A stretch of DNA of 64,000 nucleotides from Bacteroidota bacterium. GTDB lineage: Bacteria > Eisenbacteria > RBG-16-71-46 > SZUA-252. The notes beneath the pieces were generated by a model. That model was not told where the DNA came from. It worked only from the letters and a program-made list of their open reading frames with translations, and searched no databases. Shown piece by piece: positions 1 to 64,000 of the stretch. Position 1 is the first letter of the stretch; each line of letters starts with the position of its first letter. The stretch is taken from the NCBI GenBank assembly GCA_050257045.1, contig JBLMWD010000126.1, positions 71,258 to 135,257 of the forward strand, given 5' to 3'. The translations under genes and the position numbers were made by a program.

Positions 1-2
1 CC

Positions 3-632
3 CCCGGAGGAATCGTCGGGATCATCGGCCCCAACGGGGCCGGGAAGACGACGCTCGCCCGGATGATCGCGGGGACCGAGGGACCGGATTCGGGGACGCT
101 CCGCCTCGGCGAGACGGTGCGCATTGCCTACGTCGACCAGTCGCGCGAAACGCTCGAGGGATCGCGGAACGTCTGGGAGGAGATCTCGGGGGGCGAGGAC
201 CTGCTCGGGATGGGCTCCCGCGAGGTCCCCTCGCGCGCCTATGTCGCCGCGTTCGGCTTCAAGGGGGCCGACCAGCAGAAGCCGGTGAAGAACCTCTCCG
301 GCGGCGAACGGAACCGCGTGCACCTCGCGAAGCTGCTGCGGTCGGGTGGAAATCTACTGTTGCTCGACGAGCCGACGAACGACCTGGACGTCGATACGCT
401 GCGCGCGCTGGAGAACGCGATCCTCGACTTCGCCGGCTGCGTCGTGGTGATCAGCCACGACCGCTGGTTCCTCGACCGGATCGCCACGCACATGATCGCC
501 TTCGAGGACGACGGCGGCGTGGTCTGGTTCGAGGGGAACTTCCAGGACTACGAGGCGAACCGCCACATGCGGCTCGGCGCCGCCGCCGACCAGCCGCACC
601 GGCTCAAGTACAAGAAGCTGGTGCGGGAGTGA
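3..632 (+). CDS. ettA: ABC-F translational throttle EttA, C-terminal part (gene starts before the window)
   Basis: Walker [10 protein letters not shown] at the window edge, LSGGERNR signature, [20 protein letters not shown], EttA-type C-terminal PHRLKYKKL. Confidence 0.92.
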
Positions 633-1300
633 GGCGAGCCCTCGCGATCGCAGTGGTCGCCGGTCTCGCGTCAATGCTCGCGACGGCGGCTGGGGCCGGA
701 GAGCCTCTCGTGACCAAGATCCGGCCGCCCCGACCCCGTGGATATGGCGGTGATGACCTGGTTGTTACTGCAATACCCATGAATCGATTCGACTTTGCCC
801 GCGGCATCGGCCTGGTCGAGGGCGAGCGCAAGGACAGCCTCTGGGTCATGATCCCCGACTCGACGCTCGCGACCGGCGATTCGCTCACGCTGATCTCCGA
901 CGAGCCGAATCCCGACTCGTCCACGTACGTCACCTTGATCTCGGCCGCGGTGAAGGAGCGGCTCCGCAGCGTCCCGAATGCGAAGATGATTCCCGAACCG
1001 GGGGACGTCTTCTATCGGCTCGCGGCGCCGGCCGGCGCCCTCGATTGCTGCATCTTCGGGTACGCGGTGCGCGCGCCCCGGAACCTGTTTCGCAAGGTCG
1101 CGGGACGCGCCGAAGCGGATCTCGACCGCGACGGCACCCCGGAGATCTTCCAGAGCTGCGGCTCGGGCGACCTGCTCTATCCCGCGGTCTGGTCCGGCCA
1201 GGCGCTCACCGGCGCGCTGCGCTGGAAGCGTGGTTATCACCTCGACTACCCAGTCGACTCGAACTGCCCCGGCTCTCACGACAGCCTGAGCACCAAGTAA
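629..1300 (+). CDS. Hypothetical secreted protein
   Basis: GTG overlaps ettA stop; signal-peptide-like N-terminus; DLDRDGTPE motif; several Cys. Confidence 0.7.
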
Positions 1301-1318
1301 TCCTCTTCGGCTCCTGCC

Positions 1319-1490
1319 AACTCGGTCCAGACCGAGTTCTCGTCGTGCGGCGTTTGGCATTCGCGACCGACTTCCACATCTCCCAGGAGATGTGCCAGAG
1401 CGCGCATGACTCGCCCCAGAGCGAGTTCATTTGACGTCGCGAGTTCCTTCGGACTCGTCCCAGGACGATTTCAACATCTCGGGAAGATGT
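1319..1490. repeat. Cluster of ~20-bp palindromes, four centred on CCAG (REP/BIME-like)
   Basis: AACTCGGTC-CA-GACCGAGTT 1319-1338; CACATCTCC-CA-GGAGATGTG 1375-1394; ACTCGCCC-CA-GAGCGAGT ~1409-1426; TCGTCC-CA-GGACGA 1455-1468; ACATCT-N5-AGATGT 1474-1490. Confidence 0.75.
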
Positions 1491-1561
1491 GCCTTCGCGG
1501 CCCACAACTTGGACCGGCACGCTGAGATACGCGTTCTCGCTCCAACACCCCTGGCACAAAA

Positions 1562-1590
1562 GGTATCATTATGATATCATGTTGATATGG
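1562..1590 (+). promoter_or_regulatory. Putative operator: three TGATATCA-like boxes with 11-bp period
   Basis: GGTATCA-tta-TGATATCA-tgt-TGATAT, an AT-rich patch directly upstream of the SPFH-RHH operon. Confidence 0.6.
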
Positions 1591-1640
1591 CGCGCGGCGG
1601 ATGCCGACGCGCCACGTGTTCGAAAGGAGGCCGTCGTCCC

Positions 1641-2513
1641 ATGACCACCGAACGTCCCACCTCGGCGCTGAGCGGCGCCGCGGGTCTGATCGGTTGCCTG
1701 CTCCTCCTCGCGGCAGGGATCGCCGTCATCGCGCACGGAATCGCGCACGACGCCCCGCTGATCATCGTTTTCGTGGGGCTGCCGCTGATCCTCCTCTCGG
1801 CGCTGGCCGCGGCCGGTCTCTTCACGGTGCAGCCGAACCAGGCGGTCGTGCTGATCCTCTTCGGCACGTACGTCGGCACGGTGCGCCAGAGCGGGTGGTG
1901 GTGGACGAACCCCTTCAACACGAAGAAGCGGATCTCGCTCCGGGTGCGCAGCCTGAATGGACAGACGATCAAGGTGAACGACGCGATGGGCAATCCGGTG
2001 GAGATCGCCGCCGTCGTGGTCTGGAAGGTCCGCGATTCCGCGATGGCGACGTTCGACGTGGAGAACTTCGAGTCGTTCGTGGCGGTGCAGAGCGAGACGG
2101 CGGTGCGCCATCTCGCCACCGAGTACCCGTACGACAGCGAGGGGACCGACGCGATCTCCCTGCGCGGGAGCATCGACAAGGTCTCCGAGTTCCTGCGCTC
2201 GGAGCTCCAGCAGCGGCTCCAACCCGCGGGCGTCGAAGTGGTCGAGGCGCGCCTCAGCCATCTCGCCTACGCGCCCGAGATCGCCGGCGCGATGCTCCAG
2301 CGCCAGCAGGCCGCGGCGATCATCGCGGCGCGGCAGCGGATCGTGGAGGGTGCCGTCGGAATGGTCGAGATGGCGCTCGACCGGCTCGCGTCGAACCACG
2401 TGATCGACCTCGACGAGGAGCGGAAAGCCGCCATGGTGTCGAACCTGCTCGTGGTGCTCTGCGGCGAGCGCGCGGCGACGCCCGTCCTGAACGCCGGCAC
2501 GCTGCACCAATAG
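1641..2513 (+). CDS. SPFH (band 7) domain membrane protein
   Basis: AAGGAGG SD before ATG 1641; two TM helices; [16 protein letters not shown] and [17 protein letters not shown] motifs. Confidence 0.9.
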
Positions 2514-2520
2514 GGGCGGA

Positions 2521-2712
2521 ATGGCGGACCGTAAAGCGTTCCTGCTGCGGATCGACCCCGCGCTCTGGGAAGCGCTCGAGAAGTGGGCCGCCGACGAGCT
2601 CCGGAGCGTGAACGGTCAGATCGAATACCTTCTCGCGCGCGCGGTGGAGTCGGCCGGCCGAAGCCGGCGATCGGCCGCGAAGCGCGCCGGGAAGAAGGAG
2701 GGATCTCCGTAA
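2521..2712 (+). CDS. Arc-like ribbon-helix-helix DNA-binding protein
   Basis: [32 protein letters not shown]; usual partner gene of this SPFH subfamily. Confidence 0.85.
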
Positions 2713-2725
2713 GGGAAGCCAGCCG

Positions 2726-2780
2726 CCGTCCGGACGTAGGCAGCCACGCGCAACCCGTCCGGACGTAGGCAGCCACGCGC
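2726..2780. repeat. 26-bp direct repeat, two copies
   Basis: CCGTCCGGACGTAGGCAGCCACGCGC at 2726-2751 and 2755-2780. Confidence 0.85.
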
Positions 2781-2874
2781 TGCCTGGCGCCCACGAAAAC
2801 GGCCGGAGCCGCACCACGCGACTCCGGCCGATCCTCTTGTGGTCGCACGTCGCCTGGCCAGGCGACGTGTCACT

Positions 2875-3600
2875 CTAGTGGTAGCGCCCTTCCCCGCGCT
2901 GCCAGTCCATGTCCTGATCGCGATCGTTCCGATCGTCACGCAGCTCGCGACGGTCCTCCATCAGCTCCCAGCGGTTCGCGCGGGCGTCCGCGCGCGCGAC
3001 CCGGAGGAACTGGCCGAAGAGGCGATCTTCCTCCCGCAGCGCGCCGCGATTTCCCCGCCGCACGTCGGGCTGGATCTCGCGGAGCCGGTCACGGATCTCG
3101 AGCATCTGATCGAGCCGCCGGCGGCTCGCGGCGGTGTCACGTCGATCGTCGCGGAGGTCACGCCGCTCATCCCTCAGGTCGCGCGTGTCGTCGCGCACGT
3201 CGCGGCGCATGTCGTCGCCGCTCCGTCGCTCCTCGGCGCGATCGCGCGCGAGGTCTCCGCGCGCTTCCACGGTCTGCTGGACCAGCATCACGCGGATCCG
3301 GTTCCGCAGGCGCCGCTCCGCCCGAAAGTCGTGGTCGGCCATCGCGCGGTCATGCCATGCGATCAGCCGCGCGAGCCGCCGCACGTCCATCTGATCCTGG
3401 CGCAGATCGCGCACGTCCTGTCGGATCTCCCGCCGGTCCTGGCGCAGCTCCCGGCGGTCCTGCTGCGAGTCACGGTCCCGCCGCATGTCGCGGTCCTGCC
3501 CGCCCTGGCCAGGCTGCGCCGACGCAGTGACCGCCATCGCGCTCAGGACTACGGCGCCGAGCCACGTGATTCCGCGGCGCCACACTGTGCTCCTTCGCAT
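2875..3600 (-). CDS. Secreted Arg/Asp-rich heptad-repeat protein
   Basis: GGAAGGAG SD before ATG 3600; signal peptide ending ASA; repeats DRRELRQ/DRREIRQ/DVRDLRQ. Confidence 0.75.
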   Translation of the reverse strand: MRRSTVWRRGITWLGAVVLSAMAVTASAQPGQGGQDRDMRRDRDSQQDRRELRQDRREIRQDVRDLRQDQMDVRRLARLIAWHDRAMADHDFRAERRLRNRIRVMLVQQTVEARGDLARDRAEERRSGDDMRRDVRDDTRDLRDERRDLRDDRRDTAASRRRLDQMLEIRDRLREIQPDVRRGNRGALREEDRLFGQFLRVARADARANRWELMEDRRELRDDRNDRDQDMDWQRGEGRYH

Positions 3601-3690
3601 ACGCTGAGCTCCTTCCTCGCTCTGGTTGCGGCACAACGGGTTGGGCGGGGCTTGCCTCATCCCGCCCATGGTACCGGTGTGAAAAGGCAA

Positions 3691-5220
3691 CTAGCGTGCC
3701 GCGTTGGCTTTCGCGCCGCGCACGCCGGTGAGAAGGGGTTCGTTGATCGAGGTCTCGAGAATGGGGCCGTACTTCCGCAGCATGGGGCGGATCGCTTTCG
3801 CGTTGCCGACCACGACGATGGTCAAGTCTTCGGCGGAAGGATAGACGCGCTGGATGAGGGGCTTCAGCGCGTCGGGGCGGCTCACCGCCGCGACGTGCGC
3901 GGGGTACTCGGTGACCTCGGTCGGCGGCAGCCCGTAGAACGCGAGGTCGCTCAGCGTCCCCGCGATCTGTCCGTTCGTCTCGAACGAGGTCGGGTACTGC
4001 CCCTCGATGTACTGCGTGGCGGAGTGAAGAGTCGTGGCGTCGAGCCCCGACGCGCGGAAGCGCGCGAGCGTCTCGAGGGCGAGGTCGATCGCTTTCTGCG
4101 TCGACTCGGTCTTCGTGAAGCTGCTGATCGCCACCGTGCCGGGCCGGGTCGGCCGCGGGATGCGCACGCGCGCGCCGTAGGTGAGGCCCGACTTGATCCG
4201 CAGCGCCGTGTTGATCATCGACGTGTACCGGCCGCCGAAGGCCGTGTTCACCACGTCGACGGTGACACGGTCGGGATCGGTCCGCGCGATGCCGAGGTTC
4301 CCGATCCAGAAGTAGGACTGGGTCGCGTCGGGCTTGTCGATGAGGAGCACGTGCCGTCCCGTTCGGCGCGACGTGGGCGGGATCGACGGCGGCTGCGCCG
4401 GGGCCGGCTTCCAGTCCCCGAACGCGCGCCGCAGCTTGTTCTCCATCGCCCGCGCGTCGAAGTCCCCCACGACCGTGAGGATGAGGCGGTCGCCGCCGTA
4501 GTTCTCCCGGTAGCACGCGAGGACGTCGTCGCGCGTGAGCTTCGCCACCGTGGTTTCGTCGCCCGAGGTCGGCCGGCCGTAGGGATGCCCCTGATAGAAG
4601 TAGGCCGCGGCGTAGAGGCCGAGCATCGCGGAGGGATCGTCCTTGTCGGCGCGCAGCGCGTCGACCGTCTGGTCGCGCAGCTTCACGAATTCGGAATCGG
4701 GGAACGTCGGCTCGCGCAGGATCGAGCGCACGAGGTCGATCATGAGGTCCTGGTCGCGCGCCAAGAACTCGCCCGAGATCGCGGCGGTCTCGACGCCGGC
4801 GCCGGTCGAGAGGTCCGCTCCGGCGCCGTCGGTCACGGCCGCGATCTCGCGCGCCGAGCGCTTCCCAGCTCCCTTTCGAAGCATGTCGGCGGTGAGGGAG
4901 GCGAGCCCCTCCTTCCCGGAGGGATCGACGATCGAGCCGCATCCGCGGAGCGTCCCCTGGAAGGAGATGAGGGGGAGGCTGTGCTTTTCCGCGAGGATGA
5001 GCCGCGCCCCGTTCGGGAGCGTGATCGTGTGCGCAGAGGGAATCACGACGCGCGACGGCGCGGCGGCGGACTGTGCGAAACCCGGCGGCGCCAGGAGCGC
5101 CGCCGAGGCGAGAGAGGCCGCGGCGCCGACGAGCGCGGCGGAGGCGAGGCGCAGGATCGAGGCGAAATGCGGGACGAGGACCGCCGGGCCAGATGGGCGA
5201 ATATCCGGCTGGCGGCTCAT
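3691..5220 (-). CDS. M16 family peptidase, non-catalytic subunit
   Basis: TLPNG; GLASLTADML in place of HXXEH; LRIKSGLTY R/Y motif; ATG overlaps upstream stop. Confidence 0.85.
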   Translation of the reverse strand: MSRQPDIRPSGPAVLVPHFASILRLASAALVGAAASLASAALLAPPGFAQSAAAPSRVVIPSAHTITLPNGARLILAEKHSLPLISFQGTLRGCGSIVDPSGKEGLASLTADMLRKGAGKRSAREIAAVTDGAGADLSTGAGVETAAISGEFLARDQDLMIDLVRSILREPTFPDSEFVKLRDQTVDALRADKDDPSAMLGLYAAAYFYQGHPYGRPTSGDETTVAKLTRDDVLACYRENYGGDRLILTVVGDFDARAMENKLRRAFGDWKPAPAQPPSIPPTSRRTGRHVLLIDKPDATQSYFWIGNLGIARTDPDRVTVDVVNTAFGGRYTSMINTALRIKSGLTYGARVRIPRPTRPGTVAISSFTKTESTQKAIDLALETLARFRASGLDATTLHSATQYIEGQYPTSFETNGQIAGTLSDLAFYGLPPTEVTEYPAHVAAVSRPDALKPLIQRVYPSAEDLTIVVVGNAKAIRPMLRKYGPILETSINEPLLTGVRGAKANAAR

Positions 5221-6647
5221 CGCGCGCCCTCCGCGCGCGCGGGTGCTCCAGCGCTCCGCTCTTCGACCGGGATCAGCGTGCCGACCGTGCGGTTCTTCTC
5301 GTCGAAAATGCGGCGCGCGAGCGCCTGCACGTCGCGCGCGCGGACGGCCGCGTAGCGCGCGGGGCTCGAGAAGAGCTTCCGCCAGTCCCCCTTGAAGACT
5401 TCGTTCTCGCCGAGCGCGGCGGCCTTGCCGTTGATCGTCTCGAGCGTCTCCCAGTACGCCGCAAGCTGGATGTTCTTCGCCTTGGCGAGCTCCGCCTCGC
5501 TCGGGCCGTCGCGCCCGATGCGCGCGAGCTCGTCGTAGAGCATCCGCTCCACGTCGGCCGGCGCGCGGCCCGACACGAGCGTGACCGAGAAGGTGATGAG
5601 CCCCGGATCGAACCCCTCCATCACGTACGACGAGACGCTCACCGCCGCGCGCTCCTTGTCGATGAGGCGCTGATAGAGGCGCGACGACTCGCCGGTCGTG
5701 AGGATCATGTGGAGGAGATCGAGGGCCGGCGCGTCCGCGTCGCGCGGCGTACCGACGTGATAGGAGACCTCGAGGAGCGGCACCTGTCCGGCCTTCCGCA
5801 CCTCCACGCGGCGCTCCCCGAGCTGCGCCGGCTCCGCCGGTCCCACCCGCCCCGGGTGCGGCTCGGCCGGGATCGGCCCCATGTAGCGCTCGGCCAGCGC
5901 GAAGATCTCGCCCGGGGTCACGTCTCCCGTCACGACCATCGTCTCGTTGTTCGGCGCGTAGTAGGTATGGAAGTAGCTCTTCAGGTCGTTCAGCGTCCAG
6001 TGCTCGATGTCGTCCGGCCACCCGATGACGGGGATCTGATAGGGGTGCGCGACGTACGCGGTCGCCTCCACCTGCTCGTCGAGGAGCGAGGCGTTGTCGT
6101 CCTCCACGCTCGTCCGCCGCTCGGAGTAGACGACCTTGCGCTCGTTCTCGACCACGGTCGAGTCGAACGAGAGGCAGCAGACCCGGTCGGATTCGAGCTG
6201 GAAGATGAGCTCCAGCGCCGTGCGCGGAAACCAGTCCTGGTAGACCGTCACGTCGTTCGTCGTGTAGGCGTTGTTCGAACCGCCGTTCTCCTCCATCACG
6301 CGATCGAAGTCCCCGGGCGGGTGGTGCGCCGAGCCGTTGAACATCATGTGCTCGAAGAAATGGGAGAGCCCGGTGGCGCCCAGGTGCTCGTTCCGGCTCC
6401 CGACGTGGAAGAACTGGTAGAGGACCACGTTCGAGATGTCGTGGTTGGGCCAGACGATGATCTTGAGCCCGTTCGGAAGGGTCTTCTCCGCGATCTCGGG
6501 CGGGACCCCGCGCGGGGCGGCCGAGCGCGTCTCGCGCTCGCGCGGCTGCGCGGTCGCGGCAAGGGACGTGAACGCCGCCGCCGTGGCGGCGGCGAGTACC
6601 CCGAAAATCCAGATCCTGAATCGAATACGGACCATGAAGATCTCCAT
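5217..6647 (-). CDS. M16 family zinc peptidase, catalytic subunit
   Basis: GLSHFFEHMMF (HXXEH), NAYT, HPY..PVIG, YYAPNN; signal peptide. Confidence 0.92.
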   Translation of the reverse strand: MEIFMVRIRFRIWIFGVLAAATAAAFTSLAATAQPRERETRSAAPRGVPPEIAEKTLPNGLKIIVWPNHDISNVVLYQFFHVGSRNEHLGATGLSHFFEHMMFNGSAHHPPGDFDRVMEENGGSNNAYTTNDVTVYQDWFPRTALELIFQLESDRVCCLSFDSTVVENERKVVYSERRTSVEDDNASLLDEQVEATAYVAHPYQIPVIGWPDDIEHWTLNDLKSYFHTYYAPNNETMVVTGDVTPGEIFALAERYMGPIPAEPHPGRVGPAEPAQLGERRVEVRKAGQVPLLEVSYHVGTPRDADAPALDLLHMILTTGESSRLYQRLIDKERAAVSVSSYVMEGFDPGLITFSVTLVSGRAPADVERMLYDELARIGRDGPSEAELAKAKNIQLAAYWETLETINGKAAALGENEVFKGDWRKLFSSPARYAAVRARDVQALARRIFDEKNRTVGTLIPVEERSAGAPARAEGAR

Positions 6648-6762
6648 GGAACCCCGCCCGGCCGGCGGACGTACCGGTGTTCGAGTCTAGCAACCTGGCG
6701 TATTCTTGGGATCACGAATCGTGGCCAGGGCTGAACGCTTTTCGCGAAGGGGGATCGCGCCG

Positions 6763-7563
6763 ATGCCGACCATGCACGAAGTCGACTACGAAATCAAAGG
6801 GGACGATATGCAGTTCGTCCGCATCCAGCTCGACCCGGGTGAGGCGGTCGTGGCCGAGGCGGGCGCCATGATGTACCTCGAGGACGGGATCCAGATGGAC
6901 ACGGTCTTCGGCGACGGCTCCCAGCAGAACCAGGGCTTCATGGGCGCCCTGATGGGCGCCGGCAAGCGCCTCCTCACCGGCGAGTCGCTCTTCATGACGG
7001 TCTTCCACAACGAGTCGCGGGACAAGCGCTGGTGCGCGTTCGCGGCCCCCTACCCCGGCAAGATCCAGCCGATGAACCTGACCCAGCTCGGCGGTGAGAT
7101 CATCGCGCAGAAGGATTCGTTCCTCGTCGCCGCGAAGGGCGTGAGCATCGGGATCGCCTTCCAGCGCCGCTTCGGCGTCGGTCTCTTCGGCGGCGAGGGA
7201 TTCATCATGGAGCGCCTCCAGGGCGACGGATGGGTCTTCGTCAACGCGGGCGGCACGCTCGAGGAGCACACGCTCGCGGACGGCCAGATGCTCCGCGTCG
7301 ACACCGGCTGCCTGGTGGCCCTGCAGCCCACCGTCCAGTACGACATCCAGTACATCGGGAAGGTGAAGACCGCGCTCTTCGGGGGCGAAGGATTGTTCTT
7401 CGCGACCTTGAAGGGACCCGGAAAGGTCTGGCTCCAGTCGCTCCCCTTCAGCCGGCTCGCGAGCCGGATCTACGCGGCCGCCCCGCAGACGGGCGGGAAG
7501 CGGCAGGAGGAGGGGTCGATCCTGGGCGGGCTGGGGAACCTGCTGGACGGGGACGGGCGCTGA
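6763..7563 (+). CDS. TIGR00266 / AIM24 family protein
   Basis: [26 protein letters not shown] twice, [16 protein letters not shown]. Confidence 0.92.
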
Positions 7564-7598
7564 CGCCGCCCGTCCAGGGGCGCTGACGCCGCCCGTCC
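7555..7598. repeat. Tandem duplication spanning the AIM24 stop codon
   Basis: GGGCGCTGACGCCGCCCGTCC twice, period 23. Confidence 0.8.
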
Positions 7599-7656
7599 CG
7601 GGGCGCGGGCGTGGCCCGGGGCTGGTTCCCAGGACGGCGGGTGGCCCCGGGCTGCT

Positions 7657-7881
7657 TCATCTCCGGCGAAAGAGCAAAAGCAGCAGCGAAACCACCACGC
7701 TGATCAGGATCGACGTCCCGAGCGGCACGTAGACCCGCCAGGTGCTCCCTCCGAACGTGAAGTCGCCCGGCAACTTCCCCAGCCATGGGATGCGGGGGCC
7801 TAGGGTCAACCCCAGCCCGATCAGGACCAGCACGATCCCCAGCACGATGAAGAGCCGGCCGAAGCTGCCAACATCCGCCAT
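7657..7881 (-). CDS. DUF2905 family small membrane protein
   Basis: WLGKLPGDF...VYVPLGTSILISVV. Confidence 0.85.
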   Translation of the reverse strand: MADVGSFGRLFIVLGIVLVLIGLGLTLGPRIPWLGKLPGDFTFGGSTWRVYVPLGTSILISVVVSLLLLLFRRR

Positions 7882-7944
7882 GCCCGGAGGCTACCAGGGA
7901 ACGCGCGCCGGCGCGTAGACTCCTTGCCGATGCCTCCCCGCCTT

Positions 7945-7970
7945 CCAACCATCCCTCCCCCGGGTGCGTC
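7945..7970 (+). promoter_or_regulatory. Putative ECF autoregulatory promoter
   Basis: AAC (7947-7949)-N17-CGT (7967-7969) upstream of the ECF sigma gene. Confidence 0.45.
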
Positions 7971-8004
7971 CAACTCGTTGCACGAAGCGCTGGTGGAGAC
8001 CGGG

Positions 8005-8559
8005 GTGACCGCGCCGACGACGCTATTGCATACGCTGCCGACGTCAGGGGAAGGGGTCGACGTGGCGCGCGCCCAGAACGGGGACACGCGCGCGTTCGAG
8101 CGCCTCTACCGGACGCACGTTCCGCGCGTCCTGGGGCTGGTCCGTCGCATGATGGGGACGGACTACGCGCCCGAGGTGACGCAGGACGTGTTCGTCCGCG
8201 CGTGGGAGAAGATCGGCACGTTCCGGGGCGAAGCGGCCTTCGGCACCTGGCTCCATCGCGTGGCCGTGAGCGTGATCCTCCATCGACGGAACGCGCTCCG
8301 CATTCAGCGGGAGCGCATCTCGGACGACGAGGCCGCGCTCGAAGCCGCGCCGGCGCGCCCCTCGACGGCCGATCTCGGCATGGACTTCGAGCGCGCCATC
8401 GCGAAGCTGCCGGCCGGCGCGCGCATGGTGTTCGTGCTGCACGACGTGGAAGGATTCAAGCACGAGGAGATCGCCGGGCTGCTCGGCGTGACCTCGGGAA
8501 CGACGAAGGCGCAGCTCCATCGCGCCCGAATGATCTTGCGGCAGCACCTGGACCGTTGA
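8005..8559 (+). CDS. ECF RNA polymerase sigma factor
   Basis: AFERLY, TQDVFVRAW, FGTWLHRVAV, HDVEGFKHEEIA..GTTKAQLHRAR; start uncertain. Confidence 0.92.
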   Translation: MTAPTTLLHTLPTSGEGVDVARAQNGDTRAFERLYRTHVPRVLGLVRRMMGTDYAPEVTQDVFVRAWEKIGTFRGEAAFGTWLHRVAVSVILHRRNALRIQRERISDDEAALEAAPARPSTADLGMDFERAIAKLPAGARMVFVLHDVEGFKHEEIAGLLGVTSGTTKAQLHRARMILRQHLDR

Positions 8560-8572
8560 ACGGAGCACCCGC

Positions 8573-9286
8573 ATGAGCGACCGCTACAGCGAACGACTTT
8601 CTGAATACCTCGACGGGGAGCTCTCCGAGGCCGAGCGCTCGGACACCGAGCGGCACCTGCGCGCGTGTCCCGCCTGCGCCGCGACGCTCGACGATCTGCG
8701 GCGCGTCGTCGTCCGCGCGGGAACGATCGCCGAAGCCGACGCGCTCGCGGACGCCGCCGTCGTGCGCGATCTCTGGCCCGGCATCGAGGCCCGCATCGCG
8801 CGGGCCGGCTCCGAGCGCGCGGATTCCGCGCGGGCGCGGGGACGCGGCGGCGCCGGCGCGTTCGATCGGCGGCGCTTCAGCTTCTCCATGCCGCAGCTCA
8901 TCGCCGCGTGCCTCGCGACGGCGGTCCTGTCGGGCGCGCTGGTCTGGTATCTCCGCAGCGCCGGGCCGCGAGAGCCGGGCGAGCTGATCCCCGGCTCGGA
9001 CAAGGCCGTCGCCGTCCAGCCCGCGGCGTCGAACCCGGGCGCGAGCAGCGCCGCGGTCGAGGATCTCCGCCGCGCGCTCGCCAACCAGCGCAACGACCTC
9101 GATCCCGAGACGGTGCGCACCCTGGAAGAGAGCCTGATGATCATCGAGGTCGCGATCCGCGAGGGGCAGCGCGCCCTGGCGGCCGACCCGCGCAATCCCT
9201 ACATCCGCGCGCACCTGGACGAGACGATGCGGCGCAAGGTGGAGCTTCTCCACCGCGCGACGATGCTCGCCAGCGCGACGCGCTGA
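8573..9286 (+). CDS. Zinc-finger (zf-HC2) anti-sigma factor
   Basis: LSEYLDGEL..HLRACPAC (HxxxCxxC) and one TM helix. Confidence 0.88.
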   Translation: MSDRYSERLSEYLDGELSEAERSDTERHLRACPACAATLDDLRRVVVRAGTIAEADALADAAVVRDLWPGIEARIARAGSERADSARARGRGGAGAFDRRRFSFSMPQLIAACLATAVLSGALVWYLRSAGPREPGELIPGSDKAVAVQPAASNPGASSAAVEDLRRALANQRNDLDPETVRTLEESLMIIEVAIREGQRALAADPRNPYIRAHLDETMRRKVELLHRATMLASATR

Positions 9287-9298
9287 AGGAACCCCCCC

Positions 9299-10312
9299 AT
9301 GCTCCCTGCATTCGCGGTCGCCGCCGGCCTCACGGCCTTCTCGCTCGCCCCGGGCGCGGATACCACCATCGCCGTCCCGCACGGGTTCAGCCTGAACGTG
9401 GCCAACTACTCGGGCGAGGTGTTCGTGGAGGGGTGGAACCGCGACGCGGTCCGCATCCGCAGCGATGAGGACGACGACGAGCGCGTCTCGGTGATCCCGG
9501 CGCGCGGCTTCCTGACAGTCCAGACAGCCTCGAAGCACCAGGAAGACCGCGAGGCCAACCTCCGGCTCCAGGTTCCGGTCTGGATGAACGTCACCGTGAG
9601 CGGCGTCCATACCGACGTGATCGTCGACGGGACGAAGGGACAGGTGAAGGTGGAGACCGTGCACGGCGACGTCATCGTGCGCGGCGGGCGACGGCGCATC
9701 GACCTGAACACCGTGAACGACGACATCTGCGTCCTCGACGCCGCGGGCGTCGTCCGCGCGGAGACGGTGAACGGCGACGCCTACGTCTGGCGCACGGAGT
9801 CGGACAGTGTCGACGTCTCCACGGTGAACGGCACGGTGGTCTACGAGGGCTCGGTGCGCGACAACGGCGTCTACCGCCTGGCGAGCCACAACGGTGACGT
9901 CGCGGTCGCCGTCCCCCGCGACGCGAACGCGGCGGTCGCGGTCTCCACGTTCGCCGGCGACTTCGAATCCAACATCCCGGTCACGCTGAGCGGGACCCAC
10001 AACCCGAAGCGCTTCCAGTTCTGCGTGGGAAACTGCTCGGCGCGGATGGACCTCCAGTCGTTCCAGGGGACGATCCAGATCTATCGCGCCATGGCCGCCG
10101 CCTCGGCGCGTGTGCAGCGGATGGACCGGATCGTCGACCAGGTGATCGAGAAGCGCCTCGACCGCTCCGCCGAGCGCCTCGAGGACCTGGGGTCGCAGAT
10201 CGAGCGCGCGACGCGCGCCTTGACGAAGAGTTTCGAAAAGGCGCAGAAGAAGCAGCACCGGCCCCACGAATCCCACGAGGAGAACGCCGACAGGAACGGC
10301 GACGGCGAGTAG
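9299..10312 (+). CDS. DUF4097 beta-strand repeat secreted protein
   Basis: Repeated TVHGD/TVNGD/SHNGD units; in the ECF operon. Confidence 0.8.
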   Translation: MLPAFAVAAGLTAFSLAPGADTTIAVPHGFSLNVANYSGEVFVEGWNRDAVRIRSDEDDDERVSVIPARGFLTVQTASKHQEDREANLRLQVPVWMNVTVSGVHTDVIVDGTKGQVKVETVHGDVIVRGGRRRIDLNTVNDDICVLDAAGVVRAETVNGDAYVWRTESDSVDVSTVNGTVVYEGSVRDNGVYRLASHNGDVAVAVPRDANAAVAVSTFAGDFESNIPVTLSGTHNPKRFQFCVGNCSARMDLQSFQGTIQIYRAMAAASARVQRMDRIVDQVIEKRLDRSAERLEDLGSQIERATRALTKSFEKAQKKQHRPHESHEENADRNGDGE

Positions 10313-10315
10313 CGA

Positions 10316-11089
10316 TCAGGCGGCGGACCAGCCTCCGTCCACCAGGACCTCCGATCCCGTCATGTACGACGCGGCGCCGCTCGCGAGGAAGACGATCACC
10401 TCCGCCACCTCCTCGGGCCTTCCCACGCGCCGCATCGGCGTCCGCCGCAGGATCCACTGGGCCATCTGGCTCTTCTCCCCCGTCTCGGTCGTCATGACCG
10501 GCGCGATCATCGGCGTGTCGATGAACGCCGGGTGCACCGAGTTCACGCGGATGCCGTCCCGCGCGTAGCGGATCGCGGCGTTCTTGGTCATGACCCGGAG
10601 GGCGCCCTTCGTGGCGTGGTAGGCGGCGGCGTAGCCGGTCCCGCCCATGATCCCGTAGATCGAGGAGACGTTCACGATCGACCCTCCCGGCCGGCGGCGG
10701 AGGAGCGGGAGCGCGGACTTCATGCCGAGCCAGGCGCCGGTGAGGTTGACCGCGAGGACGCGGTTCCATCCCTCGAGCGTCTCCTCCTCGAGGTCTCCGT
10801 CCCGCGCGATCGCCGCGTTGTTGACCAGCGTATCGAGCCCGCCCAGCTCGCGCTCGGCGCGACGCATCGCGGCAGCCCAGTCCTCTTCCCGCGAAACGTC
10901 GAGCCGCGCGTACACCGCGCGGGCGCCCGAGCCGCGGAGGCGCGCCGCGAGCGCCTCGCCTTCGGCGTCGAGGATGTCGGCCACGAGCACCGCCGCGCCC
11001 TCGCGCACCGCCACGGCGCCGGTCGAAGCGCCGATCCCGCGGGCGCCGCCCGTGACGAGCATCGCGCGCCCTTCCAGCCGCCCGCTCAC
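10316..11089 (-). CDS. SDR family oxidoreductase
   Basis: TGGARGIG, NNAA, YHATK, VDGG; GTG overlaps cydB stop. Confidence 0.92.
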   Translation of the reverse strand: MSGRLEGRAMLVTGGARGIGASTGAVAVREGAAVLVADILDAEGEALAARLRGSGARAVYARLDVSREEDWAAAMRRAERELGGLDTLVNNAAIARDGDLEEETLEGWNRVLAVNLTGAWLGMKSALPLLRRRPGGSIVNVSSIYGIMGGTGYAAAYHATKGALRVMTKNAAIRYARDGIRVNSVHPAFIDTPMIAPVMTTETGEKSQMAQWILRRTPMRRVGRPEEVAEVIVFLASGAASYMTGSEVLVDGGWSAA

Positions 11090-12156
11090 AAAGCCTCCGA
11101 CTCCGCTCCGTGCCCGTAGCCTTCGCCGCGCCCGGTCGCGACCCGGCCGGCGAAGTGGCGGTAGATGAAGACGTGATAGCCGATGGCGAGGATCATGCCG
11201 ATCGTCCACCAGACCGCGCCGATCCGAAGTCCCATGTCGGCCGTCGCCGCATTGTGAACCGTGAGCCCACGCTCGACGCCGGTGCTCGCAGGAAGGACGT
11301 ACGGGTAGAGGCCGAACGCCGCGCTCCCGAGCATGCCCGCCAGGTAGGCCACCGAGGCGAGGAAGGCGCGCCCGTCGGCATGGCGCGAGTGGAACCACGG
11401 CACGCCGATCAGGCCGAGGAGGGCGAGCGCCGGGACGAGCATCCCGAGCGGCCACCGCGCGAGGTTGGCGGGCACCTGCGGCTGGAGCCGCATCGTGAAG
11501 AAGGTGATGAGCGCGGTGAGCGCGAGCACGGCCCACCAGACCCGCGCGGCGACGTGCCGGGCGCGCGCGGCGATCGGGTCGTGCGTCTTCATCGCGACCC
11601 AGAGCGCCCCGTGCATCGTGAGCGCCGCGAGCGAGGCGAGACCGACCAGCACCGTGTACCAGTCGAGGATCCCCGACTCCGGCCCGGGCCGGAAGTGGGT
11701 CCAGAGCGGCTCGAAAAAGCGCCCGTCGGCGTCCATCGGAACGCCGCGCACGACGTTCCCGAGCGCGGCGCCGAAAACCACGGCGAGGAGGACGCTGGAG
11801 GCGGCGAAGAGCGCGTCCCAGAGCGGCGTCCACGCCGGGCTTTCGATGTGGTTTCGGAACTCGATCGAGAGGCCGCGCAGGATGAGGAGCCAGAGGACGA
11901 TCATGAGCGGGAGATAGAACCCGCTGAACGCGGTCGCATAGAGCGCGGGGAAGGCGAAGTAGAGGGTGCCGCCCGCGGCGAGAAGCCAGACCTCGTTCCC
12001 GTCCCAGACCGGGCCGATCGTGCTCAAGACCGTCCGGCGTTCGGCCGGCGTCTTCGCGACGAAGAAGTGGACCGCGCCTGCGCCGAGGTCGAAGCCGTCG
12101 AGGATCACGTAGCCGACGAGCATCCCGGCGACGAGCCAGAACCAGAGGGTCGACAC
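11086..12156 (-). CDS. cydB: Cytochrome bd oxidase subunit II
   Basis: ILDGFDLGAG, IGPVWDGNEVWL. Confidence 0.95.
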   Translation of the reverse strand: MSTLWFWLVAGMLVGYVILDGFDLGAGAVHFFVAKTPAERRTVLSTIGPVWDGNEVWLLAAGGTLYFAFPALYATAFSGFYLPLMIVLWLLILRGLSIEFRNHIESPAWTPLWDALFAASSVLLAVVFGAALGNVVRGVPMDADGRFFEPLWTHFRPGPESGILDWYTVLVGLASLAALTMHGALWVAMKTHDPIAARARHVAARVWWAVLALTALITFFTMRLQPQVPANLARWPLGMLVPALALLGLIGVPWFHSRHADGRAFLASVAYLAGMLGSAAFGLYPYVLPASTGVERGLTVHNAATADMGLRIGAVWWTIGMILAIGYHVFIYRHFAGRVATGRGEGYGHGAESEAL

Positions 12157-12160
12157 GGCG

Positions 12161-13519
12161 CTATCCCCGCACCGGCGCGGGCGGGACCGCCGGGGCGGGA
12201 CGCCCCTCGGGTCCGTGGTCGACCTCGCGCCGCACCAGGAAGAGGAAGAGGATCGCGAGCACCGTGTACATCCCCATGAACCCGATCAGCGTGAAGAGCC
12301 CGTTCCCCGACGACACGTTCTGCGAGTACCCCTGGGCCGTGCGGTAGAGCCCGTACGCGAGCCACGGCTGGCGCCCGACCTCGGCCGTGATCCACCCCGC
12401 CGTGTTCGCGATGTAGGGGAACGGGACCGCGAGCATCAGGATCCAGAGCATCCAGCGCGTCCGGTAGAGCGCGCCGCGCGCCCAGAGGAGGGCCGCGCCG
12501 CAGAGGATCGCGATGAAGAAGGTCCCGAGCCCCACCATGATCCGATACGAATAGTAGAGGAGGGGGATGTTGTCGGGCCACTCGTCGCGCGGGAAGTCGT
12601 TGAGCCCGCGGATCTCGTGCAGCCAGCGCCGGTAGGTGAGGAAGGAGAGAAGGCGCGGGACGACGATCGGATTGTCGAGCGTCTGCCGCTCCAGGTCGGG
12701 CTGCCCGACGATCGCGAGCGGCGCGCCGCGCTCCGTGTTGAAGAGCCCCTCCATGGCGGCGAGCGTGACCGGCTGGTGGCGCGCGACCATCTGCCCCTGC
12801 ATGTCCCCCGTCGGGAAGAGCTGGATGAGGGAGGCGACCGCACCGACGAGGACGCCCACGCGGAGGAAGAGACGCCCGTGCTCCTCGTGCCTCCCGGCGA
12901 GGACGTAGTAGGCGCCGACGCCCGCCATCACGAAGCAGGCGGTGAGCACCGCGCCGTTCATGTTGTGCCAGTACTGCCAGAGCCCCCACGGGTTGAGCAG
13001 GAAGGTCCAGAAGCTCCGGAGCGCCACGGCTCCCCCGGGGAGCACCTCGTGGCCGACCGGGTGCTGCATCCACGCGTCGGTCGCGATGATGAAGAAGCCG
13101 GAGAGCCACGAGCCGAGGAAGACCAGGAACGCGGCGAGCCAGTGCCCCGCCTGTCCGAGCCGCTTCTCGCCGAAGAGGAAGAGCCCGAGGAAGGAGGACT
13201 CGAGGAAGAAGGAGAAGACTCCCTCCATCGCGAGGGATTGCCCGATCACGCCGCCCGCCGCCTTCGAGAACTCCGCCCAGTTCGTGCCGAACTGGAACTC
13301 CATCGGGATGCCGGTCACGACGCCGACGGCGAAGTTGATGGCGAAGATCCGCGCCCAGAATCGCGCCGCGTCGTTGTAGCGGGCATCGCCGGTCCGGAGA
13401 TACCACGTCTTCAGGATCACGATGAGGAGCGCCAACCCCATCGTGAGCTGCGGGAAGAGGTAGTGGAAGGTAACGGTGAAGGCGAAGTGCAGCCGGTGGA
13501 CGACGAGGGCTTCGTCCAT
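12161..13519 (-). CDS. cydA: Cytochrome bd oxidase subunit I
   Basis: FHYLFP, EFQFGTNW, WMQHP, QPVTLAAMEG, GWITAEVGRQPW. Confidence 0.95.
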   Translation of the reverse strand: MDEALVVHRLHFAFTVTFHYLFPQLTMGLALLIVILKTWYLRTGDARYNDAARFWARIFAINFAVGVVTGIPMEFQFGTNWAEFSKAAGGVIGQSLAMEGVFSFFLESSFLGLFLFGEKRLGQAGHWLAAFLVFLGSWLSGFFIIATDAWMQHPVGHEVLPGGAVALRSFWTFLLNPWGLWQYWHNMNGAVLTACFVMAGVGAYYVLAGRHEEHGRLFLRVGVLVGAVASLIQLFPTGDMQGQMVARHQPVTLAAMEGLFNTERGAPLAIVGQPDLERQTLDNPIVVPRLLSFLTYRRWLHEIRGLNDFPRDEWPDNIPLLYYSYRIMVGLGTFFIAILCGAALLWARGALYRTRWMLWILMLAVPFPYIANTAGWITAEVGRQPWLAYGLYRTAQGYSQNVSSGNGLFTLIGFMGMYTVLAILFLFLVRREVDHGPEGRPAPAVPPAPVRG

Positions 13520-13588
13520 CAGCGGCGCCTCAGGCGGTCGGCCCCGGCCGGGCGGCCGTCACGCCGCGGGGGCAGCTCGGGACGACCC

Positions 13589-15310
13589 TCACGCCGCGGG
13601 TACCTCGTGCTCCGCGGAGCGGTAGCGCACGTAGCGGGGCTCCCAGACGAGGCCCAGTACCCGATGGACGATCGCGTCGTCCGGCATGGAGGGCGCCGCG
13701 CCCTCGCGCACGAGGACGCGCGCCACGGCGAGCGCCACGGAAAGCGAGACCTCGCGGAGCCGGGTGAGCGCCGGGTAGATCGGCCCGTTCGAAGGGGCCG
13801 CAGCGGCAAGCGCGTCGCTCGCCGCGCTGAAGACCGAGTCGGGGAGCCAGCGGGCTTCGACGGCGACGGCGCCGAGCCCCACGCCCGGGAAGATGAAGAC
13901 GTTGTTCCCCTGCCCGATCTCGTGGACGCGCCCCTTCCAGGTGACCGGCGGGAAGGGGCTCCCCGTCCCCACGATTGCCGCGCCGTCGGTCCACGCCAGG
14001 AGGTCGGCGGGCGTCGCTTCGGCCTTGCTGGTCGGATTGGAGATGGGAAGGACGATGGGACGCGCGCAGCCGGCGAGCAGGTGGCGGACCACCGGTTCCG
14101 AGAAGGCGCCCGGCTGCCCCGAGGCGCCGACGAGGGTGCCGGGATGAAAGCGCCGGACCACCTCTTCGAGCTGAATGCGGCCCGAGGCGTCCGCGGTCCA
14201 TCCGCGCGCGAGCGCCGGGTCCGCGGCGAGCTCGCGCTTCTCGCCGTCGAGGCCCGGCCGATCGGCGAGGATGAGCCCGCGCGAATCGAGGCAGAGGACG
14301 CGGCGCCCGAGCTCCTCGGACGGCACGCCGTCGGCCGCCATCGCGGCGCGCAGCGCGAGCGCGCATCCCGCGCCCGAGGCGCCGGTGCCGTGAAAGACGA
14401 CCCGCTCGTCGGCGAGGCGGCGGCCGGCGCGCGAGAGGCCCGATCGGATCCCGGCCACGATGACGGCGCCGGTCCCCTGCACGTCGTCGTCGAAGGAGGG
14501 AACCTGCTTCCGGTAGCGGTTCATCACGTCGAAGGCGTTCCGGCTCGCGAAGTCCTCCCACTGGACGAGCGCACGCGGGAACTCGGCGCGCACCGCGGAG
14601 ACGAACTCGTCGAGGAGCGACACGTACGCCTCCCCCCGGAGCCGCGGATGGCGCACGCCGAGGTAGAGCGGGTCGTCGAGGAGCTTCCGGTTGTCGGTGC
14701 CCACGTCGAGGCTCACCGGGAGGACGTGCCTCGGATGGAATCCCGCGCCGAGGCAGTAGAGGATCGACTTTCCGATCGCGATCGGCATGCCGCCCGCGCC
14801 GAGGTCGCCGAGCCCGAGGATCGCCTCGTTGTCGGTGGCCACGATGATGCGAACGTCGCTCAGGCCGGCGCCGCGCAGGAGGTCCTGGACGCGGCCCCGG
14901 TCGCGCGTGCTCACGTAAAGGCCGTAGGGCCTCCGGTAGAGATGGCTGTAGAGCTCGCAGATCTTGCCGACCGTGGGGGTATAGACGATCGGGAGCATCT
15001 CCTCGACGTGGTCGAGGAGGAGTCGGTAGAAGAGAGTCTCGTTCCTGTCTTGAAGTCCCGCCAGGAAGAGGTAGCGCTGCACGTCGTCGGCCCCGCGCCG
15101 GAAGTTCTCGTAGCTGCGGGAGCGCTGCTCTTCCTCGGTCGCCACGCCCGGCGGGAGGAGCCCGTCCAGCCCCAGCTCGCGGCGTTCCTCGGCCGTGAAG
15201 CAGGTGCCCTTGTTGAGGAAGGGGTCCTCCAGCAGCTCCTGTCCGCGCTTTGCGACTTCCCAGTAGGTCTGCCCCGAATCGGGGTCGATCCGTTCTCGAT
15301 ATCCTGGCAC
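13589..15310 (-). CDS. maeA: NAD-dependent malic enzyme
   Basis: [51 protein letters not shown]. Confidence 0.9.
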
Positions 15311-15383
15311 GGCGGGACAGTATACGACCCGGTGCGCCCGGCGACCAGCCGCGCGACCCGGTCCTCTGGTACCAGTCGAAAGC

Positions 15384-15854
15384 CTACTTGATGGCTCCCT
15401 CCTTCCCGACGAGGCGGCGGAGGAGGCCGGTCTGCCCGATGTGGTAGGCCTCGTGGAAGTGGAGGAACGAGAGCCACTCCCCGACGCTCTGGTCCTGCGC
15501 GTGCGGCTTGGCGAGGTCCGCCTCGGACGCTTCGGCGAGAGCCGTCGCGATCCGCTCCTGCGACGCGTCGAATGCCTGGACGATCTCCCGGAAGGGAACG
15601 GCGGACCCATCGGACCCCGTGACCGGCGCGCTCCCCCGGGCATACCGCGCGGCCGGGTCGGCCGGCCAGTACGGCTCGGCGCCGAGCACCTTGAGGACCC
15701 CGTTCCGCGAGGCGACGATGTGCCCCACCACCCAGTTGAGGCAGTTCCCGGAGACCGGCTGAAGGAGCGCCTCCTCGTCGGTTACCCCGTCGAGGTTCCG
15801 ATGGAGCGCGTGGTGGTTCAAGTCGAAGAGGCGGGCGAGGTCGTGGGGCTTCAT
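15384..15854 (-). CDS. DinB family protein
   Basis: WVVGH...HEAYHIGQ metal triad. Confidence 0.85.
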
Positions 15855-15986
15855 CGTGAGTTCTCCTCAAGGCGTTTGGCGGAGGGTGGATCGGAGCGGG
15901 AAAGCGAAACGCATCGGCGTCTCCGCGCATCCATACGAAAGCGCATGATACGGGATCGCGCTCCCTCTGGTATTCTCCTTCGCCCC

Positions 15987-17828
15987 ATGATCGCCGTCGA
16001 ACGCCGCGCGGACCGCCGCGCCATCGCCATCGTGGCCCACGTGGACCACGGCAAGACCACCCTGGTGGACGCCCTCCTGAAGCAGTCGGGGACGTTCCGC
16101 GAAGGGCAGCACGTCGACGAGTGCGTCATGGACTCCGGCGACCTCGAGCGGGAGCGCGGGATCACGATCCTCGCGAAGAACACGGCCATCCGCTACCGGG
16201 ACGCCGTGATCAACATCGTCGACACCCCCGGCCACCGCGACTTCGGCTCGGAGGTGGAGCGGATCCTCTCCATGGTGGAGGGGGTCCTCCTCCTCGTCGA
16301 CGCCGCCGAGGGGCCGCTTCCCCAGACCCGGTTCGTGTTGAAGAAGGCCCTCGAGTCGGGAAAGCGGCCGATCGTCCTCATCAACAAGATCGACCGGGCC
16401 GACGCGCGTCCGCTCGAGGTCGAGGAGGAGATCCACGATCTCTTCCTCTCGCTCGCCACCCGCGACGAGCACCTCGATTTCCCGGTGCTCTACGGCTCGG
16501 GACGCCTCGGCTTCGCCTCCTCTTCGCCGGGAGCCACGTCCGGGGACCTCCGACCGCTCCTCGACGCCGTCATGCAGCACGTGCCGGCGCCGCCGATCGG
16601 GGCCACGCCCTTCAAGATGATCGTCGCGAACATCGACTACTCCGACTACTTCGGCCGGCTCGCCGTCGGCCGCATCCACTCGGGCACGATCACGCGCGCC
16701 GCCGAGCTGGCCGCGGTCCGGCCGGACGGCGCGGTGGCGCAGCGCGGCCGTGTCGGGAAGATCTATCTCTTCGAGGGAATCGAGCGGGTCGAGGTGGCCG
16801 AGGCGCGCGCCGGCGACATCGTGGTCCTGTCGGGCTTTCCCACGATCGAGATCGGGCAGACGATCGCCGACCCCGAGGACCCGTCGCCCCTCCCCGCGAT
16901 CCGCGTCGACGAGCCGACCCTCTCGATGGAATTCCGGGTGAACGACTCCCCCTTCTCGGGACGCTCGGGGCGCTACCTCACCAGCCGGCATCTCCTCGAA
17001 CGCCTCGAGCGCGAGCTGGAGCGGAACGTCGGACTCCGGATGGAGCGCTCGGGCGATCCCGACTCCTTCCTCGTCCTCGGCCGGGGCGAGCTCTCGCTCG
17101 CGATCCTCGCCGAGACGATGCGGCGCGAGGGGTTCGAGTTCGCCCTCGGACGGCCGCAGGTGATCTTCCGCACCGCCGACGACGGCTCCACCCTGGAGCC
17201 GTACGAGGAGCTGATCATCGACTGCGCCGAGGAGTTCACGGGCGCGGTGATCGCGGCCCTCGGCGAGCGGCGCGGCGAGCTGCAGCACCTCGGCCGCCAC
17301 GGCGACCGCTCGCGAATGGAGTTCACGATCCCCTCGCGCGGCCTCCTCGGCTTCCGCACCGAGTTCCTCACGCTCACGAAGGGGACCGGGCTCCTGAACC
17401 ACCTCTTTGACAAGTACGGCCCGCACCGGGGGCCGCTCCCCAACCGGAAGCGCGGCGCGATGGTGGCGAAGGAGGGAGGCGACGTGACCGCCTACGCCCT
17501 CGATCAGCTCGGCGACCGGGGCACCTTCTTCGTGAAGCCGACGGAGCCGGTCTACCCGGGCCAGGTGGTGGGCGAGCAGGTGAAGGACGGCGACCTCGTC
17601 GTGCAGGCCTGCCGGCGGAAGCACCTGACGAACATGCGCGCCTCGACGGCCGACCAGGGGATCCGCTTGACGCCGCCACGGGGCCTCAACATCGAGCAGG
17701 CGATCGAGTGGATCAACGACGACGAGCTGGTGGAGGTGACGCCGGCGGCGATCCGGGTGCGGAAGCGGCTGCTCGATCACCACAAGCGGAAGTCGGCGGC
17801 GGCGGACTCGAGGGAAGCCGCGGAATAA
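15987..17828 (+). CDS. typA: Translational GTPase TypA/BipA
   Basis: [44 protein letters not shown]. Confidence 0.96.
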
Positions 17829-17838
17829 CGGGCGCCGC

Positions 17839-18420
17839 CTACGCCGTGCGCAGCCTCCGGGCGATCCGCCGCGCGATGCGATAGACGAGCAGCACCACCC
17901 CCACCGCCGCGATCGTGAGCACGATCGCGATCCCGATCGCGAGCGCCGGGTGCGCCGCGGCGAGCCAGGTGAGGCCGACCGCGATCGCGTCCTCCCCCAG
18001 GCTCACGCCCCACGTGCTGAACGGCTCGGGGCTGGTGTTCACCGCCACCCGCGCGCTCGCCTTCCCGCCGTGGGAGGCCAGCGCCACCGCGCCGGCGAGG
18101 AGCGCCGCCCCGATCCGCCACGGCTCCCCGATCCCGGCCACCGCCGCGAAGGCGAGGATCGCCGCTGCGGGCGGACGGATGAAGGTGTGGACCGCGTCCC
18201 AGACGTGGTCCACCGCCGGGATCTTGTCGGCGAAGAACTCCACGACGTAGAGGAGGATCGCGAGCCCGATGACAACAGGGTGGGCGAGCGGGCGGAGCGA
18301 ATCGGGGAGCGTGACCGCCCCGAAGCGGTGGAGCAGCCCGAGCGTCGCCACCGTGGCGTAGAGGTTCAGTCCCGCGGCGAACCCGGTGCCGAGCACGAGG
18401 CCGAGCAGCGTCGTGTTCAT
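17839..18420 (-). CDS. DUF4126 membrane protein
   Basis: AGLNLYAT, EFFADKIPAVDHVWD, NTSPEPFS. Confidence 0.88.
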   Translation of the reverse strand: MNTTLLGLVLGTGFAAGLNLYATVATLGLLHRFGAVTLPDSLRPLAHPVVIGLAILLYVVEFFADKIPAVDHVWDAVHTFIRPPAAAILAFAAVAGIGEPWRIGAALLAGAVALASHGGKASARVAVNTSPEPFSTWGVSLGEDAIAVGLTWLAAAHPALAIGIAIVLTIAAVGVVLLVYRIARRIARRLRTA

Positions 18421-18454
18421 GTCTCCAGTGTAGCGCGGGCCGGCGTGACCTCCT

Positions 18455-21400
18455 TCATTTCAAAACGGTGAGCCGCCCCGACCGCGTGCCTTCGGCGGCG
18501 TCGATCCGGAAGAAATAGAGTCCCGAGGCGAGCGGGCGCCCGCCGTCGTCCATGCCGTCGATCGGCACGTCGTGATAGCCGGCCGCGACCGTCTTCGCCT
18601 CGAACAGCCGGCGCACGAGCCGGCCGCGCACGTCGAAGAGGGCGATCCGGGCCCACCCGGCTCGGGTCGTCGTGAACGTCAGAACGCCGCGCGGGTTGAT
18701 CGGATTCGGCACCAGCAGAACGGCGAGCGGCTCGTGGCTCGCCTCGATCGTCAGTGTGACCGGAGCGGCGACCGCCGTGTTCTTCCCGGCGACCCCGGTG
18801 AGGAAGGCGCTGACGTTCGTGCGGCCCTGGGGCAACCCACCAAAGAGCGCGCGCAGGTCCGATTTGCGGAACGCGAGCGAGAGCTCCGGAATGCCGTTCC
18901 CGTCCCGATCGCCGCCGATGCTCGCGTCCGTGTCGATGGCGAGGATCGAACTCACAGATCCCGTGCCGTGGCTCTCCAGCGCGAACGAGGTGCTCTGCAG
19001 ATCAGGGAGGGAGACGACTCCGCTCACGATCTCGAGGCAGATCTCCACCTTGGGAGCCGGCGAGGCGAGCCGGATCAGGCCGCCGCCCGAGGGGACGAAC
19101 GCCCGAACCTGGATCGGCGCGGCAATGCTCGCCGTGGTGGTGTCCCGGTCATCGAGCGCGCGGTCCATCGCGAGGAGGACGACCGTATAGAGGCCCGGCG
19201 CGGCGTAGGTGTGGAGGACGTGCCCGCCGTCCGCGGTCGTTCCGTCGCCGAACGTCCACGTGGTCATGACGGGATCGCCGTCGGGATCGCTCGAAGCCGA
19301 GCCGTCGAACTCGAGCGCCGTGCCCGCGACACCGCGGTACGGCCCGCCGCTCCGTGCGACCGGCGCGCGGTTCACGTCGCGGATCGTGAAGACGATCGTG
19401 GTCGAATCCCATGCGCCGAACGTGTCGGTGGCGATGATATGAGCCAGGTGGGTGCCGGCCTGGTCGTAGCCGATCTTCCAGCTGAATGCCCCTTCGCCGG
19501 TGAGTGTGGCCCCCGTCGGCAGCTCCGTCGCCGTGTAGGCGAGCCGGTCGCGCTCGTTGTCATAGCCGTTGATGGAGAAGGCGATGTCGTCCCCTTCATT
19601 GAACGTGTAGGTGCGCGCCTGGTAATCGAGGACCGGCGGCGTGTTCGCGATCGGGGTTGCCGACCGGATGGCGTCCATGGAGGTCCGGAGGTCCGTGACC
19701 AACGCGAGCCGATCGTTCCCGGCATTGGCGACGAGCGCGGCGACGATCGTCTGGCTGTCGCCGGGGGCCATGGTGAACGGGCCGGTCGAGAGAACGAACA
19801 CCCGCGAAGAGGTGGAGAGCGTGTCGAGCCACCCGGTGTGGGCCACCGGATCACCGGTCACCTCGAAGCGCGCCGGCTGTCCCGCCGGGTCCAACAGCGG
19901 CGTGCCGTTCTCCTGGAGCCCCTGCATCACCTCGTAGAGGCCCGCCGCGGTCGCGGGCTGCGCGGTCAGGCGGCGCACTGACGCAAGACCCAGCGGAATC
20001 GAATCCGGGGCGCCAGGATGCTGGACCGCACCGTGCAGCAGCGAGACGCCGAGGGCTACGTCCGGCGACGGGAATGGGGCGTTCATCGATCCGTAGGCGT
20101 AGGCCATGGCGCGGCTGGAGTCGCACCCGACCCGATCGTTGAACGGGAAGGTCACCACGGAATCGATCCCGTTCCAGGTGCCCCTTCCGGCATAGGGATC
20201 GACCCAGATCGAGGCGTACGCGTTCGTGAGCGTGTGCGGACCCGCGTTACGGATGAGGTACTTGACGAAGACGGTGTTCGCCAGGGGCCCGACGTGGGAA
20301 TAGGCCCACGTGGTCTGCCGGACCTCGACGCCCAGCGGCGCGGTCCGTCCATTGGGGGCCCGGTGGGCCGTGGGATCGGCGTCGTTGTAGACGCTCCAGG
20401 CCATTTCGTCCCCGGCGAGCGCCGGCTGGCCCGCTTCGGTCGGGGCTCCTTGCGTGATGGGCCACTCGCGCCAATCGATGGCGTCGATTCCCCCGCGTAC
20501 GAGCTTGTAGTTCTTGTAGCGTGGGTCGAATGGCTGCGCTTGTCCCGCCGGTGCGGGACCGGGGACAAACTCCGGTGTGCGTCCACCGACCGCCACGCGC
20601 GGCTGTCCATCGACGAGCGCGCCGATCCAGAGTCCCGCACTCGACGCCGCGGGCTCCCCAACGCCGAGGAAGTTCGTCGTCAGCCCGGCCGTGCTGTCCC
20701 GCAGGTCGTAGCCGAACGCGCCACGATTCGACGTGATCAGGAGGACATTATTGGCGCCAAGCGGGGCGGAGACGGCGTTCCGCGGCTGGACCGTGATGTC
20801 GCAGAACGCGGAGGCGGTGTCGCCGGCGGTGTTCCGCCCGCGGAAATAGACGCGGGTGGTGCCGACCTGGTCGAAGCCGGGCCGCCAGCTGAAATCGGCT
20901 GTGTTCGGCTGGTACGTGCTGGGCCGGAACACGCCGCCGGATGGCACGTCGCACGTGAGGGCGACGGTGCGTCCGGAGGAGTCGGCGGCGCTGACGGTCA
21001 TCGAGACGTCGTCGCCCACTCCGACGAGCCGGCGGGCCGGCGCGTAGACGCTGACCGGCAGGCTGCGCACTTTGTAACGGACCTCACCCGTGATCGGCGC
21101 CGGCGAGCCGTTCACGTACGCCTGGAACGTGATCCGCAACGATTGCACGAATCCGTAACGGACGACGAGCTCCTTCACGTCGAACCGTCCGCTCACCGAT
21201 GCGGCGCGCGCGCAGCCGACCGTGATGTCGAGGCCCGGATGGGACCCGTCGGCGTCTCGGGTCGCACCGGTGTAGGAGCCGACCCGGAGCGAGTCGCCCG
21301 TCGGGGGCGAGAAGAGGACCGTGCCGCCATGCATGGTGGCGCAGTTAGACCGCTGGTCCCGGCGTGAGAGGAGCTCGATATCCTGCGGCGGCTCACCTCC

Positions 21401-23023
21401 GGCGAAGGAGTAGGCCACCGCACCGCCGCTCTGCAGCGAAGCGCTCACGTTGACCATGAACTGGGCCGAGCCGCCCACGTATTCGGCGGCGGCACGCCAT
21501 GACTCACCGTCGAGGAGTGGGTTTCCGGGCGCGCCCGAGATGAAGGCCGACGTGTCCCCGGGATACCCGTTGGTGACCTGGATGGCGAGCGGAGTCGTCA
21601 CGGTGGTCGTGCCATCCGTGACCGCGATCGTCGCGACGTAGTCGCCCCGATCCCCTGCGTGCGGGCGTATCCAGATGTAGGTCTCCGCCCAGCCCCAGGG
21701 GAAGAAGTAGGGTTCACCAACGGTGACGAACGCGGGTCCCGCTTGCATGAAGAACCGGAGCGTCTCGATGCCGTCGGGATCGGTCGCGTCCACCGTTCTC
21801 GATTCGAAGCCCCCCTCCGCCACCTCGACGGGGCTGATCGAGCTCGTGATCGCGGGCGCGTGCGCGGTTCCGGGCACGATCACCGAAAACGTCTTCTGAT
21901 CCATGAGGCTCGCGTCGGTAACGGACATCGTGACCGAGAAGATCCCGCCGACCGTGTCCGGAGGCGTCACCACCACCTTCGCCGACCCTGTGTCGAGCGG
22001 AAGCAGGGCGACCCAGGGGATCAGGGTGACCTTGTGGAATCCGAGCAGATCGCCGTCGGGGTCGTGGGCGGTGACGACCTGGGAGGCGGTATCCCCCGGG
22101 GCCACCGTCATGTCCGCGATGGGATCGAGCACGGGCGGCCGGTTGCCATTGTCGACGCGAATGTAGAGATTCTTCTCGTCGAAGCCGACCGGGTCGCTCG
22201 CGCGGATCGTGACGTTGGCCGACCCGGCGTCCGAGTAGCCAGGGGCGAGGCGCACGTGCCCCGTGCCGCCACCGGAATCGGTGAGCGTCATGTAGCTCGG
22301 CGCGCCGATGGCCGAGAACGTGATCGGCTCTCCTTCCGCATCGGTCGCATGCAGGTCCTGGTCGGCGACCTGTCCTTCGACCACGCCCATGGGCGAAGGC
22401 TGGGTCAGGACCGGGTTGTAGTTCGTCACGCCGGCGTAGGCGAGGCCATCCCAGTCCGACCAGTCGTTGCCGAGCTTCAGCGTGTTGTCCAGGTCGATGC
22501 CGTCGCAGCGGCATCCGAATGAAGTGATGGCGTACGGGTCGCTCTGCGTCGTCGGCAGGATGGCGATCGATGGCGTTCCGCCCGTCGGGGTGGCCGTGAC
22601 CGTCGCGAGTCGGTACGTTCCCGCGGGCAAGATCGTTCCCGACCCCCACCCATCCCAGAGCTCGAACGAGGTCGATCCGGACTCGAACCGGAGGGTGAAG
22701 GCGCTCATCCGGTTCGTGAGCGTCCAGCTCATGGAGCCGTTCGTGGCGCGCAGGATCACCGTGTACGAGTTGATCGTGAACGAGGCCGTCGTGTCCTGGG
22801 CGCAGACGGCGCGCGAGCCGTCCCGGTTCGTGTCGGTCTTCAGCCAGACGTCGAAGGTGACGGAGCCGGTCGTCGGAACCACGTCGGCGGCGGTGTGGAC
22901 GCCGTCACCGTCGGCGTCGAGATACATGTACTGGGCGGAGGAGGTGGAGGCGGTCCCTAGAACCGCGAGTGCGAGAGCAAGGGCGACGGCACGGCAAGAG
23001 CGGTAGCGACGTTCCATGCGCAC
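18455..23023 (-). CDS. Large secreted protein with Ig/cadherin-like repeats, PKD and a FlgD-Ig/T9SS-like C-terminal domain
   Basis: Signal peptide; N.PP...ATD.DGD repeats; WTFGDG PKD; C-terminal PNPINP..FDVRGRLVR..LASGLYFFR. Confidence 0.88.
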   Translation of the reverse strand: MRMERRYRSCRAVALALALAVLGTASTSSAQYMYLDADGDGVHTAADVVPTTGSVTFDVWLKTDTNRDGSRAVCAQDTTASFTINSYTVILRATNGSMSWTLTNRMSAFTLRFESGSTSFELWDGWGSGTILPAGTYRLATVTATPTGGTPSIAILPTTQSDPYAITSFGCRCDGIDLDNTLKLGNDWSDWDGLAYAGVTNYNPVLTQPSPMGVVEGQVADQDLHATDAEGEPITFSAIGAPSYMTLTDSGGGTGHVRLAPGYSDAGSANVTIRASDPVGFDEKNLYIRVDNGNRPPVLDPIADMTVAPGDTASQVVTAHDPDGDLLGFHKVTLIPWVALLPLDTGSAKVVVTPPDTVGGIFSVTMSVTDASLMDQKTFSVIVPGTAHAPAITSSISPVEVAEGGFESRTVDATDPDGIETLRFFMQAGPAFVTVGEPYFFPWGWAETYIWIRPHAGDRGDYVATIAVTDGTTTVTTPLAIQVTNGYPGDTSAFISGAPGNPLLDGESWRAAAEYVGGSAQFMVNVSASLQSGGAVAYSFAGGEPPQDIELLSRRDQRSNCATMHGGTVLFSPPTGDSLRVGSYTGATRDADGSHPGLDITVGCARAASVSGRFDVKELVVRYGFVQSLRITFQAYVNGSPAPITGEVRYKVRSLPVSVYAPARRLVGVGDDVSMTVSAADSSGRTVALTCDVPSGGVFRPSTYQPNTADFSWRPGFDQVGTTRVYFRGRNTAGDTASAFCDITVQPRNAVSAPLGANNVLLITSNRGAFGYDLRDSTAGLTTNFLGVGEPAASSAGLWIGALVDGQPRVAVGGRTPEFVPGPAPAGQAQPFDPRYKNYKLVRGGIDAIDWREWPITQGAPTEAGQPALAGDEMAWSVYNDADPTAHRAPNGRTAPLGVEVRQTTWAYSHVGPLANTVFVKYLIRNAGPHTLTNAYASIWVDPYAGRGTWNGIDSVVTFPFNDRVGCDSSRAMAYAYGSMNAPFPSPDVALGVSLLHGAVQHPGAPDSIPLGLASVRRLTAQPATAAGLYEVMQGLQENGTPLLDPAGQPARFEVTGDPVAHTGWLDTLSTSSRVFVLSTGPFTMAPGDSQTIVAALVANAGNDRLALVTDLRTSMDAIRSATPIANTPPVLDYQARTYTFNEGDDIAFSINGYDNERDRLAYTATELPTGATLTGEGAFSWKIGYDQAGTHLAHIIATDTFGAWDSTTIVFTIRDVNRAPVARSGGPYRGVAGTALEFDGSASSDPDGDPVMTTWTFGDGTTADGGHVLHTYAAPGLYTVVLLAMDRALDDRDTTTASIAAPIQVRAFVPSGGGLIRLASPAPKVEICLEIVSGVVSLPDLQSTSFALESHGTGSVSSILAIDTDASIGGDRDGNGIPELSLAFRKSDLRALFGGLPQGRTNVSAFLTGVAGKNTAVAAPVTLTIEASHEPLAVLLVPNPINPRGVLTFTTTRAGWARIALFDVRGRLVRRLFEAKTVAAGYHDVPIDGMDDGGRPLASGLYFFRIDAAEGTRSGRLTVLK

Positions 23024-23096
23024 CTGTCTTCCCTCCGGGCGCCGGCGCGCCGGGACGGGATACGACCGGACTTCTACGGAGCCGGGCGCGCGGTCG

Positions 23097-23507
23097 TCAC
23101 GACGCGCCCCGCTCCCGCCCCGCTTCGCCGCGCCGCATCAGGACGAACGCGATCAGCGCCACGACGAAGAAGACGAGAAGGGCCCAGGCCACCCCCTGCA
23201 GCACCTGGAGAATGGTGCGGTAGACCTCGAGCCCCATCGATTCGGCGTTCAGGACGAAGGGCGGCCGGCCGGCGCCCGCGGGTCCGGGCTCCGCGCGGAT
23301 GTATTGCTCGAGCTTCCAGATCTGGACGCCGGAGGAGACGCCCACGACGTAGATGGCGAAAAGGAGGAAGCGCTGCCAGGCGGAGGCGAGCTCGACGCCG
23401 ATGATGCGGTCGAGAATCTGGCGGATCGGGCGGCGGAAGAGGACGACGACGATCCCCGATGTCGCGAGCGCGACAACGAGCGTCACGAGCAAGAGAACGA
23501 GGAACAA
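23097..23507 (-). CDS. Hypothetical three-TM membrane protein
   Basis: Three hydrophobic segments; host-like codon usage; start uncertain. Confidence 0.7.
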   Translation of the reverse strand: MFLVLLLVTLVVALATSGIVVVLFRRPIRQILDRIIGVELASAWQRFLLFAIYVVGVSSGVQIWKLEQYIRAEPGPAGAGRPPFVLNAESMGLEVYRTILQVLQGVAWALLVFFVVALIAFVLMRRGEAGRERGAS

Positions 23508-23653
23508 CGTCGGATCCCCCCCGAGGGCCGGACAAGCTTCAACTCCATCTTACGCTCGCGGCGGGGTTTTCCGAGCCGGAATTCCCCCGCACGAATCGGA
23601 GTGCGTTAAGCTGCCTTTACGAATATAATTCATGGCATCGAAGGAGGTACCGA

Positions 23654-24169
23654 ATGATCGACGCCATCGATGCCGAAATCCTGTCGATTCTTCAGGAGAA
23701 CGCCCGCGCCTCGAACGTGGAGGTGGGCCGCCGCGTCGGTCTCGTCCCCTCGGCGGTCCTCGAGCGGATCCGGAAGCTCGAGCGCTCGGGCACGATCCGC
23801 GGGTACGAGCCGCGCCTGAACGCCGCCACGGTCGGCGTGCCGCTCCTCGCCTTCGTCTTCGTGCACGCGAACGAGAAGATCGGCAGCGTCGAGACCGGGA
23901 AGAAGATCGCGCGCTTCCCCGAAGTGCAGGAGGTGCATCAGGTCGCCGGCGAAGACTGCTACCTGGTCAAGGTGCGCGTCGCCGACACGGAGGCGCTGGG
24001 GCGCCTCCTCCGCGACTCCTTCGGGTCGCTCCCCGCGATCCGATCCACGCGCACGACGATCGTCCTCTCCTCGGTGAAGGAATCGGCGCAGTTGCCGCTC
24101 CCGGCAACGCGCCCGCGAGCGGCCCGGCCGCGGCCCGCGCCGGCGGCTCGGCCCCGGAGGGCTCCATGA
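23654..24169 (+). CDS. Lrp/AsnC family regulator
   Basis: IDAIDAEILSILQENAR HTH; VAGEDCYLVK; AAGGAGG SD; TATAAT at 23624-23629. Confidence 0.93.
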   Translation: MIDAIDAEILSILQENARASNVEVGRRVGLVPSAVLERIRKLERSGTIRGYEPRLNAATVGVPLLAFVFVHANEKIGSVETGKKIARFPEVQEVHQVAGEDCYLVKVRVADTEALGRLLRDSFGSLPAIRSTRTTIVLSSVKESAQLPLPATRPRAARPRPAPAARPRRAP

Positions 24170-25125
24170 CGGCCGCGACGCTCCGCTCCGAGCGCTTCCG
24201 GGTGGTCCTCGCCTTCGCGTGCGTCTACGTCATCTGGGGCAGCACGTACCTCGCGATCCGTTTCGCGGTCGAGACGATGCCTCCGCTCCTCATGGCGGGG
24301 ATCCGGTTCCTCATCGCGGGCGGGCTCCTGTACGGCTGGCTCGCGCTGCGCGGCGAGGCGCCGCGCCCGACCCGCGCGCAGTGGCGGTCCGCGGCAATTC
24401 TCGGAATCCTCCTCTTCGTGGTCGGAAACGGGGGCGTATCGTGGGCCGAGACGAGGGTCCCCTCCGGCCTCGCCGCGCTCCTCGTCGCGACCATCCCGTT
24501 CTGGATCGTGATCCTCGACTGGGCGCGCCGGGGCGGCACGCGCCCGGGCGCGCGCACGATCGTCGGGATCGGCGCCGGGTTCGCCGGCGTGCTCCTCCTC
24601 GTCGGCGCGCATGGCCCGGGCGGCGGGATCGACCACGCCGGGGCGGCCGTGCTCGTCGTGGCCCCGATCGGCTGGGCGCTCGGCTCGGTTCTCTCGCGCC
24701 GGCTTCCCCACCCCGCCTCGCACCTCCAGTCCGGAGCGATGCAGATGCTCGCGGGCGGGGTGGCGCTCTGCGTGGTCGGGCTCGCGATCGGCGAGGGACC
24801 GAAGCTCCACGCGGGAGCCCTTTCCGCGCGCTCGGTGCTCGCTCTCTTCTACCTCGTCTTCGCGGGATCGATCGTGGCGTTCAGCGCGTACAACTGGCTC
24901 CTCCACGCCTCGACCCCGGCGCGCGTCGGAACCTACGCCTTCGTGAATCCCGCGGTGGCGGTCCTCCTCGGCTGGGCGTTCGCGGGGGAGCCGGTCGGTC
25001 CGAACGTTCTCGTGGCGGGAGCGTTCATCCTCGCGGGGGTCGTCCTGATCGTCGTCGCGCGCGCGCGCCCTCGCGCGCCGGGCCGCGAGCCCGCGGGCGC
25101 CGCGGTCACCGCCGAGGCGAAATAA
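24166..25125 (+). CDS. EamA/DMT transporter (YedA-like)
   Basis: VYVIWGSTYLAIR, YAFVNPAVAVLLG; about 10 TM. Confidence 0.9.
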   Translation: MTAATLRSERFRVVLAFACVYVIWGSTYLAIRFAVETMPPLLMAGIRFLIAGGLLYGWLALRGEAPRPTRAQWRSAAILGILLFVVGNGGVSWAETRVPSGLAALLVATIPFWIVILDWARRGGTRPGARTIVGIGAGFAGVLLLVGAHGPGGGIDHAGAAVLVVAPIGWALGSVLSRRLPHPASHLQSGAMQMLAGGVALCVVGLAIGEGPKLHAGALSARSVLALFYLVFAGSIVAFSAYNWLLHASTPARVGTYAFVNPAVAVLLGWAFAGEPVGPNVLVAGAFILAGVVLIVVARARPRAPGREPAGAAVTAEAK

Positions 25126-25127
25126 GA

Positions 25128-25153
25128 GGGGGCGGACCCGAAAGTCCGCCCCC
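25128..25153. terminator. Hairpin between convergent genes
   Basis: GGGGGCGGAC-ccgaaa-GTCCGCCCCC; no U-tract. Confidence 0.6.
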
Positions 25154-25205
25154 GACGCGCGGCCGGCCCTTCAGTGCGCGGCCGCGCCGAAATCGATCGA
25201 TCCCG

Positions 25206-25976
25206 CTACTTCTTGTCCGAGCCTCCACCCGAAGCACCCGCATCGGGGGCCGCGGCCGGCGTGGCCGAGGACTTCGACTCGGTCTTCGCGAGCCCCTTCG
25301 CCTCCGCCTTGGCGGCGGCCGGGTTGCCGCGATGTACGACGGCCACCTTCCCGTCGGGCTTCTCGAGGCCCTTCGCCACCTTGGCCTCTTCCTTGGCGGC
25401 GCGGATGACGTCACCCAGCCGGAAGCCCATTCCGGTCGCGATCTGGCCCCACGACATCCCCTCGGCGCGCAGATCGAAGAGCTGCTTCGCGGTGAGGTTG
25501 TTGCCGTCGTTTGCGATGAGCGAGTGGGCGATCATGAGCTGCCCCCAGCTCGCCTTGAGATCGCCCTTCTCGGCGATGAGCGCGTCCGGCGTCGAGCCGA
25601 ACTCGCCGGCGAGCCGCTCGGCGATCTTCCGGTCGCCGTCGGTCGTGGCGTTCTTCTCGACGTCGCTGTTCACGCTTTCGAGGGCCGCGGTCATTTTCTG
25701 GTCCGCTTTCGGATCAGCCTTCTTGCCGACGTCGCGGATCGCGACGAGCGGGTCGGCGTTCGGCGTCGCGGCGTCGTTCCCCATCGCGGGCTGCGCGGCG
25801 GGGGCGGGCTGGACGGCCGGCGCGGGCGTGGCATCCGGCGCGGTCGCCGGCGGCGTGGCCTGCGGAGTGCTCTGCTGCTGCGACGGTTGCGGCGTGGCCG
25901 GATCCTGTGCCAGCGCCGGAGCCGCCGCGAGGGCGAGCGCGGAGAGGGTCGCGACGATTCCGATCAAGCGCTTCAT
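25206..25976 (-). CDS. Secreted hypothetical protein (Pro/Ala-rich linker, R..GMSWGQIA helical domain)
   Basis: AAGGAG SD; signal peptide ending ALA. Confidence 0.8.
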   Translation of the reverse strand: MKRLIGIVATLSALALAAAPALAQDPATPQPSQQQSTPQATPPATAPDATPAPAVQPAPAAQPAMGNDAATPNADPLVAIRDVGKKADPKADQKMTAALESVNSDVEKNATTDGDRKIAERLAGEFGSTPDALIAEKGDLKASWGQLMIAHSLIANDGNNLTAKQLFDLRAEGMSWGQIATGMGFRLGDVIRAAKEEAKVAKGLEKPDGKVAVVHRGNPAAAKAEAKGLAKTESKSSATPAAAPDAGASGGGSDKK

Positions 25977-26365
25977 GGGGACTCCTTCGTGGAAGGGCCG
26001 CGCGTCCCGAACGCGCAACGGAGACGCGGGACCCAGTGGCCTCCGCGGGAAAAAAAATTCGGCCAGGGTCCTCGCGCCCACACCCGGAGGTGGGGCGCGG
26101 AGGAGAAGCCGTGCTCGGGAGTCGTGTCACCCTGGCCGCCTCGATTCATCCCGGCGCCGTCATGGCGACGCCGAGGTGACCTACCATCATCAACGGACAT
26201 GCCAGCAGGAGGCGGAAGGAGCCGCAAAAAGAAAAGGGACGAACTGGGCGAAGCTTAGAGGCGCGGGCGCGCCGGCGCCGGTCGCGTTCGAGGCGCCGCC
26301 CTGTCCCGTTCCGGACAGGAGCGGCGCCTCACGGACAGCCGCGCGCTCGCAGGGGCGTGCCGGCG

Positions 26366-28372
26366 CTACTTGGCGATCGCGACCCGGCGCGTCGTGATGC
26401 CGTCCGGATCGGTGAGCCGGAAGAAGTAGATCCCGGAGGCCAGCGTGATGCCGCCCTCGCTCCGCGCCTCGAGCGTGAGCGTATGCGGTCCCGCGACGAG
26501 GGACGCGTGATCCAGGAGCGTCCGGACGAGCCGCCCGTGCACGTCGAAGAGATGGGCGCTCACCGGCCCTGCCCGTCGCGTCGAGAACCTGACCATCGCC
26601 TGTGGGTTGAACGGGTTGGGCGCGATCCTGAGCGGCTGCCACATCGCATCGGAGGCGTCGATCGAGATAGAGAGATCGGCGGTGAAGTACCCGCCGCCGT
26701 AGAAGCTGCCGCGGATCGTCGTCGCGACCGTGGTCGAAGGTTCCGCGCGGCCGAGGAGAAGCGCCAGCTCCTCGGGGCCAAAGGTGAACAGGACCTCCGC
26801 CACGCCGTTTCCATCCGTGTCGGGCACGACCTGCGCATCCTCGACCGAATAGATCTGTGCGACAGAACCGGTCCCCGCGGAGTGGAGCTCCATCGGCCAG
26901 GGGGCGACGTCCTGGAGGCGGAACGAGCCGTCGACCGGTTCGACGCGCACGGCCATGGGCGTGTTCTGCCCGATCATGTAGACCGCCTGACCCGTGGTGA
27001 AGGCCCGCGCGGGAAGCGACTCGGTGATGGTCGCGGTGGTCGTCGTGGAGCTCGACATCGCCCCGTCGCTCACCATGAGGCGGACGGAGTAGGCTCCGGG
27101 CGCCTCGTAACGGTGGGACACGACGGCGCCCACGCCGTTCGTGCGATCGCCGAAACCCCACGCATACTGCAGCGCGTCGCCGTCGGGATCGGAGGATCCC
27201 GTCCCGTTGAACTGCACGAGGCGACCCATGATTCCGGAGTAGGGTCCGCCGGCGACCGCGATCGGGGGATGTTCCACGGTGAGGATCGTGATGTCGCGGC
27301 TCTTGCGGTCGGTGAGCAGGCCGTTGTCCACGGTCAACGTCACGGTGAACGTCCCGGCCGACGCGTAGACGTGCTGCACCCTGGCGCCGCTCCCGTGCGT
27401 GCCGTCGCCGAAATCCCAGTCATAGTGGATGATCTGGGCGTCGGGGTCGTACGAGGCGTTCCCGTCGAAGGTGACGGCAACCCCGATGTAGCCCCGGTAC
27501 GGAGCCGTGAACTGGGCGATCGGGGCTGAGGGCGGCACCACGTGGACCGTCGTCGTGTCGGAGTCGGACGACACGGTGCTCGTCGCGGTGAGGAAGATCC
27601 GGTAGTCGCCTGGATTCGCATAGACGTGACTTGCCGTCACGCCCGCCCCCGTTCCTCCGTCACCGAAGTCCCACGCGTAGGCGAGCGGATCGCTCGTCGG
27701 GGACTGGGTTCTGCTCGCGTTCACCTGGAGCGGGCGTCCGGCCTGCACCAGATAGGGTCCGCCGGCGTCGGCGTGCACCGGGCCGATACCGTCCGCATCG
27801 TGCCAGTCGAGGCCGAGCTTGTACGTGTTGTCGCCGTCGGTCGCCATGCAACTCGTGCCGAATTGGGTGATCGCGACGGTCCGCGACGGCAGGAATGGCT
27901 CGATGAAGATCGAAGGCGCACCGGACGTCACCGTGACCGGGAGCGTCGCGAGCAGGTACCGGCCGGGCGGGAACTGGTCGATGGAGCCCCAACCATTGTG
28001 ATACCAATCCGCGCCGGTCGTATCCCCGTACGCGGCGAAGCAGACGGGGGTGGTCGCGGGATCACGGAATGGGAGCCGGTTCTGCATCGGTCCCCACTTC
28101 ACGTCGCCCCCCGCCGTGTGGAGCACGACCGTGTACGAGTTGACCGTGAGGCCGTTCCCCGAGTCGGAGACATCGCACGTGACCGGGGTCCCGTCCCGGT
28201 CGTGGTCGGTCACGAGCCAGATGTCGACGTTCGTCGTCCCCGATGGGGAAAGCCGATCGTCCGGGTCACGGATGCCGTTGCCGTTGGTGTCGAGGTAGAG
28301 GTACTGCGACTGTACGGGGACCGAGAGCAGGAGTACGAGGAGACCCAGGGGCACGAGCGCGCGAGAACGCAT
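26366..28372 (-). CDS. Secreted protein with three PKD domains and a FlgD-Ig/T9SS-like C-terminus
   Basis: WDFGDG x2 plus WGFGD; PNPFNP..LASGIYFFRL; N-terminal domain shared with 18455..23023. Confidence 0.88.
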   Translation of the reverse strand: MRSRALVPLGLLVLLLSVPVQSQYLYLDTNGNGIRDPDDRLSPSGTTNVDIWLVTDHDRDGTPVTCDVSDSGNGLTVNSYTVVLHTAGGDVKWGPMQNRLPFRDPATTPVCFAAYGDTTGADWYHNGWGSIDQFPPGRYLLATLPVTVTSGAPSIFIEPFLPSRTVAITQFGTSCMATDGDNTYKLGLDWHDADGIGPVHADAGGPYLVQAGRPLQVNASRTQSPTSDPLAYAWDFGDGGTGAGVTASHVYANPGDYRIFLTATSTVSSDSDTTTVHVVPPSAPIAQFTAPYRGYIGVAVTFDGNASYDPDAQIIHYDWDFGDGTHGSGARVQHVYASAGTFTVTLTVDNGLLTDRKSRDITILTVEHPPIAVAGGPYSGIMGRLVQFNGTGSSDPDGDALQYAWGFGDRTNGVGAVVSHRYEAPGAYSVRLMVSDGAMSSSTTTTATITESLPARAFTTGQAVYMIGQNTPMAVRVEPVDGSFRLQDVAPWPMELHSAGTGSVAQIYSVEDAQVVPDTDGNGVAEVLFTFGPEELALLLGRAEPSTTVATTIRGSFYGGGYFTADLSISIDASDAMWQPLRIAPNPFNPQAMVRFSTRRAGPVSAHLFDVHGRLVRTLLDHASLVAGPHTLTLEARSEGGITLASGIYFFRLTDPDGITTRRVAIAK

Positions 28373-28428
28373 GGTGGCCCACCTTCCTCCGCGCGGCGCC
28401 CGGCCTGCCGGCCGCGCGATTCAATGGG

Positions 28429-28457
28429 ACGGTAGGCCAGGCTCTGAAACCGGTCAA
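28429..28457 (-). promoter_or_regulatory. Putative sigma70 promoter
   Basis: TTGACC-N17-TACCGT upstream of the PKD gene. Confidence 0.45.
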
Positions 28458-28550
28458 CCCCGCAGTCGAGACTTTTTCGTCCCACCCGGGTCTCCGCGGC
28501 TCTGCTCTTTTCTAGGCCCCGGCTTCGCGGCTCTGCTATAGAAGGGCTAC

Positions 28551-29438
28551 GTGAACCGACTGACCGGGGCCCGCTTATCCGTCCTCGCGGCCGCGCTTCT
28601 CTTCTCTGGAGGCGGGGCCGGGATCAAGGCATGCGCCCTGACGAGCTGGCAGGTGGCGAGCTTCCGCTCGGGGATCGCCGCGGTCGCGGTCTGGCTCATG
28701 ATGCCCGAGGCGCGCCGCGGCTTCAGCCGCCCGGTCTGGCTCGTGTCGCTCGCCTACGCCGCCACGGTGCTCCTCTTCGTCCTCGCCAACAAGCTGACCA
28801 CGTCGGCGAACACGATCTTCCTCCAGTCGACGGCGCCGCTCTACATCCTGCTCCTGGCGCCGGCGCTCCTGCGCGAGAAGACGCGTCCGTTCGACATCCT
28901 GGTCGTGGGGCTGCTCGCCGTGGGTCTTTCTTTCTTCTTCATCGGGGCCGAGCCCCCGGTGAAGACGGCGCCGAATCCAGTCGCGGGGAACATCCTTGCC
29001 GCGATCGCCGGCATCACGTGGGCTCTCACGGTCATGGGGCTCCGGTGGATCGGACGGGCCGCAGGATCATCCGGTTCGGTTTCGGCGGTGGTGGTCGCCG
29101 GCAATGCGATCGCGTTCCTCACGGCGCTCCCCTTCGCCCTTCCGGTCGCGGCTGCGCGCCCGCTCGACTGGGCGATCGTGGGTGGGCTCGGAGTGGTGCA
29201 GATCGGGGTGGCCTACGTCTTCCTGACGCGCGCGCTGCAGCACGTCCCGGCGCTCGAAGCCTCGGTGCTCCTTCTCCTCGAGCCGGCGCTGAATCCGCTC
29301 TGGGCGTGGATCGTCCACGGGGAGCGGCCCGGCCCGTGGGAGAACGCGGGCGGGCTGCTCATCCTGGGCACGACCGTGCTCAAGACGTGGCTCGACTCGC
29401 GGGCCGACCGTCCCCGTAGCGAAGCACGAGCACCGTGA
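28551..29438 (+). CDS. EamA/DMT transporter
   Basis: ANKLTTSANTIFLQSTAP, LLEPALNPLW. Confidence 0.88.
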   Translation: MNRLTGARLSVLAAALLFSGGGAGIKACALTSWQVASFRSGIAAVAVWLMMPEARRGFSRPVWLVSLAYAATVLLFVLANKLTTSANTIFLQSTAPLYILLLAPALLREKTRPFDILVVGLLAVGLSFFFIGAEPPVKTAPNPVAGNILAAIAGITWALTVMGLRWIGRAAGSSGSVSAVVVAGNAIAFLTALPFALPVAAARPLDWAIVGGLGVVQIGVAYVFLTRALQHVPALEASVLLLLEPALNPLWAWIVHGERPGPWENAGGLLILGTTVLKTWLDSRADRPRSEARAP

Positions 29439-30603
29439 CGTCGTCAGCCTGCGAATGCCCCGCGACGAAGCCGCGCACCGCTTCGAGCACTCCGTCGAGA
29501 ATCGCGGACGGCGGAGCCGTCCGAACGGCTTCGAGGCACGCGAGCAGCCGCTCCTCGCCGAACTGCTCGCCGGTCGGCGACTCGGCGTCGGTCACGCCGT
29601 CGCTGGTGAGGACGAGGGTGTCCCCGGACAAGAGTCGCGTCTCCTCCTCGTCGTAGGCGGCGAAGTCGAAAGCCCCGGCCATGAGCCCGCCGGCGTCGAG
29701 GCGGGCCAGCGCGCCGTCGGCGCGGAGGAGATACCCCGAGTTGTGCCCGGCGTTGCAGGTGACGAGCCGCCCCTCCCGGTCGAGGCACCCGTAGAAGAGG
29801 GTGACGAATCGCGCCTCGATCGCGCGACGGAGGAGCGCCCGGTTCAGGCGGTCGATCGTCGTGGAAGGGGGCACGCCGGCGCCCACGCTCGACGCGAGGA
29901 TCCCCTGCGCCATCGCGGCAAGGATCGCGGCGGGCGGACCTTTTCCGGCCACGTCGCCCAGCGCGAAGCCGAGCCGCCCCTCCCCCAGCTCGAACGTGTC
30001 GAAGAAGTCCCCACCGATGGTCCGGCAGGGGATCGAGGCACCCACCGCCACGAGACCGTCCCCTTCGTACGCGCGCGGCGGCAGGAGGGCCTGCTGGATC
30101 GCGGCGGCCGTACGGAGCTCCTGCTCCTCGCGCCCGCGGCGCTCCGCATCGGCCACGATCCTCCCGACGTAGCGGCGCTGGATGACGAATGCGTAGGCGG
30201 CCGCGAGGAACCCCGCACCGAGCAACATGGACCAGAGGAGGATCTGGAGGACAACGCGCGCGGAGCGGAGCAGCCCGGGGACGATGGTGAAGTGGAGGAC
30301 GACTGCGGCGAGGAGGCTTCCGAACAGGCTCGTGACGAAGTAGCTCACGACCTCCCGGATGAGAGCCGGGCCCCGGTCGGTCTCCTGGCCGCGGGAGAGG
30401 TGGGGCCGGATCCATCGGGTGTTGGCCTCGATGCACGCGGCGATGATGTAGGAGAAGACGAAGCAGGTGACGAGGTATCCGCCGAGGGCGCCGGGCTTCA
30501 TGCCGGTCTGGAAGTAGAAGAAGAGGGCGAGCGGGAGGGCGATCAGCCCGGGACGCAGAAGGAGCGTCCAGACCACGCTGCTGCGGAAGGATCGCGCCGG
30601 CAT
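29380..30603 (-). CDS. Membrane-bound PP2C/SpoIIE phosphatase
   Basis: Four TM; AAAIQQALLP, GGDFFD, GDVAGKG, NAGH, SDGVTD, DDVT. Confidence 0.9.
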   Translation of the reverse strand: MPARSFRSSVVWTLLLRPGLIALPLALFFYFQTGMKPGALGGYLVTCFVFSYIIAACIEANTRWIRPHLSRGQETDRGPALIREVVSYFVTSLFGSLLAAVVLHFTIVPGLLRSARVVLQILLWSMLLGAGFLAAAYAFVIQRRYVGRIVADAERRGREEQELRTAAAIQQALLPPRAYEGDGLVAVGASIPCRTIGGDFFDTFELGEGRLGFALGDVAGKGPPAAILAAMAQGILASSVGAGVPPSTTIDRLNRALLRRAIEARFVTLFYGCLDREGRLVTCNAGHNSGYLLRADGALARLDAGGLMAGAFDFAAYDEEETRLLSGDTLVLTSDGVTDAESPTGEQFGEERLLACLEAVRTAPPSAILDGVLEAVRGFVAGHSQADDVTVLVLRYGDGRPASRATS

Positions 30604-30614
30604 GGCCGGCGATC

Positions 30615-31970
30615 CTAGCACGGAGCTTCGGCTTCGAGCTCCTTCAGCTTCCGGTAGAGGTTCCGCTCGCTGATGCCGAGAATGCGGGCCGCCTTCTGGC
30701 GGTGCCCGTTGCACTCGCCGAGCACCTGGCGAATGTAGCGCCGCTCCGCGTCGGCCAGCGTCATGCGCGCCGACTGCCCGTTCCCTCCCCGGACCGGTGC
30801 GGCCCGCACCCCGATCGGGAGCTCGGAGGGCTGGAGGACGTCGCCGTCAGCGAGGATGAGCGCGCGCTCGATCACGTTCTGGAGCTCCCGCGCGTTCCCC
30901 GGCCAGTCGTAGCGGATGAGCACGTTCATCGCCTCGGGGCTCACACGGGCCCCGCGCTTGGCGACCACGCCGCTCGAGCGGATGAAGTGCTCGACGAGGA
31001 GCGGGATGTCCTCCCGCCGGTCGCGGAGCGGCGGGATCTGGATCGAGAAGACGTTCAGCCGGTAGTAGAGGTCCTCGCGGAAGGCGCCCGAGCGCATCAT
31101 CGCCTCGAGGTCGCGGTTCGTGGCCGCGATCACGCGCACGTCGACCGACACGTCCGACGTGCCGCCCACGCGGCGGAAGATCCCGGTCTCGAGCACGCGC
31201 AGGAGCTTCACCTGGAGGGCGGGGGTCACCTCCCCGATCTCGTCGAGGAAGAGCGTCCCGCGGTCGGCCACCTCGAAGAGGCCGTGCTTCAGCCGCACCG
31301 CGCCGGTGTAGGCCCCCTTCTCGTGCCCGAAGAGCTCGCTCTGGAGCAGGTTCTCGTGGAGCGAGGCGCAGTCGACGACGACGAACGGCCGCCGCACGCG
31401 CCGGCTGGAGCGATGCACCGCGCGGGCGACGAGCTCCTTGCCGACTCCGCTCTCGCCGCGGATCAGCACCGTCGAGTCGGTGCCCGCCACGCGCGAGATG
31501 AGGCTCATCACTTCCTTGAGCGGCGCCGTCGAGCCGACGATCCGGTCGCTCGGCTTCAGACGGTCCACGTCGCGCTGCAGGGCGAGGTTCTCGCGAGCGA
31601 GCGCCTGAACTTGAAGCCCCTTCTGGAGCACCGCCTCCATCTGACCGAGGGTGCACGGCTTCGCGAGGAAGTCGAACGCCCCCTGTTTCATCGCCCAGAT
31701 CGCCTCCTGCACCGTGCCGAAGGCGGTGAGGACGATCACCTGCGTGGCCGGGAAGGCGCCATGGATCTCGGGGATGAGATCGAGTCCGTTCCCGTCGGGG
31801 AGACGGAGATCGAGGAAAACCACGTCGAAGGCGCGCTCGGCGAGGAGCTCCCGCGCCTGTCCCAGCGTGCCGGCCGTCTCGAGCGAGTAGCCGGCGTGGC
31901 GCAGCTCTTCATGCGCGATCACGCGGAACGACTCTTCGTCGTCGACCAGAAGCACCCGTGGCTCAGCCAT
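30615..31970 (-). CDS. Sigma54-dependent response regulator (NtrC family)
   Basis: REC domain; GESGVGKE; ELFGHEKGAYTGA; WPGN.REL; Fis HTH. Confidence 0.95.
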   Translation of the reverse strand: MAEPRVLLVDDEESFRVIAHEELRHAGYSLETAGTLGQARELLAERAFDVVFLDLRLPDGNGLDLIPEIHGAFPATQVIVLTAFGTVQEAIWAMKQGAFDFLAKPCTLGQMEAVLQKGLQVQALARENLALQRDVDRLKPSDRIVGSTAPLKEVMSLISRVAGTDSTVLIRGESGVGKELVARAVHRSSRRVRRPFVVVDCASLHENLLQSELFGHEKGAYTGAVRLKHGLFEVADRGTLFLDEIGEVTPALQVKLLRVLETGIFRRVGGTSDVSVDVRVIAATNRDLEAMMRSGAFREDLYYRLNVFSIQIPPLRDRREDIPLLVEHFIRSSGVVAKRGARVSPEAMNVLIRYDWPGNARELQNVIERALILADGDVLQPSELPIGVRAAPVRGGNGQSARMTLADAERRYIRQVLGECNGHRQKAARILGISERNLYRKLKELEAEAPC

Positions 31971-32730
31971 CGTTTCCTCCGCGGAAATGGATCGGCAGCT
32001 CGACCGTGAAGCGCGCGCCGTGCGGTTGGAGGTTCTCGGTGCGGATCAGGCCGCCGTGCCGGGTCACGATGCTCTGCGAGATCGAGAGCCCCAGACCCGT
32101 CCCTCGCCCGGGCGGCTTGGTCGTGAAGAAGGGGTCCCAGATGCGGTCCCGGATCGCGTCCGGAACGCCGGGGCCGGTGTCGTCCACCTCGAGGACCACG
32201 GTTGCCTCCGTGAAGCGCGTGCGCGCCGTGAGCACGCCGCCGCGCGGCATCGCCTGGATCGCGTTCATCATGATGTTGAGGCAGACGCTTCGCATCGCGC
32301 CCTCGCCCGCCCAGGTGCAGGGGAGCCCCGGCGCCAGCTCGAGCGCCGAGCGGACGCCCTGCACGGTCATCTGATATCCGAGGAGCGCGACAGTGTCGTC
32401 GACCGCGCGGTTCAGGTTGAACCAGTTCGCCTTCTCGGACTCGGGGCGCGCGAGGAGCATCAGCTTGTCGGCGATGTCCCGCACGCGCCGCGTTTCGCGG
32501 TCGAGGATGTCGAGGAGGCGATCCACGTCGACGGCGCCGCTCTGGGAGGGGTCGTGCAGCCGCCTCCGCAGCGCTTCCACGCCCGCGAGGAGCGAGGCGA
32601 GGGGGTTGTTGATCTCGTGCGCGACGCCCGCGGCGAGGATGCCGAGGGACGCGAGACGCTCACTGTGGCTGAGCTGGCGCTCCAGCTCGCCGCGGTCGCT
32701 CACGACATGGATGGATTCGTCGACTGACAT
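31963..32730 (-). CDS. Histidine kinase without a sensor domain
   Basis: AHEINNPL H-box, NAIQA, DTGPG, PFFTTK, GTGLGL. Confidence 0.9.
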   Translation of the reverse strand: MSVDESIHVVSDRGELERQLSHSERLASLGILAAGVAHEINNPLASLLAGVEALRRRLHDPSQSGAVDVDRLLDILDRETRRVRDIADKLMLLARPESEKANWFNLNRAVDDTVALLGYQMTVQGVRSALELAPGLPCTWAGEGAMRSVCLNIMMNAIQAMPRGGVLTARTRFTEATVVLEVDDTGPGVPDAIRDRIWDPFFTTKPPGRGTGLGLSISQSIVTRHGGLIRTENLQPHGARFTVELPIHFRGGNDG

Positions 32731-32878
32731 GGGCGTCTCCGTTCTCTGACAGATTGGCAGACGGAGGCCCCTCGGCGATACGGTACCTAGGTAGAACTCC
32801 CCAAACCTCTGTCCTCGAAGTGTATTGCGGCCAGAGCGCTCGGACCGCCTCTCCCGGCGCGCGCGACGGGCCGGGAGG

Positions 32879-32894
32879 CGGCACGCTTCGTGCG
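32879..32894 (+). promoter_or_regulatory. Sigma54 -24/-12 promoter for hsp20
   Basis: CGGCACGCTTCGTGCG = GG-N10-GC with GGCAC core. Confidence 0.65.
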
Positions 32895-33003
32895 ATTTCA
32901 GCGCTTACGGTCGAGTCAACGACGCGGCCCGACGGGGGAACGGGGAGCGCACCGCCGCCCGCCTCCGGCGGATCGAGACCGGCGTGCGAGGGGGAAGAAC
33001 GGC

Positions 33004-33438
33004 ATGAAACCGCTCATTTCAGAAAGCGGGATCGCGGCGCTTCGGCGGGAGATGGATCGGATCTTCGATCAGTTCTGGGGAACCGAAACCCAGTCCTCCA
33101 CCTACGGCGTCTGGATCCCCGCGCTCGACATCGCCGACAAGGGCGATGCGCTGGTCGCGAAAGTGGAGCTCCCAGGGGTCGATCCGAAGGAGATCACCGT
33201 CGGCGTCGACGACAATGTGCTCACGCTGAGCGGCGAGAAGAAGTACGAGAAAGAGGAGAAGGACGAACGGCACTATCGCATGGAGCGGTCGATGGGCACG
33301 TTCACACGGAGCATCACGCTTCCGGTGTCCGTCGATGCGACGAACGTCACGGCGCTCTTCAAGAACGGCCTGCTCACGATCCGGCTCCCGAAGACCAAGG
33401 CCGTCAAAGGCGCCGCGATTCCGGTGAAGGTCGAGTGA
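33004..33438 (+). CDS. Hsp20/alpha-crystallin small heat-shock protein
   Basis: WIPALDI, ELPGV, ERSMGTFTRSITLP, FKNGLLTIRLPK. Confidence 0.93.
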   Translation: MKPLISESGIAALRREMDRIFDQFWGTETQSSTYGVWIPALDIADKGDALVAKVELPGVDPKEITVGVDDNVLTLSGEKKYEKEEKDERHYRMERSMGTFTRSITLPVSVDATNVTALFKNGLLTIRLPKTKAVKGAAIPVKVE

Positions 33439-33925
33439 CGTCCCGAAGCTCCAGGAGGTAGATCTCGAAGTACAGGGCGCCGGGAATCGGGTTTTGACGA
33501 TAGGGTTCGATCGCGCGAAAACCCAGCGCGCGGTAGATCGCGATCGCCGCGTCCATGCCCGGTACCGTGTCGAGCCGCATGCGCCGGTATCCGCGGGCGC
33601 GAGCTTCGCGGACCGAAGCTTCGGCGAGGGCACGCCCGGCGCCTCTGCCTCTCGCCTGCGGACGCAGGTAGAGACGCTTCATCTCGCAGGTCCCCTCGTC
33701 CAGCGGCCGCACCGCAACGCAGCCGATCGCCTCACCGTCCGCTTCCGCGATCAGGATGGTTCCCCGGGGTTCTGCATAGAGCCCCGGAAGCGACTCCACT
33801 TCTTTGTCGAAACCCTGAAATCCCAGGTCGAAGCCGAGGGACGCGGCGTACTCCAGGAACAGGGCGCGCGCGAGGGCGAAATCCTCGGGCGTCCGGGCGG
33901 TTCGGACGACGAGCGGGGCCGGCAT
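33404..33925 (-). CDS. GNAT acetyltransferase
   Basis: CEMKRLYLRPQARGRGAG, RLDT, AIAIYRALGF. Confidence 0.9.
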   Translation of the reverse strand: MPAPLVVRTARTPEDFALARALFLEYAASLGFDLGFQGFDKEVESLPGLYAEPRGTILIAEADGEAIGCVAVRPLDEGTCEMKRLYLRPQARGRGAGRALAEASVREARARGYRRMRLDTVPGMDAAIAIYRALGFRAIEPYRQNPIPGALYFEIYLLELRDVTRPSPESRRL

Positions 33926-33931
33926 GGCGGC

Positions 33932-34402
33932 TCAGGACGCGGCTGGCCGGGGCGCCGTTCCGGCGCCCGCATCCGGGAAGAGCGTCGGCACGCTCGCCAC
34001 CACGTGGATGAGGGCGCGGCTCGCCCCCGCGTGGCGGAGCAGCGTCATCTTCTCTCCGTCGACGTGCATCTTCCCCGTGAGAATCGCCGCCGCGGCCATC
34101 GTCCTCCGCTCGAGGATCTCGCGCCAGAGCGTGAACGGGGCCCGGAGCGTGAACCCCGCGCGGGGATCGCTACGAATGGAGACGAACTCCGCCGCGTCGC
34201 AGCGCCCCGAGGCAAGGGCGAGGAAGAGGTGGATCGGCGATGCGAGGGTCGCGTCGGCCTCGAAGGCGAGGAGGAGCGCCCCGTTGAAGCCGACCCCCCA
34301 CTTCGCCGCCGCGTTCCGGTACTCGGACGAGCGGTTCAGCGCGTCGCGGAGCGCCGTGGCCCAGGCGGGTGTGCCGAAGGGGATGGGCGCCGGGGCGGTC
34401 AC
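33932..34402 (-). CDS. SCP2 sterol/lipid-carrier domain protein
   Basis: FGTPAWA..LN.S.EYRNAAAKW; AILTGKMHVDG; GTG overlaps upstream stop. Confidence 0.8.
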   Translation of the reverse strand: MTAPAPIPFGTPAWATALRDALNRSSEYRNAAAKWGVGFNGALLLAFEADATLASPIHLFLALASGRCDAAEFVSIRSDPRAGFTLRAPFTLWREILERRTMAAAAILTGKMHVDGEKMTLLRHAGASRALIHVVASVPTLFPDAGAGTAPRPAAS

Positions 34403-35814
34403 CGGTCCGGGACCGCGGCGGGGCGCCGCGAATCGAGCGGGATGAAACCGGGGTTCAGGATCGCATCGGGGTCGTATCGCCGTTTTGCCTCGAGGAACGG
34501 CTCCCACATCGGCCCGAAGTGCTCGCGCCACTCCTCGGGCGTGAAGTCGACGTAGCCCGAGAGGTACCGCTTTCCCCCCATCGCGACCGCGAGCCGGCTC
34601 GCGAGGTCGAGCATCGCCTTCGCGTCCTCCCAGTAGCGCGGCGGGATCGCGGGGAGGATCCCGAATCCGAGCAGGTTCTCTCCCTCGGGCCGCATGAAGA
34701 GGCGCGAGCGCGACGCGGAACCCTTGGCCGGCCAGAGGAGGACGTGTCCACCCACGAGGATCGAGGGGGGGAGGTCGGGAAGGATCGCCTCGAGAAGGCC
34801 GTGTGCCGTGTCCCACGGCATCACGCACTCGGTCCAGGCGTGCACGTGCTCCCAGGTGCCGCCGCGCTTCCAGAGGTCGAAGACGGGATCGAGCCGCGCG
34901 AAGAAGTCGTACGTGGGCAGGTCGTCGACGTAGAGGTTCTCGTAGGGATGGAGCCCCTCGAGGAGCGACCTCGGGTCCGGCTCCTTCCCCTCCTCGTACT
35001 CGACCGTGGCGTGAAAGGGGTAGAACCAGCGCCCGAAGACCTGGCGCCGGCCGTTCACGGGCTTCGTCCCCTGCGGCGACGGAGAGGCCCACGACTCGAG
35101 GTGGTCCCAGCGCCCCGAGTCCATCGCGATTCGCGCGTCGTCGAGGAAGCGGTGCGGGTCGTCGTAGAGGAGGTAGTACGTCCGCGTCATCGGCTTCACG
35201 CGCCGGAGACGGAGCCGCGCGCGCGTGATGATGCCGCACTGGCCCATCCCCGCGATCACCGCATGGAACAGGTCCTCGTTCTTCCCCGGGCCGCACGTCA
35301 CCGTCTCCCCCGTCCCGGTCACCACGTCGAGCTCCTCGACTTGGTCTCCCTGCGTGCCGTAGCGGAACGACGCGACACCGATCCCGGCCACGGAAAGCGT
35401 GCCGCCGACGGTCACGTTCAGGTTGTTGGTGAGAACCGGCGGCGCCAGACCGAGCGGCTTCAGGCGCGCGACGAGGCTCGACCAGAGCACCCCCGCCTCC
35501 ACGTCGGCGGTCATGCGGTCGGCGTCGATGGCCAGGACCTTGTCGAGCGAGGCCATGGCGATCAGGATCCCGCCGTTCGAGATCCCGACGTGGCTCTGGC
35601 TGTGTCCCCCGCCCCGCGTCGCCACGGTGAGTCCCTGCTCGCGCGCGAACCGCGCCGCCGCCGCGACGTCGCCGGGCGCGGCCGGCTCGACGAGGAGCCG
35701 CGGCACCGAGCGGAAGAGGTGGCCGAAGTTGGAAGTCAGCTCCTCGGGTACCTCGCCCGCGTCCCGGACCGCGCCCTGGACGGAGCGCTTCAGCTTGTCG
35801 CGGAGTCCGCTCAC
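34399..35814 (-). CDS. VAO-type FAD oxidoreductase, cytokinin dehydrogenase-like
   Basis: RGGGHS, TVGGTLSVAGIG, ELDVVTG.G, HFGP.W..F...K.RYDP..ILNPG. Confidence 0.82.
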   Translation of the reverse strand: MSGLRDKLKRSVQGAVRDAGEVPEELTSNFGHLFRSVPRLLVEPAAPGDVAAAARFAREQGLTVATRGGGHSQSHVGISNGGILIAMASLDKVLAIDADRMTADVEAGVLWSSLVARLKPLGLAPPVLTNNLNVTVGGTLSVAGIGVASFRYGTQGDQVEELDVVTGTGETVTCGPGKNEDLFHAVIAGMGQCGIITRARLRLRRVKPMTRTYYLLYDDPHRFLDDARIAMDSGRWDHLESWASPSPQGTKPVNGRRQVFGRWFYPFHATVEYEEGKEPDPRSLLEGLHPYENLYVDDLPTYDFFARLDPVFDLWKRGGTWEHVHAWTECVMPWDTAHGLLEAILPDLPPSILVGGHVLLWPAKGSASRSRLFMRPEGENLLGFGILPAIPPRYWEDAKAMLDLASRLAVAMGGKRYLSGYVDFTPEEWREHFGPMWEPFLEAKRRYDPDAILNPGFIPLDSRRPAAVPDR

Positions 35815-36377
35815 CCGGCGGCCCGGCGCAGGTGCTTCAGGAGGAGGATCTGGCCGTAGTGGCCGGAGAAGTGCTCCAGGATGTGGTAGTAGAACCAGCG
35901 CACGTTGAGCACGCGCACCGAGCCGTCCGGCCGCTCACGGCGGATCTCCCGGTCCATGTCCTCGGGCGGACGCTCCCGGGCGAGGCGTTTCAGGTGCTCG
36001 CGGGAACGCTCGAGGAGATCGTCGTAGAAACCGATCGTCTTCCCGCTCAGGGGTCCGTACGCCGGCGCGCCTTCGGCGATCGGCATGCCGTCGTCCTCCT
36101 GGTGGATGCCGAGAACGTCGTCCACGTCCGCGCCGGGGGCCTCGCCGCCGAGGATGACCTTCGCCCATCCGACCTCGGCGATCGCCATGTGCGTGAGCAG
36201 CATCCCGATCGTGTTCTGCCCGGGCGCCGGCTGCCACGCGAGATCCTCCGGCGAGAGATCGCGCGTCGCCTCTCGCACGAGCCGGAGCTGGTCGTCGAGC
36301 TGCGCGAGAAAGACAGCCGCTTCCGGCGAGCGAAAGCCCGGAAGCGGCGTGATCTCGTTTCGGATGACCGCGGTCAC
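35811..36377 (-). CDS. DinB family protein
   Basis: NTIGMLLTHMA..E, HILEHFSGHYGQ. Confidence 0.85.
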   Translation of the reverse strand: MTAVIRNEITPLPGFRSPEAAVFLAQLDDQLRLVREATRDLSPEDLAWQPAPGQNTIGMLLTHMAIAEVGWAKVILGGEAPGADVDDVLGIHQEDDGMPIAEGAPAYGPLSGKTIGFYDDLLERSREHLKRLARERPPEDMDREIRRERPDGSVRVLNVRWFYYHILEHFSGHYGQILLLKHLRRAAG

Positions 36378-36952
36378 GGAGCGCCGGCCGCCGCGTGCTG
36401 CTTGTCCCAGTCGGGAGCCGGCGGGAACGTGAGGACCGGCGTCTTCGGCTTGGCGCCCATCGGGAGCCGGTCGGGAGCCACGTGATGCACCGGTGGAATG
36501 CTGCGCAGGTAGGCCACGATGGCGTGCACGTCCGAGTTCGTCAGGTGCGCGAAATCCGGCCACGGCATCGGAGGCATGATCGGCGAGCCGTCCTTCTTCA
36601 CGCCGTTCTGGATGGCGCGGATGATCTCCTCGTCCGTCCAGCTCGCGAGACCGGTCGAGTCGGGCGTGAGGTTGCGCGCGTACGAGACGCCCCACGGGCC
36701 CTGCCAGCCCAGCTCGCTCCCCGAGAGCTGCCGGCTCATGTCCGGCGCGCCGTAGAGCGTTCCCGGCGTGTGGCAGTCGCCGCATCCGATCACGGCGACG
36801 AGATACTGACCGCGCTGCACGGGCGTCATCGCGGCCGCGGCCTGCGCCGAGGAGTCGGCGCCGGCGCCAGCCCCGGGCTGGCCCTTGGAGCACGAGACGG
36901 CGGCGAGGCAGAGCGCGGCGAAGGCGGCAATGCGAACGTTCCGGCGGATCAA
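36374..36952 (-). CDS. Monoheme cytochrome c lipoprotein
   Basis: Lipobox-like AVSC; CGDCH; GPWG.SYARNLTP; PPMPW. Confidence 0.88.
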   Translation of the reverse strand: MIRRNVRIAAFAALCLAAVSCSKGQPGAGAGADSSAQAAAAMTPVQRGQYLVAVIGCGDCHTPGTLYGAPDMSRQLSGSELGWQGPWGVSYARNLTPDSTGLASWTDEEIIRAIQNGVKKDGSPIMPPMPWPDFAHLTNSDVHAIVAYLRSIPPVHHVAPDRLPMGAKPKTPVLTFPPAPDWDKQHAAAGAP

Positions 36953-37019
36953 GCGGATCCTCCTTTCGATGTCGGTGAGGCGTCGGGCGCCTGCGACGTG
37001 CGGGCTCCCGGCCCCACGG

Positions 37020-37799
37020 CTAGGGGTGAGCTCCCTGCACGACGATGTCGCGCGCGATCTTCACGACCAGCGCGAGCACGACCGCGACCACGACGGCGCG
37101 GATGAACCGGTCTCCCCGTCGCACGGCCAGGTGGGCGCCCAGGAATCCGCCCACGAGCTGCGCGCCGGCCATGGGGAGGGCGACCCTCCACAGGACCGAT
37201 CCGCGGCTCGCGAAGACAAGGACCGCCGCCAGGTTCGACCCGAAGTTCACGACCTTGGCGTCCGCGGTCGCGCGCGTGAGCGGGCGATGCAGGAACGCCA
37301 CGAGCACGAGGATCAGGAACGTCCCCGTCCCCGGTCCGAAGAACCCGTCGTAGGCCCCGATCCCCAGGGCGGCCGCCGCCCAGATCCAGTTCCCGCGCGC
37401 ACCCGAAGGCGTGGCGCCGGGCCGCTCCTCGGGGCGAGCCACGAGCACGATCGCGGCCGCCGCGATGAGCAGGACGAGGACGATCGGCCGCAGCACCTCG
37501 GCGCGGATCGCGAGCGCGATCAGGACGCCGGCGGCCGAGCCCACGATCGAGAGCGGGAAGGCGAATCGCGCCGCCTTCCGGTCGACCAGATTCGCGTGGG
37601 TGTATCGGGACAGCGCCGCGAACGATCCGAAGACCGCCTGGCCCTTGTTCGTGCCGAGCGCCAGGTGCGGCGGCAGCCCCGCCGCGAGGAGCGCCGGCAC
37701 CGTCACGAGCCCGCCGCCTCCCCCGACCGCGTCCACCGCGCCCGCGAACAGCGTCGCGCCGCAGAGGGCCGCGACGGTTCCTGCCGAGAGTTCCGCCGT
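37020..37799 (-). CDS. TSUP (TauE/SafE) sulfite exporter family
   Basis: AGAVDAVGGGGGLVTVPAL, GTNK, YDGFFGPGTG; probable ACG start (see findings). Confidence 0.85.
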   Translation of the reverse strand, partial: TAELSAGTVAALCGATLFAGAVDAVGGGGGLVTVPALLAAGLPPHLALGTNKGQAVFGSFAALSRYTHANLVDRKAARFAFPLSIVGSAAGVLIALAIRAEVLRPIVLVLLIAAAAIVLVARPEERPGATPSGARGNWIWAAAALGIGAYDGFFGPGTGTFLILVLVAFLHRPLTRATADAKVVNFGSNLAAVLVFASRGSVLWRVALPMAGAQLVGGFLGAHLAVRRGDRFIRAVVVAVVLALVVKIARDIVVQGAHP

Positions 37800-37856
37800 C
37801 CGCCTCCTTCCGGGTCAACCGCGAGCGGGGGAGTATAACCTGAACCTGGCGCGTGG

Positions 37857-38615
37857 TCAGTCGCGGCGGCGGCCGGCGAAGCGGAGCCCCGCGGCGGCGA
37901 TGTCCCGCTCCCGGATGAGGCGGCTTTCCAGCTCGAAGAGCGCCTCGACCACGCGTCTCGCGCGGGGCCCCGCGCGAGGACCCTCGCGCGCGCGCGCCGC
38001 GAGGTACCGGTAGAGATAAGGCGCTTCCTCGACCGCGATCAGGTCGAATCGCTCGCGCGCGGCGGCAAGCATGTCGTGCCCGGACGCGAGCGGCGGATCC
38101 CACGCGTGCTCGAGGCGCCACCGCGCGAGCGGGCGCGTCTCGGCGGCGTGGGCGGGCTCCGGATCGTCGATCACCTCGGCGGCGACGAGCACCGCCTCGA
38201 GATCGTAGAGCCAGCGTGCCGTGACCACGTTCACGCGATCGATCGCGACTTCCTCGGCGAGGAGGAGGCCCTCGGGAGCGAGCGCCTCGAGCGCGCGGTC
38301 GAGCGCGCGGCCGGTCGGCTGGATGTGATGGAGCGATCGCGTGAAGACAACGACGTCGTAGAGTCCGGCAGGCTGGAACTGGAGGAAGTCTTCCTGGACC
38401 CAGACGATCGGTGGCGTTCCAGCGGGCAGCCCGACGGCGGCGGCCGTGACCTCGGGATCCAGCGCCTCATCGAGCGCCGTGACCGCGTAGGCGCGCGCGG
38501 CGAGGGCGCGCGCGAGCGCTCCCTCGCCCGCGCCGACCTCGAGCACCCGGGCGGGCGCCGCGGGGAGGAATCGTTCGAGGAAGCGCAGCGTCTCGCGCAG
38601 GGAGAGATGGTTCAC
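37857..38615 (-). CDS. Class I SAM-dependent methyltransferase
   Basis: RVLEVGAGEG, YDVVVF..SLHH, LAPEG. Confidence 0.85.
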   Translation of the reverse strand: MNHLSLRETLRFLERFLPAAPARVLEVGAGEGALARALAARAYAVTALDEALDPEVTAAAVGLPAGTPPIVWVQEDFLQFQPAGLYDVVVFTRSLHHIQPTGRALDRALEALAPEGLLLAEEVAIDRVNVVTARWLYDLEAVLVAAEVIDDPEPAHAAETRPLARWRLEHAWDPPLASGHDMLAAARERFDLIAVEEAPYLYRYLAARAREGPRAGPRARRVVEALFELESRLIRERDIAAAGLRFAGRRRD

Positions 38616-38658
38616 GCGCGCGCGGTCCGCGTGCGTGGCGTGCCGATCATCCCCCCCG

Positions 38659-40944
38659 TCACGGCCCTTCCCGCATCTGCACCGGCGAGGCCGGAAGGAG
38701 GTCGAGCGCGATCGTCCGTCCGGCGCGGTCGACACGTCCGAACGTGAGCACACCGGTCGGGCAGTCGTGCACGCAGGCCGAGCAGCGGACGCACTCGGGG
38801 TCCCGCATCGGCTCCCCCTTGTTCGCGAAATTCATCACGTCGATCCCCTGGTGGCAGACGGACGTGCAGACGTTGCACGAGATGCACTTCTTCTTGTCGG
38901 GGACGATCGCGAAGCGCGAGAAGCGCGCGTAGACGTGCATCAGCGCGGCGAGCGGGCAGAAGAAGCGGCACCAGACGCGCCCCGAGAACCAGAAATAGAG
39001 GCCGTAGCCGAGCACTCCCGCGAGGAAGACGTCGATCCCCCACTTGTAGGGTGTCTTCAAGAACGGATCGAAGATGCGATCGGCTGCGTTCCCCTGCGGG
39101 AGGACCCATCCCGCGATCCGGATCAGCAGGAGGAGGACGGCGGTCGCGAGGACGACCTGCCCTGCCAGGTTGAGGCGGTTCCAACCCGGGCCATGCGGCA
39201 TCTTGTGCCGGTGCGTGTCGCCGAGGGTCTCGGCGAGCGCGCCGCAGGAGCAGATCCAGCCGCAGTAGAACCCTTTCCCGAAGAACCAGATGCCGAGCGG
39301 GATCAGGACCAGCGTCTGGACCGCGCTGATCGCGAGCCACCAGCCGAGCGGCTCGTGGTTGAAGACGTTGTAGACGTCGAGCGGCCAGGCGAGGATGAGC
39401 CCATACGCGCGCCAGTACTCGCGGCCGTGGCCGTAGGTCACGGCTGGGAAGAGCGCGTCGGCAACGCCGCGCGGAAGGAGCCCGTTGTGTCCCAGGAGCG
39501 GGAGCACCACCTCCGGCAGCAGGAAGAGCGGGAGCACCTGGATCGCGGCGAGCGTCGACGTCTGCGCGGTCACGTAGGGAGTCCGGCGCCTTCGGATCCG
39601 CCGGATGCCGAAGGTCACGACGATGAGCGAGTAGGCGAGGGTGTACCAGAACGAGGGGGACGCGGCGCTGATGGCGAGCGTCCCGAGGAGCGTTCGCGGA
39701 TCGGCCGCGTGGCGCGCGATCGATCCCCCGGCGGCGTGGAGGAGGGCGCCCAGGTCGAACGGAAACCAACCGCGCGCCTGGAAGAACGCCGACATGCTTC
39801 CTCCAGACTTCCAGTTGTAGAGCCAGGCGCAGAAGAGGAGGAAGAGGCCCATTGCCGTCCAGGAGAGGACGCCGCGTTCGCCCGCGATCCGGATGCGCGA
39901 GCGGCGGAGGAAATCGAGCGGGGCATCGCGTCCGATCATCGCGAAGACGGCGTCGTTCGGGAGGCGTTCCTCGGCGCCCCCCTCGTGCCGCAGCAGGACG
40001 TCGTCCGCGCCGATCGCGCGGATCCGCGTCTTCATGCGGACCGCAACCCCCGAGCGCTCGAGCTGCTCGACATTCTCCGGCTTGGGACGAGTGAACGCGG
40101 CGCCCCGGTAGGCGAGGGTCACGCGCGCGCCCGCGTGGTCGAGGAGCACCGCCGACTCGACCGCCGAATCGCCGCCCCCCACGACCAGCACGCTCTGTCC
40201 GGCAAAGTCCTTGGGGTCATGGAGACGATTGGTCACCTTGTCGCGGTCCTCGCCGGGGACGCCGAGCCGGCGGTAGTCGCCGCTCCGCCCGATCGCGACG
40301 AGCACGCGCCGGGCCCGGAGCGGTGCGCCCTCGACGCGATGCACCTCCAGCACGCCGCCGCTCCCGCGAGCGATCCGGGTGGCGCGGCCGCGCTCGATCG
40401 CGATGTCGGCCGCGGCCGCCTGGCGCTGCAGTTCGTCCACCAGGGCTTCCTTGACGTCGGCCGAAATCTGAAGTGCGCCGGCCGGCTTCATCGCGCGGGG
40501 GTAGGTGAAGATCGGTTTCCGCTTCGGGAAGTTCACGATGGTCGAGAAGGGCTCGGCGCTCTCGATCACCACGAAGGAGAGCCCCCGGCGCGCGGCCTCG
40601 ATGGCGGCGGCCATCCCGGAGACGCCCGCGCCGACGATCGCGAGGTCGGCGGGCTGATCGGGGGAGCGGGAGGCCGATGATTCGGCGGAGCGACCAGCGA
40701 CGGCCTGGTCCGCGGCCTGAGGGACACCGACGCCGGCCCGGATCTCCCCCGCGATGCGGTCGACCGCCCTGGCGCCGGTGTCGAGGGCGACCTTGAGGAG
40801 CGGCACGCCGGTGAGGTCGCCCACGACGTAGACGCCCGGGACGGTGGTGCTCCCGTCCGCGCGGGCCTCCGGCAGCTTCTCGACCGTTCCCGCCGGCCAG
40901 CGGGTGTGCAGCCAGCGGGCGTACCGGGTGAGCAAGAAGGGCAT
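38659..40944 (-). CDS. TrxR/YpdA-like FAD/NAD(P) domain fused to a NapH/RdxA-like membrane ferredoxin
   Basis: GAGVSG, GGGDSAVE, YCGWICSCG, WCRFFCP, two CxxCxxCxxxC motifs. Confidence 0.85.
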   Translation of the reverse strand: MPFLLTRYARWLHTRWPAGTVEKLPEARADGSTTVPGVYVVGDLTGVPLLKVALDTGARAVDRIAGEIRAGVGVPQAADQAVAGRSAESSASRSPDQPADLAIVGAGVSGMAAAIEAARRGLSFVVIESAEPFSTIVNFPKRKPIFTYPRAMKPAGALQISADVKEALVDELQRQAAAADIAIERGRATRIARGSGGVLEVHRVEGAPLRARRVLVAIGRSGDYRRLGVPGEDRDKVTNRLHDPKDFAGQSVLVVGGGDSAVESAVLLDHAGARVTLAYRGAAFTRPKPENVEQLERSGVAVRMKTRIRAIGADDVLLRHEGGAEERLPNDAVFAMIGRDAPLDFLRRSRIRIAGERGVLSWTAMGLFLLFCAWLYNWKSGGSMSAFFQARGWFPFDLGALLHAAGGSIARHAADPRTLLGTLAISAASPSFWYTLAYSLIVVTFGIRRIRRRRTPYVTAQTSTLAAIQVLPLFLLPEVVLPLLGHNGLLPRGVADALFPAVTYGHGREYWRAYGLILAWPLDVYNVFNHEPLGWWLAISAVQTLVLIPLGIWFFGKGFYCGWICSCGALAETLGDTHRHKMPHGPGWNRLNLAGQVVLATAVLLLLIRIAGWVLPQGNAADRIFDPFLKTPYKWGIDVFLAGVLGYGLYFWFSGRVWCRFFCPLAALMHVYARFSRFAIVPDKKKCISCNVCTSVCHQGIDVMNFANKGEPMRDPECVRCSACVHDCPTGVLTFGRVDRAGRTIALDLLPASPVQMREGP

Positions 40945-40986
40945 CCGGCAACTATACTCGGCGGGGCGGTCGGCGTGACGGATCGA

Positions 40987-41559
40987 TCAGGAGGTGCTGC
41001 GCGCCTCGGTCCAGCGGACGATCGTCCAGAGCGTGTCGTCGGGGAACTCGCGGAACGGAATCCTCGGCTTGAGCTGGAATTCCATCGTGTCCCAGCGGCC
41101 GATCCAGGACGTGACCGAAGAGCGCCACACCACGACGCGGCCCCCCGCGACCTGGACGGTGGCCCAACCTGGGGGACTGCCCGTTACTGCGACACGGCGA
41201 AGCGCGCTATAAGGGATCTGGACCGAAATCTGCGTGATCGTCGTATCGCGGCTCATGTGACGAACGGCGTCGATCTCGGTCGCGCGGGTGAAGCTCGCGA
41301 CGGAGAAGGACCCTGGCGTCGCGTCGGTGCTCGTACCGACGTAGGCGGAGTCGAGCGTGTTCCCGACCCGCTCCGGGTCGCGGCGCTGCCATGCGACCAG
41401 GTACTCGGAGACCATCCCGACGGGACTGGTGCCGATCGCGTGGAGTCGGGTCCGGCCGGGCGGGCGGACGAGGTCCAGGCTACAGCCGGTCAGGCAGGCC
41501 GCGAGCGCGGCCATGCCGGCGAAGCGAAGCCATGGATGGAGGCATCGGGGCATTGCCAC
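40987..41559 (-). CDS. Hypothetical lipoprotein
   Basis: Lipobox LTGC; only coherent ORF in the gap. Confidence 0.6.
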   Translation of the reverse strand: MAMPRCLHPWLRFAGMAALAACLTGCSLDLVRPPGRTRLHAIGTSPVGMVSEYLVAWQRRDPERVGNTLDSAYVGTSTDATPGSFSVASFTRATEIDAVRHMSRDTTITQISVQIPYSALRRVAVTGSPPGWATVQVAGGRVVVWRSSVTSWIGRWDTMEFQLKPRIPFREFPDDTLWTIVRWTEARSTS

Positions 41560-41665
41560 TCAAGGATGCGCCGATACGGGGCGCGCCGCCAGGGGGCCCG
41601 GCTGGAACGGCGGCGAGTCACTTTGTCTGGCAAAGTACGTTGCCGATAACGAAAGGACGCTGCCG

Positions 41666-42349
41666 ATGGTGTACACGCCCCCCTACGCTCCGTTCGTCGC
41701 CCTCGCGTTCCTCGCATTCGGCGCCGCCGTGGGGCTCACCGCGCTCGCGCTGCTCGCGGCCGCGGTCCTCCGGAAGACGCGGCTGATCCCCTGGATCGCC
41801 GGCTTCGGCCTCTTCGTCGTGTCCGGCTACGCCGCAGTGCTGCTCGTCGACTCGGCCGTCAGCCGGCAGCGCGTGCTCCTGTCCGGCGAGAAGAAGTACT
41901 TCTGCGAGCTCGATTGCCATCTGGCGTACTCGGTCGAGGGCGTCGAGATCACGCCCACCGTGGGACCGGCGCTCGAACCGCTCCGCGCCCGCGGCCGCTG
42001 GCGACTCGTCCACCTCCGGACCTGGTTCGACCCGAGCACGATCGCGCCCTGGCGCGGGGACGCGCCCCTCCAACCCAATCCGCGCAAGGTGTACGTCCGG
42101 GACGCCGCCGGCCGGCGCTACGAGCCCTCCGCCGCGGCCGAGCGGGCGCTCGCGGCCGCGGGACGCTCCAGCGTCCCCGTGACGCGGCCCCTCCGTCCGG
42201 GCGAGTCGTACGAGACGCTCCTCGCGTTCGACCTGCCCGATTCCGCGCCGGAGCCGCGCCTCTACGTGGGCGACAGCGATCCGCTCTCGTTCCTCCTGAT
42301 CGGACACGAGGAGAGCCCGTTCCACCGGAAGGTCTGGTTCCGGATCTAG
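41666..42349 (+). CDS. Hypothetical membrane-anchored protein
   Basis: AAAGGA SD; two TM followed by a beta-rich domain with CELDC. Confidence 0.7.
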   Translation: MVYTPPYAPFVALAFLAFGAAVGLTALALLAAAVLRKTRLIPWIAGFGLFVVSGYAAVLLVDSAVSRQRVLLSGEKKYFCELDCHLAYSVEGVEITPTVGPALEPLRARGRWRLVHLRTWFDPSTIAPWRGDAPLQPNPRKVYVRDAAGRRYEPSAAAERALAAAGRSSVPVTRPLRPGESYETLLAFDLPDSAPEPRLYVGDSDPLSFLLIGHEESPFHRKVWFRI

Positions 42350-42391
42350 GGCGCGATCGGCCGGGGTAGGACGAGCTGCCGGCGGGAACGA

Positions 42392-44740
42392 TCAGCCGAG
42401 GATCTCGCGCACCACGCGCGAGAGCTCGTCGGGCATGAACGGCTTCTGGAGGAAGGAGACGCCGGACTCGATCACGCCGCGGCGGACGAGGACGTCGTCG
42501 GTGTAGCCGGAAACGTAGAGCACCTTCGTCTCGGGGCGGACCTCGGCCATGCGCCGCACCAGCTCGCCGCCCCCCATCCCCGGCATCACCACGTCCGTGA
42601 CGAGCAGGTCGATCGGGCGCCCCGATCGCGCGGCCACTTCCAGCGCCTCCGCGCCGTTCTTCGCCTCGAGGACGCGGTAGCCGGCGGCTTCGAGCACGTC
42701 ACGGAAGAGCTCCCGCACCATCGGCTCGTCCTCCACGAGCAGGATCGTCTCGTGCCCGGGGGTGAGGGATGGGATCGACGCCGGGCGCGCTTCGCGCGCC
42801 GGCTCCCCGGTGCGCGGGAAGCAGAGCGTGAACGTGGTCCCCTCCCCCGGCGCGCTCGTGAGGAGGACGTCGCCTCCGCTCTGCTTCACGATGCCGTAGA
42901 CGGTGGAGAGGCCGAGGCCCGTTCCCTCGCCGACCGGCTTCGTGGTGAAGAACGGCTCGAAGGCGCGGGCGCGCACCGCTTCGTCCATGCCGATCCCCGT
43001 GTCGCTCACGACGAGCGCCACGCCGGCTTCGGCGTCCATCGTCCGGATCGTGAGACGCCCGCCCTGCGGCATCGCGTCGCGCGCGTTCACGACGAGGTTG
43101 ATCACCACCTGCTCCATCTGTCCGGCGTCGGCGTGGATCCAGGGGCGCGCGGCGTCGAGTCGCACGACGAGCTCGACGTCCTCGCGGATCAGCCGCTGCA
43201 GCATCGGCTCCATTCCCCGCACGATGCCATTCAGGTCGACCGCCCGGAGCTGGAGCACCTGCTTCCGGCTGAAGGCGAGGAGCTGGCGCGTGAGGGATTC
43301 GGCGCGGCGCGCGGCGTGCTCGACCAGGTCGAGCTCCGCATGGATCTCGCCCGAGGCGCCGGCGCGCTCGCGGAGGAACTTGAGATGCCCGAACATCGCG
43401 GTGAGCAGGTTGTTGAAGTCGTGCGCGATCCCGCCGGCGAGGCTCCCCACCGATTCGAGCCGTTGCGCATGACGGAGCTTCTCCTCGCTCTCCTGCAGGG
43501 CGCGCTCGGCGCGGCGCCGCTCCGTGATGTCGGTCGCGACGCCGATCACCCCCTGGATCGCTCCCTCCGCGCCGCGGAGCGGAACGAAGTAGGCCTCGTA
43601 GGCGAGCGCTCCGAGCTCGATCGTGTCGGTGACGGTCTCGCCGGAGAGCGCGCGCCGGATGGAGGCCTCGATGGTCGGATAGTCGCGGTAGAGGTCGTAT
43701 GCCGAGCGGCCGACCGCCTCGCCGGGCGAGAGCCCCAGCGACTCGAGCCCCTTCCCCTCGGAGAGCGTGAAGACCCCCTCGCGATCGAGGGCAAAGAGGA
43801 CGATCGGGGCGCCCGAGATCACGGTCTGGAGCCGGTCCTTCGCGCGCCGGACCACCTCGAGGTCGGTGAGGTCCTGGATCTGCGCAAGGACCTCGAACGC
43901 CCGCCCGTCCGGGCCCTTGATCGGGAGCGCCGTCAGGTAGAGCTCGCGTCCCCCCGGCGCATCGGGGATCTCGAGGTGGATCGCCGCGTTGGTGTCGAAG
44001 GCGCGCATCACGGGGCACGAATCGCATGGCTCCGCCGGCCGGAGGAGGCCGATGCGGCTGCAGAGATCGGAGCACGCGCGCCCCCCGAATTCCTCGTGCG
44101 CATGGGAACCCGCGAGCAAGGCGATCGCCTTGTTGTGCCAGCGCACCGTGCGCGAGCCGTCGGTGACGAAGGAGCAGGTGTCGTTCTGGTTCGCGATCGC
44201 GGCGAACTTCTGCCGCTCGCGGTCGAGGATCCGGAGCTGGGCGTCGAGGGTCTTGAACCAGCGCTCGTACTGCTCCTGGCGCGCCCGTTGGCGCACCTGA
44301 TCGCGCAGCGAGACGATCTTCCAGGCGAGGATGTCGAGGATCGCCTCCCCGGCGGCGGCACCGTCGGCATCCCGCGCCGCGCCGTCCTGCGCCGCGCCGT
44401 CCTCGCGGACCCACGCGAGCGACACGCCGGCCGCGGCCTCGCCGGCAACGGGGACCGTCCGGCGCAAGACCACCGCGCCGCTCGTCGCGAAGTGACGGGG
44501 ATCGGCGTGCGGCCCTTCGAGCGCCGCGCGCTGGTACCGGACCCGCCGCTCGATCTCCCGGGCCTGGCCGTCGGACCATGCCTCCTCCGCGATGCCATCG
44601 TCCGTGACGAGGAAGAGCGCCCCCTCGCGCGCCGCGGTCGCCGCGGCCAGGAGGGCCGCCCCGCGCCGCAGGGCGCCGGAGAGGTCCGGCTCGGCCCACA
44701 CCTCCGCGAGCTGGTGGGCGAGCCGGCCGGGACCATCCAT
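42392..44740 (-). CDS. Hybrid PAS histidine kinase/response regulator
   Basis: Two PAS domains, AHDFNNLL, NARDAM, PFFTTK, C-terminal REC. Confidence 0.92.
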   Translation of the reverse strand: MDGPGRLAHQLAEVWAEPDLSGALRRGAALLAAATAAREGALFLVTDDGIAEEAWSDGQAREIERRVRYQRAALEGPHADPRHFATSGAVVLRRTVPVAGEAAAGVSLAWVREDGAAQDGAARDADGAAAGEAILDILAWKIVSLRDQVRQRARQEQYERWFKTLDAQLRILDRERQKFAAIANQNDTCSFVTDGSRTVRWHNKAIALLAGSHAHEEFGGRACSDLCSRIGLLRPAEPCDSCPVMRAFDTNAAIHLEIPDAPGGRELYLTALPIKGPDGRAFEVLAQIQDLTDLEVVRRAKDRLQTVISGAPIVLFALDREGVFTLSEGKGLESLGLSPGEAVGRSAYDLYRDYPTIEASIRRALSGETVTDTIELGALAYEAYFVPLRGAEGAIQGVIGVATDITERRRAERALQESEEKLRHAQRLESVGSLAGGIAHDFNNLLTAMFGHLKFLRERAGASGEIHAELDLVEHAARRAESLTRQLLAFSRKQVLQLRAVDLNGIVRGMEPMLQRLIREDVELVVRLDAARPWIHADAGQMEQVVINLVVNARDAMPQGGRLTIRTMDAEAGVALVVSDTGIGMDEAVRARAFEPFFTTKPVGEGTGLGLSTVYGIVKQSGGDVLLTSAPGEGTTFTLCFPRTGEPAREARPASIPSLTPGHETILLVEDEPMVRELFRDVLEAAGYRVLEAKNGAEALEVAARSGRPIDLLVTDVVMPGMGGGELVRRMAEVRPETKVLYVSGYTDDVLVRRGVIESGVSFLQKPFMPDELSRVVREILG

Positions 44741-44760
44741 CAGCGAAGGCGCTCCATGGT

Positions 44761-45276
44761 CTAGGCGGGTGTCTTCTTCGAAGCCGCCCGGGCGGTGGGC
44801 GGCGCGCCCTTCGCGGCGGACGCGGCGGCGTAGGCGCCGGCGAGCCAGTCGGCGACCCGCTGCACCTCCGCCACCGTCTTCTCGTCGAAGGCGGCCACGC
44901 GGTGGCTGTCGATGTCGATCTGACCGTAGATCTTCTCGCCGTCCCGGATCAGCACGACCAGCTCGGAACGGGTCTCGGTGCTGCAGGCGAGGTAGTTCGT
45001 GATCTCGCGCACGTCGGGGACGTTCATGTTCCGGCCCTGCGCGACGGCGGTGCCGCACACCCCGTTCCCGACGCCGATGAATACGTGGTCGGTCGGCGCG
45101 CCCACGAAAGGACCGAGGCGGAGCATCTGGTCCTCGAAGAGCTCGTAGATGCCGGTCCAGTGGAACCGGGGGTCGGTCTCGTGGAGCCCGTTCATGGCTT
45201 CCTCGAGCAGGCGCTCGAGCGGGGCGCCGGTGCGCTGGAGCTCGTCCAGGCGCGCGATCAGCTGGTCGACGGTCAT
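44761..45276 (-). CDS. GAF protein, free methionine-R-sulfoxide reductase-like
   Basis: WTGIY, LGPFVG, GVCGTA, YLACS.ETRSELVV, DIDS. Confidence 0.82.
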   Translation of the reverse strand: MTVDQLIARLDELQRTGAPLERLLEEAMNGLHETDPRFHWTGIYELFEDQMLRLGPFVGAPTDHVFIGVGNGVCGTAVAQGRNMNVPDVREITNYLACSTETRSELVVLIRDGEKIYGQIDIDSHRVAAFDEKTVAEVQRVADWLAGAYAAASAAKGAPPTARAASKKTPA

Positions 45277-45363
45277 GGCGATTCGGTCCTCGGATGGGTG
45301 GAGCGGGTGCGCCCGCCGCGGGCGGAGCGCGTTCACAACGATCGGCCGGTGGGCGGCCGTTCC

Positions 45364-47901
45364 TTAGAGATCCTCCAGAACCCAGATGTCCCCGCCCTCC
45401 GGCTGGAAGCGGTCGAAGAGCACCCACCGGCCATCGGGGGACCAGGTCGGGTAGTCGATGCGCGCCTCTGCTTCGGGGAACTCGAACACGGGCTCGGGAT
45501 CGCCGCCCGTAAGCGGCGAGACCCAGAGCGTCTTGTGCGCGACGACGTCCATGATGCGCGATCCATCGGGAGAGAGCGAGATGTGGGCGCCGCCCTGCAT
45601 CGGAGGGAGCGGCTCGGGGTCGCCGCCGTCCCGGCTCACGCGGAAGGTCGCCTTCTCCCCCGGGGAGCGGAAGATGACGTGGCGCCCGTCGGGACTCCAG
45701 CGCACGAAGTGGCCGCCGGCGCCGATCCGGCTGAGTTGCCGGGGATCGGATCCGTCGGCGCCCATGAGCCAGACCTCCATGCGGCCATCCCGGTCCGAGA
45801 GGAACGCGATCGCCGTACCATCGGGGGAGTAGAAGGGGTTCACGTCGACGGAGCGCCCCGAGGTGAGGCGCGAAAGAGCCCCGGTCTCGAGCGTGACCGT
45901 CCAGATGTCCATCGTCCCCTCGCGCGCGGAGAAGAACGCGAGCCGCCCGCCGTCGGGCGACCAGGTCGGCTGATAGTCGCCGCCGTGCCCGGACGTGAGC
46001 TGGCGCTCCTCCCCCTCCTCGAGCGACGCGAGCCAGAGATTCATGTCGCCGGCGCGGTCGGAATTGAACGCGATCCGGGTGCCGTCGGGGGACCAGGCTC
46101 CGCGGCTCTCCTCGCGCGTCCCGCCGACCACGCGCGAAGGCGCGCCCGTGGCGCGGCCGGTGGCGGGGTCGACCGGCAGCTTCCAGAGATCGGCGTTCTG
46201 GCGCAGCGTGGCGTAGGCGAGGCGGGACCCGTCGGCGGCGAACGCGGGCTCCACGTCCTGCCCCGCGCCGGAGGTGAGCGGCTCGGGCGGTCCGGTGGGG
46301 CGGCACGAGGCGTCCACGGGAACGCGCCAGAGGTTCACGCCGCCTCCGCGGTAGGCGGAGGAGAAGACGACCCAGCGTCCGTCGGGGCTCACGCACGGAC
46401 CGAAGTCCTGGAAGAGATCGTTCGTGATCCAGGAGAGCGCGCCGTCGGCGAGGCGCACGGCGCGCACGTCGAGCTTCGTGCGCTCCATGTTCTGGAAGAC
46501 GATCGAACGCCCGTCGGGCGACCAGCGCGGGCGCATGTGGGTCACCGCTTCGGAATCGTCGGTCGTGACCTGCCGCGGATTGCGGCCGTTCCGCTCGACG
46601 AGCCAGATCCGGCGCGGACCGGCCCAGGAGGCGTCCACGGCGATGCGGCTCCCGTCGGGCGAGAAGGCGGGATGGAACGCCTGGTCGACGAGCTTCGTCT
46701 CCCGGCCCGACGCGAGGTCGAGGGCCCAGAGCGCGGAGGGCTCGTCGTAGGCGCCGAAGTAGTCGCCCGGCTGCATCCGCTGCCCCGCGCGGCCCGCCCG
46801 CACGAAGAGGATCGTGCCTCCGTCGGGAGACCACGCCGGCATCAGCTCGTCGTGCCCGCCGCGCGTGAGGGCGGTCGCGGCTCCGCGGAGCGGCTGGCGG
46901 TAGATGTGCCGCACGCGTCCGCTCTCGCGCGTGTAGAGGAGCTCATTTCCGTCCGGAGACCAGGCGGGCGACGACTCGACCCCGCTCGCGAACGTGACCT
47001 GATGGGAGCGCATGGGACGGCCGGCGCCGGAGACGCCGGGACCGGGGCCGCGCAACGCCTCGAGCGCCGCGCCGAGCGCCTCCACGGCCTCCCGCGCGCT
47101 CGCGGGTCGCATCGACGCGTCCTTCTCGAGGCACCTGCGGATGAGCGCGCGCGCCGGCTCCGGGAGGTCCCGCGGGAGCCGGTCGAAGTCGGGGGCCATG
47201 CCGAGGATCGCCGCGATGAGATCGGCCATCGAGGCGGCCTGGAACGGAGGCCTGCCGGTGAGGAGCTCGTAGGCGACCGCGCCGAGCGCCCAGAGGTCAC
47301 TCCGGGCGTCGGCGTGAAGCCCGCGAATCTGCTCGGGACTCATGTAGCGCGGGGTGCCGACCAGCGTCCCTTCCATCGTGCGCCCCGAGGCGACGGTCGC
47401 CTCGAGCGCGGCGCCGGCGGTCCCTTCCGCCGCGATCTCGCGGGCGAGCCCGAAGTCGAGCACCTTCACGCGCCCCGAGGCGTCGAGCTTCACGTTGGAG
47501 GGCTTGAGATCGCGATGCACGATCCCCTTCGCGTGCGCCGCCTCGAGCGCCTCGGCGATCTGGCGGAGCACGGGGAGCGCTTCGGCCACGGGGAGCGGTG
47601 AGGAGCGCACGCGCTCATCCAGCGTTTCGCCCGGGATCAGCTCGAGGACGAGGAAGTGGGTGCTCCCGCTCTGCTCGATGCCGTGGATCATGGCGACGGA
47701 GGGGTGGTGGACGGTGGCGAGCGCCCGGGCTTCGAGGCGGAAGCGCCGGAGCCGATCATCGTCGCGCGCGAAGTCCTCGGGAAGGACCTTCAGAGCCACG
47801 TCCCGGCCAAGGTCCTTGTCGTGCGCGCGGTAGACGACCCCCATGGCGCCCTGGCCGACCCGCTCGAGAACGTGGAAATGTCCGAGAGTCTTCCCGATCA
47901 C
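45364..47901 (-). CDS. Hanks-type Ser/Thr kinase with TolB/PD40 beta-propeller
   Basis: GQGAMG, VALK, HRDLKPSN, DFGLA; many WSPDG repeats. Confidence 0.95.
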   Translation of the reverse strand: MIGKTLGHFHVLERVGQGAMGVVYRAHDKDLGRDVALKVLPEDFARDDDRLRRFRLEARALATVHHPSVAMIHGIEQSGSTHFLVLELIPGETLDERVRSSPLPVAEALPVLRQIAEALEAAHAKGIVHRDLKPSNVKLDASGRVKVLDFGLAREIAAEGTAGAALEATVASGRTMEGTLVGTPRYMSPEQIRGLHADARSDLWALGAVAYELLTGRPPFQAASMADLIAAILGMAPDFDRLPRDLPEPARALIRRCLEKDASMRPASAREAVEALGAALEALRGPGPGVSGAGRPMRSHQVTFASGVESSPAWSPDGNELLYTRESGRVRHIYRQPLRGAATALTRGGHDELMPAWSPDGGTILFVRAGRAGQRMQPGDYFGAYDEPSALWALDLASGRETKLVDQAFHPAFSPDGSRIAVDASWAGPRRIWLVERNGRNPRQVTTDDSEAVTHMRPRWSPDGRSIVFQNMERTKLDVRAVRLADGALSWITNDLFQDFGPCVSPDGRWVVFSSAYRGGGVNLWRVPVDASCRPTGPPEPLTSGAGQDVEPAFAADGSRLAYATLRQNADLWKLPVDPATGRATGAPSRVVGGTREESRGAWSPDGTRIAFNSDRAGDMNLWLASLEEGEERQLTSGHGGDYQPTWSPDGGRLAFFSAREGTMDIWTVTLETGALSRLTSGRSVDVNPFYSPDGTAIAFLSDRDGRMEVWLMGADGSDPRQLSRIGAGGHFVRWSPDGRHVIFRSPGEKATFRVSRDGGDPEPLPPMQGGAHISLSPDGSRIMDVVAHKTLWVSPLTGGDPEPVFEFPEAEARIDYPTWSPDGRWVLFDRFQPEGGDIWVLEDL

Positions 47902-47948
47902 GCGCTACAGCTTACGGGAGCGGCAAATGCGATTCCAGCAGGCGGCGG

Positions 47949-48404
47949 CTACCCCTTCTTCAAGATCGCGATCTGCCCCGCGTGATAGAGGGCGTGGTGC
48001 ACCGCGCCATGCGCCAGGACGTAGTAGGAAGTGCGCCCTCCCGCCGTGACACGCTCGAGCGCCGAATCGTCGAGACCCGCGATCGCGCGGTTCAGCTCGT
48101 CGTGGGTCTCGCGCAACGCGACGAGCGCCCCCTTCCAGGCCCCTTCTCCCGAGCCGGCCACCGGCGGCCAGTCCTGTTCCGTCTTCGGCTCGACCAGCTC
48201 GCCCCGCAAGCGCCGCAGCACGATCTCCTCCCAGGCGCGGATGTGGAGCACGATCTCCCAGATGGAGTGCGCGCCGCTCGCCGGCTTCCGCGCGGCGCGC
48301 GCCGCGTCCACTCCCTCGAGCACCTCGAAGACGTGCGGGCCATGCCACGAGAATCCGTCGAAGGCGCAGCGGTGCAGGTTTGCGATCCGTTCGGCTTCGC
48401 TCAT
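47949..48404 (-). CDS. DinB family protein
   Basis: WHGP, HSIWEIVLH, HALYHAGQI. Confidence 0.87.
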   Translation of the reverse strand: MSEAERIANLHRCAFDGFSWHGPHVFEVLEGVDAARAARKPASGAHSIWEIVLHIRAWEEIVLRRLRGELVEPKTEQDWPPVAGSGEGAWKGALVALRETHDELNRAIAGLDDSALERVTAGGRTSYYVLAHGAVHHALYHAGQIAILKKG

Positions 48405-48466
48405 CGGTCCTCCGCGCCGCGCCTTCCTGCGTGCGCGGCCAGTCCATGTCTGGCAGACTCGCGGCC

Positions 48467-49123
48467 ATGCGGCCGCGCCTCTTCACGTTCGATATCTTCG
48501 GCACCGTCCTCGACTGGCGCGCGGGGCTGCGCGACGCGCTTGCCCGCGCCGGCGTCGTGCTCGGCGACGATGCCTTCGATCGCGTCATCGACGCGCAGGC
48601 GGCCGCCGAGCAAGGCCCGTTCCGCCCCTACGCGGCGATCGTCGCGGCGAGCCTCGAGCGGGTCCTCGGCCTCGACGCCGGCGCCGCGCGCTCCATCGGC
48701 GAGGGCGCCGGGACCTGGCCCCTCTACCCCGATTCGCGGGAAGGGCTCCGGAGGCTCCGGGAGATCGCTCCCTGCGCCGCGACCACGAACAGCGACCGCG
48801 AGCACGGCGATCAGGTCCAGCGGGCGCTCGGATTCCGGCTCGACGCCTGGATCTGCGCGGAGGACGTCGGCGCCTACAAGCCCGACCCGCGCGTCTGGCA
48901 CGCCGCCGCGGCCCGCACCGGCGTCGAGCCGGGCCCCTGGTGGTGGCACGTCTCCGCCTACGCCGACTACGACCTCGCGACCGCCCGCTCGCTCGGCCTC
49001 ACGACCGTCTACGTCGCGCGGCCGCACGCGCGCCCGGGCGCGTCGGATCTCTCGGTCTTCTCGCTCGCGGAGCTGGCCGACGCCGCGGCCCGGGAATCGG
49101 GGGAGGCTACCGCCCTTTCATGA
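48467..49123 (+). CDS. HAD hydrolase (haloacid dehalogenase type II-like)
   Basis: FDIFGTVLDW, TN, YKP, YDL. Confidence 0.85.
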   Translation: MRPRLFTFDIFGTVLDWRAGLRDALARAGVVLGDDAFDRVIDAQAAAEQGPFRPYAAIVAASLERVLGLDAGAARSIGEGAGTWPLYPDSREGLRRLREIAPCAATTNSDREHGDQVQRALGFRLDAWICAEDVGAYKPDPRVWHAAAARTGVEPGPWWWHVSAYADYDLATARSLGLTTVYVARPHARPGASDLSVFSLAELADAAARESGEATALS

Positions 49124-50027
49124 GGCTCCGCAGCACGAAACCGACGTTCGCGGGGCGCTCGGCGAGGCGGCGCATGAAGTAGGGCACCCACTCGGTGCCG
49201 TAGGTGACGTAGACGCGCATGCGGTATCCCTCGCGCACCAGCTGATCCTGTAAGTTGCGCCGCACGCCGAGGAGCATCTGCACTTCCCACTCGTCCGGGC
49301 TCCGCCCGTATTCCTTGGCGAGCGCCTTCGCCTCGGCGAGCAGCTTCTCGTCGTGCGTCCCGATCGCCGGGAAGAAGCCGTCCGAGAAGAGGACCCGCAT
49401 GAGCTCGCTGTAGCTCTGGTCCACTTCCCGCTTCGTCACGAAGGCCACGTCGCTCGGCTCGAGGTAGGCGCCCTTCACGAGCCGGATCTTCGGGCGGAGC
49501 GGCTTCAACCGCTCGAGGTCGGCGCGCGTGCGCCGGAGCGCCGACTGGAGCGCGAGCCCCACGTTGTCGTGCTCGCGCCGGACGTACTCGAAGAGCGAGA
49601 CGGTCGCCTCGGTGGTGGCCGAGTGCTCCATGTCGATCTCCACGAAGTTCCCCACCGCGGCCGCGTCGCGCACGAGACGCAGCGTGAGGTCGCGGCACAG
49701 CTCGTAGTCCAGCTCGAGCGCGATCTGGGTCGGCTTGACGGTGATGTAGGCGTCGAGGTGGCGGCGTGAAAGCTGCTGGAGGATCTCGGTGTAGGAGCGA
49801 TAGGACTCGCGGGCCTCGTCGCCGTTCTGCACGTGCTCGCCGAGGTGGTTCAGGATGACCCGGAGCCCGCAGCGGTTCAGCGACTCGGACGTCGCGAGCG
49901 CGTCCTCCAGGGTCTCCCCCGCGATGAAGCGGCGGGCGAATCCGAGGCGCATGCCGGTGCCGCCGACGGTGCGGGTGAACCCACGCTGGGTGGCGAGCCA
50001 GGAGATGACGCTGCGCGTCACCGACAT
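49107..50027 (-). CDS. Monofunctional proline dehydrogenase
   Basis: RFIAGE, IDME, RLVKGAY, THD, YFMRRLAERPAN. Confidence 0.93.
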   Translation of the reverse strand: MSVTRSVISWLATQRGFTRTVGGTGMRLGFARRFIAGETLEDALATSESLNRCGLRVILNHLGEHVQNGDEARESYRSYTEILQQLSRRHLDAYITVKPTQIALELDYELCRDLTLRLVRDAAAVGNFVEIDMEHSATTEATVSLFEYVRREHDNVGLALQSALRRTRADLERLKPLRPKIRLVKGAYLEPSDVAFVTKREVDQSYSELMRVLFSDGFFPAIGTHDEKLLAEAKALAKEYGRSPDEWEVQMLLGVRRNLQDQLVREGYRMRVYVTYGTEWVPYFMRRLAERPANVGFVLRSLMKGR

Positions 50028-50148
50028 GGCGAGTACCGCGATTGGAGGATGGGGCCCAAGGCGGGGCCACTATACCGAAGCCCCATTTCCGTTGGTAGAC
50101 TCCTCCGGTCCGATTTCGCGTCATCCTTTTGGCCCATGGGAGGTCCCC

Positions 50149-51795
50149 GTGCCACGAGCCCCGATGGCTGCCATGTCGCTCGCGATCCTCCTCGCCGCCG
50201 CTCCAGCCGCCGCCCAACACGCCTCCCACGGCGCCGCAGGCGGCGCCGGGACTGTCCCGGTCTTCAACGGGCTGGGGACGGTCCACCATCCGGTCGGGAC
50301 CCGCTCGCAGGCGGCGCAGCGCTTCTTCGACCAGGGGCTCCGCCTCTGCTACGCGTTCAACCACGACGAGGCGATCCGCTCCTTCGGCGAGGCGGCGCGG
50401 CTCGATTCGACGTGCGCCATGGCGTGGTGGGGGATCGCCCTCGCGCACGGCCCGAACATCAATCTCCCCATGAGCCCCGAGGCGGAGCAGCAGGCGCTCG
50501 ACGCCCTCGCCCGCGCGCGGGCCCTCCTTCCGCACGCGACGCCATCGGACCGCGCCTACGTCGAGGCCCTCGCGGCCCGGTACGGCGCTCCCGCGGGGCA
50601 GAACCGGGCGCAGCGCGACAGCGCCTACGCCGACGCGATGCGCGGCGTCATGAAGCGCTTCCCGCAGGACCCCGACGCCGCCGTCCTCTGCGCGGAGGCG
50701 CTGATGGACCTGAGGCCGTGGGATCTCTATGACGCGAACGGGGCGCCCAAGCCGGGAGCCGAGGAGATCGTCTCGATCCTCGAGAAGGCGGTCGCGAATC
50801 ATCCGCAGCACACGGGCGCGCTCCACCTCTACATCCACGCGCTCGAGGCCTCCGCCCACCCCGAGCGCGCCGAGGTGGTTGCCGACCGGCTCGCCAAACT
50901 CGCGCCCGACGCGGGCCACCTGGTCCACATGCCTTCCCACATCTATCTGCGCGTGGGCCGCTACGACGATGCCGCGTCGGTGAACGCCCGCGCGATCCGC
51001 GTCGACCGGGACTACATCCGCCGGTACGACATCCAGACGATGTACCGGATGATGTACTACCCCCACAACATCCACATGCGGTGGTCGGCGCTCTGCTCGG
51101 CGGGCCGGAGCGCGGACGCCGCCGCCGCGGCGCGCGACCTGAACGAGGCCGTGACGTGGGACATGGTCCGCCAGATGCCGCCGATGGAGTTCTTCCGCGC
51201 CGTGGAGTACTACACCCCGGCGCGATTCGGAAAGTGGGACACGATCCTGGCCCTCCCCGCTCCGCCGGCCGACATGGCGGTGACGACCGGGATCTGGCGC
51301 TACACGCGCGGGCTCGCCCTCGCGGCCACGGGCAAGAGCCCGGACGCCGGGGCTGAGCGCGAGAGCCTCGCCGCCGTCACCGCGAGGGTTCCCGCGGACG
51401 CCTTCTTCGGGCTCAATCCAGCGAAGCAGCTCCTCGAGTTCGCCACCGTGCTCCTCGACGGCGAGATCGCCGGGCGCTCGGGAAGGACCGACGACGCCGT
51501 GCGGCTCCTCACGCGCGCCGCGGCACTCCAAGATTCGCTCCGCTACGACGAGCCGCCGCCCTGGTACTCCACGGCGCGCCAGGCGCTCGGCGCGGTCCTC
51601 CTCGGCGCGGGACGGACGCGGGAGGCGGCCGAGGTCTATCGGGAGGACCTGAAGCGCTTCCCCGAGAACGGCTGGTCGCTCTACGGGTTGGCCGAGGCCG
51701 TCAAGGCCTCGGGGGAGGCGAGCGCTCCGGCTCTCCAGCGCTTCAAGAGGGCATGGGAGAAAGCGGACGTGGAGATCAGCGCGTCCCGCTACTGA
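50149..51795 (+). CDS. Secreted TPR protein (HMPSHIY family)
   Basis: AQRFFDQGL..YAFNHDEA, HLYIHALE, HLVHMPSHIY, YDEPP.W, PENGWSL. Confidence 0.88.
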   Translation: MPRAPMAAMSLAILLAAAPAAAQHASHGAAGGAGTVPVFNGLGTVHHPVGTRSQAAQRFFDQGLRLCYAFNHDEAIRSFGEAARLDSTCAMAWWGIALAHGPNINLPMSPEAEQQALDALARARALLPHATPSDRAYVEALAARYGAPAGQNRAQRDSAYADAMRGVMKRFPQDPDAAVLCAEALMDLRPWDLYDANGAPKPGAEEIVSILEKAVANHPQHTGALHLYIHALEASAHPERAEVVADRLAKLAPDAGHLVHMPSHIYLRVGRYDDAASVNARAIRVDRDYIRRYDIQTMYRMMYYPHNIHMRWSALCSAGRSADAAAAARDLNEAVTWDMVRQMPPMEFFRAVEYYTPARFGKWDTILALPAPPADMAVTTGIWRYTRGLALAATGKSPDAGAERESLAAVTARVPADAFFGLNPAKQLLEFATVLLDGEIAGRSGRTDDAVRLLTRAAALQDSLRYDEPPPWYSTARQALGAVLLGAGRTREAAEVYREDLKRFPENGWSLYGLAEAVKASGEASAPALQRFKRAWEKADVEISASRY

Positions 51796-51820
51796 GGCAG
51801 CTCGCACGGTGTTTGTACAC

Positions 51821-52212
51821 CGTGCGGGGCGCGACAGATCGTCATGGAAGGTCTGACATCGTGACATATGAACCGCGGGCTGAAGGCCACGGGGTCGTTC
51901 CTGTGCCACGGTAATCGCCGCTGCCATAAAGAGAAACGCCTACCTTCCGAACTGCCGGTTCGGGCACACCGATTGCTCTAAGCGTTTCTGGCGGCGCGCG
52001 GAGGCAGACAGTTCGCGGGAGAGCCCGGCCCGGCCAATCACCCGGCCGTGAGTTATATCCTGCGATGCGCGTAGTCCAGGGATCTACCGAACTTAGCAAG
52101 CGTCGAATCGAGTGGTCGATGCCTTGCCGGCCGCGTCTGGCGGGCTCGAGACTACTCACTTCGCGTCCATCAGGGTCGAGTACGTCCCGGATACGGTAGC
52201 CTGCCCCGTGCG
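51821..52212 (+). ncRNA. Putative large structured ncRNA, family unassigned
   Basis: No credible ORF; many nested helices with G-U pairs on the + strand; 5' and 3' ends can pair; followed by a strong hairpin. Confidence 0.6.
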
Positions 52213-52229
52213 CCGAGAACGAATAGACG

Positions 52230-52262
52230 AGAACCCGCGGCGTGCAGTCGCCGCGGGTTCTT
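52230..52262 (+). terminator. 13-bp hairpin, terminator-like
   Basis: AGAACCCGCGGCG-tgcagt-CGCCGCGGGTTCT. Confidence 0.7.
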
Positions 52263-52288
52263 GCGCATTCTGGTAGATTCTCCGGCCC

Positions 52289-53146
52289 ATGACCGATCTC
52301 CCGTCCCGGACCTTCGCCCTTCCCGATCTGCGGATCGTGCCCGTCGACTGCCTCGTTCCGCACGAGCGCCACGACGAGCACCGGATGGGTCCGCTCGCCG
52401 CGCGTCTCAAGGGGCAGGGCGTGCTGCGCAACCCGCCCATCGTCGCGCCGCTTCCCGTTTCCGGAGAGGAGCGCTATGTCGTGCTCGACGGCGCGAACCG
52501 GACCGAGGCGGCGCGCGAGATCGGCCTCCCCCACTTCCTCGTGCAGGTGGTCGCGTACGAGGAGCCGGAGGTGCGGCTCCTCACCTGGAATCACGCGCTC
52601 GCGGGCGAGTCGGCCCGTTCGCTCTTCGACCTCCTCTCTGCCATTCCCGGCGTCGGCTGCGCGCGCGAGCCGATCGCCCACGCCCGGGCGCTCCTCGCGC
52701 GCCGGGAGATCCTCGCCTTCGCCGCCTCGCCCGAGTCGGGCGCGATCACGCTCGCGGCGCCGGGCGATTTCGCGGAACGAAACCGCGTGCTGAACCGCAT
52801 CGTCGAGACCTACCGCGAGCGGACGCGCGTCTACCGCGTGGCTCCCGACTCGATCGAGGCCACGCTCGAGCGGATCCCCGAGGCGGTCGCGCTCGTCGTC
52901 TTCCCGCGCTTCGCGCCCGCCGAGGTGATCGAGCTGGCCGCGACCGGCGAGGAGATGCCGGCCGGGATCACGCGCCACCTGGTCTCGTGGCGCGCCCTAC
53001 GGGTCAACCTGTCGATCGATCTCCTCGCCGACACGGAGCGGTCACGCGAAGAGAAGCAGGCCTGGCTGGGGTCGTGGATGCGGGAGCGGGTGGAGGAAGG
53101 GCACGTGCGGTTCTACGAGGAGAGCACGATCCTCTTCGACGAGTAG
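52289..53146 (+). CDS. ParB/Srx-fold protein, SerK/SbnI free-serine-kinase-like
   Basis: LVPHE, NPPIV, YVVLDGANR, C-terminal MPAGITRH. Confidence 0.7.
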   Translation: MTDLPSRTFALPDLRIVPVDCLVPHERHDEHRMGPLAARLKGQGVLRNPPIVAPLPVSGEERYVVLDGANRTEAAREIGLPHFLVQVVAYEEPEVRLLTWNHALAGESARSLFDLLSAIPGVGCAREPIAHARALLARREILAFAASPESGAITLAAPGDFAERNRVLNRIVETYRERTRVYRVAPDSIEATLERIPEAVALVVFPRFAPAEVIELAATGEEMPAGITRHLVSWRALRVNLSIDLLADTERSREEKQAWLGSWMRERVEEGHVRFYEESTILFDE

Positions 53147-54475
53147 CTAGGGGCCGAGGATCTCGCGTCCGTCCTTCATGACGAAGGCCGGCGCGAGCAC
53201 CGCCTCGATGTTCCGCGTCGGATCCCCGCGCACGGCGACGAGGTCGGCTGCGTAGCCGGGGGCCACGTGGCCGATCTCCTTGTCGAGTCCGAGGAGCTCC
53301 GCGTCGACCGACGTGGCCGCGCGGAGCGCCTCGATCGGCGTGAAGCCGGCGCGCGTCATCCAGACGAGCTCCCGTCCGTTCTCCCCGTGCATCGTGTAGA
53401 CCGCGTCCGACCCGCTCCCGATCCGCACGCCCGCCTGCCGCGCGAGCCGCACCGATGCGAACTGCTCCTTCTGGAGTCCCGCGAGCTTCTCGGCGTAGCC
53501 GGGGGCGTAGCCGAGCGCCGCGCCGTGGTCGGAGTACCACTGGAGGTGGTAAAGGGTCGGCACGAGGTAGGTGCCGCGCCGGGCCATCTCGCGCGCGGTC
53601 TTCAGATCCAGGCGCGAGCCGTGCTCCAGCGAGCGCACGCCCGCCTCCACCGCGCGGCGCGCCCCTTCGAGCCCCATCGCGTGGGCGGCCACCCACCGCC
53701 CGTTCGCCGCCGCGGTCTCCACCGCCGCGCGGACCTCGCCGCTCGTGTAGAACGGCGTCCCCGACGTGTCGTCGAACGTCCCGCCGGTCACGTAGACCTT
53801 CACCCAGTCGCAGCCGGCGCCGAGGTACTCACGCGCCTTCTTCGTGATCTCCTCGGCGGTCGCCGCCGTTCCGTCGGGCGGCCACTTGATGTCGGGCCGG
53901 CCGCCGAGCGGCGGATAGATCGGCCCCCCCACGACCAGCCGCGGCCCGTTCACCAGCCCTCGTCCGATCGCCTGCCGGAGCGCCAGGTCGATCCCGTCGG
54001 CGTCGCCCAGCTCGCGGATCGTCGTGAATCCCGCGCGGAGGGTCCGCTCGGCGTTCCGCGCCGCCTCGAACGCGACCACGATCGGCGAGCCGAGGAAATC
54101 GTTCAGGTAGTTGGGGGCCTTGGTCGTGTCGGTCCAGAGATAGCTGAGATGGGTGTGCGCGTCGATGAGTCCGGGAAGAAGGGTCATCCCGTGCAGGTCG
54201 ACGCGTCGCGCCCCCTCGGGCGCCGTGAGCGAGGGCCCGATGCGCGCGATCTTCCCGTTCTCGACCAGGACGCGCGTCCGCTCCTCGTGCATGGCCACGC
54301 CGTCGAACCAGCGGTCGCATTCGAGCACGACGCCGGTTGCGGGCGCGGCGGGCGCCGCGGTCTGTGCGCGCAACGTCGCGGGGGCGATCGAGAGCGAGGC
54401 GGCAAGGACGAAGAGCCCTGCGCGCGCGAGGGCGTCCACCCGGACGCGCTCGCGGAGCGGAACGGAAACCCTCAC
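53147..54475 (-). CDS. Amidohydrolase (Xaa-Pro dipeptidase-like), probably secreted
   Basis: LPGLIDAHTH, GFTTIR, WVKVY, AAHA, EHG, GSDA, ADLV. Confidence 0.9.
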   Translation of the reverse strand: MRVSVPLRERVRVDALARAGLFVLAASLSIAPATLRAQTAAPAAPATGVVLECDRWFDGVAMHEERTRVLVENGKIARIGPSLTAPEGARRVDLHGMTLLPGLIDAHTHLSYLWTDTTKAPNYLNDFLGSPIVVAFEAARNAERTLRAGFTTIRELGDADGIDLALRQAIGRGLVNGPRLVVGGPIYPPLGGRPDIKWPPDGTAATAEEITKKAREYLGAGCDWVKVYVTGGTFDDTSGTPFYTSGEVRAAVETAAANGRWVAAHAMGLEGARRAVEAGVRSLEHGSRLDLKTAREMARRGTYLVPTLYHLQWYSDHGAALGYAPGYAEKLAGLQKEQFASVRLARQAGVRIGSGSDAVYTMHGENGRELVWMTRAGFTPIEALRAATSVDAELLGLDKEIGHVAPGYAADLVAVRGDPTRNIEAVLAPAFVMKDGREILGP

Positions 54476-55164
54476 GCGCGCCCCATCGTCACGTCGAAGA
54501 AGCGCCCCAGGATCGTTCGGCCGGCCCGCTCCACTTCGGCCCGGCGCGACTCCTCGAGCGCTCCCGCCGGCAGCTTCGGCGCCCAGGCCTCGGCCAGCGC
54601 GCGGTCGACCTCGAGATGGAACTGGAAGGCGTACGCGCGCCGGCCGAGCCGGAACGCCTGGTTCCGGTAGAGGTCGCTTCCCGCGAGGAGGACGCCTCGC
54701 TCGGGGACGTGGAACGTCTCCTCGTGCCAGTGCACGACCGGAAAGGAGTCGCCGTCGGCGCCGATCACGACGTCGCCGCGCCCCTCGGGCGTGAGCGTCA
54801 CGTCGCCGATGCCGATCTCGGGGACGGGACCCCGCTCGACGCGCGCGTCCAGCGCGGCGGCGAGGAGCTGCGCGCCGAGGCAGACGCCGAGGATCGGAAG
54901 GTCGCGCTCTACCGCTTCTCGAAGGAGGCGTCTCTCGTGCACGAGATGCGGATGGTCGGTGGTGTCATGCACGCTCATGGGGCCGCCCATGACGACCAGG
55001 CCGCCGAGTTCCTCGGCGGCCGGCACGCTCTCGCCGCGGTCGAGGCGGACGAGTCCCAGGCGGATGCCGCGCGCGGCCGCCTCATCGGCGATGGTGCCGG
55101 GGCCCTCCCAGGCGACATGCTGGAGGACGGCCCAGGGGAGCCGCGCGGGATCGGTCAACGGCAA
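54472..55164 (-). CDS. Type 1 glutamine amidotransferase (GATase1-like)
   Basis: MGGPMS, GVCLGAQ, HWH, QFHLE. Confidence 0.9.
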   Translation of the reverse strand: MPLTDPARLPWAVLQHVAWEGPGTIADEAAARGIRLGLVRLDRGESVPAAEELGGLVVMGGPMSVHDTTDHPHLVHERRLLREAVERDLPILGVCLGAQLLAAALDARVERGPVPEIGIGDVTLTPEGRGDVVIGADGDSFPVVHWHEETFHVPERGVLLAGSDLYRNQAFRLGRRAYAFQFHLEVDRALAEAWAPKLPAGALEESRRAEVERAGRTILGRFFDVTMGRA

Positions 55165-55286
55165 GAACCGGATGGGTCGGGGGAGGTCATGCGCCCGCAG
55201 GATATCACGCCGCGCGAAGTGCTACCCTCATTCCCGTCACACCGTGTCCGTAGCAACGCGACCACGTCCGAAACGAGGATTGCACC

Positions 55287-55796
55287 ATGAAGACGACCGA
55301 ATGGTTCCTGAACCAGCTCAAAGACGAGGCGCCGCGCATCCGCCGCGCGCTGGAGCGCGTCCCCGAAGGGCGCGACGACTGGAAGCCGCACGAGAAGTCG
55401 ATGCCCCTGGGACAGCTCGCCCATCTGGTGGCCACCATGCCGTCCTGGATCCGGTTCATCGTGGACCAGGAGGAGCTCGACGTCGCGCCGCCGGGAGGCG
55501 GAGCGCAGCGGCCGCGGGTGCCGCGAACGCAGGGCGAGCTGATGGAGGCCTACGACAAGAGCGTCGCCGACGCCGAGAAGGTCCTGCGCGGCACGAACGA
55601 CGAGCATCTCAAGAAGCCGTGGCGCCTCCTCGCGGGCGGACAGGTGGTGAGCGAGGATCCGCGCGAGATCGTCCTCCGCGACACGTTCATGCACCTGGCG
55701 CACCACCGGGGCCAGCTCACCGTCTATTTGCGCCTGAACAATGAGCCGGTGCCGTCGATCTACGGGCCGACGGCCGACGACAAGCAGTTCGCGTGA
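55287..55796 (+). CDS. DinB family protein
   Basis: WKPHEKSM.LGQLAHL, HLAHHRGQLTVYLR..VPSIYGP. Confidence 0.9.
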   Translation: MKTTEWFLNQLKDEAPRIRRALERVPEGRDDWKPHEKSMPLGQLAHLVATMPSWIRFIVDQEELDVAPPGGGAQRPRVPRTQGELMEAYDKSVADAEKVLRGTNDEHLKKPWRLLAGGQVVSEDPREIVLRDTFMHLAHHRGQLTVYLRLNNEPVPSIYGPTADDKQFA

Positions 55797-55830
55797 CGTC
55801 ACGGGGTCGGTGGCGGAGCGTATTCACTCC

Positions 55831-56490
55831 ATGAACCGTTTCGCACGGTCCCTTTTCGCGATTTCCTATGCTGCCGCGGCGCTCGGGATTGGCGCCGCGG
55901 CGGCATTTGCCGCGTCAACTCCTCCCGCGCCTGCGGCGCGGGTCGCTGCGCCTGCGGCGCGGGCTACCTTTGCCGGCGGCTGCTTCTGGTGCATGGAGAC
56001 TGCGTTCGAGGGGATGCCGGGGGTGATCTCGGTGACTTCCGGCTACGCGGGCGGCGCGGAGAAGAACCCGACGTACGAGCAGGTCTCGGCCGGGAAGACG
56101 GGCCACCGGGAATCGATCCAGGTGGAGTACGACCCGCGCCGGACCAGCTACGCGAAATTGCTCGCCATCTACTGGCACAACATCGACCCGACGCAAGGGG
56201 ACGGCCAGTTCTGCGACCGCGGCAACCAGTACCGCTCGGCGATCTGGTACCGCACCGCCGAGGAACGGCGGCTGGCCGAAGCGTCGGAGCGCACGGCCGA
56301 GGCGGAGATCCGCGTGAAGAAGCCGTTCGTGACGCAGATCCTCCCCTTCACGTCGTTCTGGCCTGCCGAGGAGTACCACCAGGATTACTACAAGAAGAAC
56401 CCCGAGAACTATCACGCCTACCGGAAGGGATGCGGGCGCGACCAGCGCCTGCTCGAGATCTGGGGGGCGGTCCCGCACACGGCCGGCTAA
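55831..56490 (+). CDS. msrA: Peptide methionine sulfoxide reductase MsrA with signal peptide
   Basis: FAGGCFWC, GY.GG, QYRSAI, AEEYHQDYY. Confidence 0.95.
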   Translation: MNRFARSLFAISYAAAALGIGAAAAFAASTPPAPAARVAAPAARATFAGGCFWCMETAFEGMPGVISVTSGYAGGAEKNPTYEQVSAGKTGHRESIQVEYDPRRTSYAKLLAIYWHNIDPTQGDGQFCDRGNQYRSAIWYRTAEERRLAEASERTAEAEIRVKKPFVTQILPFTSFWPAEEYHQDYYKKNPENYHAYRKGCGRDQRLLEIWGAVPHTAG

Positions 56491-57716
56491 ACCGCCGCCG
56501 CGGCGCCGCGCCCCGCCGCGCGTCCCGTCGCCCAAGCCCACGCGAAGTTGTAACCGCCGATTGGGCCGAACGCATCGAGCATCTCCCCGCAGAGAAAGAG
56601 GCCCGGCGCGCGCCGGCTCTCCATCGTGCGCGGGTCGATCTCCTCGAGCGCGACCCCTCCTCCGGTGACCTCCGCCTTCACGTAGCCCTCGTCGTCGTTC
56701 CAGGGGAGCTCGAAGCGGGTGAGCGCGAGGAGGAGCCTCCGGCGGGCATCACGCCGGAGTTGCCCTAAGTGCGTGCCTGGATCGAGCCCGCACTCGCGCA
56801 GGAGAACATCGGCGAGGCGCGAGGGGAGCCGCCCGCGGAGAGCGCCCTGCACCGTGCGGTCGCCCGCGCGGAGCTCCCGCTCCCATGCCGCTTCGTCCAG
56901 CTCGGCCCATTGCGCGTACACCGGCTGCTTCCTTCCGGCCATTCGCGCCCGCACGCAGACGTGCGAGAGGTTCAGCACGGCAGGGCCGCTGTAGCCCTTG
57001 TGGGTAAAGAGGAACCCACCCTTCGACGTGAGGCTCTTGCCCTTCTCCAGGGGTGCTACGAGCGTGACCGGTAGGGACACGCCCGCGAGTTCGGCGAAGC
57101 GATGCGGCCGCGCGACGAGCGGGGTCAGGGCGGGATAGGTCTCATGGATCGCGTGCCCGAGTCGTCGCGCGATCGAAAGGCCCGCGCCGTCGCTCCCGGT
57201 GGCGGGGACCGAGAGCCCGCCGGTCGCGAGCACGACCGCGCGCGCGCGAACCGGCTCTCCGTGCGCGACCTCGATCCGCCACGCCTCGCCATCGACGGCA
57301 ATGCCCGACACGCGCGTCTCGAAGCGCGTCTCCACGCCGCGCCGCGCCGCGAGCGCGAGGAGCCCGTTGCGCACGTCGCGCGAGCGGTTCGAGACCGGGA
57401 AGAGCTTCCCGGTCTCCGATTCCAGCGCGAGCGGAATGCCGACCGTCTCCTCGAAGAAGCGGCGCTGCTCCGCGAGCGGCCAGTCGAGGAGGAGCTTCCG
57501 CATCGTGTTCGGCGACGAAGCGGTGACGAAGCGCGAGGGCTCGAGGACGGACGGGAGCACGTTGCAGCGCCCGCCGCCGCTCATGACGATCTTCCGACCG
57601 CCGTCCCGGGTCGATTCCAGGAGCACCACGCGCGCGCCTGCCTCGGCCGCAAAGAGCGCGGACGTGATTCCGGCCGCTCCCGCGCCCACGACCACCACGA
57701 GGCCGCGTTCCGTCAC
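56487..57716 (-). CDS. HI0933/YhiN (BaiN-like) flavoprotein
   Basis: GAGAAG, GRKI.MSGGGRCN, LFTH.GYSGPAVL, VTGGGV, GGYNF. Confidence 0.92.
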   Translation of the reverse strand: MTERGLVVVVGAGAAGITSALFAAEAGARVVLLESTRDGGRKIVMSGGGRCNVLPSVLEPSRFVTASSPNTMRKLLLDWPLAEQRRFFEETVGIPLALESETGKLFPVSNRSRDVRNGLLALAARRGVETRFETRVSGIAVDGEAWRIEVAHGEPVRARAVVLATGGLSVPATGSDGAGLSIARRLGHAIHETYPALTPLVARPHRFAELAGVSLPVTLVAPLEKGKSLTSKGGFLFTHKGYSGPAVLNLSHVCVRARMAGRKQPVYAQWAELDEAAWERELRAGDRTVQGALRGRLPSRLADVLLRECGLDPGTHLGQLRRDARRRLLLALTRFELPWNDDEGYVKAEVTGGGVALEEIDPRTMESRRAPGLFLCGEMLDAFGPIGGYNFAWAWATGRAAGRGAAAAV

Positions 57717-58045
57717 TGAATCACCTCACCTTCTACTTAGGGCACGGGCCATGCAGTCGAGATAAACCGCTCCTTCCGGGAACCGGAGGAGTGACGGCAT
57801 GACGGATGATGGCCTTGGCCGTAAGCCAAAGCCACCCCGACCGATGGCCGATGGAACGGCCTGAGCCGGGCCCGACGTGGGGGCCCGGGTGCCGCCAGGA
57901 TCCGGAACCTCCGAGCGACGGGCGGACGCTTCGATTTACACCCGCCCGGCGACCCGTGGAAGAAATTACACGGACGCGGCTCCCCGATCCTGACTCGCGA
58001 CAGTCCGAAGGCTGCTTCCATGTGGCGGCCATAGAGGTTCTGCTT

Positions 58046-58768
58046 ATGAAGCAGGATTCGAAACTCTTGAAAGGAGCAGCACTTTGCGCGCTGGCCACCG
58101 CCTTCTCATGCGGGGTCGCGCTCGCGGTGCCGGCTCCCACAATGCCTCGTTTCGACCCGGGAGCTGAACAGTACGTGACGACCGCCGTCGTGTCGCCCGC
58201 GCCGGCCAAGGCCGCCACGGGAAAGGCCCTCTTCCGCACGAGCGATCCAAAGAGCGATCCGATGCTCGCGCGCGGACAGAGCGGCGGCACCGCGTCCACG
58301 GACGACGTCACGATGAGCGCGGCCGGTGACGGCAGCTCCCATTCCTCGAGCAAGTACGTCATGTCGGGTCTTGTCCTCGCTGCTCTGGCTGCGCCGGTTG
58401 CGTTCCACCATTCCGGTGGGGACAAGTCGGTCGCGGTCCAGACGCAGACGCCGTCCGATCCGGCCAGCTCGTCGTTGCCCAATCTCGGCGGCGGCAACGG
58501 CAACGGCAACGGTCACGGGCACGGTGGCAACCAAGGTAACAACGGCGGAAACGGTGACCAGGGCGGCTCGGGCGACAACGGCGGCGGCGGTGACTGCAAC
58601 GGTGGCGGTGGCGGCGGTGGCGGCGGCGGCGGCGGCGGCCCGATTGGCGGTGGTGGGGGTGGAGCGCCGGGTGGCGGCGGCACTGAATTGCCGGAGCCCG
58701 GAACGATTCCCCTGTTGGGTGCAGGACTGATGATGCTCCTCGCGTTCCGTTCGCGCCGGGAGCGCTGA
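58046..58768 (+). CDS. Gly-rich PEP-CTERM protein
   Basis: Signal peptide; Gly/Asn tract; C-terminal LPEPGTIPLLGAGLMMLLAFRSRRER. Confidence 0.82.
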   Translation: MKQDSKLLKGAALCALATAFSCGVALAVPAPTMPRFDPGAEQYVTTAVVSPAPAKAATGKALFRTSDPKSDPMLARGQSGGTASTDDVTMSAAGDGSSHSSSKYVMSGLVLAALAAPVAFHHSGGDKSVAVQTQTPSDPASSSLPNLGGGNGNGNGHGHGGNQGNNGGNGDQGGSGDNGGGGDCNGGGGGGGGGGGGGPIGGGGGGAPGGGGTELPEPGTIPLLGAGLMMLLAFRSRRER

Positions 58769-58926
58769 TCCGCGGCACGTGATCCAGGGCGGACGCGGGG
58801 CTCGCCCCCGCGGACGCCCGGGGATCGCCCTTCTCTTCTACCCAGGTACCACTTTCATTCCCTGCTCCTTGCGCTAGCCTGGATGCGGCATCGAACCCCT
58901 GTCCATCCGGCCCAAGGAGCCTTTCC

Positions 58927-61638
58927 GTGTCATTGCCCGCGCCCGCGCACGAGCCGCACAAGATCAAGACCGTCCGCCTGGTCTCCTTCCCGACCCTCGA
59001 GGAGCGGAAGCGCCGCCTGGCCGAAGCCCACTTCAACGTCTACCACCTCGCCCCGGCCGAGGTGACCTTCGACATGCTCTCGACGGGGACGAGCGCGCGT
59101 AGCCAGGAGCAGCTCGCGGGCGAGCTCCTCGGCGACGAGGCCTATGCCGGCGCGCGGAACTTCGAGTCGCTGACCCGGTCGGTGAACCAGGTCCTGGGGC
59201 ACACCTACGTCTGCCCCGCGCACAACCTCCTCGGATGCGTGAAGCTGGTCGTCGCCTCGCTGGTCCCGCCGGGGCGCTCGGTCGCGAGCAACGGGCGCGG
59301 CCGGGCGGGAGTCCTCGCCGCGCGGCAGGTGCGGCTCGTGGACGTGCGGGACGCGCGCGAGCCGATCTTCACCGGGAACGTCGACCTGCCGGCGCTCCGG
59401 GCCGCGCTCGCCGAGGAAGAGCTCGCGATCATCGACCTCCAGGCCTTCGCCGACGGGATGCACCCCTTCAGCCTCGCCAATCTCGAGGCGGTCCGCGCGG
59501 CCGCCGACAAGCGCGGCACGCGCGTCGTGCTGGACGCCTCGCGCGTGATCGAGAACGCCTGGTACATCCAGCGCCACGAGCCCGGGCATTCGCTCCGGAA
59601 GATCGCCGACATCGTGAAGCAGATCTCGAAGACCGCGCACATCGTGATGATCGACGGCGCGCAGGACCCGATGTCCCCGATCGGCGGCGTGCTCGCGACC
59701 GACAACCCGGCCGACCACGAGCGCTTCCAGAACGAGGTCGTGGTCTACGAGGGGTTGCATACCTACGGCGGGATGTCGGGACGCGCGATGGAGTCGCTCG
59801 CGCGCGGTCTCGTCGAGATGTGCGACGAGGAGGAAGCGCAGTGGGCGATGCGCGAGACGGAGCACTTCACCGAGCGGCTCCGCGCGGCGGGGGTGCCCCT
59901 GGAGCGCGGCTGTGACGGCGCCTATCTCGAGGCGGCGCGGTTCCTCCCCGGCCACCGCCAGTACGCGGCGCACGCGCTCGCGGCGGCGCTCTATCTCTCC
60001 TGCGGCATCCGGGCTGTGGTGCCGGGTCCCGTGAGCGAGTCCGAGCACCTTCCGGTGCAGATCCCGCGCCTTGCGATGACGACGTGGCAGCTCGACCAGG
60101 TGGCCGACGCCATCGTGAGCCTCTACCGGCAGCGCGACCGGGTCGCGCGCCTCGAGCTCGCCTCGGACAGCAACTGGAACGACGAGCTCCGATTCCGCTC
60201 GGTCTTCCCGAGCCTCGATCCCTACGAGTTCGACTGCTACCCGTTCGTGGTGCACACGACCGAGCGGATCCCCTCGACCACGCGGGAGCAGCGCGCGGCG
60301 GCGATCCGGGAGGCGGGCTACAACACGTTCCTCCTCCGCTCCGCCGACGTGACGATCGATCTATTGACCGACTCGGGCACCTCCGCGATGAGCACCGACC
60401 AGTGGGCGGCCTACGGGCAGGCGCGCGCCACCGCGGCGACGAGCGACGCGTACCTTCGCTTCGTGAAGACGGTCCGGGAGATCTACGGCTACCAGCACGT
60501 CGTCCCCACGCACCAGGGGCGGGCGGCCGAGCACATCCTGAGCCAGATCCTGATCCGCCCCGGGCAGCTCGTCCCCGGGAACATGTACTTCACCACGACC
60601 AAGCTGCACCAGGAGCTCGCCGGCGGCGTCTTCGCGGACGTGATCGTGGACGAGGCGCACGACCCCGCCTCCACCTTCCCCTGGAAGGGGAACATCGACC
60701 TCGAGAAGCTGAAGGGGCTCCTCGACCGGCACGGCGCCGAGCAGATCGCCTACGTCTCGTTCGAGCACAGCGTGAACATGGCGGGCGGCCAGCCGGTCAG
60801 CATGCGGAACATGCAGGAGGTCTACGCCTACTGCAGCGAGCTCTCGATCCCGGTCTTCTTCGATGCGACGCGCGCGGTCGAGAACGCCTACTTCATCCAG
60901 AAGCGCGACCCGCGCTACCACGCGGTCTCCATCCGCGACATCGTGCGCGAGATGATGGTCTACGGCGACGGCTTCACGATCTCAGGGAAGAAGGACTTCC
61001 TCGTGAACATCGGGGGCGTGCTCGCCTTCAAGGACAACGCCGAGTGGAAGCGGAAGGCCGACGCGCTCCTCCGCGTCTACGAGGGCGGGGTCGCGGACGG
61101 AGGCCTCTCGCCGGGCGACCTCGCCGCGATGGAGCGCGGCATGGTGGAGATGCTCGACGACCGCTACATCCGGACCCGCGTCGAGCAGTCGGCATTCCTG
61201 GGACGCCTTCTCATGGAGGCGGGGGTGCCGATCGTGATGCCCCCCGGGAGCCACGCCATCTTCATCGACGCGCGGCGCTTCCTTCCGCACGTGGACCAGG
61301 ACGAGTACCCGGCGCAGCGGCTCGCGGCGGAGATCTACGTCGAGACCGGCGTGCGTGTGATGGAGCGCGGCAACGTCTCGAAGGGGCGCGACCCCGACAG
61401 CGGAAAGAACTACCGTCCCGCGCTCGAGCTGGTTCGGTTGACGATCCCGCGCCGCGTCTACACGAACGACCACATGCGCGCGGTGGCGGACGGCATCATC
61501 CGGGTCTGGAAGCGGCGGGAATCGATCCGGGGGCTCGCGTTCGTCTACGAGCCGCCGCATCTCCGGTTCTTCAGGGGGAGGTTCGCGCCGGTGGAGGAGG
61601 TGGCGGCTGCCGTGGAGACGGCACCCGCAACGGCGTGA
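58927..61638 (+). CDS. Tandem-duplicated tyrosine phenol-lyase/tryptophanase-family protein
   Basis: Two ~450-aa beta-eliminating lyase repeats; C-half has IDLLTDSGT, THQGR, SGKKD, RLTIPRRVY. Confidence 0.9.
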   Translation: MSLPAPAHEPHKIKTVRLVSFPTLEERKRRLAEAHFNVYHLAPAEVTFDMLSTGTSARSQEQLAGELLGDEAYAGARNFESLTRSVNQVLGHTYVCPAHNLLGCVKLVVASLVPPGRSVASNGRGRAGVLAARQVRLVDVRDAREPIFTGNVDLPALRAALAEEELAIIDLQAFADGMHPFSLANLEAVRAAADKRGTRVVLDASRVIENAWYIQRHEPGHSLRKIADIVKQISKTAHIVMIDGAQDPMSPIGGVLATDNPADHERFQNEVVVYEGLHTYGGMSGRAMESLARGLVEMCDEEEAQWAMRETEHFTERLRAAGVPLERGCDGAYLEAARFLPGHRQYAAHALAAALYLSCGIRAVVPGPVSESEHLPVQIPRLAMTTWQLDQVADAIVSLYRQRDRVARLELASDSNWNDELRFRSVFPSLDPYEFDCYPFVVHTTERIPSTTREQRAAAIREAGYNTFLLRSADVTIDLLTDSGTSAMSTDQWAAYGQARATAATSDAYLRFVKTVREIYGYQHVVPTHQGRAAEHILSQILIRPGQLVPGNMYFTTTKLHQELAGGVFADVIVDEAHDPASTFPWKGNIDLEKLKGLLDRHGAEQIAYVSFEHSVNMAGGQPVSMRNMQEVYAYCSELSIPVFFDATRAVENAYFIQKRDPRYHAVSIRDIVREMMVYGDGFTISGKKDFLVNIGGVLAFKDNAEWKRKADALLRVYEGGVADGGLSPGDLAAMERGMVEMLDDRYIRTRVEQSAFLGRLLMEAGVPIVMPPGSHAIFIDARRFLPHVDQDEYPAQRLAAEIYVETGVRVMERGNVSKGRDPDSGKNYRPALELVRLTIPRRVYTNDHMRAVADGIIRVWKRRESIRGLAFVYEPPHLRFFRGRFAPVEEVAAAVETAPATA

Positions 61639-61654
61639 TTCCAGCGTTGAGAAT

Positions 61655-62542
61655 GTGAACCAGCTCGCACTTATTTTGGGTGCGGCGATGGTGTGCTCAT
61701 TGGCAACCGACGCTGGCGCCACCCCGCCGATATCGGACTTGAGACTGGCCGTATCGGTTGGGGACTCCATGCGGGTGGAAGGTGCGCCGGTTCTGGTTGC
61801 CATTCGACTGTCGAACGGCGGCCACACGACAGCCTCGGTTCCACCGATCCATCCTGCCTACGGATACGTTGACTTCACCCTTACAACACAGGGCAAGAGT
61901 CTCCGGTGCGATTTGCCCGACGAGAGGGGCCGTATCCGCCAAGGAATGGACCTTGCATCTGGTGAGTCTGAAGTTGAGGTGGTTGATATCCTGCCCTTAT
62001 TCGGGCAGCAACGATACGATTCGAGAACGATCAGCGACGCCCTTCACTCACGTGCCCTTCCGATAGGCACGTATAAGCTAACGGTGTATTACAACTCGTC
62101 CTTGGACCACTCGAAATCCGGCCTCATCTCGGCGGAGTCTGTCGACTTCACGGTTGTTCCGCTCGCTTCGAAGCCCGCGGAGGAGAAGCTGGTCACGGAG
62201 TTCCTCACCGGGTGGGTGTGGAAGCAATCAGTGAGAGGACGGAATGAGTATTGCCGTAGGTGGATCGAGAGATTCGCAGATTCTCAGTTTCTGACGGAAG
62301 TTTATCTGTGTTCGGGACCATTGATGCGCTCGGTATCACCAGCATTCATTCTGGCACAGGTTGCCCAGAGGACCCCCAGGGCGTACATGATGGGATTACG
62401 GTGTCTTAGTGAACAGGTGGAAGACGGGGCGCGAGTCGCCTGGTTGGATGGCGTGTTGGCGATGAAGCCGGATTCTCTCACGAGAGATGTTCTGACCTCG
62501 TGGAAACGTACGGTACATCAAGGGAAATTCTCATACCCGTAA
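61655..62542 (+). CDS. Hypothetical secreted protein with atypical, lower-GC codon usage
   Basis: Signal-peptide-like N-terminus; many A/T-ending codons compared with neighbours. Confidence 0.7.
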   Translation: MNQLALILGAAMVCSLATDAGATPPISDLRLAVSVGDSMRVEGAPVLVAIRLSNGGHTTASVPPIHPAYGYVDFTLTTQGKSLRCDLPDERGRIRQGMDLASGESEVEVVDILPLFGQQRYDSRTISDALHSRALPIGTYKLTVYYNSSLDHSKSGLISAESVDFTVVPLASKPAEEKLVTEFLTGWVWKQSVRGRNEYCRRWIERFADSQFLTEVYLCSGPLMRSVSPAFILAQVAQRTPRAYMMGLRCLSEQVEDGARVAWLDGVLAMKPDSLTRDVLTSWKRTVHQGKFSYP

Positions 62543-62615
62543 CGAGGGACCACTCCGGCCGCTGGCGCCTCAGACCGAAGATATTGCGTTGGGCGGGTCT
62601 TTGGGGATCGCGCTT

Positions 62616-62639
62616 AGAACATCTCCTGGGAGATGTTCT
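62616..62639. repeat. Palindrome sharing its 18-bp core with 1376-1393
   Basis: AGAACATCTCC-TG-GGAGATGTTCT. Confidence 0.8.
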
Positions 62640-62662
62640 TTGAGCCTGGTCGGCACAACAGC

Positions 62663-63442
62663 TTAGCCGCTGCCGCCCTCGTCGGTGACCATCCTGCGGC
62701 CGTGGCCGGCCGCCGCGCTGATGTAGTCGCGGTTCATGCGCGCGATCGTCTCGATCGTGATTCCCTTCGGGCAGACCGCCTCGCACTCGCGGTGGTTCGT
62801 GCAGCCGCCAAACCCCTCGTCGTCCATCTGGGTCACCATCGCGAGCACGCGCTCCTCGCGCTCGGGCTGCCCCTGGGGCAACAGGCCGAGGTGCGAGACC
62901 TTGGCCGCGGTGAAGAGCATGGCCGAGGCGTTCGGGCAGGCGGCGACGCAGGCGCCGCATCCGATGCAGGCGGCCGCGTCCATCGCGAGCTCGGCATTCT
63001 CCTTGGGCACCGGGAGGCTGTTCGCCTCCGGAGCGCTCCCGGTCGGCGCGCTGATGAAGCCGCCCGCCGCGATGATCCGGTCGAACGGGGTCCGGTCGAC
63101 GACGAGGTCCTTGATCACCGGGAAGGGCGCCGCGCGCCACGGCTCGATCGTGATCGTCTCGCCGTCGGTGAAGGAGCGCATGTGGAGCTGGCAGGCGGTG
63201 GTGCGCGACCGCGGCCCGTGCGCCCGGCCGTTCACGACCATGCCGCACGTGCCGCAGATCCCCTCGCGGCAGTCGCTGTCGAAGGCGATCGGGTCCTCGC
63301 CCTTCAGCACGAGCCCCTCGTTCACGACGTCGAGCATCTCGAGGAAGGACATGTCGGGGCTGATGTCGCGCGCCTCGTAGGTCACGAAGCGCCCGCGCTC
63401 CGACGCGTTCTTCTGCCGCCAGACGTGCAGCGTCAGGTTCAT
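62663..63442 (-). CDS. sdhB: Succinate dehydrogenase/fumarate reductase Fe-S subunit
   Basis: [34 protein letters not shown]. Confidence 0.95.
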
Positions 63443-64000
63443 TTGTAGCTCCGCTGCGCGAGGTGGACCGTCTCGTAGACGAGCGGCTCGGCGTGCCGGT
63501 ACGGCTGTTTGCCCGGCCCCTGGTATTCCCAGACCGCGACATGGCAGAAGCGCTCGTCGTCGCGGAGCGCCTCGCCGTCGGAGGTCTGGTGCTCCTCGCG
63601 GAAATGGCCGCCGCACGACTCGTCCCGCTCCAGCGCATCGACGCAGATCAGCTCCGCCAGATCGATGAAATCGGCCACCCGTCCCGCGTGCTCGAGCGCC
63701 TGGTTCAGCTCCTTCTCCTCCCCGAGCACCGCTACGTTGTTCCAGAATTCCTCGCGCAGCACCGGGATCATCTGGAGCGCCTTCGTGAGGCTTTCCTGGG
63801 TGCGCGCCATCCCGCAGTACTCCCACATGATCTTTCCGAGCTCGCGATGGAACGAGGTCACGGTGCGCTTGCCGCGAATCGAGAGGAGCCGCCGCGCGCG
63901 GTCCTCGACCTCCGCCATCGCCTGCTTCGCCTCGGGATGCGTCGCGTCTACCGGCGGGAGTTTCTGCGTCGTGAGGTAGTCGCCGATCGTGTACGGGATC
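63439..64000 (-). CDS. sdhA: Succinate dehydrogenase/fumarate reductase flavoprotein, C-terminal part
   Basis: [34 protein letters not shown]. Confidence 0.93.

What the first reader, a model, noticed from the sequence alone, without database searches (positions are those of the whole stretch)
51801..52262. Unassigned ~400-nt highly structured RNA-like element upstream of a SerK/SbnI-like gene
Seen: the ~490-bp gap between the TPR gene and the kinase-like gene has no credible ORF but folds by eye into a multi-junction structure. Helices: terminal 51821-31/52202-12; 51830-40/51850-63; 51888-94/51899-905; CGCTGCC+AGAAACGC (51919-39) with 51982-96, enclosing the hairpin 51947-63; 51997-52003/52159-65; 52013-20/52058-65; 52071-76/52150-55; 52096-106/52116-27. 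Most non-Watson-Crick positions are G-U on the + strand, which favours a + strand RNA. A 13-bp hairpin closes the region. An upstream hairpin (51801-28) competes with the terminal helix. GACTACTC (52150-57) has an alternative partner GAGTAcGTC (52178-86) that would form a pseudoknot, faintly like the group I intron P3/P7 core. I find no tmRNA, RNase P, SRP, T-box or group II signature. Inference: a possibly undescribed large ncRNA, ribozyme or switching leader.
Basis: partly seen in the sequence, partly recalled or inferred. Interest (0 to 1): 0.85.

Follow-up and report, generated by a model that had tools for sequence, protein, structure and literature searches.

The report
Sigma-54-driven small RNA in Eisenbacteria
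The gap holds a real, previously undescribed structured small RNA gene of an uncultivated soil bacterium, switched on by a sigma-54 promoter and apparently by a nearby two-component system, and it is not a leader of the kinase gene next to it.

Summary
The gap is non-coding and holds a structured RNA, but not the ~400-nt molecule proposed. The first ~160 nt (51830-51987) are promoter DNA: a palindrome CTGNCA-N3-TGNCAG (51853-51867) lies 110 nt before a sigma-54 -24/-12 element (51963-51976). The predicted start, ~51988, is where conservation begins. The RNA runs on the + strand from ~51988 to a hairpin at 52228-52263. Contigs from four soil or sediment RNA libraries cover 52005-52232, one at depth 492. 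No Rfam family matches.

Relatives occur in 17 of 41 genomes of one Candidatus Eisenbacteria family, all with the same palindrome-promoter spacing. On 11 of them, 41 of 66 pairs change on both sides. The SerK/SbnI-like gene has its own promoter, and it was not found in a genus where 7 of 8 genomes carry the RNA, so a kinase leader or riboswitch is unlikely.

In one relative the RNA sits directly upstream of a histidine kinase and an NtrC-type activator. Their orthologues lie 19 kb away in this window, beside an Hsp20 gene with the same palindrome and promoter type. Activator and RNA co-occur in 16 genomes and are both missing in 22.

Best reading: a new sigma-54-dependent small RNA, output of a stress-type two-component system. 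How it acts is unknown.

The parts
51801..51828 (+). Hairpin just after the TPR gene stop, present only in this genome; not part of the RNA
   Evidence: It is absent from the three closest relatives in alignment A1. It folds as a perfect hairpin.
51853..51867 (.). Upstream activating palindrome, CTGNCA-N3-TGNCAG type (here CTGACATCGTGACAT), the likely binding site of the NtrC-type activator
   Evidence: It lies 109-113 nt before the GG of the -24 element in 16 of 17 homologues, and a one-letter variant holds the same place in the 17th. The block is 84% identical in subfamily A against 53% for the spacer. In the genome, 10 such palindromes lie 60-200 nt upstream of a -24/-12-like element, against about 0.07 expected by my own estimate.
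51963..51976 (+). Sigma-54 promoter, -24 GGCAC / -12 TTGC (GG-N10-GC)
   Evidence: The pattern has 2 matches in the 64-kb window against 0.24 expected. GGCA and TTGC are the invariant letters of this stretch across six sequences. An equivalent element is present in all 17 homologues. The genome has rpoN and about 20 sigma-54 activators. The strict consensus occurs 6 times in the genome against 0 for the reversed control.
51988..52231 (+). Body of the small RNA (predicted start ~51988; RNA-library contigs cover 52005-52232)
   Evidence: The start is inferred as 12 nt after the -12 C, and it coincides with the start of the conserved core at 51990. The fold gives z = -3.35 on + against -1.08 on -. 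Contigs from four RNA libraries of four studies lie on it. Model R1 built on 51990-52217 scores 230-262 bits in the four subfamily-A genomes.
51992..52007 (+). 5' strand of closing helix P1, pairing with 52201-52215; the inner GGCAG/CUGCC is shared by all subfamilies
   Evidence: Seen in the MFE and alignment folds. In the C+D alignment the equivalent helix has 6 of 10 pairs with changes on both sides (helix 2).
52013..52065 (+).
   Evidence: Its tip varies between relatives while the base is kept.
52066..52198 (+). Long irregular hairpin P3
   Evidence: In my manual helix table for six sequences, 169 of 176 cells form standard pairs and 33 are G-U. Three pairs of helix h4 change on both sides between subfamilies A and B, and there is one more such pair each in h3 and h5. 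The register was chosen by me.
52086..52097 (+). Conserved internal-loop motif ACCGAACUUAGC (GAACYUAGC in most homologues; GGACCUAGC or GUACCUAGC in some C and D members)
   Evidence: It served as the anchor for the metagenome pattern scan.
52201..52215 (+). 3' strand of P1
52216..52227 (+). Single-stranded linker before the terminal hairpin
   Evidence: Unpaired. AACUCA is shared by 5 of 6 A and B sequences.
52228..52263 (+). GC-rich terminal hairpin (15 pairs), the presumed terminator of the RNA; the U tract is weak in this genome
   Evidence: It is conserved with compensatory changes. G007 and G008 have a hairpin at the same place, followed by runs of T (read). The strict terminator scan does not call it here. 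The RNA contigs stop at 52231/52232, at the hairpin's foot.
52271..52279 (+). Extended -10 box (TGGTAGATT) of the kinase gene, 9 nt before its ATG; the mRNA would be leaderless or nearly so
   Evidence: A -10-like box (TAGAGT, TACACT, TAGGCT, TACCCT and similar) is readable a few nt before the ATG in most of the kinase genes printed for three genera, whether or not the RNA is present. It is not seen in G006, G009, L015 and L025. The sigma-70 scan, which needs a -35 box, finds nothing.
52289..53146 (+). SerK/SbnI-like gene; a neighbour, not part of the RNA unit
   Evidence: NCBIfam gives remote hits to SbnI (55 bits, cut-off 350) and SerK (49 bits, cut-off 380). Pfam gives no hit.
30615..31970 (-). 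NtrC-type sigma-54 activator (receiver + AAA+ + Fis-type HTH), the candidate regulator of the RNA
   Evidence: Pfam domains. It is 78% identical to the activator that directly follows the RNA gene in G062, while the next paralogue is 46%. It co-occurs with the RNA: 16 genomes have both, 1 the RNA only, 2 the activator only, 22 neither, of 41.
31963..32730 (-). Small histidine kinase (HisKA + HATPase_c), first gene of the operon with the activator
   Evidence: The gene order is the same in G062.
32746..32760 (.). Second copy of the palindrome (CTGACAGATTGGCAG), between the kinase operon and a divergent sigma-54 promoter
   Evidence: Exact match to the pattern. It lies 134 nt before the -24/-12 element at 32880-32893.
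32880..32893 (+). Sigma-54 -24/-12-like element upstream of the Hsp20 gene
33004..33438 (+). Hsp20 small heat-shock protein gene, probably in the same regulon
   Evidence: Pfam HSP20 at 3.6e-22. In G021 an Hsp20 gene directly follows the RNA.

Best explanation
The element is a separate gene for a structured small RNA of about 245-280 nt on the + strand, from ~51988 to ~52231-52265. RNA polymerase carrying sigma-54 transcribes it from a -24/-12 promoter at 51963-51976. An NtrC-type activator bound to the palindrome at 51853-51867 turns that promoter on.

The most likely activator is the response regulator at window 30615-31970, which forms a two-component system with the histidine kinase at 31963-32730. 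The same palindrome and promoter type also precede an Hsp20 gene in this window and a BON-domain gene in a relative. The RNA is therefore read as the RNA output of a stress-type sigma-54 regulon, in the manner of GlmY (QseE/QseF), CrcZ (CbrA/CbrB) and the Qrr RNAs (LuxO).

The transcript folds into a closing helix (P1), a hairpin (P2) and a long irregular hairpin (P3) that carries the conserved loop GAACYUAGC. It ends at a GC-rich hairpin. It then acts in trans.

Shown here: conservation, covariation in relatives, the promoter architecture, co-occurrence with the activator, and presence in RNA libraries. Inferred: the exact ends, dependence on sigma-54 and on this activator, and action in trans. 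My lean, at about even odds within this reading, is that it works by binding a protein rather than by Hfq-type base pairing. The whole fold is conserved, not just a short seed, and no Hfq gene was found.
For: Promoter. GGCACACCGATTGC lies at 51963-51976, one of 2 matches in the window against 0.24 expected. GGCA and TTGC are the invariant letters there in six sequences. All 17 homologues have a GG-N10-GC element, with the palindrome 109-113 nt before it in 16 and a one-letter variant at that place in the 17th. The genome has rpoN and about 20 activators. The strict consensus occurs 6 times against 0 for the control.

Selection on blocks, from pairwise identity in subfamily A: palindrome region 84%, spacer 53%, promoter 79%, core 87%, linker plus hairpin 84%.

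Not coding.

Structure. Fold z is -3.35 on + and -1.08 on -. On 11 C+D sequences, 41 of 66 pairs change on both sides. Cells are 89.0% paired against 74.3% in shuffles (0 of 500 reach it) and 36-43% when the partner is slid. For A and B, my manual table gives 169 of 176 cells paired, with double changes in h3, h4 and h5.

Homology across subfamilies. R1 hits G007 at the syntenic place (18.5 bits). R2 hits G020 (19.5 bits). R3 hits G008 (17.2 bits, E 0.0007) and G062 (32 bits). Motifs and promoter architecture are shared.

Independence from the kinase. The kinase has its own -10 box. It was not found in genus g3 (0 of 8), where 7 of 8 genomes have the RNA. Downstream neighbours vary.

Regulator. 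In G062 the order is RNA, palindrome, histidine kinase, NtrC-type activator. The orthologue is in the window at 78% identity. Co-occurrence is 16 both / 1 RNA only / 2 activator only / 22 neither, of 41 (Fisher 2e-8, but kin are not independent). Both genes lie on one contig, 1-23 kb apart, in 8 genomes.

Expression. RNA-library contigs lie at 52005-52232 (X14, depth 492, no differences), 52039-52205 (X16), 52035-52231 (X17) and 52016-52178 (X19), from four studies.

Precedents, from passages read: crcZ has an RpoN-dependent promoter bound by CbrB, and CrcZ is 407 nt (PMC4063720). glmY has a sigma-54 promoter that needs QseF (PMC7073468). From an abstract: the Qrr RNAs need LuxO and sigma-54 (bioRxiv 10.1101/2021.07.01.450815).
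Against: No transcript end was mapped. The start is inferred from the promoter alone. The RNA evidence consists of assembled contigs, which show neither strand nor ends, and the tool warns that DNA can be present in RNA libraries.

The terminal hairpin has too few U for the strict terminator scan in this genome. The RNA contigs stop before it, so the 3' end could be made by processing instead.

Subfamily A, which includes this window, is linked to C and D only through weak model scores via B, together with shared motifs and architecture. R3 did not find subfamily A in the whole-genome scan or in the held loci at E up to 0.05.

The covariation figures come from an alignment fitted to the model and from a register I chose myself.

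In G021 the RNA is followed after about 45 nt by an Hsp20 gene with a ribosome-binding site and no obvious terminator. There it may be, or may also be, a 5' leader.

The activator-palindrome pairing rests on adjacency in one genome plus co-occurrence. The genome has about 20 other activators, and some of the 10 palindrome-promoter pairs may belong to other regulators.

Nothing here shows a target or a partner.
Confidence: 0.78

Rival explanations
1. It is a cis-acting leader, a riboswitch or attenuator, of the SerK/SbnI-like gene. Transcription would start upstream, the fold would sense a ligand, and the terminal hairpin would decide whether polymerase reads on into the kinase gene.
For: The RNA lies directly upstream of the kinase gene, on the same strand, in all 6 genomes of genus g1 that have it, with two different upstream neighbours. 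A hairpin stands between them, and its weak U tract could allow read-through.
Against: A -10 box sits 7-10 nt before the kinase ATG in most of the kinase genes printed for genera g1, g2 and g4, with or without the RNA. No ribosome-binding site precedes the ATG, so a read-through transcript would be poorly translated (sequence). Two g1 genomes have the kinase without the RNA. Genus g3 has the RNA in 7 of 8 genomes, while the kinase was found in 0 of 8. Subfamily D sits before Hsp20, a histidine kinase, or convergent genes. No riboswitch family matches.
Confidence: 0.04
2. It is, or descends from, a 5' leader of a small heat-shock gene. An example would be a thermosensing or stabilising UTR transcribed from the sigma-54 promoter together with hsp20. 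In this genome it would have been separated from hsp20 and kept, or become, a free RNA.
For: In G021 an Hsp20 gene with a ribosome-binding site starts about 45 nt after the RNA, with no obvious terminator. In G021 a second locus with the same palindrome, promoter and 5' leader letters runs straight into a BON-domain gene. In this window an Hsp20 gene has the same palindrome and promoter type.
Against: In this window the RNA is 19 kb from hsp20 and ends in its own hairpin. In 7 of 7 g3 genomes the next gene is convergent or unrelated. The Hsp20 gene of this window has its promoter only about 110 nt before its ATG, without the rod structure. Only 1 of 17 homologues has the hsp20 arrangement.
Confidence: 0.07
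3. It is a 6S-like RNA: a rod with a central bubble that binds RNA polymerase holoenzyme. It would be a second, specialised copy beside the ordinary 6S RNA.
For: Subfamilies C and D fold into one long irregular rod with a large conserved internal loop. The G021 copy gives a weak 6S match of 21.7 bits, E 0.78. The contig depth of 492 fits an abundant stable RNA.
Against: The match is far below the gathering score of 46.4. This window's copy gives no 6S match at E up to 10, and it is branched into P2 and P3 rather than a single rod. The genome already has a good 6S at 76.3 bits on another contig. The family is missing from 24 of 41 related genomes.
Confidence: 0.06
4. It is a sponge for CsrA or another small RNA-binding protein, which it holds through repeated short motifs.
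For: The genome has a CsrA gene, and no Hfq was found. Subfamilies C and D carry GGA-rich, ribosome-binding-site-like letters (GGAGGGA, AGGAGGUG) in the single-stranded stretch after their 5' hairpin.
Against: This window's RNA lacks that 5' stretch. By my reading it has only 4 GGA in 244 nt, about what its composition predicts, and none lies in a hairpin loop. The parts shared by all subfamilies are helices and the GAACYUAGC loop, not repeats.
Confidence: 0.05
5. It is not a functional RNA. It would be a decayed gene, a mobile-element remnant, or a chance fold in GC-rich spacer DNA.
For: Long frames are open on the minus strand in some copies (131-151 aa). High GC makes any sequence fold well; both strands of the whole gap give z below -3.8.
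Against: No frame is kept across copies, substitutions show no period of three, and there are 1-nt indels. The element is single-copy in the genome. Conservation is block-wise, 87% for the core against 53% for the spacer. Relatives show covariation, and RNA-library contigs lie exactly on the core.
Confidence: 0.02

Closest known systems
GlmY of Escherichia coli with QseE/QseF (GlrK/GlrR)
   Same: Both are small RNAs made from a sigma-54 promoter that needs an NtrC-type response regulator (passages read in PMC7073468). From memory, the glmY gene also lies next to the genes of that two-component system, as the RNA does in G062.
   Different: There is no sequence or structure match; Rfam, which I recall includes GlmY, gave nothing. 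GlmY acts as a decoy for the protein RapZ, and no such partner is known here. The glmY promoter overlaps a sigma-70 promoter, and none was seen here.
CrcZ of Pseudomonas with CbrA/CbrB
   Same: Both are structured RNAs of several hundred nt (CrcZ is 407 nt) made from an RpoN-dependent promoter bound by the phosphorylated activator. CrcZ works by sequestering a protein (passages read in PMC4063720).
   Different: CrcZ carries six A-rich motifs that bind Hfq. This RNA has no such repeats, and no Hfq gene was found in the genome. The two are unrelated in sequence.
Qrr small RNAs of Vibrio with LuxO
   Same: Both show sigma-54 dependence and a dedicated activator (abstract of bioRxiv 10.1101/2021.07.01.450815).
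   Different: From memory, the Qrr RNAs are about 100 nt, depend on Hfq, act by base pairing and occur in several copies. This RNA is 2-3 times longer, single-copy and conserved as a whole fold.
6S RNA (Rfam RF00013)
   Same: Both are abundant, stable, largely double-stranded RNAs with a conserved internal loop. One relative gives a weak match of 21.7 bits.
   Different: The match is below the gathering score. This window's copy is branched and gives no match. A true 6S is present elsewhere in the genome. The family has a patchy distribution.

Membership tests
Any Rfam 15 family | Score at or above the family's gathering threshold | tested here: not met
   There were 0 matches in the 64-kb window at gathering thresholds. 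At E up to 10 on 51700-52400, 4 weak matches appeared, all on the terminal hairpin (best: His_leader, 22.5 bits against 49). Five loci with relatives gave only a 6S match of 21.7 bits against 46.4 on the RNA itself.
Sigma-54-dependent promoter | GG at -24 and GC at -12, ten letters apart, near the consensus TGGCACG-N4-TTGCW (consensus recalled) | tested here: met
   GGCACACCGATTGC lies at 51963-51976. An equivalent element is present in 17 of 17 homologues.
Sigma-54-dependent promoter | The organism encodes sigma-54 and AAA+ activators | tested here: met
   Sigma54_DBD scores 218.9 bits. Sigma54_activat gives 24 matches, 20 of them above 170 bits.
Sigma-54-dependent promoter | An upstream activator site, usually a palindrome about 80-150 nt upstream | tested here: met
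   The palindrome CTGNCA-N3-TGNCAG lies 109-113 nt before GG in 16 of 17, with a variant in the 17th.
Sigma-54-dependent promoter | Transcription in vivo needs sigma-54 and the activator | not testable with these tools
   This needs a reporter or in vitro transcription assay.
Small RNA controlled by a two-component system (GlmY, CrcZ, Qrr kind) | A discrete non-coding transcript with its own start and end | tested here: inconclusive
   The element is non-coding. The promoter and terminal hairpin are predicted. RNA-library contigs cover 52005-52232, but contigs do not show ends or strand.
Small RNA controlled by a two-component system (GlmY, CrcZ, Qrr kind) | Genetic link to a cognate kinase and activator | tested here: met
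   The genes are adjacent in G062. The orthologue is in the window. Co-occurrence is 16/1/2/22 of 41.
Intrinsic terminator | GC-rich hairpin followed at once by a run of U | tested here: inconclusive
   A 15-pair hairpin lies at 52228-52263. The tail has too few T for the scan, which found 0 sites. In G007 and G008 a run of T follows the hairpin (read; not scanned).
Riboswitch or leader of the downstream gene | Linkage to the regulated gene is kept across relatives, and the gene has no promoter of its own | tested here: not met
   The kinase was not found in g3 (0 of 8), where the RNA is in 7 of 8. The kinase has its own -10 box.
6S RNA | An unbranched rod with a central bubble that matches RF00013 | tested here: not met
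   There is no match in the window. The fold is branched. A true 6S lies elsewhere at 76.3 bits.
Group I intron or other ribozyme | Match to the family model, with flanking exons or a cleavage-site context | tested here: not met
   No such family matched at E up to 10. The proposed P3/P7-like pseudoknot strands have other, covarying partners.
CsrA-binding sponge RNA | Many GGA motifs in hairpin loops | tested here: not met
   By my reading of the sequence and fold, there are 4 GGA in 244 nt and none in a hairpin loop. No formal count was run.
tmRNA, RNase P RNA, SRP RNA | Match to the family model | tested here: not met
   ARAGORN found nothing in 51000-53000. RNase P RNA and SRP RNA lie on other contigs.

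The most novel reading that the evidence does not exclude
The RNA founds a new class of abundant, wholly structured stress RNAs of soil bacteria. It would be made on demand by a sigma-54 two-component system together with Hsp20 and BON-domain proteins. It would work as a ribonucleoprotein, holding or scaffolding a protein such as a polymerase form, a chaperone or a ribosome factor through the conserved GAACYUAGC loop, and not as a base-pairing regulator. On this reading it would be a new functional RNA type in the sense that 6S or CrcZ were, in a phylum with no cultured member.
Probability: 0.25. Interest if true: 0.8.

Novelty: new member of a known kind. Interest (0 to 1): 0.6.

Why it matters
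Candidatus Eisenbacteria has no cultured member that I know of. My three searches of the held library for Eisenbacteria with 'noncoding RNA', 'small RNA' or 'sigma' returned no paper on a regulatory RNA of the phylum.

This finding gives a complete, testable regulatory module read from sequence alone: kinase, activator, palindrome, sigma-54 promoter and RNA, plus co-regulated Hsp20 and BON genes. The RNA is also assembled at high depth from soil RNA libraries. That makes it a possible marker of the activity or stress state of these bacteria in soil metatranscriptomes.

It also adds a phylum far from the proteobacteria to the few known cases in which a sigma-54 two-component system has a small RNA as an output. 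The family can be added to RNA libraries so that it stops being annotated as empty spacer.

Tried and rejected
Rfam. Whole window at gathering thresholds: nothing. Region at E up to 10: only terminator-like noise.

ARAGORN on the region: nothing.

Collection scans. The pattern scan of genome contigs found only two of the four subfamily-A genomes already known. The pattern scan of metagenome contigs found one contig near-identical to G001.

nhmmer from the four-sequence alignment found no further homologue, apart from a weak hit in G007.

Model scans.
- R1 over 151 genomes of the class found only genus g1, plus one chance-level hit.
- R1 with filters off at E up to 10 gave 415 mostly meaningless rows. 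It was not useful and I should have set a lower E.
- R2 did not find subfamily A.
- R3 did not find subfamily A either.
- I inspected the weak R2 and R3 hits L076, L077, L078, L095, L096, L097 and L099. I rejected them because they have no palindrome, no promoter and no loop motif.

MAFFT alignments across subfamilies (A4, A6) are not consistent with the structure in their middle parts. I therefore used offsets from anchors instead.

Small ORFs. The one in subfamily D that ends at the UAG of the loop motif is kept in 2 of 4 sequences only. In subfamily C, indels break the frame. Both were rejected.

The sigma-70 and terminator scan of 51700-52400 found 0 and 0.

Candidate regulon genes gave no common theme beyond Hsp20 and BON.

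RNA libraries. Outside 52005-52232 the 1.5-kb stretch was covered only by short pieces. Most were under 90% alike and presumably come from other organisms.
- The X14 contig runs on beyond 52232 into 21 letters (table 7) that I recognise, from memory, as the start of an Illumina adapter.
- The X17 contig stops at 52231. Together these are at most a weak hint of a fragment end at the foot of the hairpin.
- Also from memory, the adapter type would fit a + strand RNA in a dUTP-type library. The library type is unknown.

Supplementary files of papers were not opened. They could hold sRNA lists, but none of the papers read concerns this phylum.

Not used: structure prediction, fold search, complex prediction, the search for homologous proteins, the search of protein representatives, the protein-atlas search, search_dna_similar.
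Full report
**What is there**

The window comes from a high-GC (about 70%) assembly of Candidatus Eisenbacteria. The phylum name comes from the record titles of two near relatives.

The finding sits between two genes. One is a TPR gene at 49855-51795, + strand (Pfam). The other is a 285-aa gene at 52289-53146, + strand. That gene has only remote NCBIfam matches to SbnI (55 bits, cut-off 350) and SerK (49 bits, cut-off 380), so 'SerK/SbnI-like' is fair as a distant likeness. It is followed by a convergent amidohydrolase gene.

The gap has lower GC than its flanks, 61-64% against 70-75%. It matches no Rfam family at gathering thresholds in the whole window. At E up to 10 there are only four weak matches, all on the terminal hairpin. 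ARAGORN finds nothing.

**Is it structured and non-coding?**

The whole gap folds with z = -4.86 on the + strand and -3.86 on the - strand. Both values include two perfect hairpins that fold equally well on either strand.

For the refined body 51988-52231, without those hairpins, z is -3.35 on + (1 of 200 shuffles as good). On the - strand it is -1.08 (33 of 200).

Three results argue against coding:
- No reading frame is open in all six close homologues.
- The 51 variable columns of the core fall 14/20/17 on the three phases.
- 8 of 233 core columns hold gaps, several of them single-letter indels.

The sequence is single-copy in its genome.

**Close relatives and what they conserve**

BLAST over 61 related genomes found the element in 4, this one included. 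All four share the order TPR gene, element, kinase gene.

Pairwise identity in these four is not even:

| Block | Identity |
|---|---|
| End of the TPR gene | 91% |
| 40-nt block at 51830-51870 | 84% |
| Next ~90 nt (spacer) | 53% |
| 18 nt around 51963-51976 | 79% |
| Core | 87% |
| Linker and terminal hairpin | 84% |
| Start of the kinase gene | 88% |

The 53% spacer shows what unconstrained DNA looks like at this divergence. The conserved blocks are therefore under selection.

**More distant copies**

I searched the kinase protein in the 41 genomes of the order, all of one family, and found it in 30. I then read the DNA upstream of it.
- G007 and G008, of the same genus, carry a diverged copy (subfamily B) at the same place, but behind a different, divergent gene of PolX-like HHH type.
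- G006 and G009 have the TPR gene running almost straight into the kinase gene, with no element.
- Genera g2 and g4 have the kinase without the element at that place.

A model built from subfamily B (R2) gave a 19.5-bit hit in G020 of genus g3. On inspection that hit had the same upstream signals and motifs. BLAST from it found copies in 7 of 8 g3 genomes at 73-80% identity; this is subfamily C.

A model built from those seven (R3) gave three results:
- It recovered G008 at 17.2 bits (E 0.04 in the genome scan, 0.0007 over the held loci).
- It found G062 of genus g2 at 32 bits.
- It found G021 of genus g4 at 20 bits.

BLAST from G021 and G062 gave 3 of 10 g4 genomes and 1 of 13 g2 genomes; this is subfamily D.

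In all, the RNA is in 17 of 41 genomes of the family: g1 6 of 10, g3 7 of 8, g4 3 of 10, g2 1 of 13. It was not found in 110 other genomes of the class with model R1. That model is weak for distant copies.

**The 5' part is a sigma-54 promoter, not RNA**

In the six-sequence alignment, the invariant letters between the 51830-51870 block and the core are GGCA and TTGC, ten letters apart. This is the -24/-12 signature of sigma-54 promoters (consensus recalled).

In the window it reads GGCACACCGATTGC at 51963-51976. That is one of 2 matches to the pattern, against 0.24 expected.

All 17 homologues have such an element. In 16 of them a palindrome CTGNCA-N3-TGNCAG lies 109-113 nt before its GG. The 17th has a one-letter variant there.

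The genome encodes sigma-54 and about 20 AAA+ activators. The strict consensus occurs 6 times in the genome, against 0 for the reversed control.

A start 12 nt after the -12 C falls at ~51988. That is two letters before the point where the conserved core begins.

**The fold**

In subfamily A the alignment fold and the single-sequence fold agree:
- closing helix P1: 51992-52007 with 52201-52215;
- hairpin P2: 52013-52065;
- long irregular hairpin P3: 52066-52198, with the conserved loop ACCGAACUUAGC at 52086-52097;
- a 12-nt linker;
- a 15-pair hairpin at 52228-52263.

The four subfamily-A sequences are too alike to test most pairs. For P3, I set A against B by offsets from two fixed motifs. 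This gives 169 of 176 cells paired, 33 of them G-U. It also shows changes on both sides:
- h4: three of seven pairs (C-G to U-A, G-C to C-G, C-G to G-U);
- h3: U-A, U-G and C-G;
- h5: U-A and C-G within A, and C-G and U-A within B.

I chose the register, so this is supportive rather than decisive.

For C and D, the alignment made by the model on 11 sequences gives these figures:
- 41 of 66 pairs have changes on both sides.
- Cells are 89.0% paired, against 74.3% in column shuffles (0 of 500 reach it).
- With the partner slid by 1-3 columns, 36-43% are paired.
- The covariation score is 0.419, against 0.174 for shuffles and 0.07-0.10 for slid partners.

That alignment is fitted to the model, which favours the structure. 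The margin is large even so.

Subfamilies C and D have an extra 5' hairpin and a single-stranded stretch rich in GGAGG-like letters. They lack P2. Helix 6 of model R3 is its weakest. It competes with the CCU:AGG pairing (h3) that all subfamilies could form.

**Not a leader of the kinase gene**

A -10-like box is readable a few nt before the kinase ATG in most of the kinase genes printed for three genera, with or without the RNA. In this window it is TGGTAGATT at 52271-52279. It is not seen in G006, G009, L015 and L025. No ribosome-binding site lies before the ATG. The mRNA thus looks leaderless, and a read-through transcript would be poorly translated.

The kinase was not found in g3 (0 of 8), where the RNA is commonest.

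Downstream neighbours of the RNA differ:
- the kinase, in g1;
- convergent genes of unknown function, in g3;
- a histidine kinase, in G062;
- Hsp20, in G021;
- a convergent methyltransferase, in G033.

The most constant neighbour is the divergent PolX-like gene upstream. It is seen in G007, G008, G020, G032, G026 and G062.

**The likely regulator**

In G062 the RNA gene is followed by a second copy of the palindrome. After that come a small histidine kinase and an NtrC-type response regulator with receiver, sigma-54 interaction, AAA lid and Fis-type HTH domains.

The best match of that regulator in this genome is 78% identical, and the next is 46%. It lies in this same window at 30615-31970 on the - strand, behind a histidine kinase at 31963-32730.

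Sixteen nt upstream of that kinase's ATG is an exact palindrome at 32746-32760. On the other strand, 134 nt on, is a -24/-12-like element at 32880-32893. An Hsp20 gene follows at 33004-33438.

Orthologues of the regulator (E at most 1e-140) are in 18 of 41 genomes:

| | Genomes |
|---|---|
| RNA and regulator | 16 |
| RNA only | 1 (G004, 63% complete) |
| Regulator only | 2 (G011, G035) |
| Neither | 22 |

A Fisher test gives 2e-8. Related genomes are not independent, so the number overstates the case. Still, the pattern is patchy within three genera.

In 8 genomes both genes lie on one contig, 1-23 kb apart.

In the whole genome, 10 palindromes lie 60-200 nt upstream of a -24/-12-like element. 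About 0.07 would be expected from 25 palindrome and 140 promoter-like matches; the estimate is mine. The genes behind them include:
- Hsp20;
- glutamate dehydrogenase;
- a multicopper oxidase;
- an FG-GAP protein;
- a nucleotidyl transferase;
- a TPP enzyme;
- two small ORFs.

In G021 a second locus with the same palindrome, spacing, promoter and first leader letters drives a protein with three BON domains.

**Expression**

Of 23 public runs listed as holding part of the stretch, 6 are on record as RNA. I laid four metatranscriptome runs from four studies on 51300-52800. Each has a contig on the core:

| Run | Span | Contig length | Depth | Differences |
|---|---|---|---|---|
| X14 | 52005-52232 | 249 nt | 491.8 | none |
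| X16 | 52039-52205 | 167 nt | 17.7 | none |
| X17 | 52035-52231 | 197 nt | 2.7 | 4 |
| X19 | 52016-52178 | 162 nt | 9.7 | 1, plus 1 gap |

These are contigs. They show that the sequence is in RNA libraries at high word depth. They do not show strand, ends or level. What I make of the uncovered flanks and of the adapter-like letters after 52232 is set out under Tried and rejected.

**Comparison with what is known**

The housekeeping RNAs are elsewhere in the genome: 6S at 76 bits, RNase P RNA at 299 bits and SRP RNA at 73 bits.

The regulatory logic matches three known cases:
- GlmY: sigma-54 promoter that needs QseF (passages of PMC7073468).
- CrcZ: 407 nt, with an RpoN-dependent promoter bound by CbrB; it sequesters Hfq (passages of PMC4063720).
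- The Qrr RNAs: LuxO with sigma-54 (abstract of bioRxiv 10.1101/2021.07.01.450815).

There is no likeness in sequence or fold to any of them.

No Hfq gene was found, and a CsrA gene is present. By my reading, this window's RNA has only 4 GGA, none in a hairpin loop.

Searches of the held library for Eisenbacteria with 'noncoding RNA', 'small RNA' or 'sigma' returned 1, 1 and 9 papers. I saw only the listings and abstract starts, and none concerns a regulatory RNA of the phylum.

**Verdict**

There is a real, undescribed, structured RNA here.

The best-supported reading is a new family of sigma-54-dependent small RNAs, the output of a two-component system whose other targets include Hsp20 and BON-domain proteins. 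This is a known kind of regulatory arrangement, with a new RNA family, in a phylum where none had been described. How the RNA acts is open.

Noticed in passing
window 29380-33438: A compact module on the - strand: histidine kinase (31963-32730), NtrC-type activator (30615-31970) and a SpoIIE/PP2C-type phosphatase (29380-30714). It is divergent from an Hsp20 gene (33004-33438, + strand) that has its own palindrome and sigma-54-like promoter.
   Followed up: partly
G000 contigs C17, C26, C33, C40, C51, C65, C102, C114 (loci L110-L116, L070): Eight further pairs of the palindrome with a -24/-12-like element, 91-166 nt apart. They stand before genes for a nucleotidyl transferase, an FG-GAP protein, an 87-aa ORF, glutamate dehydrogenase, a multicopper oxidase, a 68-aa ORF, a 252-aa secreted-looking protein and a TPP enzyme. 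This may be a regulon, or several activators with similar sites.
   Followed up: partly
L104 (G021:C1:1049690-1049891 and downstream): A second locus in G021 has the same palindrome, the same 112-nt spacing, the same promoter and similar first leader letters. It leads straight into a gene with three BON domains, followed by a cupin gene.
   Followed up: partly
window 52271-52291; loci L014-L034: The SerK/SbnI-like gene has a -10-like box (TAGAGT, TACACT, TAGGCT and similar, often with TG before it) a few nt before its ATG. This is seen in most of the genes printed for three genera, with no ribosome-binding site, which suggests a leaderless mRNA.
   Followed up: partly
L010 (G006) 1440-1510; L009 (G009): In two species of the same genus, both the RNA gene and the kinase promoter are missing. 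The TPR gene ends about 40 nt before a GTG start of the kinase, now preceded by a GGAGAAG-like ribosome-binding site. This looks like a deletion that fused the kinase to the TPR transcription unit.
   Followed up: partly
whole genome G000: No tmRNA was found. RF00023 gives only tRNA-sized matches below its cut-off, and ARAGORN finds none in the 138 contigs, although the assembly is rated 98.8% complete. The gene may be unassembled or unusual.
   Followed up: partly
window 51801-51828: A perfect 12-pair hairpin lies right after the TPR stop codon and is absent from the three closest relatives. No run of U follows it on either strand.
   Followed up: no
L087, L100, L093, L101, L102 (5' parts of subfamilies C and D): After a covarying 5' hairpin (7 of 8 pairs change on both sides) comes a single-stranded stretch with ribosome-binding-site-like letters (GGAGGGA in C, AGGAGGUG in D). 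A short ORF behind it is kept in only 2 of 4 D sequences and in none of C.
   Followed up: partly
L013 82-1020, L012 2819-3784, L079 518-1504, L080 428-1372, L084 1907-2785, L093 1884-2786: A PolX-like gene (HHH_8, HHH_5 and polymerase lambda fingers domains), divergent from the RNA gene, is its most constant neighbour across three genera.
   Followed up: no
window 3687-3700 (- strand): This is the only other match in the window to the -24/-12 pattern (GGCACGCTAGTTGC).
   Followed up: no
G000:C100:16829-16932: A second, weak 6S-like match of 23.9 bits, below the cut-off, beside the true 6S on contig C124.
   Followed up: no

Follow-up and report, generated by a model that had tools for sequence, protein, structure and literature searches.

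Organization of the locus

Within the window (the whole 64,000-nucleotide stretch of DNA that was analyzed), a single open reading frame encodes a protein made of two repeats, each with the fold of tyrosine phenol-lyase (TPL, EC 4.1.99.2), separated by a short linker (Table 1). Pfam finds PF01212 twice in the protein (86.3 bits for the N-half alone and 233.6 bits for the C-half alone) and no other family, and the NCBIfam TPL model, TIGR02618, aligns to residues 9-414 and 439-886. The repeats are 28% identical to one another, and the E values that each gives against solved TPLs (Table 1) place the two-repeat pattern far above chance. In the printed alignments TPL residue 7 corresponds to residue 439 of the fused protein, and the last TPL-like stretch of the N-half (LRF, residues 421-423) ends at about residue 427; the alignment ends of both halves thus put the junction at about nt 60208-60240, bearing out the initial annotation, in which two family repeats were joined at about nt 60238.

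Table 1. Features of the fused lyase gene (positions in the window; equivalences are given as TPL residue = residue of the fused protein, and fractions refer to main-clade fused proteins)
Feature	Position (nt)	Strand	Remarks
AAGGAG, Shine-Dalgarno-like	58914..58919	+	7 nt upstream of GTG; read directly
Whole ORF, fused two-repeat TPL-like protein	58927..61638	+	903 aa; coordinates include the stop codon; GTG start
N-half repeat	58948..60207	+	Residues ~8-427; TPL fold; phmmer vs solved TPLs E=1.8e-61
N-half GDEAYAG, retained	59131..59151	+	Residues 69-75; Glu69/Tyr71 equivalents = residues 71/73
N-half AHNLL replacing THQGR	59218..59232	+	Residues 98-102; phosphate-binding Gln98/Gly99/Arg100 lost
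N-half DGAQD replacing SGKKD	59653..59667	+	Residues 243-247; PLP Lys257 replaced by Gln246
N-half LHTYGG, retained	59755..59772	+	Residues 277-282; Met288/Tyr291 equivalents = Leu277/Tyr280
Short inter-repeat linker	60208..60237	+	Residues ~428-437; alignment ends
C-half repeat	60238..61635	+	Residues 438-903; TPL fold; phmmer vs 1c7g TPL E=6.6e-160
C-half TDSGT	60367..60381	+	Residue 481 on; Thr49..Thr53; Gly52 is a cation ligand
C-half remnant of GDEAYAG, degenerate	60421..60441	+	Glu69 to Ala, Tyr71 to Ala; Tyr in 3/35
C-half THQGR, phosphate loop	60508..60522	+	Residue 528 on; 35/35
C-half YFTTT	60586..60600	+	Residue 554 on; Phe123, TPL-specific Thr124 = Thr556; 35/35
C-half DATR	60862..60873	+	Residue 646 on; Asp214 = Asp646, Arg217 = Arg649
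C-half SGKKD	60982..60996	+	Residue 686 on; PLP Lys257 = Lys689
C-half GVADGG, degenerate MPSYGG-loop remnant	61087..61104	+	Tyr291 to Asp724; Tyr in 0/35
C-half MER	61360..61368	+	Met379 = Met812; TPL-specific Arg381 = Arg814; Arg 35/35
C-half RLTIPRR	61435..61455	+	Residue 837; carboxylate-binding Arg404 = Arg837
C-half LRFF	61561..61572	+	Residue 879 on; TPL-specific Phe448/Phe449 = Phe881/Phe882; 33/35

The neighboring genes in the window have Pfam matches to MsrA, an HI0933-like flavoprotein, PEP-CTERM (weakly) and an SdhB-like protein, and a 295-residue neighboring ORF has no Pfam match. Clustering of the ORFs lying up to 4 kb from the window gene and from 34 fused loci gave no sign of a conserved operon: no family recurred beyond close kin, the most recurrent one being present at five loci, all from Gemmatimonadales. 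None of the neighbors suggests a pathway. A promoter and terminator scan returned no sites of either kind, which is uninformative at 70% G+C.

Division of active site residues between the halves

In an ordinary TPL dimer there are two symmetric active sites, each comprising PLP- and substrate-binding residues supplied in cis and a few trans residues lent by the partner subunit; Thr124, Met379, Arg381, Phe448, and Phe449 jointly set tyrosine specificity. The roles of Lys257, Tyr71, Arg381, and Thr124 in TPL are described in PMC10170061. The premise from which the initial annotation began, i.e. that tyrosines of the catalytic dimer act in trans, has been published for Escherichia coli tryptophanase, in which the PLP phosphate of each subunit is bonded by Tyr74 and Tyr307 from the neighboring one (PMC2770544).

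When each half is aligned to solved TPLs, the cis residues map to the C-half and the trans residues to the N-half. The C-half is 53-54% identical to the solved enzymes and has kept every cis active-site residue. Across 35 main-clade fused proteins, each of 20 cis residues is present in 33-35 C-halves, with Lys689, Asp646, Arg649, and the phosphate loop (residues 530-532) in 34-35; Table 1 gives the counts for the two trans tyrosines. SGKKD occurs in all of the 121 close relatives (those with at least 68% identity) and in 34 of the 35 main-clade proteins, the exception being the frameshift-like L073.

The N-half has the complementary set. GDEAYAG is present in 121/121 close relatives (with Ala72 in 119) and HTYGG likewise in 121/121; in the main clade, Glu69 and Tyr71 are each kept in 34/35, and Leu288 and Tyr291 in 35/35. 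Although the equivalents of Asp214 and Arg217 are retained, the N-half lacks the PLP lysine and the phosphate loop, as well as the two arginines that bind substrate: Lys257 is found in 1/35 main-clade proteins, Arg381 and Arg404 in none, and Arg100 in 9/35. Glutamine stands at the PLP lysine position in 120/121 close relatives and 27/35 main-clade proteins, and other substitutions include Arg100 to Leu, Ser254 to Asp, and Asn185 to Asp. Loss of Phe448/449 from the N-half is uncertain, these columns being gappy in the alignment and the LRF tripeptide at residues 421-423 being kept, as judged by eye. On its own, the N-half is predicted from these residues to be catalytically dead and to serve as a donor of trans-acting residues. 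The initial annotation had the N-half keeping GDEAYAG and TYGG while lacking the PLP lysine and THQGR, and the C-half keeping TDSGT, THQGR, DATR, SGKKD, and RLTIPRR while lacking GDEAY and the YGG tyrosine; the mapping agrees on both counts, and every motif named for either half was found in its assigned place.

The evidence supports assignment of the fused protein to the TPL rather than the tryptophanase type, as its YFTTT and LRFF motifs had been taken to indicate. FTTT, MER (with Arg381), and LRFF each occur in 33-35 of the 35 C-halves, and in a FastTree phylogeny 35 of 39 C-halves nest within the single-domain FTTT/LRFF clade. The score against the tryptophanase model TIGR02617 (587.5 bits) is below its equivalog cut-off (825.8), with FTTT/LRFF in place of FDTT/LRHF, whereas a single-domain paralog in the same genome (L002) carries HFDTT and LRHF and is of the canonical tryptophanase type.

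Conservation of the division among relatives

Column conservation was compared with that of random column sets over 34 main-clade proteins, leaving out L073 and four distant proteins. The N-half trans columns have a conservation of 1.00 and the C-half cis columns 0.99, values which none of 5000 random column sets reached in either case. By contrast, the N-half cis columns score 0.44 against a background of 0.52 (92% of random sets were at least as conserved) and the C-half trans columns 0.38 against 0.70. The N-halves evolve faster, with a mean pairwise identity of 0.38 versus 0.58 for the C-halves, and are the less similar of the two in 591/595 pairs. All 12 divergent fused representatives (38-53% identity) keep GDEAYAG and the YGG tyrosine in the N-half, and TDSGT, HQGR, DATR, KKD, and Arg404 in the C-half.

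One distant clade of fused proteins (P0134, P0135, and P0138) still has the two lysines and HQGR in the N-half, and Tyr71 is still present in two of its C-halves; the single-site design is thus not universal among fused forms. The four distant fused members may represent a separate fusion event. The tree, built with FastTree only and without L014, L015, L017, L019, L021, L022, L025, L027, and L032 of the 36 long-ORF loci (near-duplicates or contig-end copies), has the N-halves on long branches, and no claim is made of one origin for all fused forms.

Predicted structure and pairing of the halves

The single-chain AlphaFold2 model is a confident single body (pLDDT 92.1, pTM 0.90), and Foldseek matches its C-half to TPL chains with TM scores of 0.97-0.98. 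When the two halves were predicted as separate partners together with PLP, the complex gave an ipSAE of 0.92 (0.93, 0.92, and 0.92 in the individual runs), the best of three controls giving 0.00. Of 80 solved complexes, 58 attain the mark that it passes, as against 2 of 110 mismatched pairs. The runs share at least 94% of contacts, with partner pLDDT of at least 92. This score may reflect resemblance to solved TPL homodimers and shows likeness rather than binding, and the intrachain geometry is based on scores and the contact list. In the predicted complex N-half residues 70-77 lie within the interface, and residue 71, the Glu69 equivalent, contacts C-half residues 484-486 and 694, which are the equivalents of Gly52, Thr53, and Asn262, i.e. 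the canonical cross-subunit cation site. The predicted half-half interface thereby reproduces the cation site of the TPL catalytic dimer.

Occurrence of the fusion

The survey of homologs of about 900 residues identified at least 120 near-full-length relatives, all 120 of those listed being 883-934 residues long and covering 97-100% of the query, with the residue split conserved in the main clade. In 36 of 80 reference-genome loci, from about nine phyla, a single ORF with a length of at least 849 residues spans both halves. All carriers among these loci are metagenome-assembled genomes of uncultured soil and sediment bacteria, with no cultured carrier among the 80. The fused design is common in uncultured bacteria.

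Adjacent lyase genes do occur, since nine loci have an intact tryptophanase-type gene beside an intact TPL-type gene, and a false joining of two neighboring genes during assembly or gene calling could in principle produce a fused ORF. That explanation is, however, hardly credible, being contradicted by the relatives and single-ORF loci described above, by contigs that bridge the junction with zero differences in two of four sequencing runs (X1 and X2, from two studies, one of which may be the source sample), and by conservation of the linker in the family consensus. The proviso attached to the initial annotation, that the fusion might be an assembly artefact absent from reads and homologs, is refuted, as far as sequence data allow, by the same relatives, loci and contigs. 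Runs X3 and X12 gave no junction-spanning contig, but their contigs are short and of low depth, so absence is not implied. X12, a metatranscriptome, has exact contigs within each half; DNA carry-over is possible in this run, so expression is not claimed.

Candidates for a split two-gene form, as known for the glycine cleavage P-protein (GcvPA/GcvPB), were loci L040, L042-L046, L049, L055, and L086, with L071 and L081 also considered. They were ruled out because each adjacent pair of ~460-residue proteins consists of an intact tryptophanase-type and an intact TPL-type enzyme with all motifs present. Among 154 single-length candidates, with P0262 (529 residues) set aside, no split N-like gene was confirmed; apparent N-like singles (P0125, P0130, P0132, P0133, L041, and others) belong to fused genes, their sequence continuing into the other half. 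Some full-length single-domain proteins, including P0146, P0169, and P0270, have neither Tyr71 nor Tyr291.

Discussion

The residue mapping, the conservation among relatives, and the predicted pairing geometry together support a reading, to which we assign a probability of about 0.8, in which the window protein is a single-chain TPL pseudo-heterodimer whose two halves make up one composite active site. The two halves would fold back on each other like the subunits of the ordinary TPL catalytic dimer, such that one of the two sites survives and the reciprocal site, dead on both sides, evolves freely. From the C-half would come Lys689, which forms the Schiff base with PLP, together with the phosphate loop, Asp646, the tyrosine-specific Thr556/Arg814/Phe881-882, and the carboxylate-binding Arg837. 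The N-half would contribute Glu71 to the cation site, Tyr73 as general acid and as a ligand of the PLP phosphate, and Leu277 and Tyr280. That the fused protein is active, on which substrate, how much PLP it binds, how it oligomerizes, and that its halves pair within a chain are inferences: it would be expected to convert L-tyrosine to phenol, pyruvate, and ammonium, each 903-residue chain having a single catalytic site and a single PLP, and, by analogy with the TPL tetramer, two chains would probably associate as a two-site pseudo-tetramer. The initial proposal that the halves have subfunctionalized to form one composite site is thus supported by the mapping, by conservation among main-clade and divergent fused proteins, and by the predicted complex. 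Effects of replacing Tyr71 in TPL differ by substrate (PMC3870968), so its loss need not end every β-elimination.

It may be that a composite site of this type acts on a substrate other than L-tyrosine, such as another phenolic or β-substituted amino acid, or that it works chiefly toward synthesis. Against TIGR02618 (cut-off 720.7) the full-length chain reaches 856 bits, but this is a sum over two stretches, and the halves alone (C, 624.1 bits; N, 236.8 bits) are each below the cut-off; trans position 288 is Leu, versus Met in solved TPLs, and there is no conserved gene neighborhood to tie the protein to a pathway. The shortfall of the C-half is, however, explained by its lost trans motifs, single-domain TPL-type enzymes, too, have Leu at position 288 more often than any other residue (15/23), and with Thr124, Met379, Arg381, and Phe448/449 in 33-35 of 35 C-halves a non-tyrosine substrate is possible but unlikely. 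Somewhat less likely again is a domain-swapped arrangement, in which the N-half of one chain completes the C-half of another and the intrachain contact is a non-catalytic interface. Sequence conservation is blind to this distinction, structure predictors join co-evolving halves regardless of chain, and TPL and tryptophanase tetramers have a second, non-catalytic interface formed by N-terminal strands (PMC2770544 and PMC10170061). Against it are the confidence of the single-chain model, including a pLDDT of 94-95 in the region of the ~10-residue linker (residues 421-440), and the prediction that N-half residues 417-420, near its C terminus, take part in the catalytic-type contact to the C-half, which makes a short linker plausible.

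The remaining alternative concerns the vestigial pocket. A pseudoenzyme role for the N-half, with its pocket binding PLP non-covalently or an effector and controlling the C-half, would fit with the near-invariance of its replaced residues in the 121 close relatives (Asp243, Asn100, and Asp176 in all; Gln246 and Leu102 in 120), and with human GLDC, where an N-terminal fold with Gln for Lys is predicted to bind PLP non-covalently (PMC7259800). It is nonetheless very improbable, given that in the main clade the cis-site columns of the N-half are below its own average and the C-half residues that complete the pocket are among the least conserved of that half, and that the replacements of Arg100, Ser254, and Asn185 should disfavor a phosphate group. 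The earlier suggestion of a regulatory dead site is for the same reason unsupported. A related and speculative proposal, to which we give little weight, is that the fused lyases are a large natural series at different stages of site loss, from the distant clade with both lysines to the main clade with its fully complementary halves, and that the main-clade N-half pocket has come to serve as an allosteric or effector site gating tyrosine cleavage; were it true, the built-in regulator would be of a kind not known for any TPL.

Compared with known TPLs, such as those of Citrobacter freundii and Erwinia herbicola (PDB 2TPL, 2EZ1, and 1C7G), both halves of the composite-site protein share the fold. 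The known enzymes are homotetramers of identical ~456-residue subunits, each complete (PMC10170061), whereas the fused chain has two non-equivalent, incomplete repeats and at most one site per pseudo-dimer. Tryptophanase (TnaA, EC 4.1.99.1) is a sister family whose catalytic dimer works on the same principle; it has FDTT/LRHF where the fused protein has FTTT/MER/LRFF.

The textbook fold-type-I PLP enzyme is a symmetric homodimer in which both active sites are shared between the subunits. The glycine cleavage P-protein was named in 2020 as an unusual exception, being a single long chain or an α-β pair (PMC7259800). According to that source it is a fold-type-I enzyme of two homologous halves (~1000 residues when one chain), with the PLP lysine in the C-terminal half and Gln at that position in the N-terminal half. 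The fused TPL has the same order of halves and the same Lys to Gln replacement, but differs in family and in reaction, the P-protein catalyzing a decarboxylation with a lipoyl acceptor, and in that a split two-gene form was not found. One active site per α-β unit has reportedly been seen in structural studies of the Thermus and Synechocystis P-proteins. Homology of the fused protein to GDC-P was not detected, Pfam giving only PF01212 and the nearest solved structures being TPL and tryptophanase; the resemblance is one of convergent architecture, not family membership. Serine palmitoyltransferase (SPT), in which LCB1 lacks the PLP lysine and a single composite site is active in LCB1/LCB2, is likewise a fold-type-I enzyme in which paralogous subunits can be fused. 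In coccolithoviruses the two paralogous SPT subunits are encoded by one gene in most EhV genomes and separately in two (PMC5371807). SPT differs, however, in being an α-oxoamine synthase that is membrane-associated, eukaryotic or viral, and known in both split and fused forms.

A literature search, largely over the main text of open-access articles, turned up no published account of a TPL or tryptophanase in fused, tandem, or pseudo-dimeric form. The plain labels "tyrosine phenol-lyase" or "tryptophanase" under which the relatives are annotated hide the two-repeat architecture and are an annotation problem. A single-chain, single-site TPL scaffold could interest those engineering L-DOPA and tyrosine-analog synthesis, because each half is independently mutable. 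For the family, the fused proteins would be a natural test of which TPL residues act in trans and, with some distant members having both lysines, a graded evolutionary series; they would indicate that the solution seen in the P-protein, i.e. duplication, fusion, loss of one site, and complementary cis/trans retention, even to the identical Lys to Gln exchange, has arisen independently within the β-eliminating lyases.

Distribution and authenticity of the fusion

The fused gene encodes two repeats resembling tyrosine phenol-lyase (TPL), here termed the N- and C-halves. It begins at a GTG codon with AAGGAG 7 nt upstream, and the same N terminus is shared by the aligned homologues (the family consensus). 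The β-eliminating lyase domain PF01212 is matched twice in Pfam, and the NCBIfam TPL model TIGR02618 aligns end-to-end with residues 9-414 and again with residues 439-886, though the C-half alone scores under its equivalog cut-off. Against solved structures, TPLs are matched at E = 6.6e-160 by the C-half and at E = 1.8e-61 by the N-half, with tryptophanases ranking far lower for both; identity between the N- and C-halves is 28%.

Coordinates of the fused gene and of associated features (window positions unless a locus is named)
Feature	Position	Strand	Description
Fused TPL-like gene	58927..61638	+	Single ORF, 903 aa
Upstream ORF	58049-58768	+	Long Gly/Asn-rich low-complexity tract; PEP-CTERM-like C-terminal tail
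Downstream ORF	61655-62542	+	295 aa; N terminus signal-peptide-like
Iron-sulfur ORF	62663-64000	-	Like succinate dehydrogenase/fumarate reductase iron-sulfur subunit (Fer2_3 + 4Fe-4S domains)
Junction-bridging contig, public run X1	60174-60336		Zero differences to window
Junction-bridging contig, public run X2	59959-60300		Zero differences to window
Tryptophanase-type paralogue, own genome (locus L002, contig C102)	1099-2763	+	Single-domain
Fused-gene copy, Gemmatimonadales MAG (locus L073)	4748-7840		Matches in several reading frames

A survey of homologues of about 900 residues, proposed in the initial annotation with an assembly artefact as the alternative, shows the fused form to be recurrent, in at least 120 relatives. 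A word-indexed protein search restricted to 496-1581 residues gave 1187 matches among 8000 scored candidates; all 120 of the matches listed are 883-934 residues long, are 68-97% identical with 97-100% coverage of the query, and come from ENA, JGI, NCBI and Logan assemblies. Among 1.84 billion cluster representatives, searched without filters, there were 4648 matches, the best 150 of which include 11 full-length fused representatives (847-928 residues, 38-53% identity) plus fragments. Contigs representing one genome per species yielded 596 confirmed relatives; of the best 80 loci, which were retained, 36 have a single ORF of at least 849 residues spanning both halves, and 6 more are broken or truncated by contig ends. 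The fused-gene hosts among these 80, every one a MAG, are Candidatus Eisenbacteria (the closest, at 90%), Gemmatimonadota, Acidobacteriota, Planctomycetota, Myxococcota, Pseudomonadota, Bacteroidota, Chloroflexota and Nitrospirota. The junction itself is bridged by exact contigs in two of four public runs, one of which may be the window's own sample. Given near-full-length relatives with the same fusion, single-ORF loci and exact contigs over the junction, an assembly artefact is excluded.

The L073 copy, whose matches fall in several frames, deviates at most catalytic columns and is probably frameshifted, as a pseudogene or through long-read indel errors.

The downstream ORF starts 17 nt after the fused gene, is in a stretch of distinctly lower G+C (0.59 versus ~0.70), and has no Pfam family; no counterpart of it was found in the locus of the closest relative (L009), which does have the iron-sulfur ORF. 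A flavoprotein-subunit-like ORF accompanies the latter and continues past the window end. The PEP-CTERM Pfam match of the upstream ORF is weak (17.2 bits versus a cut-off of 20.7).

Division of active-site residues between the halves

The HMMER alignments of each half to solved 456-residue TPLs carry the chain numbering of the latter, so that TPL residue numbers can be transferred directly; the motif positions in the initial annotation, checked by arithmetic from the ORF start, are all correct. According to PMC10170061, Lys257 of TPL is the Schiff-base lysine and Cα base, Tyr71 the general acid, and Arg381 the general base acting on phenol, the hydroxyl of which is held by Thr124; the PLP lysine is at an interface to which the neighbouring subunit contributes its large domain. 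Tyr74 and Tyr307 of Escherichia coli tryptophanase, the equivalents of TPL Tyr71 and Tyr291, bond the PLP phosphate of the neighbouring subunit (PMC2770544).

The C-half keeps the substrate/PLP residues of its own subunit (cis residues), i.e. Thr49, Gly52, Gln98-Gly99-Arg100, Phe123, Thr124, Asn185, Asp214, Arg217, Ser254, Lys256, Lys257 (Lys689 of the fused chain), Asn262, Met379, Arg381, Arg404, Phe448 and Phe449. Those that a subunit lends to its neighbour (trans residues) are changed, with Ala for Glu69 and Tyr71, Gly at 288 and Asp for Tyr291. The N-half keeps Glu69 and Tyr71 (GDEAYAG), Tyr291 (LHTYGG), Asp214 and Arg217; it has Gln for Lys257, Asp for Ser254, Asn-Leu-Leu for Gln98-Arg100 and Asp for Asn185, and is without Phe123/Thr124, Arg381 and Arg404.

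Were there one composite site, the N-half trans and C-half cis residues should be held by selection and the other two sets released, and by residue conservation this is the pattern seen. All 12 divergent fused proteins retain GDEAYAG and E-G-[LM]-x-x-Y-G-G in the N-half, and TDSGT, HQGR, DATR, S-x-K-K-D and Arg404 in the C-half; none has Tyr at 291 of the C-half. Among 35 proteins of the main group of fused sequences (main clade), the N-half trans residues Glu69, Tyr71, 288 and Tyr291 are kept in 34-35 and the C-half cis residues in 33-35, the lone row deviant at most sites being L073. The C-half trans residues are found in 14 (Glu69), 3 (Tyr71), 1 (288) and 0 (Tyr291) of the 35, and the N-half cis residues in 1 (Lys257), 9 (Arg100) and 0 (Arg381, Arg404, Thr124).

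With L073 and four distant proteins dropped (34 rows), conservation is 1.00 for the N trans and 0.99 for the C cis columns, neither value being matched by any of 5000 random column sets per half. The N cis columns are at 0.44 versus an N-half background of 0.52, and the C trans columns at 0.38 versus a C-half background of 0.70. N-halves evolve faster, with a mean pairwise identity of 0.38 versus 0.58 for C-halves (lower in 591 of 595 pairs). The proposal that the halves subfunctionalised to build one composite site thus fits the residue pattern in both protein sets, as a prediction from sequence.

The possibility was also raised that the dead site is regulatory. The vestigial pocket is well conserved in close relatives; across the main clade (34 rows) its columns are below background on both contributing halves, and a regulatory role appears unlikely on this pattern.

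Four fused proteins of ~864-909 residues among the best 150 of the 4648 matches (P0134, P0135, P0137 and P0138) group apart from the main clade and fit less well. Their C-halves are without the TPL pocket (LRAT for LRFF, no Arg381); the N-half retains the K-K lysines and HQGR in three of the four, P0137 having V-K and HHVRG, and the C-half retains Tyr71 in two. They may stem from a fusion of their own, or may have degenerated less and have two partly working sites. The effect of replacing Tyr71 differs by substrate, according to mutagenesis summarised in PMC3870968, so that a need of the C-half for the N-half tyrosine can be argued for tyrosine cleavage only. Six full-length single-domain relatives of 443-461 residues (P0146, P0169, P0195, P0219, P0264 and P0270) keep Lys257, Arg100 and Arg404 and are without Tyr71, most also being without Tyr291.

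Predicted structure

AlphaFold2 with a 64-row alignment gives a confident single chain (mean pLDDT 92.1, pTM 0.90; linker residues 421-440 at pLDDT 94-95), for which the best structural matches are TPL chains (TM 0.97-0.98, normalised to target). Prediction of the N-half with the C-half, PLP included, gave an ipSAE of 0.92 (three runs: 0.93, 0.92, 0.92) versus 0.00 for the best control. Of 80 solved complexes used for calibration 58 reached this mark, as did 2 of the 110 mismatched pairs, although this calibration is rough here (own alignment, ligand included) and families with solved dimers can pass through the predictor's memory. The runs agree on at least 94% of contacts, with partner pLDDT of at least 92.

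In the predicted contacts, N-half residues 70-77 and 272-287 lie opposite C-half residues 529-533, 557-561, 694-695 and 876-883; C-half residues 500-507 are, symmetrically, placed onto N-half residues 51-55. From this contact list the predicted pairing is of the catalytic-dimer type. N-half residue 71 is predicted to contact C-half residues 484, 485, 486 and 694, which in the model corresponds to Glu69 of the partner on the Gly52/Asn262 site; this agrees with the role of Glu69 of TPL as a cross-subunit cation ligand.

Relation to TPL, tryptophanase and other fused enzymes

The assignment to TPL rather than tryptophanase is upheld by residues and phylogeny: TPL-specific residues are conserved in the C-halves of the 35 main-clade proteins, and a FastTree of 127 rows, comprising 39 N-halves, as many C-halves and 49 single-domain proteins, unites 35 of the 39 C-halves in a single group (support 93) nested within single-domain FTTT/LRFF enzymes. 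The N-halves all fall on one side of a branch, although their own branches are long, and their sub-tree mirrors that of the C-halves.

The paralogue L002 has all cis and trans motifs intact (GDESYAG, THQGR, HFDTT, SAKKD, TYGG, LRHF), so that the genome (3.4 Mb) has one ordinary tryptophanase-type and one fused TPL-type enzyme; a threonine aldolase is also present, and the fused gene is thus the sole TPL-type enzyme of the genome. In another Eisenbacteria locus (L010) a tryptophanase-type gene is directly upstream of the fused gene. A tandem of an intact tryptophanase-type gene followed directly by an intact TPL-type gene recurs in Bacteroidota and Gammaproteobacteria MAGs (loci L040, L042-L046, L049, L055 and L086; also L071 and L081).

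A literature search of limited coverage found no published description of a fused TPL-like lyase. In design, the P-protein of glycine cleavage comes nearest; it is described in PMC7259800 as the unusual fold-type-I enzyme, either one long chain or an α-β pair, with Gln where Lys is expected in its N-terminal fold. A second precedent is found in coccolithoviruses, a serine palmitoyltransferase with LCB1 and LCB2 fused (PMC5371807). The fused protein is outside both families; it is a TPL-lineage enzyme that has arrived at the same design.
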